Virus record (IMG/VR): IMGVR_UViG_3300005043_000148
Location: 1 to 34,654 of that record
DNA: 34,654 nt
From: a virus
Taxonomy: Duplodnaviria; Caudoviricetes
Strand: one strand, 5' to 3'
Part shown: one piece after another, positions 1 through 34,654 of the stretch
Numbering within the stretch: position 1 is the stretch's first letter
How the letters are laid out: the number at the start of each line of letters is the position of its first letter
Program-made: the position numbers and the translations under genes
Notes under the pieces: model-generated
Databases searched by the model: none
What the model was told of the DNA's origin: nothing
The model's input: only the letters and a program-made list of their open reading frames with translations

Positions 1-356
1 ATGATGATAGGAACTACCCCGGAGCTTTCCTTGAAAACATACCATATTAAGATGGCAGATAGTCCTATAACTAAGGAAAACTTTTCCAGCATATCTGGTC
101 TTGTGCTTTCTCCTTTAAACAGTGTTAGTATAAAAACGACCGTTGGGTTTACCATGAAAATAATGGTTAGCATCTTTGTGACTTCATCTGCTGTTTCTGG
201 TGTAATTAACCAAAATGCAAAACCAATAATGCTCCAAATAAACCAAGAAATTCGATTTGGTTTTACTGTACCGCGAAAAATACTTATAATATAAGGAAGT
301 ATGGATATAACGAGAATAAACTGCGCTAGAGCGCCTAATAAATATGTTTCTATAAT
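1..356 (-). CDS. Host multi-pass membrane protein, 3'-truncated by the window edge, apparent non-ATG start
   Basis: Open minus frame IIETYLLGALAQFILVISILPYIISIFRGTVKPNRISWFIWSIIGFAFW... with several TM helices. AAGGA RBS just upstream and TATAAT at 394-389. No in-frame ATG/GTG/TTG near the start. Not in the ORF track. Confidence 0.7.
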   Translation of the reverse strand, partial: MIETYLLGALAQFILVISILPYIISIFRGTVKPNRISWFIWSIIGFAFWLITPETADEVTKMLTIIFMVNPTVVFILTLFKGESTRPDMLEKFSLVIGLSAILIWYVFKESSGVVPII

Positions 357-448
357 TATTTTCCTTAAGTTCTTAAAATCTTTTAAACATTATACTATAT
401 GTAAGTAAGCATAAATCAGTATATAATGATGTAACTAGATGGAGCCCT

Positions 449-991
449 ATGTATATAGAAATGAAACAAAAAGATATTAAAGTCTTAAAAGAGAAGCTTT
501 GGCTTATGAATGATAAAAAGTGTCCTGTCCTAGGCAAGCCAATGCCACTTGATAAAATGGTACTTGATCATGCTCATAAAAGAAATGCTGAAGCGTACTC
601 ACCTACTAAGGGTGTTGTGAGAGAAGCATTAGACAAGAGAGCTAACGCGATTTTAGGTAAGCTTGAAAATGCACTTAAGAGAACCGGTCTAGGGTATGAA
701 AAAGATTTTGATTTACCGGCTTTTTTAAGAAATGCAGCTGATTATTTTGAGAAAGGTGCTTATGTTGATGAGAAGGGATCTATGTACATTCATCCTAGTG
801 AAGTACCAAAAGAGCCTAAGGTCAGTAAGAGTAACTATAATAAACTTTGCAAGATATATGATAAAGAGCCTTTTATACCTAAACGAAAAGGACAAATAAA
901 AAAAACTATGCCCAAGTATCCTTCTAGTAAAAAGTTAACAAAGGGTCTTAAGGAGTTATTTGAAAAATATGAGATATCTCCTTATAATTAA
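449..991 (+). CDS. T4 endonuclease VII (gp49)-like His-Me finger nuclease
   Basis: KCPVL..LDHAH..GVVREALDKRANAILG..YIHP parallels T4 gp49 KCLIC..LDHDH..GKVRGLLCNLCNAAEG..IHP. TATAAT at 422-427 and GGAG RBS. Confidence 0.75.
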   Translation: MYIEMKQKDIKVLKEKLWLMNDKKCPVLGKPMPLDKMVLDHAHKRNAEAYSPTKGVVREALDKRANAILGKLENALKRTGLGYEKDFDLPAFLRNAADYFEKGAYVDEKGSMYIHPSEVPKEPKVSKSNYNKLCKIYDKEPFIPKRKGQIKKTMPKYPSSKKLTKGLKELFEKYEISPYN

Positions 992-1050
992 ATATGGCTA
1001 TACAGGCTAGAGATTAGTTAGTTTTTAGACAAAGTATCTTATAATCACGT

Positions 1051-1418
1051 TATGGTAGAACAACGGCAGCTTTTATTCACTTGAGTAAAAGAGGAAAGTC
1101 CGGGCTGCAGTGAGACAGGGTTCCATCTAACTGATGGCCGTGGTAACATGAGGGAAAGTGCAACAGAAAATGTACCGCCTAGTTCAAGACGTAAAAGTTT
1201 TTTAAATCTTTTACATCTTGAACTAGGTAAGGGTGAAAAGGTGGGGTAAGAGCCCACCAGTCCTTTCAGTAATGCTAGGAGCTTGAAAACCCAACCCGCA
1301 GCAAGAAGCAAATGGTTACAGTCTCACAATGTAATGCTTCGCTAGAGGTTTATAGTAATATAAACAGTAGATGAATTGTCGTTTAAAAACAGAACTCGGC
1401 TTAGTGTTCTGCCATACT
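1051..1418 (+). ncRNA. rnpB: RNase P RNA (bacterial type A)
   Basis: Conserved GAGGAAAGTCCGGGC, GGAAAGTGCAACAGAAA and ACAGAACTCGGCTTA. P1 pairs TATGGTAGAAC (1051-1061) with GTTCTGCCATA (1406-1416). TATAAT at 1040-1045. Confidence 0.97.
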
Positions 1419-1449
1419 CATTAAGAGCCTTGTTTTAGGGGCTTATTAA

Positions 1450-2547
1450 CTATCCTATTTTCGATTGTGACCGTGATGTGTCAGCAAATAGAGAAAAATT
1501 AGTTCCTAAATCAATGTTCTTAGTATTAATAATACTCGCATAATGTTCTAGAGTTACCTTCGGTGATGAATGTCCTAGCAGGCCCGCTAGTTCATTTAGA
1601 CTTACAATATTTTCCTTGAGCATTAGTGTTGCAAACGTATGACGGGTACAATACATTTTTCTTTTTGGAACTCTACTGTTTTTTAATATATTCAACCAAA
1701 AGACTCTAAGGCCTTGTGCATCATCTATCTCACCAAAGATAAATAACTGTTTTGGATCTTGAAACTTTTTAACTGCATCCAGTAAAAAAGGAGGATAAGG
1801 AACTTTTCTTATTGAGTTTTGTGTCTTTCCTGTTCCTAACATTCCTTTTGTCCTGGTACGTTTAATATGGATGAATCCATCGTCTTTAAAATCACCCATC
1901 TGTAGCCCCAAAATTTCACCTGTTCTCATTCCTGTGTTAAACGCAATCTTCAAGTAAGGGATCATCGGGCCTTTTGCAACTTCCATTATCTTTGCAACTT
2001 CTTCTCGTGTAAAGTATTCAACTTCTTTTCTTGGTTCAGGTTTCAACTTGATACCAAGAGCCGGGTTAAAGCTAATTACCCCATCATCCACTGCAAACTC
2101 AAATATCTCTTTCATGCAGCTCTTATAGGTACTTTTAGAACGAGAAAGCATTTTTAATGTGTTCAGGTATTGTTTACAGTCTAAACGGGTTATAGAGTCT
2201 ATGTCTTGACCTCTAAAATGTTCAATGACTCTCTTCCAGTACTCGACTTTAAGACCATAGGTTTTATTATGATCTTTGTGTTCTAAAAATATACGACCGT
2301 AATACTCGAAAGTCTTAGGTTTCTTTTTGTATATTTCACCGGTGGCTATTTTACTGTCTAGGGCAGGTACCATCTGTTGTGTAACTAGCTTGATGTTTTG
2401 CGGTGTGTTCTTGAGCTTAGTGCTCTTTCTTTTTCGCTTTCCATCAACATAGTAGTTGAGCCAGATGACATCGCCTCTTATAAAATGACTTGTCATGCCT
2501 TTTTTGTTACTCCTTTTTGAAGTAACAGTATCGCTATGCTTTGACAT
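1450..2547 (-). CDS. int: Tyrosine recombinase phage integrase
   Basis: N-terminal arm-binding WLNYYVDGKRKRKST; TGMRTGEILGL (R); YCTRHTFAT (Y-x-x-R in place of H-x-x-R); LLGHSSPKVTLEHYA (H, catalytic Y). Confidence 0.95.
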   Translation of the reverse strand: MSKHSDTVTSKRSNKKGMTSHFIRGDVIWLNYYVDGKRKRKSTKLKNTPQNIKLVTQQMVPALDSKIATGEIYKKKPKTFEYYGRIFLEHKDHNKTYGLKVEYWKRVIEHFRGQDIDSITRLDCKQYLNTLKMLSRSKSTYKSCMKEIFEFAVDDGVISFNPALGIKLKPEPRKEVEYFTREEVAKIMEVAKGPMIPYLKIAFNTGMRTGEILGLQMGDFKDDGFIHIKRTRTKGMLGTGKTQNSIRKVPYPPFLLDAVKKFQDPKQLFIFGEIDDAQGLRVFWLNILKNSRVPKRKMYCTRHTFATLMLKENIVSLNELAGLLGHSSPKVTLEHYASIINTKNIDLGTNFSLFADTSRSQSKIG

Positions 2548-2598
2548 AATAGCACCTTTGTTATGGGATAAATTTGGGGAATAGTCTGAAGAGGGGAA

Positions 2599-2817
2599 TT
2601 AAGAGATTAAAAAATCATCTAAATTGAAGGTGTTTGTAGGATCAGAAGAATGTTCTTTAAACATCTTAGAATTAAATTCTTCGGTATCTATAAAGATTCT
2701 ACTCATCCCTTGTAAGTAGTGTTTTGTGAGAACTCCAGCTTTGATGAGTTTGGTGATTGATGTTTCGTGAATACCAACATCTTCAGCTAGTTTTTGAATA
2801 GTGCAAAACTTACTCAT
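2599..2817 (-). CDS. xis: Excisionase-like HTH protein
   Basis: 72 aa winged-HTH pattern (TIQKLAEDVGIHETSITKLIKAGVL) directly upstream of int; AAGGAG RBS. Confidence 0.7.
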   Translation of the reverse strand: MSKFCTIQKLAEDVGIHETSITKLIKAGVLTKHYLQGMSRIFIDTEEFNSKMFKEHSSDPTNTFNLDDFLIS

Positions 2818-2880
2818 GGAGTCTCCTTTTGTTTAATAATTAATGTTTGATATAATGATAAAAATTTTATTCAGGATAAT

Positions 2881-3604
2881 ATGATGGAAAATGACAACCA
2901 TGCTTCAAGGCTTCATTCGATTTTAGAAAGTGGAATGTCAATTCCTAGAGGTTCAAACTGTAGAGATGCCTGGAGAAAATTATTAAATACAAAAGAAGAA
3001 GCATTGCTCATGTCCCGTTTAGGTAAGGTCATGGAATTGACAAGTCTAATTATTAAAGATGTTGAAAACAATCCTTCTGCATTAAAGAGTTCTAAGCATT
3101 GGAGTGCTCAAGTTACAAAAGCTTTTATGACTCAAAATTTAAATGATCAATGGTCAGGCTTTATTGCACATATAGATAGCCACTCTTTAAACTATCTTCA
3201 TATGACAGCAGATTTTATTCAGTCTAACTCTCATAAAGAAATTATTTCTGATTCAAAACTACAAGAAATAAGAGAACAAGTTGATGCTTTATATAAGGAA
3301 GTCCTTTCAAGTGAATTAGACGAAGGCATAAAAGAGTATCTTTATAGAACATTACAAAAACTATTAGTCTCAATAGATGAGTACTTTATAACAGGAGTAA
3401 ATCCCATTATAGATAGTGTAGATCAAGTAATAGGGCATATTGTTACCGATGAACCATTTAGAGTAGAATTAAAAAAAAGATGCAGTTGTGGGAAAAAGTA
3501 TTATTGATACTTTAGGAAATATTACTTTGGTAATCTCAATTGTAAAGGGTGGTCAAGAAGTGATTGAAGGATTTAGTAAATTAATAAAGTTGATATCTAA
3601 TTAG
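2881..3604 (+). CDS. Moron gene, helical protein, interrupted by a frameshift at an A8 tract (annotated ORF 2881-3507)
   Basis: Own TATAAT (2851-2856), opposite strand to its neighbours. The +1 frame after A8 (3471-3478) continues DAVVGKSIIDTLGNITLVISIVKGGQEVIEGFSKLIKLISN to TAG at 3602-3604. Confidence 0.65.
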
Positions 3605-3741
3605 AGTATAAGGAATATTTCTGTCTATTGCTATCCACGTTAATATGTGGTAGTAAGAAGCCACTTTGCTAGTTTTGTCCTTTACAATTGAAAAATATTT
3701 AGTTAAAATTGATGTCTGCAAAGATGGAAACATCTATGTGA

Positions 3742-3815
3742 CGGCGAGTAGCTCAGCTGGATAGAGTACGAATTTCATAAATTCGAGGTCGAGGGTTCGA
3801 GTCCCTCCTTGTAAT
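3742..3815 (+). tRNA. tRNA-Met/Ile2(CAT)-like gene with degenerate acceptor stem (possible pseudo-tRNA)
   Basis: D arm TAGCTCAGCTGGATAGAGT, anticodon arm CGAAT-TTCATAA-ATTCG, T arm GAGGG-TTCGAGT-CCCTC. Acceptor has only 5 of 7 pairs (2 G-U) and no CCA. Promoter TTTACA-N17-TAAAAT at 3681-3709. Confidence 0.75.
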
Positions 3816-3844
3816 ATCTGCACAATTTATTAAGATTATATTTT

Positions 3845-3967
3845 TCAATCACACCTCCTTGATTTTTCTTGTATCATTTCTTTTAACTCTTTATCTGTGT
3901 ACTCTTTTCCATCTATTAAAACCTTATCGGCTTGACCAACGGCTTTTCCTTTTAAAAATGCTGTCAT
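3845..3967 (-). CDS. Small phage early protein (40 aa)
   Basis: MTAFLKGKAVGQADKVLIDGKEY...; ATGA overlap with the upstream ORF; below the ORF-track cutoff. Confidence 0.6.
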   Translation of the reverse strand: MTAFLKGKAVGQADKVLIDGKEYTDKELKEMIQEKSRRCD

Positions 3968-4158
3968 ATCTTTTCTACCTCAAGACTTAGCCGCACATAA
4001 TCAAAAGGATCATCTTCTGTGTATTCATGCCCTTCAACAATAACCTGCGCCCAAGTGTCATCTTTTCCAAGAAGTGTGCAGCGGTTTGTGTAAGCACCTT
4101 CTTCAAAGATGAACTTGTCACCTGTTTTTAATGAGGATAATTTTACTAAGATAGACAT
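3964..4158 (-). CDS. Hypothetical phage early protein
   Basis: In leftward operon, AAGGA RBS. Confidence 0.7.
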   Translation of the reverse strand: MSILVKLSSLKTGDKFIFEEGAYTNRCTLLGKDDTWAQVIVEGHEYTEDDPFDYVRLSLEVEKI

Positions 4159-4547
4159 TTAGATCCTTTTGTTGGTTTTAAACTATTGAACACTTCTCTT
4201 GCGTTGAAAAGGTTATTTTCTGAGTAGGTTTTAATAGCGTCTGCTTTAGCCAGTGCTATTAATTCTATGAGCTGTGACTTTGTAATGTTTATGATCTGGT
4301 CATCATCTATCTCATTAAACTCTTTTTGGAGTTTTGTTTCATGGGACATGGGTAACTCCTTTTTATTAGGGAAAAGTTTTATTTTAGTCCAGTAGTTTTG
4401 AAGCTTTTGATTGTAGTAGGCGAGGGTGTTTGTCTTTGACATTCTTTTAGGAAGACCCTTATCAATCGATGTACAATTATTAAAATATTTAGTACTTTTA
4501 TAAAAACGATCTTTGTTCGAAAGCCATTGCTCACCGTGGGTTCTCAT
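4146..4547 (-). CDS. Hypothetical phage early protein (possible internal start MSHETK at 4349)
   Basis: In leftward operon; strong AAGGAG RBS precedes the internal ATG. Confidence 0.6.
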   Translation of the reverse strand: MRTHGEQWLSNKDRFYKSTKYFNNCTSIDKGLPKRMSKTNTLAYYNQKLQNYWTKIKLFPNKKELPMSHETKLQKEFNEIDDDQIINITKSQLIELIALAKADAIKTYSENNLFNAREVFNSLKPTKGSKCLS

Positions 4548-4550
4548 AAA

Positions 4551-4712
4551 TCATTTCTTTGGACGGTAAAAATCATCAATGACATAATCATCACGATGAA
4601 CATAATCATTTTTTTTACGTTTGTTATATCTGAGCATTACAAAGATTGATAAAGATATGACAATTACTAAGATGGCTAGGTAAGTTAAAAGGACTAAGGT
4701 TAGGTCTTGCAT
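4551..4712 (-). CDS. Small single-TM membrane protein (53 aa)
   Basis: MQDLTLVLLTYLAILVIVISLSIFVMLRYNKRKK...; AAGGA RBS; not in the ORF track. Confidence 0.65.
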   Translation of the reverse strand: MQDLTLVLLTYLAILVIVISLSIFVMLRYNKRKKNDYVHRDDYVIDDFYRPKK

Positions 4713-4829
4713 TTATTTCCTTTTAGAGTGTTGTGTATTTCACTGAGTCGACTCATGGCTTCTAGGAGTGTGATACCAGGGCTAATCTAATCATGTGTTT
4801 TAGGAGTTTGAATTGTAGGTTTGGGTTGT

Positions 4830-5051
4830 TCATGCTGAGACTACCAACATCGTTGATAAATGCTCTATGACTTCACGTTGATTATCTTCTTCATATAGAC
4901 AATATGTATAGTCGTATTTTTTTTCGTTCGCCCAACCATCTCGGTAAATAGTTATATCTAAGCTTTTAGTATGTCCTGCAAAATTGCACATAACATCGTG
5001 AGGTGTGTTTGTATTAACTAATATGCATAAGGCCATTATTTCGGTAAACAT
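4830..5051 (-). CDS. Hypothetical phage early protein
   Basis: AAGGA RBS, leftward operon. Confidence 0.7.
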   Translation of the reverse strand: MFTEIMALCILVNTNTPHDVMCNFAGHTKSLDITIYRDGWANEKKYDYTYCLYEEDNQREVIEHLSTMLVVSA

Positions 5052-5063
5052 GATGAGTCCTTC

Positions 5064-5135
5064 TTATAGAATTTTGTTGGCTAGGTTTTCTAGCAGGTCT
5101 TCGAATTTGGCCCATTTTGTTTTGATGTATCTCAA
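5064..5135 (-). CDS. Putative 23-aa peptide MRYIKTKWAKFEDLLENLANKIL
   Basis: TTGA start/stop overlap with the upstream gene; fills the intergenic gap. Confidence 0.4.
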   Translation of the reverse strand: MRYIKTKWAKFEDLLENLANKIL

Positions 5136-5689
5136 GAAAGTTCTTCAAAAGAATCTGTTATTGGCATCATGACAATAATTATGTTTTCATGTTCAATTAA
5201 GACCGGTGTACTTGTAGAAGTTATTCCAATGGTTCCATGACTTATATTTGGTACTCTTTTAGGCTCAATATGTACTTTATTAAAAGCCAAAATTCCTTCT
5301 ATCTGAGTTTGTTCTACAAATTCAATCTTGTTGATGACTTCTTTTGGAATAATTCGTTGAAAGTCTGGATAGTTAAAGGTTCTCTCTCCTAATAGACTTT
5401 CAATTGAGATGGTAATAATCTCTCTCTCGTATTCATCTAAACAAACTATTTTGTTTGGTTGTAAATCAAAGTATAAGGATTTTTTGTACTTGATGCTTAA
5501 GTCAACAATGCTTTTATGGATATAAAAATCCTTATCAGCGTGACCATGGTGTTTGATGACAGCAAGTGCTCTTGTATCAGTTGAGACAAGATGCTCTTTA
5601 TCAATATATAAATAATTTAATTCAAATTTAGGATTATTGGTATCAATGTATTTTGCTACAACTTGTAATTCTTTTTTACTTACGATCAT
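5132..5689 (-). CDS. Truncated DNA polymerase III beta-clamp-like protein
   Basis: LNYLYID..LVSTDTRALAVI and FNYPDFQRIIPK match the DnaN motifs (LNGV..VATDGHRL, G.FPDY.RVIP). About half of DnaN length. Confidence 0.7.
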   Translation of the reverse strand: MIVSKKELQVVAKYIDTNNPKFELNYLYIDKEHLVSTDTRALAVIKHHGHADKDFYIHKSIVDLSIKYKKSLYFDLQPNKIVCLDEYEREIITISIESLLGERTFNYPDFQRIIPKEVINKIEFVEQTQIEGILAFNKVHIEPKRVPNISHGTIGITSTSTPVLIEHENIIIVMMPITDSFEELS

Positions 5690-5860
5690 GTATGGTCCTT
5701 TGTTGGTTAAGTGTTTAATCAGAGTAAATATTTACTCTCAGGTAAAAACTATATAGTTGGTTGCCCTTGCCTTGGGAGAAAGGACAAGGGCATAAGTAAA
5801 TCTAAGGAGTAAAATGTTTTCTAAAGAAACATCGCTATGCGAACGACATGTCTTGTTTTA

Positions 5861-5941
5861 TGCACGAAACTGTGGGATTCGAACCCACGACCTTTGCACT
5901 TTGGGGAAATGAAAATGCTCTAACCGCTGAGCTAAGTTTCT
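5861..5941 (-). ncRNA. tRNA-like RNA with an enlarged 22-nt anticodon arm displaying CCCC
   Basis: Acceptor AGAAACT/AGTTTCG (6 bp), D arm GCTCAGCGGTTAGAGC, variable loop AGGTC, T arm GTGGG-TTCGAAT-CCCAC; 3' end T-GCA. Confidence 0.7.
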
Positions 5942-6027
5942 GTATTTACGGGGGAGGCCTTGTGTTATAATTCTGTTGCGTACAAAAAAGACAAAAGGAC
6001 TCCATAATAAATATTGGAGATGGAAGT

Positions 6028-6681
6028 ATGAGAATTAGAGATCAAAAAATAAAAGACGAAAAACAATGGATAGAAGGTTATGAACATAATCTTAGGTTAG
6101 CTTATGACTTAATGAAAGACGAATTAAAAACCTTACATTCGGATAAAGTTAATCAAGGAAATACTATTAAGCTTGTACTGTGGCTGAATATTATTTTTGT
6201 GGGTATTTCAATAAAAGTTTCTGAAGAGGGAAGTGATATATATCTTCTTGGAATATTTTCTTTGATTGCTTTCTTTAGTATTTTTGTTGCCTTTGTAGGC
6301 TTAATGATGGGTAGGTATAGTGCTTATGCCTCTATGCGAAGAGCATCTTCATTTTATAAGCTCAACAATGACAAGTGGATAAAGACACAAGGCCTTGAAA
6401 CTGCTACTCAAACTGTTCAAAAGGCTATTAGATACAACGGTCTAATTATTATTAAGCGTGCTAAGTTGATAAGAATTTCAATGTATATCACTCTTAGTTC
6501 TCTATTCATGCTTTTGATTTTAAGTGCGCACACAGTTTATATAAAACAAGGAAATGAAATGGCAGATAAACCAAGCAAACCAGCGGTTACAGTTGTGCAG
6601 AACCCAAGTATTAAAAGAGCTAACGATAGTGCTCCAAAAACACCAAAAGCTACACCCGAATCAAACTCTTCAAAGAAGTAA
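6028..6681 (+). CDS. Moron membrane protein (about 3 TM) with a disordered Pro/Lys-rich tail
   Basis: Extended -10 TGTTATAAT at 5963-5971; hydrophobic segments; opposite strand to its neighbours. Confidence 0.75.
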   Translation: MRIRDQKIKDEKQWIEGYEHNLRLAYDLMKDELKTLHSDKVNQGNTIKLVLWLNIIFVGISIKVSEEGSDIYLLGIFSLIAFFSIFVAFVGLMMGRYSAYASMRRASSFYKLNNDKWIKTQGLETATQTVQKAIRYNGLIIIKRAKLIRISMYITLSSLFMLLILSAHTVYIKQGNEMADKPSKPAVTVVQNPSIKRANDSAPKTPKATPESNSSKK

Positions 6682-6696
6682 GCCTCTTGGCTTACT
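6677..6696. terminator. Hairpin between convergent genes
   Basis: AGTAAGCC-TCTT-GGCTTACT. Confidence 0.5.
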
Positions 6697-6746
6697 CATC
6701 AAACAACCATACAGTCATTACGACTAAAAACCAAAAGAACCACCAA

Positions 6747-7142
6747 TCATCCATCTGGAGATTCTTTTTTTAAGATCCATTCAGCAGCTTTGAAAACACC
6801 TTCTAAATAATTATCTACAAGTCTAAATTTTATCAAACTGAAAATATTTTTTTCTGCAATCATAACAACACTGACTGAAAAGAAAAACTGTCCATCAGGT
6901 TTTTTACCAGAGTAGATAGAATATCCTTTATTGAATGCCCACTCTTTACACTTATTAGCTATTTCATAAGCATTTGCTCCGTCTTGGGTATAGCCAATGT
7001 GTTCTCCCTCCTCATTAAGTAACTTATAACTGATACAAATTACATTCTCGCTATAAGGTACGCCCTTAAGTTCTTTTATCTCTAAAAACTTTTTGCATTT
7101 AGACTGTGGGTACAGTTTAAATGCAAGTTCTTTGCTCATCAT
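6747..7142 (-). CDS. Hypothetical phage early protein
   Basis: ORF 6747-7184; the likely start is ATGATG at 7142 after an AAGGG RBS. Confidence 0.7.
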   Translation of the reverse strand: MMSKELAFKLYPQSKCKKFLEIKELKGVPYSENVICISYKLLNEEGEHIGYTQDGANAYEIANKCKEWAFNKGYSIYSGKKPDGQFFFSVSVVMIAEKNIFSLIKFRLVDNYLEGVFKAAEWILKKESPDG

Positions 7143-7388
7143 CTGATTCCCTTTTATGCTCTTAATACCGTGAAAACACGACACTATAAAACATTCAACT
7201 GTAAATTTATTCCAGCGTCCGTTGACGACACTTCATGCTTTGGCTCGATTGCTGCATGGAATTTTTAAAAACGATCCTCTTTTACCTGCCGAGGCTACCG
7301 CTGAAAATTTAAGGTACTTGTCGAAACTATCTCCAATGAGATTGAATCGAGCGTTGAGCTAGGCTCAATAGAAGTCTTTTTAAGAACT

Positions 7389-7664
7389 CTATGAAACTAG
7401 GTGTATGTTGTTTTGCTTGCAGTACTTTTTGAACCCGGGACAATTCTTTTCTAGATAAGTGAAGATTTTTTTGTCTAGGTTTGTACTTTGACCTTTTGGA
7501 TGCTTTTTGCTTACTCTTGTAAACTTGTTGTTTATGCGATTTGTCAATGAACCGATTGTTGTTTCAAGCAATTCGGCTGTGTTTTCTAAACTGTTTTGAT
7601 TCATAAGTAAAGAATTTTGTATGTTTTTGTAAAACGAAATCTCTTGATTAAATACCATGTACAC
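7389..7664 (-). CDS. Cro/Apl-like HTH regulator
   Basis: LENTAELLETTIGSLTNRIN HTH; first gene after the operator-overlapped leftward promoter; divergent from the repressor. Confidence 0.6.
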   Translation of the reverse strand: MYMVFNQEISFYKNIQNSLLMNQNSLENTAELLETTIGSLTNRINNKFTRVSKKHPKGQSTNLDKKIFTYLEKNCPGFKKYCKQNNIHLVS

Positions 7665-7691
7665 GAAACCTTATGTATAAAAAGTTTATTT

Positions 7692-7700
7692 TGTTATAAT
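7692..7700 (+). promoter_or_regulatory. Extended -10 promoter candidate for the repressor operon
   Basis: TGTTATAAT; a second TATAAT lies at 7758-7763. Confidence 0.5.
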
Positions 7701-7739
7701 CGTTATTGTTATTAGAACGCTAACGAAAATGATAAATGA

Positions 7740-7768
7740 ATTATATGCAATTATGCATATAATGTCAA
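7740..7768 (-). promoter_or_regulatory. Leftward early promoter with operator
   Basis: Perfect TTGACA-N17-TATAAT on the minus strand. Palindrome TTATATGCA-ATTA-TGCATATAA (7741-7762) overlaps the -10 and spacer. Further half-sites at 7773-7793. Confidence 0.85.
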
Positions 7769-7802
7769 GTGTTTATGCATAAAATATGCAAAAAGGGTTA
7801 TT

Positions 7803-8204
7803 TTGAATACGATAGGGTATAGATTTTCAATTGCTTTAGATGCCGTTTATGGGGCTAGCAGTACAAAAAAGTGTGTTTCAGATTTAGGAGTAAGCCAAAG
7901 TACTATAGATAGAGGAAAGCGTGGTGATAGTCTTACAAAAACAATTTCATTATTTGCTGCTAAAAATAATATATCAACTTCTTGGATACTTACTGGTTCA
8001 GGGGAAATGATGACCGATGAGCGGTCAATTAACCAAGTAATCACTGGTAATAGCAATAATCAAGCAGGAAGAAATGTTCACTCCGGTGCTAATGCTTCTT
8101 CTGATCCTATTGTCGCGGCAATAGAATCTTTACTGGGTGAGCTTGACGCTAATGAAAAGCTTCAAGTCCTCAGTTATATAACAAGTTTAAAAGTAAAAAA
8201 TTAG
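7803..8204 (+). CDS. CI-like phage repressor (HTH, N/Q/G motif, helical C-terminus; no S24 peptidase)
   Basis: LGVSQSTIDR HTH and ISTSWILTGSGEM signature; TTG start; adjacent to the operators. Confidence 0.8.
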   Translation: MNTIGYRFSIALDAVYGASSTKKCVSDLGVSQSTIDRGKRGDSLTKTISLFAAKNNISTSWILTGSGEMMTDERSINQVITGNSNNQAGRNVHSGANASSDPIVAAIESLLGELDANEKLQVLSYITSLKVKN

Positions 8205-8210
8205 AAAAAT

Positions 8211-8762
8211 ATGAAATATATCAATGGACATCAAAACAATCAAGCAGGTAGGGATCTAACTATACACAGTAGTTTGGTTCATAATGTAAAGGTTTCCCCC
8301 AAGGACATAGAGTTAAAGGCCATTGTTAACCATGACTGGATAGTTCTTTCTGTTTATGTTGCTTCACTTGCCTTGATGTGGGGATTTCTCTATGTAACTA
8401 TTGTTTCAACAACAGTTTTGATACTAACAAGCATCGTTACTGGAGTAGGGATTGTTTTTTTAATTGAAGGTACTCAAAAGTTTATGTTGAAGTTTTCACC
8501 TTGGCATATAAAGTACATTGATGGAAAAATAATCTTAGATGGAAGAGAACGAAAGTTTTATGAAGAAATCTGGAGCGTAAGTTATAGGAAGAACTGGATA
8601 GGCAATGGGATTATCTCTTTTTATGGAGTAAATCCTAATAACAACAAGCCTTATCAACGAAAGATAAAGTTCTTATATAACGCAGAAGCGAAGTATGTGC
8701 ATGACTGTTTTATGGATGAAGATAGGATACGTAAGTATAAGGAAGGTTTGAGGTATAAGTGA
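8211..8762 (+). CDS. 2-TM membrane protein with N-terminal NNQAGRD motif and a C-terminal PH-like beta domain
   Basis: TM segments at about aa 44-64 and 68-85; 6 nt from the repressor stop; motif shared with the repressor. Confidence 0.75.
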   Translation: MKYINGHQNNQAGRDLTIHSSLVHNVKVSPKDIELKAIVNHDWIVLSVYVASLALMWGFLYVTIVSTTVLILTSIVTGVGIVFLIEGTQKFMLKFSPWHIKYIDGKIILDGRERKFYEEIWSVSYRKNWIGNGIISFYGVNPNNNKPYQRKIKFLYNAEAKYVHDCFMDEDRIRKYKEGLRYK

Positions 8763-8801
8763 AAAAAGAAACAATGAAATATCTGAAAGAAGATAAGTAA
8801 A

Positions 8802-9536
8802 TTGGCAATTATTAAAACTGAATACGAGACACTCTCGACTAAAGAGAAAACAAAACAAACCCGTGAAAGTCCTGTAATAGTATGGATATTAACAATAATG
8901 TGGCTATTTGTCTGGACTATGTTTCCATTCATTATCTATATTATTAATGGGGCTTCTTTTTCTTTTAAGGACATAGACTTTAATGAAGTTGGAGATTATT
9001 TAGCAGGTGTCGCTGCTCCCGTGGCATTCTTTTGGCTTGTGTATGGTTATTATCAGCAAGGTAAGGAACTCAAGCTAAATAACAAAACCTTAAGCCTACA
9101 GTACGAGGAATTAAGACATTCAGTAAGTGCTCAGCAGGATCAGGCAGCCAGTATGAAAGAGCAGTTAAGTATTGTTGTAAGAGAGAAGTTCTATCCAAAA
9201 TTTAAGATTAAGAAGTTTAATTATCTAAAAGATGAAGCATACATAGGTATTGTAATAGAAAATGTGTCCAATGAAGTTTATTCGACTAATATAGAAGTTC
9301 TTTCTGATGGAATGATCCTTGCTAATACAATAGACAGTAATGTAAAGTATATCGATTTCGAGATTCAAACTATTGATGATATACAAAAGCAATTTAAAAT
9401 ACTTCTGAAAATAGATTTTATCTTAGAAATTGGGCATAGTGTTGAAGAATTTTATGAGATTAATTACAGCACTTTAAAACATAATGTGTTTAATGAACCA
9501 ATTTTAGAAAAATCTAAGCAGGAGGTAATCGGGTGA
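8802..9536 (+). CDS. 2-TM plus coiled-coil membrane cargo protein (possible exclusion/Abi-type)
   Basis: NEVGDYLAGVAAPVAFFWLVYGYYQQGKEL..LQYEEL, a recurrent prophage-cargo N-terminal pattern. Function is an inference. Confidence 0.6.
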   Translation: MAIIKTEYETLSTKEKTKQTRESPVIVWILTIMWLFVWTMFPFIIYIINGASFSFKDIDFNEVGDYLAGVAAPVAFFWLVYGYYQQGKELKLNNKTLSLQYEELRHSVSAQQDQAASMKEQLSIVVREKFYPKFKIKKFNYLKDEAYIGIVIENVSNEVYSTNIEVLSDGMILANTIDSNVKYIDFEIQTIDDIQKQFKILLKIDFILEIGHSVEEFYEINYSTLKHNVFNEPILEKSKQEVIG

Positions 9537-9970
9537 AATTATATTGTGATACACAGTTCAAGGCTGCCGGTAAAACATTAAAAAAACATCTAGTTGTTGT
9601 TGAAAGAGGTATTCCTAGAATCATCTACTATAAAATGTATTTTGAGCAAAAAAAACCTACCTATAAACAAGTTTCATTTAATGAGGAAATCATAAAAGGA
9701 CTCATAGATATGCAAAAAGATAGAAAAATATCGGAAGTAGACTTCAAAGATATTGTGGTTAATATTAAGCATACGTATGAAGAATTAAAGAGTACAAATG
9801 AAGAAGGAGATACTTTACAGGCTTTGACAAGTATCTATAATGAGATGGGAGAAGAAGTGCATTTAGGAAATGGTGTTTTACTTGAGGATGAAAGCTTTGC
9901 TTTTTTTTATGACTTTTCTGATATTATTGCAGGAAAGACCAGTGCTATATTTCCAAAGGGGTTAGTATGA
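9533..9970 (+). CDS. Hypothetical protein, immunity-region cargo
   Basis: GTGA overlap, GGAGG RBS. Confidence 0.7.
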   Translation: MKLYCDTQFKAAGKTLKKHLVVVERGIPRIIYYKMYFEQKKPTYKQVSFNEEIIKGLIDMQKDRKISEVDFKDIVVNIKHTYEELKSTNEEGDTLQALTSIYNEMGEEVHLGNGVLLEDESFAFFYDFSDIIAGKTSAIFPKGLV

Positions 9971-10326
9971 GTGTATTTTCAGATATAAACGATTTACATG
10001 ATTCTGACTCTGTGGCATTTAATGTTCTTATCCAGAAAGCTATGAATAAAATTGTCAAGTTTGATGACAATACCTTTTCTAATACAAGTTTTGAGCCTAA
10101 AGAACTAGAAAGTTCTGAATTTAAAATATATTTTGGTGAACGATCAATTCGAGAAGCTATGGGTAATGGAACAAGTAGAACACATGTTGAGGCGGCTCTT
10201 TATTACGTAATCAATAAAAGTAATGGACATATCATTACAGATAAAAATATCTTAGAGGGATGTAGTAGTTCAATGCAGTCTCATCTTGATGGAAAATATG
10301 ATCTCAAAAACAATAGGTGGGTGTAA
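9967..10326 (+). CDS. Hypothetical protein, immunity-region cargo
   Basis: ATGA overlap with the previous gene. Confidence 0.7.
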   Translation: MSVFSDINDLHDSDSVAFNVLIQKAMNKIVKFDDNTFSNTSFEPKELESSEFKIYFGERSIREAMGNGTSRTHVEAALYYVINKSNGHIITDKNILEGCSSSMQSHLDGKYDLKNNRWV

Positions 10327-10443
10327 GAGTACTGGTTAAAAGCTAATGCTCTAGATATGTTAGTTAATACCGTGCACTTCACTTTTCTTAGATATATAAT
10401 CATGATAAATAAAAATAAAAGTACTGGCCAGTACTCCATAATA

Positions 10444-10935
10444 TTAGTCTTCTACTAAGGCATAGGCCTTAGACTCTACCAGTATCTCATAGTTTATGAA
10501 GGGTGCTTCTTTTATCTCTACACTTAAAAGTCTAGGCTTTATCTTATCGTCTAGTTCTTTATATACCAATTCATCGGCTATCTCTGCTGCTACATAACCA
10601 AGTCTTCTTTTTCCTGTGGAGGACTTTCCATAGATGGCTATAGCATTGTCATCATGTTTGTTGTTTGGTTCTCTTTTAAATGACAGCTCTAGGTTCTCAC
10701 CTGTTGCCCATTTGACACAGGCATCCATTCTATAGGTTACACCTTGGATGAAAAAATCATCATCTTCATAAACTTCATACCCTTCTGGAATATCTATAAC
10801 TTTAAAAGCATCTTGTTTTTTAGTAAAAGCTTTATCGTTAGGTTGACTAGGCTTGTCTTCTTGTAAATACCCTTTGACTACATAATACAGTACCCAAAGT
10901 AAAAATCCATAAAATGGATAGGCATAAATACTCAT
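10444..10935 (-). CDS. Membrane-anchored HIRAN domain protein
   Basis: N-terminal TM; IQGVTYR..LSFKREPNNKHDDNAIAIY..LGYV HIRAN signature. Confidence 0.85.
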   Translation of the reverse strand: MSIYAYPFYGFLLWVLYYVVKGYLQEDKPSQPNDKAFTKKQDAFKVIDIPEGYEVYEDDDFFIQGVTYRMDACVKWATGENLELSFKREPNNKHDDNAIAIYGKSSTGKRRLGYVAAEIADELVYKELDDKIKPRLLSVEIKEAPFINYEILVESKAYALVED

Positions 10936-11276
10936 TACTTAGCTTGCAAATCTCTAGTGTTAACCCCGTTAGATGGTCCATTATCGTTGTAAGTAAAATT
11001 TACTACAATATCATTCTTTACCGTATAAACATATTGTCTTACGCCTTCACCAGTACCTAATCTGTAAGATAAGTATTCTTCATCTCCTATAACTTTAGAG
11101 TCTTCAGGAAGTCCTAATACTTCTATTAATTGTTTTCTTGTCACCTTATTAATAGGAAAGTTCTTAGCGTAAGAAGTTGGTGCTGTCCATATTGATGGCT
11201 TCTTGATCCCGTACTTACTAGCTCCGCTACATCCTATAAAAACAACTGCAAGAGCAGCAAACAATATTTTTTTCAT
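10935..11276 (-). CDS. Lipoprotein, SmpA/BamE-like fold
   Basis: Signal peptide MKKILFAALAVVFIG-C; VTRKQLIEVLGLP motif. Confidence 0.75.
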   Translation of the reverse strand: MKKILFAALAVVFIGCSGASKYGIKKPSIWTAPTSYAKNFPINKVTRKQLIEVLGLPEDSKVIGDEEYLSYRLGTGEGVRQYVYTVKNDIVVNFTYNDNGPSNGVNTRDLQAK

Positions 11277-11301
11277 TTATTCATCCTTTAAATTTTAATT
11301 A

Positions 11302-11345
11302 AATATGCAAAATAGCTTGACTTATATGCAGTTTTGCATTAATAT
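11302..11345 (+). promoter_or_regulatory. Rightward early promoter with second operator
   Basis: TTGACT(11317)-N17-TAATAT; operator TTATATGCA-GTTT-TGCATTAA (11322-11342) matches the 7741 operator; half-site AATATGCA at 11302. Confidence 0.8.
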
Positions 11346-11429
11346 ATCGCTATCCAACCTCAAAACATGAGTAGCAGTTGGAACCTTTATGGTGCTGCTC
11401 TTCATGTTTTGATCCAAAAAGGAGCCTTT

Positions 11430-11936
11430 ATGGCACTTGCTAAAGACCCATTTTTCTACAAAATCACTCATCAGGCTATCGAAGCCTTTGGTGAGAGACA
11501 TAATATCACTGCACGACAATACTTTGCCCAACTACTAGGCTACAAAGGCCCTAACTCTAACATCCAAATTGGCACGATGCTCAATTATAACACATACAAT
11601 CCCCTTACTCCTAGGCCTATGTCTGTTGATCAACTGTTAGTGGTGATGGATGAGTGTGAAGATGACAGACAAATTATCATAGATGCAATTTGTAAGCGTT
11701 TTGGTGGTCAGTTTGTCAAAGATAAAACTGTTACTAAGGCAGCGGATAAGTGCATCAAGGATGACTTAATGAAACTTTCTTTTATGACAGGTAACTTGTC
11801 TAACCTGTTTTTACAATATATGAAAGATGGTGTTCTTGATGTAGAAGAAGGGCAGGACCTTGAATCTAAAGGCCATGAAATACGCCAAGAGATGAAGAAC
11901 ATAGAGAACTACTTTAAATCTATTAAGCAAGACTAG
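11430..11936 (+). CDS. Phage 186-type CII (CP76 family)-like regulator
   Basis: MSVDQLLVVM..IIIDAICKRFGGQFV..DGVLDVEE pattern; AAGGAG RBS favours the 11430 start. Confidence 0.7.
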   Translation: MALAKDPFFYKITHQAIEAFGERHNITARQYFAQLLGYKGPNSNIQIGTMLNYNTYNPLTPRPMSVDQLLVVMDECEDDRQIIIDAICKRFGGQFVKDKTVTKAADKCIKDDLMKLSFMTGNLSNLFLQYMKDGVLDVEEGQDLESKGHEIRQEMKNIENYFKSIKQD

Positions 11937-11945
11937 GAGTAGGGT

Positions 11946-12221
11946 ATGCCAAAAATCTTTCAAGATGGTTCTCAAGTTGACATACTGAACAAGCATTTTA
12001 AACAAGGTCAGTCATTAACCCATGATGAAGCTATCTTGATAAAGATTAACAGACTAGCGCAGCGTATGCAAGACCTTAAGAAAAAGTATGAAGAGTATGC
12101 TGAGTTTAATCCTATTCGTGTGGTTGATGAGCCTAATGGTAGAGGTGGTGTTCATGCTCGGTATTTTTTTGCTGGGTCTGGATGTTCACTTGAAAAAAGT
12201 GAGAGTGTTAGAGTTTATTAG
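11946..12221 (+). CDS. Winged HTH phage protein
   Basis: ILNKHFKQGQSLTHDEA..INRLAQRMQDLK..HARYF. Confidence 0.65.
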   Translation: MPKIFQDGSQVDILNKHFKQGQSLTHDEAILIKINRLAQRMQDLKKKYEEYAEFNPIRVVDEPNGRGGVHARYFFAGSGCSLEKSESVRVY

Positions 12222-12288
12222 ATGAGTATTTTTCAAGAAAGAATCATACCTTCATGTGATTTGAAGAATATGATTTTAAATATTAATT

Positions 12289-12426
12289 CTATGCTTCTTC
12301 GATTTTTTTCAAAATTAAGATGTACATATCAGCTATTTCTTTTGCTCTTTCGGCTGTCTCAAAAGAATGTATTTTGTCTGATGAAATAGTCTTTGTTAGC
12401 TCTAACGCAATTTCTGGATTAGTCAT
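12289..12426 (-). CDS. Small antisense-orientation protein (45 aa)
   Basis: MTNPEIALELTK...; AAGGA RBS before ATG 12426. Confidence 0.55.
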   Translation of the reverse strand: MTNPEIALELTKTISSDKIHSFETAERAKEIADMYILILKKIEEA

Positions 12427-12632
12427 TGTTCTGTATCCTTTGGGGTATAGATAGTGGGTAACGATGGTGTCCGCCAAGACTAAGCCATCGATACTTTTCG
12501 CGCGTTGCACTAAGTACAAGCTTCATATTGTACCACAGTGCTTACAACTGTTATTGAAAAGGGTAGGATGCGTTGTTGGTCCTGGGCTTCCTTCCCCTTC
12601 CTTTTTCAATGATACCAAGACCAAGGTACACA

Positions 12633-13946
12633 ATGACTACAAATTACGATGTAAATATAGAACGTTCAATCCTTAACTCTTTGATATTTGAACCTGAGAC
12701 TCTTAAAAATGTAAAATCTTATCTCAGTTCTGAAGACTTTTATATACCTAACCACCAAAATATTTACCAAGCTATATTAACGCTTGACGAAAAAGAAATG
12801 CCTATAGATGAAAGCTTTATATTAAAGACTTTAGGTAAGGACTTTGATAATAATGCACTTATAGACGTTATGTTAGGCAATCCTATCTATAACCTTCAGG
12901 CATATATAGATGAGCTTAAGGAAAAGAGACAGAGACGTGATCTAATTCACTTGGCCTCCGGTGTTGCTAGAAATGTTGATGAGGCCCAAAATATTGGTTC
13001 TGTATTAAGTGATCTTAATAAAAGCCTTAGCAGCATAGAAGAGATAGGTTTAATTAGTGGTTATGCTAGTAAATGTATTGTGGATGCTGATGAGAAGCCG
13101 ACTGAGTTTATACTTGAGAATTGGCTTCCTATGCCTCGTGGAACTGTGAGTATGTTCTCAGCAGCAGGTGGAACGGGTAAGACTTGGGGTGCTATTCAAG
13201 CAGCTCTTAGACATGCTGAGAGTTGTCCTGATAAGAAGGTAGCTCTTTGGTTAAGTGAAGACCCTGAAGCGGAGAGTAAGAATCGTGCAATTGCTGTTAG
13301 CAAATACATTTTAGATACAACTTTTTCAAAATTTAGAAATGTAGATATATTTACTGATGTTCCTGAACCATTGATTATTGATGGCAAGATAGACATGTAC
13401 GAGTTTAGAAAGCTGAGATCATCGCTTAAAGGGTATGACTTCATTATTCTTGACCCTTTGACATCTTTTTATGGTGGTGAGGAAAATAATAATTCTCAAG
13501 CTGTTGCTTTTATGAGACCATTTAAGAAGTGGGCGATAGAAGAAGATATTTGTATATTGTTTCTTCATCATGCAACTAAGCCTGGTAGTGATGGGCAAAG
13601 TAGTACCCGTGGAGCCAGTGCCTTTGTAGATGCTACTCGATGTGTGTACATGATGGGTAAGGTTTACGTGGATACTACTCGTAAGGTTTTAGATATGGAT
13701 AAGCTGCATATGAGAGACTTTCATCTTGTTAAGGATAACTATGGAGTTATTCGGATTCTCAAGGATCATAACGTACTTAGAAATATTACTCCTGTTACAA
13801 GTGCGCGTGAGGTTGAAGTAGTTGAAGAACACATATACGGTGGTAAGCCTATGCCTTTTGGGGGTTCTCAGGTTAATGATACCCGTGAAGTGAAGGAAGA
13901 TGTTGTAGAGCTACCTTCTAACCTAGAAGGTGGTGGTTTTCTATGA
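12633..13946 (+). CDS. Replicative helicase: DnaB N-terminal domain plus RepA/AAA_25-like ATPase
   Basis: IERSILNSL..LSSEDFYIPNHQNIY; Walker A AAGGTGKT; Walker B FIILDP; LHHATK; RGASAFVD. Confidence 0.85.
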   Translation: MTTNYDVNIERSILNSLIFEPETLKNVKSYLSSEDFYIPNHQNIYQAILTLDEKEMPIDESFILKTLGKDFDNNALIDVMLGNPIYNLQAYIDELKEKRQRRDLIHLASGVARNVDEAQNIGSVLSDLNKSLSSIEEIGLISGYASKCIVDADEKPTEFILENWLPMPRGTVSMFSAAGGTGKTWGAIQAALRHAESCPDKKVALWLSEDPEAESKNRAIAVSKYILDTTFSKFRNVDIFTDVPEPLIIDGKIDMYEFRKLRSSLKGYDFIILDPLTSFYGGEENNNSQAVAFMRPFKKWAIEEDICILFLHHATKPGSDGQSSTRGASAFVDATRCVYMMGKVYVDTTRKVLDMDKLHMRDFHLVKDNYGVIRILKDHNVLRNITPVTSAREVEVVEEHIYGGKPMPFGGSQVNDTREVKEDVVELPSNLEGGGFL

Positions 13947-14773
13947 GAATGAACTATATAAGCCTTCCTACTGATTATGTGATTGAGCTGCAAGTTCAAG
14001 GTAAGAGAGAGAAGGGTAGAGCCTTCATGGAGTACTTCTTGGATATGGAAGTAGAAGCTGTAAATAGCTTGAGCTTCTATGGTGTGAGTTGGGGTGCTAA
14101 GGACAAGCCAATGAATAAAGGTTCTGTAAGTAGATGGGTAGCTGAATTTAAGTATGAGATAGCCAAGTATTTTAATTTATGGGAGCTTAAAAATGCTCAA
14201 CATTATAGCTATGTAAAAAACGCGGTGCAACCCCAATGCAACCCTAAAGAAACAAAACACCCCCTTGAAACTACCAAGACTATGGGCTTTGAAGAATTGT
14301 GTGCAACCTCTATGCAACCCCAAAGCAACCAAGCTCTTAATAACTATCATCATCATAACGCAGGCTTTATATCTGATAAGAATTTTAATGATTTATATTT
14401 TGTTTATTCTCATAATACTAAGTTCACTGGCAAGAAAGAAGAAGCTTACAATGCGTTCGTACATGTGAAGGTTGATAACTCTCTTTTGAAGTTAGCAGCT
14501 ATGAAGTACTTACATGATCCAGAAGTTAAGAAACCTTTTGGATTGAAGAAGTTTCTTGAGAACCAATCATACTTAGCTTATATGCCTAAGTATGTGAGAG
14601 TTAATAATGTTAAGGATAATCAATGGTACGAAGGAATATATGACAGCACTACATTTGAACTAAAGGCTTACGACGGCAAACCGCTTGGGACCATTAAACC
14701 AGACTTACTTGTGAAACTCTATGAAGATAAATGCTTAGAGTTTCTTAGTGGTCCAACGCAAGACGTGTCTTAG
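13943..14773 (+). CDS. Putative replication initiator containing the origin
   Basis: Coupled to the helicase; contains iteron-like repeats. Confidence 0.6.
   Translation: MRMNYISLPTDYVIELQVQGKREKGRAFMEYFLDMEVEAVNSLSFYGVSWGAKDKPMNKGSVSRWVAEFKYEIAKYFNLWELKNAQHYSYVKNAVQPQCNPKETKHPLETTKTMGFEELCATSMQPQSNQALNNYHHHNAGFISDKNFNDLYFVYSHNTKFTGKKEEAYNAFVHVKVDNSLLKLAAMKYLHDPEVKKPFGLKKFLENQSYLAYMPKYVRVNNVKDNQWYEGIYDSTTFELKAYDGKPLGTIKPDLLVKLYEDKCLEFLSGPTQDVS
14226..14334. repeat. 11-bp iteron-like repeats (TGCAACCCCAA consensus), putative ori
   Basis: Copies at 14226, 14237, 14302, 14313 and 14324, followed by an AT-rich tract. Confidence 0.7.
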
Positions 14774-14778
14774 GAGAT

Positions 14779-15024
14779 ATGATGGTGGAGATGGCAGATA
14801 TTATAGAAAGAATCAAAGATGTTATTAGTAAAGAGCATGAAGGCCGTAAGGTGTTCGATAAGAATGTAGCGCACACACTTGGCTTCTCTCCTGATAATCT
14901 AGGTACAAAGAAGTCTCGGAACTTAATCCCTTATGATGAGCTCACTATGTTTTGTTGGCAGCATAAGGTTAGCTTTGACTGGTTGTTCTTTGGCCTTGGT
15001 AAGATGGAGATGAACTATGCCTAA
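14779..15024 (+). CDS. Stand-alone CI-type HTH protein
   Basis: IIERIK..DKNVAHTLGFS..RNLIPY..VSFDWLFFG. Confidence 0.75.
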   Translation: MMVEMADIIERIKDVISKEHEGRKVFDKNVAHTLGFSPDNLGTKKSRNLIPYDELTMFCWQHKVSFDWLFFGLGKMEMNYA

Positions 15025-15385
15025 GAAGATATGCAATCAGCTTGGGTGTAATGTACTCATCGGGATGACAGTTACTCATTGTCCTGAGCACGAGAAGTTT
15101 AAGAACCAAGACCGCAATAGAGACTACAACAAGTACAAGCGCAACCAAGAGCATCAAACCTTTCATAATTCAAAAGACTGGAAGGTTGCTAGAGCTGAGG
15201 CACTGACAAGAACAGGTGGACTTTGTGAAGACTGCTTACAAATGGAGATGATTGTTAATGCTGATGTTGTAGATCATATGATCTCAATTAAAAAAGATTA
15301 TTCTAAACGTCTTGAACAATCAAACCTAAGACCACTCTGCCATGCACATCATAATAGAAAGACAGGAAGTGAAGACAATGAGTAA
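15017..15385 (+). CDS. Packaging-associated HNH endonuclease (HK97 gp74-like)
   Basis: CEDC..VVDH..NLRPLCHAHHNRKT, upstream of terS. Confidence 0.9.
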   Translation: MPKKICNQLGCNVLIGMTVTHCPEHEKFKNQDRNRDYNKYKRNQEHQTFHNSKDWKVARAEALTRTGGLCEDCLQMEMIVNADVVDHMISIKKDYSKRLEQSNLRPLCHAHHNRKTGSEDNE

Positions 15386-15480
15386 GGGAGGGGGGCTTCT
15401 AATATCAGGAAACTTTAAGTCTCGTTTATCGACCTCCTGTTATCTTCTTACAAAAACCGTTTTTCGAAATGGTGGAAACT
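15385..15480. other. Probable cos region
   Basis: G-run followed by AAAAACCGTTTTT between HNH and terS, the usual position in HK97-like cos phages; positional inference. Confidence 0.4.
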
Positions 15481-15540
15481 AATGACGTATTTTTTAAGGT
15501 TAGAAAACCAAACCTTGAACCTTAAGCGAAATGATTAATT

Positions 15541-16089
15541 ATGGGCAAGAAGATTGATTGGATATTTATCAAGTCTGAGTATGAAGAGACACCTAAATCG
15601 GTTCGTCTTATTGCCAGCGAGAACGGGATTTCACATACCTATATTAATAAGAAATCCAAGGCTGAAAATTGGAAAAAGTTTGAGTCAGATTCAACTATTG
15701 ACACAGCTGCTATTTACAAAAAATATAAGATTGGCAAGGTTGCCATTAGAAAGGTCCAGGAAGTAGTGGAAATGCTTGGCAACAATTATTCTCCATTATT
15801 CGAACCTACTATTTTAATGTTCGCAAATAATTATGAACTCTACTTAGATATGAAAACTCAGCTTGATAAGGTCGGCGTACTTCGCACCACTTCAAAAGGT
15901 ACGAGAATTATGTCTGAAGAGTACAAGGCCTTAGCTTACATAGAAAAGCGTTTGTCTGAGCTTGGTATAGAACTTGGCTTCACTACTGCGGCCGCAAAGA
16001 AGCTAGGTCTTGTTAAGTCTGAGGATAAAACACAGTCCACTGTATTTGATTTGAACGATAAGGTGGTCAAGTGTGCTATTGATGTTTGA
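15541..16089 (+). CDS. terS: Terminase small subunit
   Basis: N-terminal HTH plus P27-type ELGFTTAAAKKL; precedes terL. Confidence 0.8.
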   Translation: MGKKIDWIFIKSEYEETPKSVRLIASENGISHTYINKKSKAENWKKFESDSTIDTAAIYKKYKIGKVAIRKVQEVVEMLGNNYSPLFEPTILMFANNYELYLDMKTQLDKVGVLRTTSKGTRIMSEEYKALAYIEKRLSELGIELGFTTAAAKKLGLVKSEDKTQSTVFDLNDKVVKCAIDV

Positions 16090-16118
16090 TAAAACTATGA
16101 AAGCTAACGTATACCTGT

Positions 16119-17780
16119 ATGTCTAAACCTTATTACGAAAAGACTTTTGACCGGCATAAAAAAGATTTAGAAGATGTAGCTTCAGGTAAACGAAATGATT
16201 GGCGTTTCAATAAAGAACTTGGAACTAAGTATGTCGTTGTTATACAAGAGCTCAAGCACTTTGAAGGGGAATGGGCTGGGGAAAACATCGTCCTTGAGTC
16301 TTGGCAAAAGAAAGGCCTTGCAATATGCTTTGGATGGCAAAAGAAAAGATTAGATAAAGATGGAAACCCTCTTTTAAAGAACGGTGAAATTCAATGGGTA
16401 AGACGTTTTAACACAGCCTTTTGGTTTATCCCTAGAAAAAATGGTAAGTCCATACTTGCTTCAGGTGTGATTATCGCTGAAGCTGTCCTTACCGTGGAAA
16501 AAGGAAATCAAATAGTTTCCTTTGCAACTAAGAAAGACCAGGCTAAAATTGTTTGGAATGGTTGTTCAAAGATGATCAAGTCAAACAAGGGCATAGCTGC
16601 TAACTCAAATGAAGCCTACTCGGTGCTTAATATATTTCCAACGGATACAACTATCAAACCCTTAGGGCGTGATTCTAAAACTGAAGATGGGCTCAATGTT
16701 GGTTTAGGAGTAGGGGATGAAATACATGCGCACCCGGACCGTGGTTTGATTGAAGTTATTGAGTCCTCTCAAGGTGCTAGGGTTGAACCCTTGATGTTTT
16801 ATGTGACCACCGCAGGGTTTGACACGGCCTCCGTTGGTTATCAAGAGTATGAACATGCTAAGAAGGTGTTAGATGGCGTCATAGAAGATGATGGGTACTT
16901 TGCCTTTGTCTGTGAAATGGATGAAGGGGATGATCCTTTTGATGAAGCCTCATGGCTTAAGGCAAATCCAAATCTTGGAATTTCTAAAAGCTACGACTAC
17001 ATGCGTAAACAAGCAAACCAAGCCAAACTAAGAAGCGAATCATTAAATAACTTTTTAGTAAAAGATCTTAACAAATGGGTAAACGCATCTGAGAACTTTA
17101 TCAAGTTTGAGGATTGGGAAAATTGTAAGGCTGATGAAATAGACTTATCTCAGGCCACAGGTGTTCTTCTTGGTGTTGACTTGTCTCGTACCGATGACTT
17201 CACAGCCCTTGCTAAGACTTATCTGTTCCCAAACAATAGGTGCCACACTACGCAGCACTACTACATCCCTAAAGATACCGTGCAAGAAAGAGAAAGAGAA
17301 CTCAGAGCACCACTAGCTAAATGGATATTGCAAGGATACATAACAGCTACTCCAGGTAGTGTCATAGATCTAGACTACATAGAACAAGATATCTTAAAAG
17401 AAATATCCTCTGGAGTAGAAGAAGTTTGTTATGATCCATACCGCGCGGCTACATTAATCTCAAACATTGAAAAAAATAGTGAGTTTGAGGACTGCGTACA
17501 AATTCGTCAAGGCTACCTAACCATTAGTGAGCCAACCTTCAACTTCAAAGACTACATAAAAAAAGGATCCTTAACCCACGATGGCAACCCCGTAACTAAG
17601 TGGATGGTGTCTAACATGAGTGTACTAAGTGATGCAACGGGTAATGTCAAGCCAGATAAGTCAAAGCCTAACCGTAAGATAGATGGTTGTGCTGCCATTA
17701 TTAATACGTTAGCTAGAGCTATTGCTTATGAACCTAAGGTTAAGAGTGTGTATGAAGAGAGAGGGCTGAGACAGGTATAG
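16119..17780 (+). CDS. terL: Terminase large subunit
   Basis: IPRKNGKS, DEIH, TTAG, GVDLSRTDD, KIDG. Confidence 0.96.
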   Translation: MSKPYYEKTFDRHKKDLEDVASGKRNDWRFNKELGTKYVVVIQELKHFEGEWAGENIVLESWQKKGLAICFGWQKKRLDKDGNPLLKNGEIQWVRRFNTAFWFIPRKNGKSILASGVIIAEAVLTVEKGNQIVSFATKKDQAKIVWNGCSKMIKSNKGIAANSNEAYSVLNIFPTDTTIKPLGRDSKTEDGLNVGLGVGDEIHAHPDRGLIEVIESSQGARVEPLMFYVTTAGFDTASVGYQEYEHAKKVLDGVIEDDGYFAFVCEMDEGDDPFDEASWLKANPNLGISKSYDYMRKQANQAKLRSESLNNFLVKDLNKWVNASENFIKFEDWENCKADEIDLSQATGVLLGVDLSRTDDFTALAKTYLFPNNRCHTTQHYYIPKDTVQERERELRAPLAKWILQGYITATPGSVIDLDYIEQDILKEISSGVEEVCYDPYRAATLISNIEKNSEFEDCVQIRQGYLTISEPTFNFKDYIKKGSLTHDGNPVTKWMVSNMSVLSDATGNVKPDKSKPNRKIDGCAAIINTLARAIAYEPKVKSVYEERGLRQV

Positions 17781-17991
17781 AAGTGTTACAATAAGGAACT
17801 AAACAGTTTAGTTAGACATTATATTTAAGTATTAATCCAAGTAAAGTAGCTATAATGCGACTCATAAAACGTAACAGTTACTAAACTACACAAATCTTTA
17901 AGTATGTTGTGTATGATTTGGTATAGATATTGCTATTTAGCATAGTGTGTTACTATTAACACAGAAGTAGAAAACATCTTAAGGAGTTTTT

Positions 17992-18015
17992 ATGAGAGAT
18001 TTAACAAGAGTTTAA
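17992..18015 (+). CDS. Putative 7-aa micropeptide MRDLTRV
   Basis: AAGGAG RBS at 17981-17986; upstream TATAAT at 17851; downstream terminator. Confidence 0.35.
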   Translation: MRDLTRV

Positions 18016-18029
18016 TTATTAAGTTCGTT

Positions 18030-18056
18030 ACTGATAGTAGTCTAACTATCAGTTTT
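18030..18056 (+). terminator. Intrinsic terminator overlapping the stop of the convergent moron gene
   Basis: ACTGATAGT-AGTCTA-ACTATCAGT-TTT. Confidence 0.6.
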
Positions 18057-18731
18057 CCCCCTTTTCCCTTCTACCTTTTCCTCCCAGAAAAAATTATATA
18101 ACCATTTAAAAGAAGCACCGAAATTTACAGCATCATGTTCCTGTATTTGATGTTCAATATATTGCTCATAAAACTTATAATTATTTTTTATTGGATTTCT
18201 AAAAGCATCTTTAACAATAGTTTCATCAAATACTTCATTTTTTAATGCAATACCTATCTGCTCATATATATTGATAAATTCTATCATTTGATTTATGATT
18301 TTTTCACCATCAGTTGACGTTTTACAAGGAGGATTTTTTCCTGCTTTAGAAGGAATATGCTTACCTTGGTCATCTGTTTCACAAACCCACCCATGAACTT
18401 CATCCGGTGTTAGCGGGTCTTGTTGATTTATTCTATCTGTAAAATTTATGTACTTTCCATTGGTACTTTTTATTATTTCTTTTTTACTACAAGTAAGTAT
18501 ATCAAGCTCATCTCTTATTTGCATGAGATTTTTTGATATAGATCCTATTTCTGCTGTTGTAAAGGAGCGTCGATTCCAGTCGTGATTTGCTTTTAACTGC
18601 CTTTTGTTAATTATAATAGTTATTGTAATAGCTGCAATGGATACTATACTTGCAAAAACACTTAGTCCTATATACCAATTTAATCTATTTGTAGCTACTT
18701 CTAATGCCATTATTGTTGTGTTGTTATCCAT
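18042..18731 (-). CDS. DUF4760-like TM-anchored moron protein
   Basis: N-terminal TM; FINIYEQIGIALKNEVFDETIVK..YI..FKWLY pattern. Confidence 0.7.
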   Translation of the reverse strand: MDNNTTIMALEVATNRLNWYIGLSVFASIVSIAAITITIIINKRQLKANHDWNRRSFTTAEIGSISKNLMQIRDELDILTCSKKEIIKSTNGKYINFTDRINQQDPLTPDEVHGWVCETDDQGKHIPSKAGKNPPCKTSTDGEKIINQMIEFINIYEQIGIALKNEVFDETIVKDAFRNPIKNNYKFYEQYIEHQIQEHDAVNFGASFKWLYNFFWEEKVEGKRGKTDS

Positions 18732-18912
18732 TACTTAACCTCTTCAATATAAAACTCTATTTCTAATGGTATTATATTGTAATGACATTATGATTAGTAT
18801 TAATTGTAAAAAATGTATTTATTATTTTGTAACACGATCTTTCTAGAGATAAAAACTTTTAATTTTGTTTAAGTGAAAGATACTTTATTTAATAAAATTG
18901 TATATTTTTTTA

Positions 18913-18942
18913 CAAAAAGCTTGCGGATCCGCAAGCTTTTTG
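18913..18942. repeat. 30-bp perfect palindrome upstream of the head operon
   Basis: CAAAAAGCTTGCGGA|TCCGCAAGCTTTTTG. Confidence 0.9.
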
Positions 18943-18975
18943 ACCCTTTCCTATTTTCTGCTCTATATTTCGTCC

Positions 18976-19185
18976 ATGCAAAAACTTAAAAGTATTTTTA
19001 TTATATATATTTTTTTTATAATCATCTCGTCCATTATAGGGGTAGGTGTATTTTTTATTAGTGAAAAATATTCTAGTTTTATATTTGGGACACTTCTTGT
19101 TCTATCTTCTTTAGTAATCTTATTTATTTTTATAAAAGCCTTTGTGTTTAATACCAAAGACAGTCATGATGGTGAAGAATCGTGA
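18976..19185 (+). CDS. Small 2-TM protein preceding the portal
   Basis: Hydrophobic; overlaps the portal start; ATG 18976 preferred over TTG 18898. Confidence 0.6.
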   Translation: MQKLKSIFIIYIFFIIISSIIGVGVFFISEKYSSFIFGTLLVLSSLVILFIFIKAFVFNTKDSHDGEES

Positions 19186-20396
19186 ATTTTTTAGATCAAT
19201 TTTCCATTTCAGATGCCAAAGCAGAGGGCTCTTCCGAGAACACTAGCACGATAAGCGCTTTACTAGGTGGAATCGGTTCTGATGCTATAAATGCGTCAAA
19301 TGCTCAAAAAATAGCAGCCGTTTTTGCATGTATCAATGTAAAAGCAAATGCGCTTGCCGTAATTCCTATCAAAACTTATAAACGCGTAGGGGATAGGAAG
19401 GAAGAAGATTATACTAACCCTCTTTTTTCTTTATTACGTTACGCCCCAAACGACACCTTAATCATATCCCTTTATAAAAAGATGATTTCTCAAGACCTTG
19501 ATCTTCGGGGAAACCATTATTCTCAAATTGTTAGAAATGGATTAGGGGTAATACAGTCAATTCACCCATTAGTAGCTGATAACATGGAAGTATCGTTAGC
19601 TCATGGTGTGAAAACATTTAAGTATAACGGTGTTCCTGTTGCATCTACAAAAATACTTCATATTTTTGATATACCAGACGTGACAGGGACAAAAGGCATA
19701 TCTCGTATAGAGTATGCAAAAGAGTGTCTTCAGTTCGCAAAAAACACTTCTTCTCATGGGAATAGGCTCTTTAAAAATTCAGCTTCACCATCTGGAAGTT
19801 TTGAGATTGAGGGATCTCTTAGCCAAGAAGCATTTGATCGTTTAAAATCTGATTTAGATAAAAAATGGGTAGGTTTATCAAATCTAGGAAAACCGCTACT
19901 TTTAGAAGAGGGGCTGACTTTTAAGCCTTTAGATATAAAAAACTCAGATGCTGAATGGTTAGAAAGTAGAAAGTTTAACCGTGAAGAAGTAGCTGCTATA
20001 TTTGGTGTTCCTGTCGCAATGATTAATGATGCTGCTAATACTGCTTATGGAAACCTAGAACAAAAATATCTTGAGTTTTCAACGGGAACAATTTTTACTA
20101 TTACCACAATTTTAGAAGAGCAGTTCAGACAATCTTTGCTGACACCTCAAGAAAAAAACACAACAGTCATAAAATTTAAATATAACGCAATGTTAAGAGT
20201 AGATACCGCAACAAGAGGCGAATATTACAAAACGCGTTTTAACACAGCCTCTATCACTCCAAATCAAATTCTTGGATATGAAGATGAAAATGGATTTGAT
20301 GGTGGTGACGAAAGATACTTACAACTAAATATAGCAACGGTCAAAGATGTGAATTCAGGAAAAAATCTTAAAAAAGGAGGCTCTAATAATGAATGA
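19182..20396 (+). CDS. Portal protein, HK97 family
   Basis: AVFACI, LRGNHY, ILHI, LEEGLTF, IFGVP. Confidence 0.95.
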   Translation: MNFLDQFSISDAKAEGSSENTSTISALLGGIGSDAINASNAQKIAAVFACINVKANALAVIPIKTYKRVGDRKEEDYTNPLFSLLRYAPNDTLIISLYKKMISQDLDLRGNHYSQIVRNGLGVIQSIHPLVADNMEVSLAHGVKTFKYNGVPVASTKILHIFDIPDVTGTKGISRIEYAKECLQFAKNTSSHGNRLFKNSASPSGSFEIEGSLSQEAFDRLKSDLDKKWVGLSNLGKPLLLEEGLTFKPLDIKNSDAEWLESRKFNREEVAAIFGVPVAMINDAANTAYGNLEQKYLEFSTGTIFTITTILEEQFRQSLLTPQEKNTTVIKFKYNAMLRVDTATRGEYYKTRFNTASITPNQILGYEDENGFDGGDERYLQLNIATVKDVNSGKNLKKGGSNNE

Positions 20397-21102
20397 AATT
20401 GTTATTAAAGGTGTTGTTGGTAGTTGGGCGGTTGATCCCGAAGATATTACCTATAGACTTAAAAATATGGATGGTGATGTACTTGTACCGATTGACTCAA
20501 TTGGAGGATCTGTTATCGCTGGAATTGCTATTTATAATGCATTCAAAGAGTATAACAAAGGGAAAATCACTTTTCGTATTATGGGTGTTGCAGCATCTAT
20601 TTCATCATACATCGTTTTATCAGGAGACTCTATTGAGGCTTATGACAACACGACATATATGATTCACAACGCTTCTCTTCCAGTACAAGGTGATCATCAT
20701 AAGCTAAGAAAGGTAGCGGATATTGCTGAAGGGCTGTCTTCTATTATTGCGAAAGCTTATGCTTCTAAAACTGGTTTAAGTGAAGACGAGATAAAAAAAC
20801 TCATGGATTCAGAAACCTTTTATTTCGGTGGTGAGATGAAGGAAGCTGGCTTTATTGATGAGCTGCTGACTACTGAAAGTAACGTAACGAAGGCTGAAGC
20901 TGTGGCTGTGTCTCTTGAACATTTAAAGGCTTGTAATAACGATGTCCGAGAACACGAAAGTGATTTATCTTTTGAGGCAATAGCAAAACTACTGCCGCAA
21001 AAAGTAATTATCAATCAAGTTGAAAACAAAGTGGTGGACTTGTCCGCTCAACAAAAAAGATCTCGCGATCTTGATATCTTAACAGAAGGAACAAACCTAT
21101 GA
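20389..21102 (+). CDS. ClpP-like head maturation protease
   Basis: IDSIGGSV, GVAASISS, YMIHN. Confidence 0.9.
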   Translation: MNEIVIKGVVGSWAVDPEDITYRLKNMDGDVLVPIDSIGGSVIAGIAIYNAFKEYNKGKITFRIMGVAASISSYIVLSGDSIEAYDNTTYMIHNASLPVQGDHHKLRKVADIAEGLSSIIAKAYASKTGLSEDEIKKLMDSETFYFGGEMKEAGFIDELLTTESNVTKAEAVAVSLEHLKACNNDVREHESDLSFEAIAKLLPQKVIINQVENKVVDLSAQQKRSRDLDILTEGTNL

Positions 21103-22256
21103 ACTTACTAGAATTAATCAATGCCCGAGCTGAAAAGCTAACACAGATGAAAGCCTTTAACAATGAAAACCCAACAATGGATGACGCTACTCTAGGTAAA
21201 TACAATGCTTTAAATAATGAGTTTCAACAACTTAATCGTCAAGTGTCATTGGCTGAAGCTGAAAATATTTTGGCTGACCAAGTAGATCCATTATTGAATG
21301 GTGGTAACTTAGATGAAGCTGCTGCTCAAAGTGATTATATTGGTGCTTTTGTAAACATGCTTCAAGGTAGACAAAGCGTCGAAGACTCTTTATTACTTGC
21401 TGAGAATGCTGTTCATACAGGTGTTGATAGTGAAGGTGGATTTTTAGTTCCAGAAGAGTGGACAAAAAACATCTTTGAAACGCTAAAAGATGATTCTGAT
21501 ATCCGTAAGCATATTACAATCAAGCAAACAAAAACTACAACAAACATGCCTATTGATGGTGATGATATTGAGTTTGCCTGGTTGGCTGAACTTGCTGACT
21601 ATCCAGAGTTACAACCAACTTTTGGTATGAAACAACTTGGCGCGCATAAAGCAGGTGGTGTTGTTCTAATTTCAAGAGAAGAGATTTTTGACTCTGTTTA
21701 CAATGTCCAAAAGATTATTGAGAATAAGATGCGCCGTGGTATTACGAATGCAGATGATAAAGCATTTGTAACGGGTTCAGGTACTGACCGACCTACAGGT
21801 ATTGTAACGGCTACGACGCAAGAAGTAGTTACTGCTGCATTAGGTATTTCTTACAAAAACTTAGTGTCTATGAAATACAAAGTTCCGCCTCAGCATCGTA
21901 AACATGCAAGATGGAGAGCCAGTGATGCATTTCTGGAAGCTGTTGAAAATATGCTAGATGGAAATGGTCGTCCTATTTTCACTGAAGGGTCTATCGCTAA
22001 AGGAACACCTTCAACACTTCTTGGATTTCCTATTGATGCAGACAACAACCTAGACAATACGATTGCGCTTGGTAAGACACCTGCCTTATTTGGAAACTTT
22101 AAAGCGTATGTAGGTGCAGACAGAGGGATGCTTTATGTTCAAATTTTACGTGAAAAGTATGCAACAAAAGGGGCAATTGGTATCTTAGTTGATAAGCGTA
22201 CAGATGGCGATCTTGCTGATGTAAAAGCTATGGCTAAACTTACGATTGGGGCATAA
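21099..22256 (+). CDS. Major capsid protein, HK97 family
   Basis: Coiled-coil delta domain; EGGFLVPEE, GSGTDRPTGI, DGNGRPIF, FGNF. Confidence 0.95.
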   Translation: MNLLELINARAEKLTQMKAFNNENPTMDDATLGKYNALNNEFQQLNRQVSLAEAENILADQVDPLLNGGNLDEAAAQSDYIGAFVNMLQGRQSVEDSLLLAENAVHTGVDSEGGFLVPEEWTKNIFETLKDDSDIRKHITIKQTKTTTNMPIDGDDIEFAWLAELADYPELQPTFGMKQLGAHKAGGVVLISREEIFDSVYNVQKIIENKMRRGITNADDKAFVTGSGTDRPTGIVTATTQEVVTAALGISYKNLVSMKYKVPPQHRKHARWRASDAFLEAVENMLDGNGRPIFTEGSIAKGTPSTLLGFPIDADNNLDNTIALGKTPALFGNFKAYVGADRGMLYVQILREKYATKGAIGILVDKRTDGDLADVKAMAKLTIGA

Positions 22257-22259
22257 GCT

Positions 22260-22667
22260 ATGAAAAAGTTAATGGTTGTATTTGTAATGAGTTGGGGAAA
22301 TTCAACCAACTCATACAAGGTCAAAGATGAAGCTTCATTTGAAAAGGATCAATACTTAGGACTAATTTCAGAGGGTACGGCTAAACCTAAGAACCAAAAG
22401 CAGTATGTTGAGATTTTAAAAGAAGTGGAAAAAGAAAAAGAATCTCTTCTTGCCACTGAAGCTGAAAAAAATGCTCTGATTCAAAAAGAAACCTTAGCTT
22501 TAGAACTAAGAGAACTTTATAAACAAGTGGCTCTTAAAGTAGCTGAGATTGAAGGCATTGTTCTTTCTGATGAAGAGGTTGAAAACTTTATCAATGAAAA
22601 GCTAAATGGTGAGCCTGTAGTTCTTGTGAATAAAGCTGACATCATCATCCCAGAAGGAAAAAAGTAA
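22260..22667 (+). CDS. Hypothetical head-region protein
   Basis: Position between the capsid and connector genes. Confidence 0.7.
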   Translation: MKKLMVVFVMSWGNSTNSYKVKDEASFEKDQYLGLISEGTAKPKNQKQYVEILKEVEKEKESLLATEAEKNALIQKETLALELRELYKQVALKVAEIEGIVLSDEEVENFINEKLNGEPVVLVNKADIIIPEGKK

Positions 22668-22670
22668 CTC

Positions 22671-23246
22671 ATGGGTCTAAAACTTAAAACAGCTTCGACA
22701 TCTTTGCCAGTAGATTTGGTATTGGCAAAGGCGCATCTTAATATCTTGGATAACCAAGAAGATTTTTATATCACCTCTTTGATTGAAGCGGCTACAAATT
22801 TAGCTGAAGAGATTATGGGAAGACAAATTGTGTCTGCGGTGTATGAATTAACTATGGATGTTTTACCGGTGTGTTTTGAGTTGCCTAGACCTGAACTTAT
22901 AAGTGTTGATATTATTCAATATATAGCGCCTGAGGATACTTTGTTTAGTACCTTGGACGCTTCTTTATACATAGTTGATGATACTAATATGATTGGTGAA
23001 GTTAGTAAACACCCAGATATTTCGTACCCATCTGTAAGAGCAATTAAAAACAGTGTGAAAGTGACTTATACAACAGGTTACAAGAACCAAAGTTCCGTTC
23101 CTGCTGCTATAAAACATTGGATTCTTTTACAGGTGGGTACCTGGTATGAGCATAGAGAAGAAGTAGTGGTTGGTGTTTCGTCAACTAGCATTAAAAATAA
23201 GTATAACGACATGCTCTTGAACATGTACAAGTTGGTGAAGATATGA
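22671..23246 (+). CDS. Head-tail connector (gp6/phiE125 gp8-like)
   Basis: PVDLVLAKAHL..LIEAAT..VPAAIKHWILLQVGTWYEHRE. Confidence 0.9.
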   Translation: MGLKLKTASTSLPVDLVLAKAHLNILDNQEDFYITSLIEAATNLAEEIMGRQIVSAVYELTMDVLPVCFELPRPELISVDIIQYIAPEDTLFSTLDASLYIVDDTNMIGEVSKHPDISYPSVRAIKNSVKVTYTTGYKNQSSVPAAIKHWILLQVGTWYEHREEVVVGVSSTSIKNKYNDMLLNMYKLVKI

Positions 23247-23557
23247 GATCAGCAAGCCTAAAACATACAATTGTCATTCAATCTTCAATCGAAATTCCAG
23301 ATAGTTTTGGTGGAGTTTCTAAATCATGGAATGACTTTAAAACTGTTAGGGCCAGTGTTAAACCTCAAAGCGCAAAAGAGTTTTTTAGCGCCGGTGTTCA
23401 AGCTGAAGCCACACATAAAATTGAAGTTCGTTATGTATTAGGGCTTAATCCTAAGATGCGAATTTTATTTGGAACGAGAGTCTTTGATATTAAATCAATT
23501 TTAAATATTCAAGAGCGCAATAAGGTTCTTCATATTATCTGTACGGAGGTTCTGTAA
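23243..23557 (+). CDS. Head closure / head-tail adaptor (SPP1 gp16-like)
   Basis: LKHTIVIQ..THKIEVRY..MRILFGTRVFDI. Confidence 0.88.
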   Translation: MRSASLKHTIVIQSSIEIPDSFGGVSKSWNDFKTVRASVKPQSAKEFFSAGVQAEATHKIEVRYVLGLNPKMRILFGTRVFDIKSILNIQERNKVLHIICTEVL

Positions 23558-24042
23558 TGGAAAATCCCATAGGTGTAAGTGTTTCAGGTTTAGAAGAACT
23601 ATTTTCAAAGTTAAAAATTTTGCCTGAAGTTCTTGCTAAAAGGGTGATTGTCGGTGCTGTTAGAGCAGGGGCCTCTGTAATATGGAAAGAAGCTAAGAAT
23701 AATGTACCTGTACATAATGCGGTACTCCTATCATCTCTTAGAATTGTGAAAAGAAAACCTAAAAATAAAAATTTAATCTGGTTTACAGTGACTCCTAGTT
23801 CAAAAATTATTAAAAAAGGGTTGATCGCTTTAGGTGTTGAAAAAAAGGTTTGGATTAATAAACGAACAGGGTTTAAATCCAGTAACTATGACAATTATGG
23901 AGGGTACGTTGAACTTGGAAATTCAAAGGTAGCCCCTCAACCTTACCTTTTACCTGCTTATGAAAATAAAGGTGAAGAGTCCATTAAGGCTGTTGAAAAA
24001 TATATGAAAAAACGTTTAGATAGAGAGATAGGTAAATTATGA
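23557..24042 (+). CDS. HK97 gp10-like neck protein
   Basis: GLEEL..YVELGNSKVAPQPYLLPA. Confidence 0.88.
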   Translation: MENPIGVSVSGLEELFSKLKILPEVLAKRVIVGAVRAGASVIWKEAKNNVPVHNAVLLSSLRIVKRKPKNKNLIWFTVTPSSKIIKKGLIALGVEKKVWINKRTGFKSSNYDNYGGYVELGNSKVAPQPYLLPAYENKGEESIKAVEKYMKKRLDREIGKL

Positions 24043-24386
24043 TTGAACAAGAACTATTTTCTCATTTGTTAACAAAAGTTACGTTGGTAAATGAGAGGGT
24101 ATATCCCTCGTTAATGCCTCAAGATTGTTTGAAACCAGCTTTGGTTTATTCAATTACGAATGATGCAGACACTCAAGGTTTCAATGGTGGTTTAACAGGC
24201 TTCAAAGTAAGAGTTCAGATCGATTGTTATTCGACATCTTACGCTGAAGTTAAAGAACTTAAAAATGCTGTCAAAGCAGCGCTCTATTCATTTATATATT
24301 ATCCTCATGGGTTAAATACCAGGGATAATTATGAAGAAGATGTGCAGCTACACAGACAGTTAATTGATTTTAGTTTAAAAGGATAA
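24039..24386 (+). CDS. Tail terminator (DUF3168-like)
   Basis: RVYP..PALVY..RVQIDCY. Confidence 0.8.
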   Translation: MIEQELFSHLLTKVTLVNERVYPSLMPQDCLKPALVYSITNDADTQGFNGGLTGFKVRVQIDCYSTSYAEVKELKNAVKAALYSFIYYPHGLNTRDNYEEDVQLHRQLIDFSLKG

Positions 24387-24389
24387 ATC

Positions 24390-24803
24390 ATGGGTATCAG
24401 AACAGTTGGTCACAAAGTAAAAGCAAATTCAAAAGATTGTGGGACATTGCAGTCTCTTGGTGAAATTAGTCAAAAGCGTGCGGTTAAAGAGTACGACCCT
24501 ATTAATGCTGAAGATATTTTACAGGCACTGGGAAAGATTAAAACAGATCCTATTGCTATGAGTGTTATTTATGATCCAGATGACGCACTTGGAGTAGGAG
24601 AACTTGAAGCGGCTTTTAAAGCAGCGACACCTATTCCTTTTGCTATTGAGTTGTCAGATAAGTTGATTACAACTGGGACAACATTTACTTGGGCCTTAGC
24701 TTTAATCAATGAGTTTAAACTAACTCAAGACGCGGATGGTTTTGTTATCGCTAACTTTACAGCGAACCTGAATGGTGCTCCAACTGTTACGGCGGCTGCA
24801 TAA
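24390..24803 (+). CDS. Major tail tube protein
   Basis: Position, size and beta-rich composition. Confidence 0.75.
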   Translation: MGIRTVGHKVKANSKDCGTLQSLGEISQKRAVKEYDPINAEDILQALGKIKTDPIAMSVIYDPDDALGVGELEAAFKAATPIPFAIELSDKLITTGTTFTWALALINEFKLTQDADGFVIANFTANLNGAPTVTAAA

Positions 24804-25288
24804 TGAAGCTTTTACTTGATTATAAAATCGAAGTTCATATTAAAGAAGGGGACAAGTCAAAAGAAAAGTTGACTGTCTTCCTAAGAGAATTTAATCGTGT
24901 AGAGAAAAAAGAATTCACCTCTATTCAAAAAAAGTTTCGAAGTATTTTTACAAGAGCTCAAGAGATTAGTAAAAAACAAATTTCACTTGAGAAAAAAGCA
25001 GAGCTTTATCAATTAGCTAAACAGTTTGATATGGCCATCAAAACGATGGAAAAAATTGAAATTCTTGAAAAAGATGTTGAAAAGTTAAATCAAGAACTTT
25101 GTGAAATCGGTGGTGAAGATACTATGGAATTTGCAGAAGAAACTTCTAAAAAACGCTTTGAGTTATTAGTCAGTGGAGATGATAAAGAACGTCTTGCAGA
25201 GTATGCTGAGATCAAAGGGTATTCGAAAATAATGAGTGCTCTTGATAGCGAAAAGGTTGCTTTGGAAAAAAAGCACTCTGGAGAGTAA
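24803..25288 (+). CDS. Tail assembly chaperone (gpG analogue)
   Basis: Between the tube and TMP genes; ends in a slippery site. Confidence 0.75.
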   Translation: MKLLLDYKIEVHIKEGDKSKEKLTVFLREFNRVEKKEFTSIQKKFRSIFTRAQEISKKQISLEKKAELYQLAKQFDMAIKTMEKIEILEKDVEKLNQELCEIGGEDTMEFAEETSKKRFELLVSGDDKERLAEYAEIKGYSKIMSALDSEKVALEKKHSGE

Positions 25289-25599
25289 GCGAGTGCCTAC
25301 GTTCAGGCAAAGGATTTGAAGGCTTACAGTACTTTGAATTGTTTTTTCTTGACATAGCTGCTAGTTGCGAGTTTTCTTATGGCCCTTCAGGGGCAGTAGG
25401 TTACTTGTATGAGTCCGTTAAGGATCAGATGAAATGGCATAAGTTAAGTGTAAAGAAATATATCAAAGTGGTAATGGGAATAGGTCGGATTATGGTGCTT
25501 AGTAAAGAAGACTATATGAAGCAAAAAGTTGAAAATATAAAAACACCTGAGGTCGATATGGCAGGTGCTTTAAAAGCTGCATTTGGAGATGGTTCATGA
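25267..25599 (+). CDS. -1 frameshift extension of the tail chaperone (gpGT analogue)
   Basis: A AAA AAG at 25267-25273; the -1 frame ALWRVSECLRSGKG.. is continuous with ORF 25339-25599. Confidence 0.85.
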   Translation, partial: KKALWRVSECLRSGKGFEGLQYFELFFLDIAASCEFSYGPSGAVGYLYESVKDQMKWHKLSVKKYIKVVMGIGRIMVLSKEDYMKQKVENIKTPEVDMAGALKAAFGDGS

Positions 25600-27974
25600 G
25601 TTCAAAAATTGGTACAGTAAGTATAGATATCCTCGCAAATACAGCTAAGCTTGTTAAGGGTATGGACACTGCCGAGAGAAAAGTAGACCGTGTTATTGGA
25701 AACATGAAAAAGGTCATTCTTTCTCTTGGTACGGCTTATGTAGCTTTTGAAGTTGTGGACAAATCTATTGAGTCTTTTATTAAACTTGAAAACTCACAAA
25801 TTGGCGTGGCTAAAACTACAGGGCTTGTTGGATTTGAACTGGACCGTCTAAATGGTAGATTAAATGAAATGTCTGTGACCATGGCTGGTTTTGAGCTTGA
25901 AGGCATTTATGATATTGCAGAAGCTGCTGGTCAACTTGGAATCACAGGTGTTGATAATATCGCAGAGTTTACTCGCGTTATTGGTATGGTTGGACTTACT
26001 ACGGAACTAAGCTCTCAAGAATCTGCTACTTCATTTGCTAAACTTTCTAATTCTTTGAATGAACCTATAGAGAATATAGAAACTTTAGCAAGTGTAGCTA
26101 ACGAACTTTCTAATACAACAACCGCAAATGTGGGACAACTTCTTAAGTTTTCCCAACGCTTGACTGGTGGAGCAAAAACTGCTGGACTAATGACGGATGA
26201 AATCTTTGGTCTTTCAGCGACCATGATAGACCTGGCAATAAACTTTGAAACAGGTGGGACAAATATCAACAGAGTTATGCTTGATATTATCTCTGACTCT
26301 AACAAATTTGCAGAAGCGATAGGTGAAGACTCTGCTGCCTTTGCAAGTTCTGTTCAAAACGAACCTATCACTGCACTTCAAAAACTTTTACAGCATATGA
26401 ATGGTTTGAGTAAAACAGATGCGGCTAACTTTTTAACAGGCTTAGGATATACCGGAACAGAAGTGAAAGATGTTCTTTTAAAACTTTCTTCAAATACAGA
26501 ACTTTTAACAAGAAACTTAAAAATTTCACATGATGAGTATCTTGAGGGGACCTCTATTATGAAAGAATATGAAGTTTCATCCAAGTCTTTAGCTGCACAA
26601 CTTACTAAAAGTAGTGCAATGATAGAACTTGCATTTGCAAATTTTGGTTCAGCTCTTAAAGAACCAATCCTTGCTATGAGTGAATATTTTTTAGAGTACT
26701 CAGAACAAGTTAATTCATTTTTAATCCAATTTAAAAAGGTAGAAGACTTAAATATACAAAGAGATATTTCAATAAAACTTGCACAAGAATATCGTGATTT
26801 AAAAGAGCTAGAAGGAAAAAATACATTATTTTGGTTTAATAGTGACAAAGCTATTCATAATCAAAAGATACAAAATATCAAAGATGAAATTGAATTACTA
26901 GAAAAAAAGTCTAAAGAATTAGGAAAATCAAAAATAGATAAACCTAGTACAACCATTAATAAAGTGTCAGAAAATATCCCTAACCTCCCTGAATTTATAT
27001 CGGCTTACGATGAATATGGAATTCCAAATGAGGCAGAAGAACAACTTCAATCTTATACAAACTCTAGACTAGAAGCAAGTGCCAGAATGAACCAGGCTAG
27101 AGAGCAAGAACTTTCTCGTATCTTAGAACTTAATGATGCGATGATAGCTGCAACTGGTACGGATTATGATCAATGGTTAAATGAGACGAATAACCAGTTA
27201 ATGAACATTGCTGATAGTGGGGCTGATTCTGAACAAATTATGGAAGTTTATAATTCCTTGTTACAGCAAAAATCAGATGCATTACAAGAAGCATTTTTAT
27301 CAGAAGATGAATTGCTATTAATGCGAAACGAAGAACAAACTGAATTAGTACAAGAAGCATTTGAAAACCAGTTGATAACAGAAAGTGAGCGTAGAGATAG
27401 GTTGCTTCAATTAGAAGCATTTTACCAAAAGAATCTAACTAAGCTTAATGCAAAAGGTTTTACAGAACGACAAAAGTTTTCCGCGAAGACAGGTAAGGAC
27501 CAAGTCAAAGGTGTCTTAGGGGATATCCAAGCAACAACAGCTGGCGTAGCAAATGGTAATAAAACAATGTTCAATATAAATAAGGCCGCGGCACTAGCAA
27601 ACGCAGGGATTAGTATGTATGAAGGTGTTTCTAAAACACTAGGTGCTTTTCCTTACCCTATTGCCATTCCTTTAGCAGCACTTCACGCAGCGGCAGGCGC
27701 AATGCAGATAGCTCAAATTGCATCTTCATCTTATGGTGGAGGTGGATCAACTTCTGTACCTTCAATAACAGGTGGTTATTCAACTACTGAAGGAGTCGTT
27801 CCTAGTGATATAGGTAACAGCACTTCGTCTCAAGTTTCAGAACCACAAGAAGAGCAAAAGAACATAACTATCAATCTTAGTGATTCTTCAATCATGAGTA
27901 CAGATGCGGTTAGAGAATTAATAGAAGCCATTAACGAAGAACTTGGCGATGGCGCGAACTTGGTGGCCTCATGA
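25596..27974 (+). CDS. Tail tape measure protein (TP901-type core)
   Basis: IAEAAGQLGI..FT, helical 792 aa, typical position. Confidence 0.93.
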   Translation: MSSKIGTVSIDILANTAKLVKGMDTAERKVDRVIGNMKKVILSLGTAYVAFEVVDKSIESFIKLENSQIGVAKTTGLVGFELDRLNGRLNEMSVTMAGFELEGIYDIAEAAGQLGITGVDNIAEFTRVIGMVGLTTELSSQESATSFAKLSNSLNEPIENIETLASVANELSNTTTANVGQLLKFSQRLTGGAKTAGLMTDEIFGLSATMIDLAINFETGGTNINRVMLDIISDSNKFAEAIGEDSAAFASSVQNEPITALQKLLQHMNGLSKTDAANFLTGLGYTGTEVKDVLLKLSSNTELLTRNLKISHDEYLEGTSIMKEYEVSSKSLAAQLTKSSAMIELAFANFGSALKEPILAMSEYFLEYSEQVNSFLIQFKKVEDLNIQRDISIKLAQEYRDLKELEGKNTLFWFNSDKAIHNQKIQNIKDEIELLEKKSKELGKSKIDKPSTTINKVSENIPNLPEFISAYDEYGIPNEAEEQLQSYTNSRLEASARMNQAREQELSRILELNDAMIAATGTDYDQWLNETNNQLMNIADSGADSEQIMEVYNSLLQQKSDALQEAFLSEDELLLMRNEEQTELVQEAFENQLITESERRDRLLQLEAFYQKNLTKLNAKGFTERQKFSAKTGKDQVKGVLGDIQATTAGVANGNKTMFNINKAAALANAGISMYEGVSKTLGAFPYPIAIPLAALHAAAGAMQIAQIASSSYGGGGSTSVPSITGGYSTTEGVVPSDIGNSTSSQVSEPQEEQKNITINLSDSSIMSTDAVRELIEAINEELGDGANLVAS

Positions 27975-28735
27975 GTTTATCAATAATCGGATATCAAAAC
28001 CTTCTAGAAACGGCAACTGTAACCGCAACAAGTGAAGCAGTAGGCTTTGCAATAGAAAATCTTTATGATGGCTTGGCTTATGATTGGTGGAAACCTGCAG
28101 CGATTGGACTCCATTATATTAACATTGATTTAGGATCTGAAAAAGAGGTTGATTATATTTCTATATTTGCTCACAACCTTGGTGATACTTCATCGACTGT
28201 GAAACTCCAATATGATGAAGATGGACTAGGTAATTGGACGGATGCGACTACAACTTTAACTTCAGAAAATGGAAGAGTAATATTTAAGACACTTACCCCT
28301 TTTAATAAACAGTTTCTTAGATTAGAAGTAGATGCACAAACCGCCATACCAACGATAGGCATAGTAAACATTGGTAAGTCTATGCAAATGCAAACAGGCT
28401 TGCCGAGTGGGTTTATACCTCCTACGATGGGAATGACAAACGATTATGTGAACGCTAAGAGTGATTCGGGTTTATTAATTGGAAGATCACTTATAAGAAA
28501 GTCAAACAGTACAACGATAAAAGCTAATTATGTCACGCCTGCTTGGGTTCGTACTACTTGGATGCCTTTTATTTCACATGCGCAAGTTAAGCCATTTTTC
28601 TTTTCTTGGGATCCTGAAAGATATCCTGATGAAGCGGTATATTGCGTAACAAGTAAGAAAATAACACCACCGAAGTATTCAGGGTCTCTTCACATGAACG
28701 TATCTTTAAAAGTGGAGGCTTGGCATGAGCTTTGA
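27971..28735 (+). CDS. Distal tail-like protein with a discoidin-like beta-sandwich
   Basis: ENLYDG..WWKP..INIDLG..AHNL; follows the TMP. Confidence 0.6.
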   Translation: MSLSIIGYQNLLETATVTATSEAVGFAIENLYDGLAYDWWKPAAIGLHYINIDLGSEKEVDYISIFAHNLGDTSSTVKLQYDEDGLGNWTDATTTLTSENGRVIFKTLTPFNKQFLRLEVDAQTAIPTIGIVNIGKSMQMQTGLPSGFIPPTMGMTNDYVNAKSDSGLLIGRSLIRKSNSTTIKANYVTPAWVRTTWMPFISHAQVKPFFFSWDPERYPDEAVYCVTSKKITPPKYSGSLHMNVSLKVEAWHEL

Positions 28736-30476
28736 TAGTGAAAGAAAAAGGTTAGGAAAAGAACCTGTAACCTTAGTTGAATTAGATTTAGACTTTTGCT
28801 CTCTAAGTTTTAGTGGCGCGCCTTGTACTGCTACGGGAGTACCTTGCTATAACACTAGAAATACATGCAAGGACGCTGCAAACTTTACAAAAGGTACTAA
28901 GACGTACACAATGATTACTAAGGGTGCTAGTGCTCCCGTAGGTCAAGTAATGTTCCCTTGTGTAAAAAAAGTTTCTTATTCTCCTACTAAACTTACCTTT
29001 GGAAATGGTCTAGGTTATAGATCAAAGGTAACAATAACTTTTCAAGATTTTGCACACCACGACAGAGGTATAGACCCCTACCAAAGTCAAAGAACTTACG
29101 ATACCAACCAAGGCACGTTTTTTGGAAAGCTTTTAGCTAGAAACACTTACTACAACGGGAGAACGATAAGAATAAGAACCGGGTATCAAGCAACACCTTT
29201 TTCATTAGATAACTTTGATACTAGAGAATACATCATTGAAAAAATAGATATTTCAGCCAATGGTGTCGTAAAGATTGTTGGAAAAGATATCTTAAAGAAG
29301 ATAGATAATAAAAGATCTCAATGCCCTAAGGTTTCAGAAGGTTTATTGTCAGCGGATATGACAAAGACTGCTACTTCAATCACTCTTTTACCTGGGGGAA
29401 TAGGACTTGATTATCCTGATTCCGGAGTGATAAGAATCGGCGATGAAATAATGAGTTACTCCAGTAAAAATGTTGACACTTTGCAAGGTTTAGTTAGAGC
29501 AGGGTTCGGAACTGAAGCGGATGATGCACAGGACGAAGATACTGTTCAACTATGCAAGATATATGACAATTTAAACGTAGTAGATATTATTTACGACCTC
29601 TTGGTTAATTATGCAGACATAGATCCAAAATTTATTCCTTATAACAATGACGTTAACAACAAAGATGAGTGGGATATAGAAAAAGAAAATTGGCTTTCTC
29701 TAAAAACTTATTACACCGTTGTTTCTACTTCAGAAGGTGTTCAAACCTTAATTGAAGAATTAACAGAACAATCATTAATCCTTTTTTGGTGGGATGAGCT
29801 TTCGCAAAAGATTAAACTAAAAGTTATTGCCCCACCGCAAAGGGGAGAGGTCGTTAACTATGTAAGTGATAAATTTAACATCTTAGAAAACTCCATGTCA
29901 ATACAGAATGATGATTCAAAACGATTTAGTGAAATATGGGTTTACTCAGGTGTCAAAAATTGGGCTGAAACTTCAGAGATAGAAGACTTTACAAAGCTGC
30001 ATATTAAAGCTGATCTTGAAAAAGAAGGTGAAGACCAATACGGAGATAGAAGAATAAAGAAGGTCATGTCTAGGTGGTTCACACTAGATACTCATTCAAC
30101 AATATTTACAGAAAGATATATGTTGATGAGTAAAGATACACCCAAGGTTATTACCTTACAACTTGATGCAAAAGAGCATGAAGTTAAGACAGGTGACTTT
30201 TTAGACGTATCGACAAGGTTAGTATTAGATGCAACCGGAAGCCCAACTGGTCAAAGATATCACGTTACAGAAGTAAAAGAAGTTGTTCTAGGTCACAGCA
30301 TGCAAGTAACCGCTATGACCTCAGGGTTTGCGATAGATATTAGATACGGGTACATAGCACCAAACGGTGTGCCTAACTATTCAGAAGCAACAGCGGCCCA
30401 AAGAGATGGAATGGCCTTTATTTCACCTAATAATGGTCTATTTTTGGATGGAACAGAAGCGTACAAAATAATTTAA
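28725..30476 (+). CDS. Tail tip / hub protein
   Basis: Position; Cys-rich N-terminus; GVIRIGDEIMSY..RAGFGT repeat-type motif. Confidence 0.65.
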   Translation: MSFDSERKRLGKEPVTLVELDLDFCSLSFSGAPCTATGVPCYNTRNTCKDAANFTKGTKTYTMITKGASAPVGQVMFPCVKKVSYSPTKLTFGNGLGYRSKVTITFQDFAHHDRGIDPYQSQRTYDTNQGTFFGKLLARNTYYNGRTIRIRTGYQATPFSLDNFDTREYIIEKIDISANGVVKIVGKDILKKIDNKRSQCPKVSEGLLSADMTKTATSITLLPGGIGLDYPDSGVIRIGDEIMSYSSKNVDTLQGLVRAGFGTEADDAQDEDTVQLCKIYDNLNVVDIIYDLLVNYADIDPKFIPYNNDVNNKDEWDIEKENWLSLKTYYTVVSTSEGVQTLIEELTEQSLILFWWDELSQKIKLKVIAPPQRGEVVNYVSDKFNILENSMSIQNDDSKRFSEIWVYSGVKNWAETSEIEDFTKLHIKADLEKEGEDQYGDRRIKKVMSRWFTLDTHSTIFTERYMLMSKDTPKVITLQLDAKEHEVKTGDFLDVSTRLVLDATGSPTGQRYHVTEVKEVVLGHSMQVTAMTSGFAIDIRYGYIAPNGVPNYSEATAAQRDGMAFISPNNGLFLDGTEAYKII

Positions 30477-30487
30477 AGGAAAACTAA

Positions 30488-30715
30488 ATGCTACAAGTAA
30501 CTACAAAATTACCTGATATACCAAATGGAACAGCGATTCCATGCCCTGAGATAGGCTTTAAATGGCGCAAGGTTTCATCATGTCTTAATTGTCCTTTTTT
30601 TAATGGTTTTGGGATCATGTCTACTGACACATTATTGCCTTTTGACAAGCAGTACGCTGTTAGATGTTCCCACGTGATAGAAAGAAGAACAACAATTTTG
30701 GAGGTACATGATTAA
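30488..30715 (+). CDS. Small Cys-rich tail-region protein
   Basis: PCP..CLNC..RCSH; AAGGA RBS. Confidence 0.65.
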   Translation: MLQVTTKLPDIPNGTAIPCPEIGFKWRKVSSCLNCPFFNGFGIMSTDTLLPFDKQYAVRCSHVIERRTTILEVHD

Positions 30716-31185
30716 TGGCAAACTATACAGCTATACCAAACAGTGACTTAGACGCGGAAAGCCCGATTACACAATCTTTAATGGAAGCCCTTAGCTCTAA
30801 CCCTATTGCAATTGCTGAAGCTGCCACCGGTGCGCCAAAGATAAGTGGCAACGCTTTTGAAGATGGAGCGATACCATCTTCAAAGATAACATATAGTGAT
30901 GCAGGGGTAAAAGGCGCAATTTCAGTAACTAATATTGATACTAACCCCCCGTCATATAAAACAATAAATGTGGAAGGAATATTATCTTACGCAGTAGTAA
31001 TTACTACTTATAACGGGGGACTTACAGGCGGTGTTCAAATCTATATTAATAATGCTTGGAGAGAAGCCGACATGCAAGGTGTTGTATTTTCCACAGGGGC
31101 AAATGTTCGTATTTATGCGGATGCTTATTATGGTGGAGTGCCTAACCCTACAACTACTGCAACATTTAATTATGATCTTTTTTAA
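30715..31185 (+). CDS. Short tail fibre / receptor-binding protein
   Basis: N-terminal anchor DAESPITQSLM..NPIAIAEAATGAPKI followed by a short beta-rich head. Confidence 0.6.
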   Translation: MANYTAIPNSDLDAESPITQSLMEALSSNPIAIAEAATGAPKISGNAFEDGAIPSSKITYSDAGVKGAISVTNIDTNPPSYKTINVEGILSYAVVITTYNGGLTGGVQIYINNAWREADMQGVVFSTGANVRIYADAYYGGVPNPTTTATFNYDLF

Positions 31186-31194
31186 GGAAATGAA

Positions 31195-31674
31195 ATGAAA
31201 ATAGATGATAGAAGCGGAAAAGTAATAGACAACACAACGAAAGACTTCTACGGATTTGACTCTTCTCTAAACGGAGAAATATTTTTAGGAATTGACGAAG
31301 AGGATGGAGGTGTATATACAAGGTTCAACTATACGCTAGATGATCTTAAAAGTTCAAAATACAATGAAATAGATCAAATGCTATTTACTCGTCAAGAATT
31401 ACCCGTAATAGTTAGTGGCGTACAGTACCACGGGGGATATGTAAGTGCTTTAAAGCTTGATTCTGAATATAGATTAGCTGAAAGGATAGGGGTAACAGAA
31501 GTTATATTTACAGACACTCACAATGATGAGCATGTGTTGTCTTTAGTTGATGCAAACACAGTAATCACAGAAGTATCTAAGAAGTACAGAAGTGACTTTC
31601 TTCATAAGCAAAAACTTGTAAGACTTGCTCAATCAGCTCAGGACAAAACAGAGCTAGATGCGATTGCGTGGTAG
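31195..31674 (+). CDS. Tail fibre assembly protein (DUF4376-like)
   Basis: LDDLKSSKYNEI..ELDAIAW C-terminus. Confidence 0.7.
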   Translation: MKIDDRSGKVIDNTTKDFYGFDSSLNGEIFLGIDEEDGGVYTRFNYTLDDLKSSKYNEIDQMLFTRQELPVIVSGVQYHGGYVSALKLDSEYRLAERIGVTEVIFTDTHNDEHVLSLVDANTVITEVSKKYRSDFLHKQKLVRLAQSAQDKTELDAIAW

Positions 31675-31730
31675 CCCCTTATGAAGCACTTCTGTTTTAA
31701 GAAAAATTTTTATATTAAAGGAAAAATTAA

Positions 31731-32060
31731 ATGATTATAGCAAGGTTTATAGGGTTTGTGACCCTTCCATATTCACTAATAGCGATGGTAGCTTTTTACC
31801 TATTATCGTTTATATTTAAGCCTTTTAGCCATTCCGGATCAAAGTTCATATTTAACCAAGCAATAAGTTTTGATCAAACGTGTAACAGCTTACTAAACGG
31901 AAACATGGACAAAACAATGTCAGGTCGAATGGGTAGGCATATAAAGAATAATACCGCTCCAAAATGGATGAAAGCACTTTGCAAGGTACTTTCATGGCAG
32001 GACCCTGTTAAGAAGAAGCATTGTGAAGAAGTTTATGAAATTGAAATAAAGGAAATTTAG
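31731..32060 (+). CDS. Phage membrane protein in the lysis region
   Basis: AISFDQTCNSLLNG..TMSGRMG..HC, a recurrent phage family pattern. Confidence 0.65.
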   Translation: MIIARFIGFVTLPYSLIAMVAFYLLSFIFKPFSHSGSKFIFNQAISFDQTCNSLLNGNMDKTMSGRMGRHIKNNTAPKWMKALCKVLSWQDPVKKKHCEEVYEIEIKEI

Positions 32061-32420
32061 GTGGATAAATTAACAGATGGATTAAGTGAGGTCTTCAGTA
32101 ATAACGGAATTTTTCAACACTTATGGATGTTGGGAATATCTTTATTAGCAGGGATGGTTGGGCATTTTGAGCGTATGGAAAAAGTTCATTATAAAAGCTT
32201 TAACGTAATGATTTTTATCTTTGATCTATTAACTTCAGGGTTTGTTGGATTGCTTTCTTTATACGCTTGTCTTGCAATGTGTACTGATATTTATATGATG
32301 GCAGTAATTGTTGGGATGTCCGCTCATAGCGGAACAAAAGGTATAAGCGCTATTCTAAAACTTATTGCAGGTAGGTACAAGTTATCTATACAAATTCAAA
32401 CAAAGGAAGAAAAGAAATGA
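32061..32420 (+). CDS. Holin (LydA-like, 3 TM)
   Basis: TM segments; SGFVGL..GMSAHSG. Confidence 0.7.
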   Translation: MDKLTDGLSEVFSNNGIFQHLWMLGISLLAGMVGHFERMEKVHYKSFNVMIFIFDLLTSGFVGLLSLYACLAMCTDIYMMAVIVGMSAHSGTKGISAILKLIAGRYKLSIQIQTKEEKK

Positions 32421-32815
32421 GCTTTATAAAATCACTTTTTGGAAATACAGACCTTGTAAGAAATGGAATGAGCGCAATTGGAAAAATGGTGTTTACACCT
32501 GAAGAAAAGGCAGATTATTTAATTAGATTTCTTAATGCTTATGAACCTTTCAAGATAGCACAAAGAATCCTTGCCATTATGTTTAGTGGAGTGTTCTTGA
32601 GTGTGTTTATTATGTCTGTAATTATTTATGTAATGGGAATTTTTACTGAGGATATAGGAAGAGCAGGATTTTTGCTTGCTTCAGCACATGACCTTATTAA
32701 CTTCAACATAGACACATTAGGACTTCCAACTTCTATGATTGTTGGGTTTTACTTTGGTGGTGGAATGATTGAAGGGGTCATTAGATCAAGAATAAAGGAT
32801 TTTAAAAATGACTAA
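32417..32815 (+). CDS. Second holin-like membrane protein
   Basis: FTPEEKA..QRILA..TM..IVGFYFGG. Confidence 0.6.
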   Translation: MSFIKSLFGNTDLVRNGMSAIGKMVFTPEEKADYLIRFLNAYEPFKIAQRILAIMFSGVFLSVFIMSVIIYVMGIFTEDIGRAGFLLASAHDLINFNIDTLGLPTSMIVGFYFGGGMIEGVIRSRIKDFKND

Positions 32816-33224
32816 CATGGATGATTTAGTAATAGGCATTAAAGAACATGAAGGATTTAGAGGAAAAGTCTATGAGGACCACTTAGGCTTTCCCACCGTA
32901 GGCTATGGAACAAAGATGCCATTGACCAAAAAAGAAGCAACCGTTCTTCTAAGATTAAGACTGACAGAGATGGTTGAAGAACTATTTATGAAACGTTCTA
33001 TCTTTAGAAGACTACCTGTTGAAGCTCAAAATATTCTTGCAGAAATGGCTTATCAAATGGGAGTTCCAAACCTCATGAAGTTTAGAAAGACTTGGGCTTT
33101 TCTTGAAGAGCATGAGTTTATAGAAGCTTCTATTGAAATGCTTGATAGTCAATGGCATAAGCAAACACCTAGTCGAGCAAAAGAACTTTCAAAACGCATG
33201 AAACAAATCAAAACACAAGGATAA
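32808..33224 (+). CDS. Endolysin, T4-lysozyme (GH24)-like
   Basis: HEGFR..YEDHLGFPTVGYG (E-D-T triad); EMLDSQWHKQTPSRA. Confidence 0.92.
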   Translation: MTNMDDLVIGIKEHEGFRGKVYEDHLGFPTVGYGTKMPLTKKEATVLLRLRLTEMVEELFMKRSIFRRLPVEAQNILAEMAYQMGVPNLMKFRKTWAFLEEHEFIEASIEMLDSQWHKQTPSRAKELSKRMKQIKTQG

Positions 33225-33227
33225 GAA

Positions 33228-33479
33228 ATGGCAACAGAAACAGCAACAGACAGTAGAGGCGTAGCACTACAAGTATTTAAGCCTACACAAGGCAAAGTTT
33301 TAACAGCTACAGTAACAACCGCTTACGTTCCAACTGAAACAGAAACACTTAAGTTGGCAAATCTTGCAAAGATTACAATTGATGGAATTCAAATTGAGTA
33401 TGCACAAGGTGAAATTATTGCGCTCACTAAAGGCAAGTCCTACACTTTTGATATTGCAACTTCTGCACATGTGATGTAG
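33228..33479 (+). CDS. Small beta-rich putative virion protein
   Basis: Thr/Ala-rich; coupled to the next gene. Confidence 0.6.
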   Translation: MATETATDSRGVALQVFKPTQGKVLTATVTTAYVPTETETLKLANLAKITIDGIQIEYAQGEIIALTKGKSYTFDIATSAHVM

Positions 33480-33481
33480 TT

Positions 33482-34654
33482 GTGAATTTATCACTAGGGT
33501 TAAGTTTAGGATCAAATGTAAAAAAAACAATTTTATCTTATTTAGTTGAATATAGGTTAACTTCCTCACTAACAACAGACGGAACTTTTAGCTATACTGA
33601 AAATACGGGCTCATCTAATGTAGATGGTAAATTAATACTACTTTCAAATGGTGTAGCATGGAATCCAATTAGCGGAGGGGCTGAATACCCTGAAGACGGG
33701 ACTATTAATTTATCTGGTGGGTACGCTATTGATACACAAGTTATATTTCCTTCTGACCTAGAATGGTCTCTTCCTCTAACGTACAATATTGATGGAGCAG
33801 GAAACTATGATTTAGCTATTATTAACTATAAGGGCGATGGGATTGCTAACATATGGAGAGGAAATCAATCAACATACTTTACTTTATCAGATGATGATAC
33901 AGGATTATCTTATGTGCCTCCATTATCTTCTTATAAGATAGAAGAGATTCCAAAGTTACCAGCCAAAGTAATATGGACTTTTGAGGGGATTATAGATATT
34001 ACTGATACTATAGCACACAGTATAACTATAACTTCTAATACATACATAGACCCTTCAACATTCTCAGTAGCAGATATTACAGTATCAGTAGAAGCTAATG
34101 GAACTATTAGCAACTTAATTCAAACAGCTAATCCTTTAGTATGGACTTTTGACTTTGCAGCTGATACAGTCACAGATACAACCAACGTATTTACTATAGG
34201 AACAGCTATTACAGACTTATGGGGAAATCTACCTAGTTCCACCTCAGTAAGTTCAAATTTTGAAATAGACGTAACAAATATACTAGGGCCTGAATTAGTA
34301 ACTAATGGTATGTTTGATACAGACCTTGCCGGATGGACTGTTGGCACTTGGGTATGGGGATCAGGTGGGATTGCAACTGACAGCACCGTAGGTGGATACG
34401 ATACATTTACTCAAAATGGGGTTCCCACGTCTAATTACACAACAAAACAGTATAGAGTATCTTATGATGTAGTAGGTGCAGTAGGAGGCGGTGCAAGAAT
34501 TAAATTCAACAACGTGTACCTAAATGATTACCAGTCTAATGGAAGTTATACCTATGACACAACAACTACAACAAGCCTCTCTCAGGTTCTAATCTTAAGT
34601 AACTCTAGCTTTTCAGGCTCAGTAGATAACATTTCAGTTAAGGAGATTTTATGA
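33482..34654 (+). CDS. Putative virion adhesin with Ig-like and CBM-like domains
   Basis: FSVADITV..GTISNL..WTF..TDLWGN Ig-like segment; LGPELVTNGMFDTD..SVDNISVKE CBM-like segment. Confidence 0.65.
   Translation: MNLSLGLSLGSNVKKTILSYLVEYRLTSSLTTDGTFSYTENTGSSNVDGKLILLSNGVAWNPISGGAEYPEDGTINLSGGYAIDTQVIFPSDLEWSLPLTYNIDGAGNYDLAIINYKGDGIANIWRGNQSTYFTLSDDDTGLSYVPPLSSYKIEEIPKLPAKVIWTFEGIIDITDTIAHSITITSNTYIDPSTFSVADITVSVEANGTISNLIQTANPLVWTFDFAADTVTDTTNVFTIGTAITDLWGNLPSSTSVSSNFEIDVTNILGPELVTNGMFDTDLAGWTVGTWVWGSGGIATDSTVGGYDTFTQNGVPTSNYTTKQYRVSYDVVGAVGGGARIKFNNVYLNDYQSNGSYTYDTTTTTSLSQVLILSNSSFSGSVDNISVKEIL

Follow-up and report, generated by a model that had tools for sequence, protein, structure and literature searches.

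A phage tRNA scaffold with an enlarged, C-run anticodon arm in the early-left operon of a prophage at rnpB: a candidate shape-only element

Introduction

Phage tRNA genes are usually read as decoders, which supply codons or replace a cleaved host tRNA, and unusual ones are set aside as pseudogenes. The locus described herein raises the question of whether a tRNA-shaped sequence with an enlarged anticodon arm is such a pseudogene or might be retained for its shape. The window, i.e. the whole stretch of DNA analysed (34,654 nt; viral record IMGVR_UViG_3300005043_000148), carries a tRNA scaffold for which a sequence-only reading had offered four functions, namely an antisense RNA of the P4 CI and P1 C4 type, a processing signal in the early transcript, a decoy for anticodon nucleases and a +1 suppressor, and for which it had proposed selection on shape rather than decoding. 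In the present study, the scaffold was compared with related copies, and these functions, together with simple decay, were weighed.

Results

A tRNA scaffold with a 22-nt anticodon arm

Four distinct copies of the element were found, in the window and in the related loci L125, G029 and G044. The window copy lies on the minus strand, with tRNA position 1 at 5941, and comprises the following parts.

5864..5941, minus: tRNA scaffold from position 1 to discriminator U73 (Rfam RF00005, ARAGORN and parsing)
5935..5941, minus: 5' strand of the acceptor; A1 unpaired, pairs 2-7 Watson-Crick with 5866-5871
5917..5932, minus: D arm, same sequence as in the L125 copy; G18 G19 intact
5894..5915, minus: anticodon arm, 22 nt, not forming a stable stem in isolation; separated by 7 edits from the 20-nt L125 arm
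5903..5906, minus: C4 run at the exact centre of the arm, with 9 nt on either side; C6 run in L125
5872..5888, minus: T arm with an invariant loop; relative to the three other copies, pairs 50:64 and 51:63 show compensatory changes
5861..5865, minus: altered 3' end (G72, U73, GCA); C72, A73 and CC in the other three copies

The Rfam tRNA model (RF00005) scored the scaffold at 47.6 bits (E 2.4e-7; gathering score 29), and the scaffold is therefore more than a chance resemblance. Scoring by ARAGORN, proposed as a check in the sequence-only reading, also called 5864-5941, but the identity given was tRNA-Glu(TTC), which indicates that the window arm has no defined anticodon. The near-canonical acceptor, D and T arms described in that reading are all present on the minus strand: acceptor pairs 2-7 are Watson-Crick, the D arm has a 4-bp stem and an 8-nt loop, the T arm a 5-bp stem and a 7-nt loop, the variable loop has 5 nt, and the core of a functional tRNA (G18 G19, T loop, U8-A14, G15-C48) is in place. 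The 22-nt anticodon arm (5915-5894) with CCCC (5906-5903) was likewise confirmed, as were the A1:G72 mismatch and the U-GCA end; A1 lies opposite G72, followed by U73 and GCA, in place of a 7-bp acceptor with CCA. According to PMC7609411, the standard for a functional tRNA is a 17-nt anticodon arm with a 5-bp stem and a 7-nt loop. The window arm has 22 nt without a stable stem, and its loop would have 11 nt if open. In isolation, this arm has an MFE of 0 and a lowest listed structure of +1.1 kcal/mol, i.e. no stable fold, and for the whole element the forced cloverleaf ties with one alternative fold (both -18.3 kcal/mol). Positions 72-74 can pair weakly with the 5' leader (p 0.29-0.39). The 6266-nt contig of run X1 showed 0 differences from window positions 3400-7639, which argues against an assembly slip, although X1 may be the same source as the window DNA and thus not independent. 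Runs X2 and X3 also contain parts of this prophage, but no contig that spans the element, which carries no weight because contigs are lost to a filter.

Position in a prophage integrated at rnpB

The window represents a lambdoid-type prophage with genes for integrase, a CII-like protein, DnaB, terminase, portal, head, tail and lysis, and the element lies in the leftward early operon. The features surrounding it are listed below.

1052..1419, plus: host rnpB, full length; the last 29 nt are the attachment core
1450..2547, minus: tyrosine integrase of the prophage
5132..5689, minus: first gene downstream of the scaffold, 185 aa; weak PHROG matches to RusA-like and processivity-factor families
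5764..5790, minus: hairpin with a pyrimidine loop; L125 has a hairpin of another sequence in the corresponding position
5793..5810, minus: 18-nt linker, identical in L125
5817..5859, minus: dispersed host repeat, 43 nt, inserted immediately 3' of the scaffold; not present at this site in L125
5963..5971, plus: extended -10 box belonging to the divergent membrane-protein gene; adjacent to the scaffold on its upstream side and not a scaffold promoter
6028..6681, plus: divergent accessory membrane-protein gene, adjoining the scaffold in the window and G029, not in L125 or G044
7740..7768, minus: 12/12 sigma-70 consensus site, the putative promoter of the leftward operon, which would read through the scaffold

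Promoter-like sites numbered 21 in total, not above shuffles (21.8), and no minus-strand terminator-like site was seen in 2400-8000. The 29-nt core (1391-1419) recurs with 2 mismatches at C41:43683-43711 of the host genome G000. The integration at rnpB emphasized in the sequence-only reading is thus real, but the element is not linked to this site; such a link was rejected, as only one of seven other rnpB-adjacent loci carries the element. A link with the membrane-protein gene was also rejected, given the absence of this gene beside the L125 and G044 copies. In G044, the prophage genes run up to a tRNA-Arg(CCT) gene. The two copies of the attachment core differ at 2 positions, such that the RNase P RNA of the lysogen may carry a phage-supplied variant of its 3' end. 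Integrase relatives with titles were mostly from Sulfurimonas and other Campylobacterales genomes.

The 43-nt repeat starts 1-2 nt past the GCA end, and the matches of other repeat copies extend to 5861; hence, part of this GCA may be a junction. At up to 3 mismatches, 33 matches to the repeat were observed in its own genome (G000). The repeat (about 38-43 nt) is dispersed in many genomes of the family, sometimes in tandem, and sits in intergenic regions and at gene ends; the left operon of L125 holds an insertion at another place than beside its tRNA. The idea that the 43-nt motif is a C4-type partner was rejected on the basis of the 33 genome matches and this insertion elsewhere in L125. By eye, no tRNA-like sequence was seen in the 200 nt before other repeat copies.

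A second tRNA-like gene lies at 3742-3815 (plus strand), antisense to the leftward operon. This gene has a CAU anticodon and a canonical 17-nt arm, its pairs 1:72 and 2:71 are broken, CCA is absent, the Rfam score is 47.3 bits, and no counterpart was called in L125, G029 or G044.

Related copies and their distribution

The L125 copy (integrase 80%), found via the integrase and not via the tRNA, has a perfect acceptor, A73, CC, the D loop and linker as in the window, and a hairpin; its 20-nt anticodon arm contains a C6 run and forms a 6-bp stem with an 8-nt C-rich loop. G029, found via the upstream flank of the window element, has the rnpB site as in the window, an integrase with 76% identity and, in the corresponding slot, a UGU arm of canonical length (17 nt). 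G044, found by a search with L125 DNA, has a 17-nt UGU arm with one broken stem pair. A 7-bp acceptor with CC is present in L125, G029 and G044, and acceptor pairs 2-7 of the element match those of the CAU-, GUU- and other phage tRNAs found in 60 viral loci.

The element was observed in 3 of 21 integrase-related loci (L110 and L126, which are one sequence, and L125), most of the 21 having only int and xis in common with the window; a host tRNA-Ser was called in 2 of the rest, and 16 gave no ARAGORN call. Three of the 13 membrane-protein-gene loci carried the element (the window and, twice, G029). In L104 and L107 the same flank is present but has no tRNA, and the left operon of L189 also has no element. 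This patchy presence in related operons indicates an accessory element, which, as judged from these operons, is dispensable.

An exact-pattern scan for close copies of the window element yielded 0 matches in viral_contigs and 0 in metagenome_contigs. A looser family pattern gave 5 viral matches (two members already known and three unrelated canonical tRNAs) and 2 metagenome matches (the L125 sequence and an unrelated CAU tRNA), and a linker-pattern scan gave 2 (L125 and one without an adjoining tRNA). In the search of 353 family genomes with L125-element DNA, 7 matches were obtained, the members being G000, G029 and G044; one of the other four was inspected (L146) and is a host tRNA-Arg. The same search in 281 order genomes returned 23 matches and no new member, and all 15 arms parsed by pattern in 18 new order-genome loci had 17 nt. 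An annotated-phage search returned 22 records, none with 80% coverage. Enlarged-arm copies number two only in the material searched.

Pattern of change among the copies

Of the 56 positions outside the arm, 9 differ between the window and L125, and 8 of these represent four both-sides changes, of which 4:69, 50:64 and 51:63 stay paired and 1:72 does not. For at least three compensatory pairs, the probability is 0.0015 when all positions are counted and 0.017 when the count is restricted to stems; all three are double transitions. Since G029 and G044 show the L125 state at these pairs, the three changes arose on the branch of the window. Pair 3:70 is compensatory between the two subgroups of copies, and 63 of 63 stem cells across the four copies are paired when the 1:72 cell of the window is set aside as a gap. 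In a shuffle control, which ignores relatedness and concerns four sequences, 3 to 7 of 500 shuffles reached the observed values on four of five measures. The D-arm, connector, variable-loop and T-loop positions were unchanged between the window and L125 (31/31), and the flank identities were 73% (43/59) and 78% (98/125).

The two enlarged arms are 7 edits apart, a divergence at about the flank rate, and only about 0.1% of 20,000 shuffles were as close. The cheapest path through the enumerated canonical 17-nt arms, an enumeration of only two stem types, requires at least 11 edits, via a Gly(CCC)-type arm. The enlargement would therefore precede the split from L125, and selection would have acted on the core at a time when normal decoding by the arm was not possible. 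Four edits separate L125 from the closest canonical arm enumerated, and each falls within the arm (P about 0.003), although such lesion-placement figures are biased by detection, because a copy with a broken core would be missed. Thus, the proposed selection for shape rather than decoding was supported by comparison with the three related copies: the covariation sought across related prophages is found in the three compensatory stem pairs, and the homologues do not show random decay. The pattern of change among the copies is likely not one of random decay, and the window copy may still have decayed recently. The case for shape selection has to be read with the small number of enlarged-arm copies (two), the slippage of C runs and the detection bias towards intact cores in mind.

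The same data bear on an ordinary pseudogene, in which a canonical phage tRNA worked until recently in both lineages and then decayed. In its favour, A1 faces G72 in the window copy, CCA is missing, the arm is unstable and a repeat has been inserted at the 3' end; another damaged tRNA is present at 3742-3815, relatives have no tRNA in the slot, and canonical UGU copies exist in G029 and G044. In addition, the ARAGORN calls of the host, a draft genome, include no tRNA-Gly(CCC), and the nearest enumerated arm is of the Gly(CCC) type. However, decay would need at least 11 edits as opposed to 7, the edits are confined to the arm and the terminal pair, with 0 in the 31 unpaired or D-arm core positions, the acceptor, D arm and T arm of L125 are flawless, and the acceptors have no glycine identity. 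We consider simple decay rather unlikely, though a serious competitor; its account of the comparison, i.e. that the compensatory pairs were fixed while the gene was functional and that the C run slipped independently, appears similarly doubtful.

Antisense and decoding roles

The C4 and CI RNAs have complementary targets in the same operon, and no counterpart exists for the window element. A C4/CI-like antisense RNA, whose pyrimidine-rich loop would pair with phage mRNA, is nevertheless conceivable: as in P1/P7 C4 and P4 CI, the element is a phage RNA of an early operon and a plausible RNase P substrate, its C-rich loop and the downstream pyrimidine-rich linker could pair with ribosome-binding sites, the best duplexes (-24.0 and -21.4 kcal/mol) are each surpassed by 1 of 12 shuffled arms and so rank 2 of 13 in either phage, a weak though not zero signal, and a 15/16 complement to the L125 arm is found in G353. 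However, the longest exact complement in the window prophage is 10 nt, complements in the same transcript reach only 7 nt (window) and 9 nt (L125), and the best sites lie within the coding regions of different genes (terminase in the window and a tail-region gene in G353). No Rfam antisense family matched at E up to 1 in the window or at E up to 5 in the three related loci. The sequence-only reading had also noted that RNase P recognises the T/acceptor elbow and that it matures C4 and CI. Processing of C4 by RNase P is confirmed in PMC11143913, but neither CI nor C4 has a T-loop equivalent as described in PMC5499578, and they are consequently not elbow-type substrates. With no target clearly better than shuffles and none found in the same operon, the antisense proposal was not borne out and is very improbable.

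A comparable result was obtained for the proposed +1 suppressor, a non-standard decoder of G-run codons that would work in L125 and be degenerate in the window. In L125, the acceptor is perfect, A73 and CC are present, and the 6-bp stem carries a C-rich loop of 8 nt; the model invoked for this role, the CCCC suppressor sufD42, is reportedly from Salmonella. Like sufD42, the window element has four C residues at the centre of the arm. In PMC6103715, sufD42 is a CCCC suppressor tRNA-Gly and is placed in E. coli glyU. Unlike sufD42, a normal, chargeable tRNA-Gly with one extra base (a C), the window element carries five extra bases, its stem is broken and its acceptor is the wrong one. The sufD-type 8-nt loop with one extra C is absent in the window; in L125, a loop of 8 nt sits on a 6-bp stem and no U precedes the C run of this loop. 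Bacterial glycine identity comprises U73, G1-C72, C2-G71, G3-C70, C35 and C36 (PMC9976931, Table 1); only U73 is present in the window, and only G1-C72 is present in L125. The UGU copies have G2-C71, and the listed threonine identity has C2-G71. Moreover, in both phages the frameshift sites of the tail chaperone resemble -1 slippery heptamers rather than +1 sites at G runs. The GGG share of Gly codons is 15.8% in the phage vs 13.0% in the host, and codon usage makes no strong case for a GGG reader. The suppressor thus fails on loop size and glycine identity, and little probability can be assigned to it.

A decoy acting in trans

A further alternative is a trans-acting tRNA mimic, which would be excised, accumulate early and bind a host elbow-reading, tRNA-targeting defence protein, the enlarged arm resisting cleavage. 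The constraint pattern expected is the same as for a processing site in cis, the early-operon position is suitable, and the host has one OLD-like TOPRIM protein over the cut-off. P2-OLD destroys a UGU tRNA, which phage tRNAs replace (PMC12445682), and UGU is the anticodon carried by the sister copies. However, rescue in that paper came from replacement and not from competitive inhibition, the drift of the arm is about as fast as that of the flanks, and the element has no linked partner protein. This alternative is improbable, albeit less so than the antisense and suppressor roles. A broader version, to which we likewise give a low probability, is that a phage tRNA lineage has turned into non-decoding mimics, with one scaffold and exchangeable arms (UGU, C6, C4), the enlarged forms being trans decoys uncleavable by elbow-reading nucleases, e.g. 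the OLD-like protein of the host. No description of such an RNA counter-defence was found in the literature searched.

Other observations in the window and its relatives

Several further observations concern the prophage, its relatives and the host genome. A conserved non-coding element of about 120 nt follows the first leftward gene (window 7185-7320, minus strand) and is also present in L125 (2640-2775), L110 (3400-3535) and L144 (1240-1375); the window and L125 are 78% identical, RNAalifold gives 26 pairs, 6 with both-sides changes, and there is no Rfam match. It is a candidate antitermination or leader RNA. Another conserved non-coding stretch, with an inverted repeat, lies upstream of the helicase-loader/DnaB gene (window 12500-12630; L034 18171-18370; G353 about 26100-26300). 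The N-terminal 60 aa of 4146-4547 (minus strand) represent a small-protein family without a Pfam or PHROG match; matching sequences occur in 47 of the 353 family genomes, many of them lying outside prophages and some containing internal stops. The possibility that the many family matches of a 133-aa protein reflect a hidden RNA was rejected, as the DNA alignment is codon-like. The tail assembly chaperone genes (window 25270-25290; G353 about 13000) end in -1 slippery-type heptamers, and the second frame runs to the tape measure gene. The product of 10444-10935 (minus strand) is a HIRAN-domain protein with PADLOC PDC-M03B matches, a candidate defence gene. In G000, an OLD-like TOPRIM gene lies at C20:2045-2239, and another mobile element, at C20:147132-160000 after a tRNA-Met, has relaxase-like and ParA-like ORFs (by eye) and carries a homologue of the 73-aa gene of the window. 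In L115, a c-di-GMP-I riboswitch (4096-4173) is found within 6 kb of a related integrase.

Discussion

Herein, we propose, tentatively and with somewhat less than even confidence, that a former accessory tRNA has been retained for its shape alone, as a site in cis for RNase P processing or for stabilisation. First, substrate recognition by RNase P involves the acceptor and T helix together with the elbow. The parts of the core that are kept correspond to these determinants and the parts that are lost correspond to what is needed for charging, which favours a signal in cis. The window copy is more eroded than L125, having lost pair 1:72 and the CC end, and these are needed for aminoacylation and less for cleavage. 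Second, a leftward early transcript started at the 7768-7740 promoter would extend across the scaffold, and the RNase P of the host, in which rnpB is full length, might cut this transcript at the scaffold 5' end. The folded tRNA body would then cap and protect the downstream message, its paired 5' end shielding the downstream part from RNase J, for which the host has a profile match over the cut-off, and the cut might in this way matter for the downstream genes. Such a site is reminiscent of the pL transcript of lambda, which is processed by RNase III. Third, among the four functions first offered, the processing signal, still putative, is the one that survives without contrary evidence. Several observations nevertheless count against a site in cis. 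The lesions of the window copy (1:72, the 3' end and the repeat insertion) are of the decay type, the prophage contains the second damaged tRNA at 3742-3815, related left operons do without the element, and C runs are prone to slippage, so that two separate expansions would be less costly. In addition, bacterial RNase P also cuts simple hairpins (PMC5499578), and the whole elbow may thus not be needed.

The closest parallels to a processing site in cis are tRNA-like structures within longer transcripts, such as the mascRNA of MALAT1. The t-elements of plant mitochondria are cis signals for RNase P or RNase Z (PMC1920247). The window element resembles them in its conserved core, its free decoding arm, its proposed role as an RNase P cis signal and its location inside a longer transcript, which is predicted from the gene order and the promoter site. 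Unlike the window element, for which cleavage is predicted from sequence, t-elements and mascRNA belong to the eukaryotic organelle or nucleus, where cleavage has been mapped, and no RNase Z over the cut-off was found in the host, which leaves the analogy incomplete for 3' cutting. The element is also similar to the accessory or anti-defence tRNAs of temperate phages (PMC10264068, PMC12445682) in scaffold, early region and patchy presence, and two of its sister copies have canonical UGU arms. In contrast to accessory phage tRNAs, which decode, the window element has a 22-nt arm and neither a 1:72 pair nor CCA. With tRNA-dependent lysogeny (PMC10865867), it shares a temperate phage, a tyrosine integrase and a tRNA gene, but the target here is rnpB, which is restored in full on integration, and no host tRNA is lost. 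A relation to the YrlA Y RNA found no support, since Ro60 (TROVE, PF05731) was present in 0 of 1 genome (100% complete by markers) and there was no Rfam match.

In the literature searched, no description of natural phage tRNA genes with such enlarged arms was found; PMC10690425 reports tRNA-like viral candidates among 10,006 candidate viral RNAs, and its supplement may hold the family. What appears new in the present study is therefore a variant of phage accessory tRNA genes with a putative shape-only role, for which the comparative support is real but thin. If only decay has occurred, the element would be an ordinary pseudogene misannotated as tRNA-Glu. Otherwise, the natural series on one scaffold, from the UGU arms to two related C-run arms with covarying cores, would represent a test of tRNA-shape retention, and whether phages retain this shape for processing or for use as a decoy is the question on which the series bears.

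Follow-up and report, generated by a model that had tools for sequence, protein, structure and literature searches.

A short tag shared by phage immunity repressors and adjacent membrane proteins, arranged like an amyloid signalling pair

In BASS pairs, a receptor that carries the motif at its N-terminus and an effector that carries it at its C-terminus are encoded by collinear genes often lying at most 10 bp apart (10.1101/2020.01.06.895854), and the Bab/Agp antiphage system of E. coli (BASS11) shows that such a pair works in a prophage (10.1101/2024.11.07.622273). Qtip and the smORF non-proteolytic antirepressors inactivate a phage repressor without cleavage and independently of SOS, by means of a cognate phage protein (PMC10432266). 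In the lambda cI-rexA-rexB operon, genes co-expressed with the repressor take part in its control, with RexA binding CI and assisting the switch to lysis, and RexB modulating (10.1101/2021.04.19.439022). Here we describe a prophage locus at which the immunity repressor and the membrane protein encoded directly downstream (the partner) carry the same short tag. Judged from the sequences compared here, this tag is real, conserved and widespread across unrelated phages, and changes in step in the two proteins.

Like BASS1-10 (Dyrka et al., 10.1101/2020.01.06.895854), the locus combines a short G/N/Q/V/I-rich motif with adjacent collinear genes and a tiny gap, one copy being N-terminal and the other placed after a globular domain, and there are several subtypes that match within pairs. 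Unlike BASS1-10, it shows by Pfam and PADLOC neither an NLR (NB-ARC/NACHT) nor an effector of the Bell, TIR, CHAT, hydrolase or cyclase kind; the output would be an HTH repressor, the N-terminal copy belongs to a small membrane protein, the hosts are not multicellular bacteria, and the repressor copy is internal in the window phage. Bab/Agp is likewise a prophage-borne adjacent pair sharing an amyloid-type motif, which is placed at the N-terminus of one protein and at the C-terminus of its mate, but its output is a cell-death domain, and the main text of the preprint contains no occurrence of HTH, repressor, Lamassu or ABC (10.1101/2024.11.07.622273). In contrast to the partner, Qtip and the smORFs are small soluble proteins, not membrane proteins, under a separate transcription factor, and no shared sequence tag is reported in the available text (PMC10432266). 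For lambda cI-rexA-rexB we found no homology to our locus, and the available text gives no motif shared by CI and Rex (10.1101/2021.04.19.439022). Judging from titles and abstract openings, we found no publication on a repressor–partner pair with an amyloid-like tag, with the reservation that the domain partners of BASS11 given in supplements and figures could include HTH; the available parts of PMC12261475, PMC13506858 and PMC8195603 do not mention such a pair either.

The window, by which we mean the whole stretch of 34,654 nucleotides analysed, is a tailed prophage with an integrase, a CII-like gene, DnaB, terminases, portal, capsid and tape measure according to Pfam and PHROGs. Relatives of the partner belong to the Campylobacterota, occurring in Sulfurimonas, in its phage SNW-1 and in an uncultured Campylobacterales record. 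Variable cargo (8802-11276) separates the repressor from the CII-like gene (11367-11936) and comprises a PHROG 9267 membrane protein, two ORFs of no known family, a HIRAN protein (10444-10935) and a lipoprotein-like ORF; at three related loci (L004, L007 and L008) the cargo between these two genes has other contents.

The ORF at 7803..8204 (+ strand, 133 aa) matches PHROGs 8, 4 and 2328, which are repressor or regulator families. We take it to be the immunity repressor because of these matches, because the divergent small gene next to it is conserved in L004, and because the gap between the two holds four ATGCA boxes that are echoed in L004 and L007. The divergent gene (7389..7664, - strand) is without a Pfam or PHROG match, would be Cro-like by position, and shares 31% identity over 89 aa with the divergent neighbour of the L004 repressor. 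The candidate operator boxes (7740..7794, no strand assigned) lie at 7745, 7753, 7775 and 7786 and include a perfect 10-bp inverted repeat at 7740-7763; no other 60-nt stretch of the window holds four ATGCA, and ATGCA repeats spaced 22 nt apart also precede the L004 and L007 repressors. An AlphaFold2 model built on five sequences (mean pLDDT 63.8) gives an HTH domain at aa 4-64, a low-confidence linker at 72-101 and a C-terminal helix pair at 102-132. This is the lambdoid CI-type layout, with an N-terminal HTH divergent from a gene that is Cro-like by position only, across repeated candidate operators. Self-cleaving lambdoid CIs additionally have a C-terminal S24 peptidase domain, which is present in the tagged relatives L008 and G048 but absent from the window repressor. 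The latter has no Pfam match at E<=0.01, in agreement with the preliminary description, which had noted the lack of an S24 autocleavage domain; its homologues match PF07022 weakly.

The partner (8211..8762, + strand, 183 aa) consists of the N-terminal tag, two hydrophobic segments and a beta-rich C-terminal domain, and has no Pfam family above cut-off. Two membrane segments joined by a short uncharged loop are predicted at 8334..8474 (+ strand), and with K+R counts of 3, 0 and 3 before, between and after them both ends of the protein are probably cytoplasmic; the structure model draws one continuous helix (30-95) and does not resolve a hairpin of two membrane segments. The C-terminal part (8496..8759, + strand) is a probable PH/PTB-like domain. 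Its best Foldseek matches are PTB/PH domains, with a best E of 0.025 to a PTB domain and none at E<=0.001; VIA-align gives Z 6.4-6.8 to PH-type folds against a tool threshold of 8 (rmsd 3.5, 86 aligned residues, model pLDDT 62), and the Atlas leads are PH_40 and bPH_7 (0.83 each). No known fold matches above the Foldseek and VIA-align thresholds, and the PH-like half of the earlier '2-TM/PH-like' label is weakly backed (best Z 6.8).

Six nucleotides separate the two genes. The first tag copy, ITGNSNNQAGRNV, lies in the repressor linker (8040..8078, + strand, aa 80-92), and the second, INGHQNNQAGRDL, at the partner N-terminus (8220..8258, + strand, aa 4-16). Eight of the 13 residues and 27 of the 39 nucleotides are identical, and four of the eight shared residues use different codons (GGT/GGA, AAT/AAC, GGA/GGT and AGA/AGG). 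On recomputation, the coordinates, identities, synonymous differences and gap given in the preliminary description all proved correct. Shuffling both proteins reached 8 of 13 in 8 out of 3000 shuffles, and among 662 pairs of close ORFs on the same strand of the genome, 18 score at least 8 of 13; on inspection most of these proved to be paralogues or hydrophobic stretches. Of 3162 ORFs, the repressor and the partner alone contain the strict pattern G..NNQ.G.[ND]. Taken alone, the window pair is a modest match and suggestive; we take the shared tag to be real because it recurs in homologues. AlphaFold2 places both copies at pLDDT <50. Effector motifs are C-terminal, but the repressor copy lies inside the protein, ahead of a helical domain. 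The RHIM core is the tetrad [IV]Q[ILV]G, which is absent from both proteins, neither of which matches a Pfam RHIM family at E<=0.01; the RHIM likeness proposed earlier is therefore dropped. The QAGRD core presumably resembles BASS motifs. Overall, the organisation resembles that of amyloid signalling pairs, but as BASS and RHIM are defined the tag belongs to neither.

Across the partner family (38 proteins, of which five shorter than 180 aa were dropped), G6 is invariant and N9 nearly so in 14 aligned members, down to 25% identity. With N/G/Q-rich defined as at least seven N, G or Q in a 14-residue window, 28 of the 33 full-length members have such a stretch within their first 50 residues, and one of the 33 has one elsewhere, that is, beyond residue 60. 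Genome searches for the family returned only G000 and G044 (2/301, 1/401 and 3/353, the last including one weak, stop-containing match in G681), and viral scans only L004. An exact scan of IMG/VR for the window tag gave nine loci, one being the L004 phage and eight off-frame chance matches.

The tag is found in both genes at all six Campylobacterota loci (the window, L004, L007, L008, SNW-1 and G048, the last being L028 and SNW-1 being L015), which span three repressor types, two of the repressors being CIs with S24. L004 and L007 have the repressor type of the window. The L008 repressor is a CI with S24, 28% identical over the HTH, and SNW-1 has an HTH_3-type repressor whose HTH does not align with that of the window; its two tags share 11 of 14 residues, six of them through other codons. 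G048, found blind by the tag profile, combines a CI with S24 and a different membrane partner. In both L008 and G048 the repressor and the partner carry a different tag subtype, even though the L008 partner is 55% identical to that of the window. The true pairing of these six loci came out at 4 of 720 permutations, a figure to be read as indicative since the loci are related and the tag itself led to one of them. The repressor copy is internal in the window and its five relatives. A second, divergent and also tagged partner paralogue stands in tandem at L004:4569-5123, L007:1560-2216 and L008:6073-6690, the window having one copy only, and partner 1 of L008 has two tag repeats. The tag profile matched six of 351 family genomes: G000 and G044 (both in the training set), G048 and G691 (pairs), and G170 and G013 (single weak matches beside unrelated genes); among phylum genomes it matched 2 of 401. 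A scan with the SNW-1 repressor found no locus. SNW-1 was prepared after mitomycin C, with coverage only slightly above that of the host, which has no bearing on its induction either way (PMC11290706).

Beyond these loci, scanning IMG/VR with the back-translated sister motif gave 76 viral loci, 75 of which combine a tagged repressor tail with a tagged partner N-terminus (L089 is no pair). A script called 71 of them as adjacent pairs; L045 and L091, adjacent but with one changed residue, were added by inspection, and in L066 and L095 repressor and partner are separated by a 114-aa gene and both keep their tags. Many of these loci are copies of one enterobacterial prophage, leaving 21 pairs that are non-redundant at 70% identity. 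In all 21 the repressor tag is C-terminal, and in 20 of them the pattern matched the partner only, so that the repressor copy was not selected by the scan. A hydrophobic segment is present in 18 of the 21 partners, and 15 of the 21 repressors match HTH families, with no S24 match in any. Within these 21 pairs of one subtype no co-variation was seen (1851 of 10000 permutations).

Matched pairs of different subtypes were found among named phages. Eight were chosen by repressor similarity from the 60 matches listed in two repressor searches, the queries of which included the repressor tail; this tail is covered by the B3 match, so B3 is not blind. Five carry matched pairs (B3, KS10, RsoM1USA, YO037_1 and YO107_2), two neither copy (Mana and Dobby), and Komp_PAO1_1 (L120) has a tag-like repressor tail with no tagged neighbour within about 1 kb; its partner may lie elsewhere or have been lost. 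The true pairing was the best of 120 permutations for the five matched pairs, 5 of 5040 for the seven phages with a same-strand next gene (untagged pairs included), and 0 of 100000 for all 13 pairs, on samples that are small and with kin that are not independent. The motif therefore both co-occurs and co-varies in repressor–neighbour pairs, a point that the preliminary description had proposed to check, with 75 of 76 scanned loci paired and subtypes matching within loci. Cognate specificity appears loose, since only 5 of the 13 repressors score highest with their own partner.

Does such matching require any link between the two proteins? The partner N-terminus could instead be a local duplication of a low-complexity repressor linker, its copies being kept for self-oligomerisation or drifting. 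Adjacency of the genes and the nucleotide identity in the window fit this, duplication would also yield tags that match within a locus, and of the four homologous repressors one, P0005, keeps the same HTH though it lacks the tag found in the other three. On the other hand, 132 of the 168 shared tag residues in the 21 non-redundant pairs use different codons, which upholds the earlier suggestion of protein-level selection; the tags persist despite the inserted gene in L066 and L095; and the partner family keeps its tag at 25% identity, in front of different repressor types. Control regulators argue against it as well. In the best 30 PF07022 loci from 191 family genomes, 14 of which represent one chromosomal regulator, no tag was found in the 60 residues after the HTH (0/30) or at the start of the next gene (0/21 with a called next gene), and pair scores were 10-21, against 25-57 for tagged pairs. 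As none of the 30 is tagged, the tag is not a generic linker feature. We consider duplication without a link very improbable, and a physical cognate link of some kind between repressor and partner very likely.

The chromosomal regulator among these controls (L123 at G000:C11:3769-4116, and 14 of the 30 loci L124-L153) is a CI-like HTH protein with S24 of about 220 aa that precedes a lipoprotein-like gene across the host family, and is a candidate self-cleaving regulator of the host by its sequence. The host lineage is not known to encode LexA.

What the link does is a separate matter. We tentatively propose, at somewhat short of an even chance, that co-assembly of the cognate tags as a beta-arch lets the partner capture the repressor at the membrane and so inactivate it, the partner likely being an antirepressor. 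Repressor and partner would be co-transcribed in the lysogen, with the partner's tag exposed to the cytoplasm; on an envelope or infection cue the partner would cluster, its tag would template capture of the repressor, the tags stacking as a beta-arch in the manner of amyloid signalling, and capture at the membrane would derepress the promoter at the ATGCA boxes. This scheme would need a tight off state, as lysogens probably express the partner together with the repressor. The direction from membrane protein as input to repressor as output is drawn by analogy with BASS, in which sensors carry the motif at the N-terminus and output proteins at the C-terminus. Among the proteobacterial partners, two show weak matches to the PHROG 245 anti-repressor Ant (E 4e-6 and 0.004), the only such match, as a search of the partners for an ORF6C/antirepressor Pfam family found none. 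Partner domains otherwise differ widely between loci with no common signal evident, and the KS10 partner, gp12, has no obvious membrane segment by eye.

A blind tag search also led to an ABC-3C/Lamassu-like operon beside an integrase-like gene (L029:1250-3066, G691:C145). In this operon the tag closes a 77-aa ORF with one hydrophobic segment and opens the gene after it, CTD12 (PF20279, E 1.7e-8), the two copies being identical at 11 of 17 residues; an MC6-like gene and an LmuB-like ATPase follow. The tag polarity is that of BASS, C-terminal on the small hydrophobic protein and N-terminal on CTD12, which by sequence would tie the tag family to sensor–effector wiring. Judged by title, no work on such a tag turned up in the literature on Lamassu and amyloids.

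The same link could run in the other direction or to another output: a repressor that is resident, cleaved, or derived from a related superinfecting phage would set off the partner, which would then serve in exclusion or as an abortive effector; alternatively, lysogeny would be favoured by a partner that anchors and stabilises the repressor. Membrane proteins of repressor operons can be parts of a defence, as with lambda RexA/RexB (10.1101/2021.04.19.439022), the divergent paralogues of the partner that stand in tandem at three loci resemble defence cargo, and the loose cognate specificity fits as well. We nevertheless regard this as unlikely, given that the partner bears the N-terminal, sensor-type copy, the hydrophobic, effector-like protein of the G691 operon bears a C-terminal one as repressors do, the partner has no PADLOC match, and two partners have an Ant-like domain.

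Whether the proposed capture by the partner would involve amyloid at all is a further point. One repressor dimer and the partner could instead make an ordinary stoichiometric contact, through a beta-hairpin or a short solenoid, that would hold the repressor at the membrane with no amyloid or prion behaviour involved, and every co-occurrence and co-variation result fits this equally. The core is short, at 13-20 aa versus about 25 aa for BASS (10.1101/2020.01.06.895854), and an irreversible polymer is hard to square with a repressor that has to stay active. Conversely, the same rather than a complementary sequence on both proteins is typical of in-register homotypic stacking, the composition of the tag (G, N, Q, V, I) matches BASS, and partner 1 of L008 carries the tag twice; a purely stoichiometric contact thus seems improbable to us.

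For the S24-less window repressor, the tag route could replace self-cleavage. The L008 and G048 repressors retain both the Ala-Gly site and the S24 Ser and Lys motifs, so that cleavage and catalytic motifs are intact-looking in sequence, with the tag upstream of the cleavage site; here the tag route would add to cleavage, the tag staying on the DNA-binding fragment afterwards. The tag is thus not a substitute for SOS induction throughout the family, and the SOS-independent control put forward earlier does not hold as a general trait, fitting the window phage at most. We hold it to be rather doubtful that a widespread class of temperate phages, comprising Campylobacterota prophages, the Mu-like B3 and KS10, and P2-like phages, runs its lysis–lysogeny decision by amyloid signalling. 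In such a scheme interchangeable membrane sensors would template cross-beta assembly of the immunity repressor through the shared tag, so that induction would need no cleavage and might be heritable, and effectors of Lamassu-like defence systems would be wired by that tag family too.

If capture through the tag is true, it would be an undescribed way to control the awakening of prophages, and would bear on how repressors without a self-cleaving domain are inactivated and on which cues other than DNA damage induce prophages, both of which are open questions. In many phages, a portable tag that couples diverse membrane proteins with diverse repressors would reveal the missing partners, and amyloid-type signalling would reach beyond cell death to transcriptional control. 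The coupling is directly testable in phages such as Pseudomonas phage B3 (ORF18/ORF20).

Two further genes of the window deserve mention. A second small CI-type HTH protein (14779-15024; PF07022, E 0.0011) lies with replication genes on one side and packaging genes on the other. Furthermore, a 217-aa membrane protein (6028-6681; PHROG 19900) ends in 40 residues that begin with an internal Met and are rich in P, S and K, like a fused small peptide.
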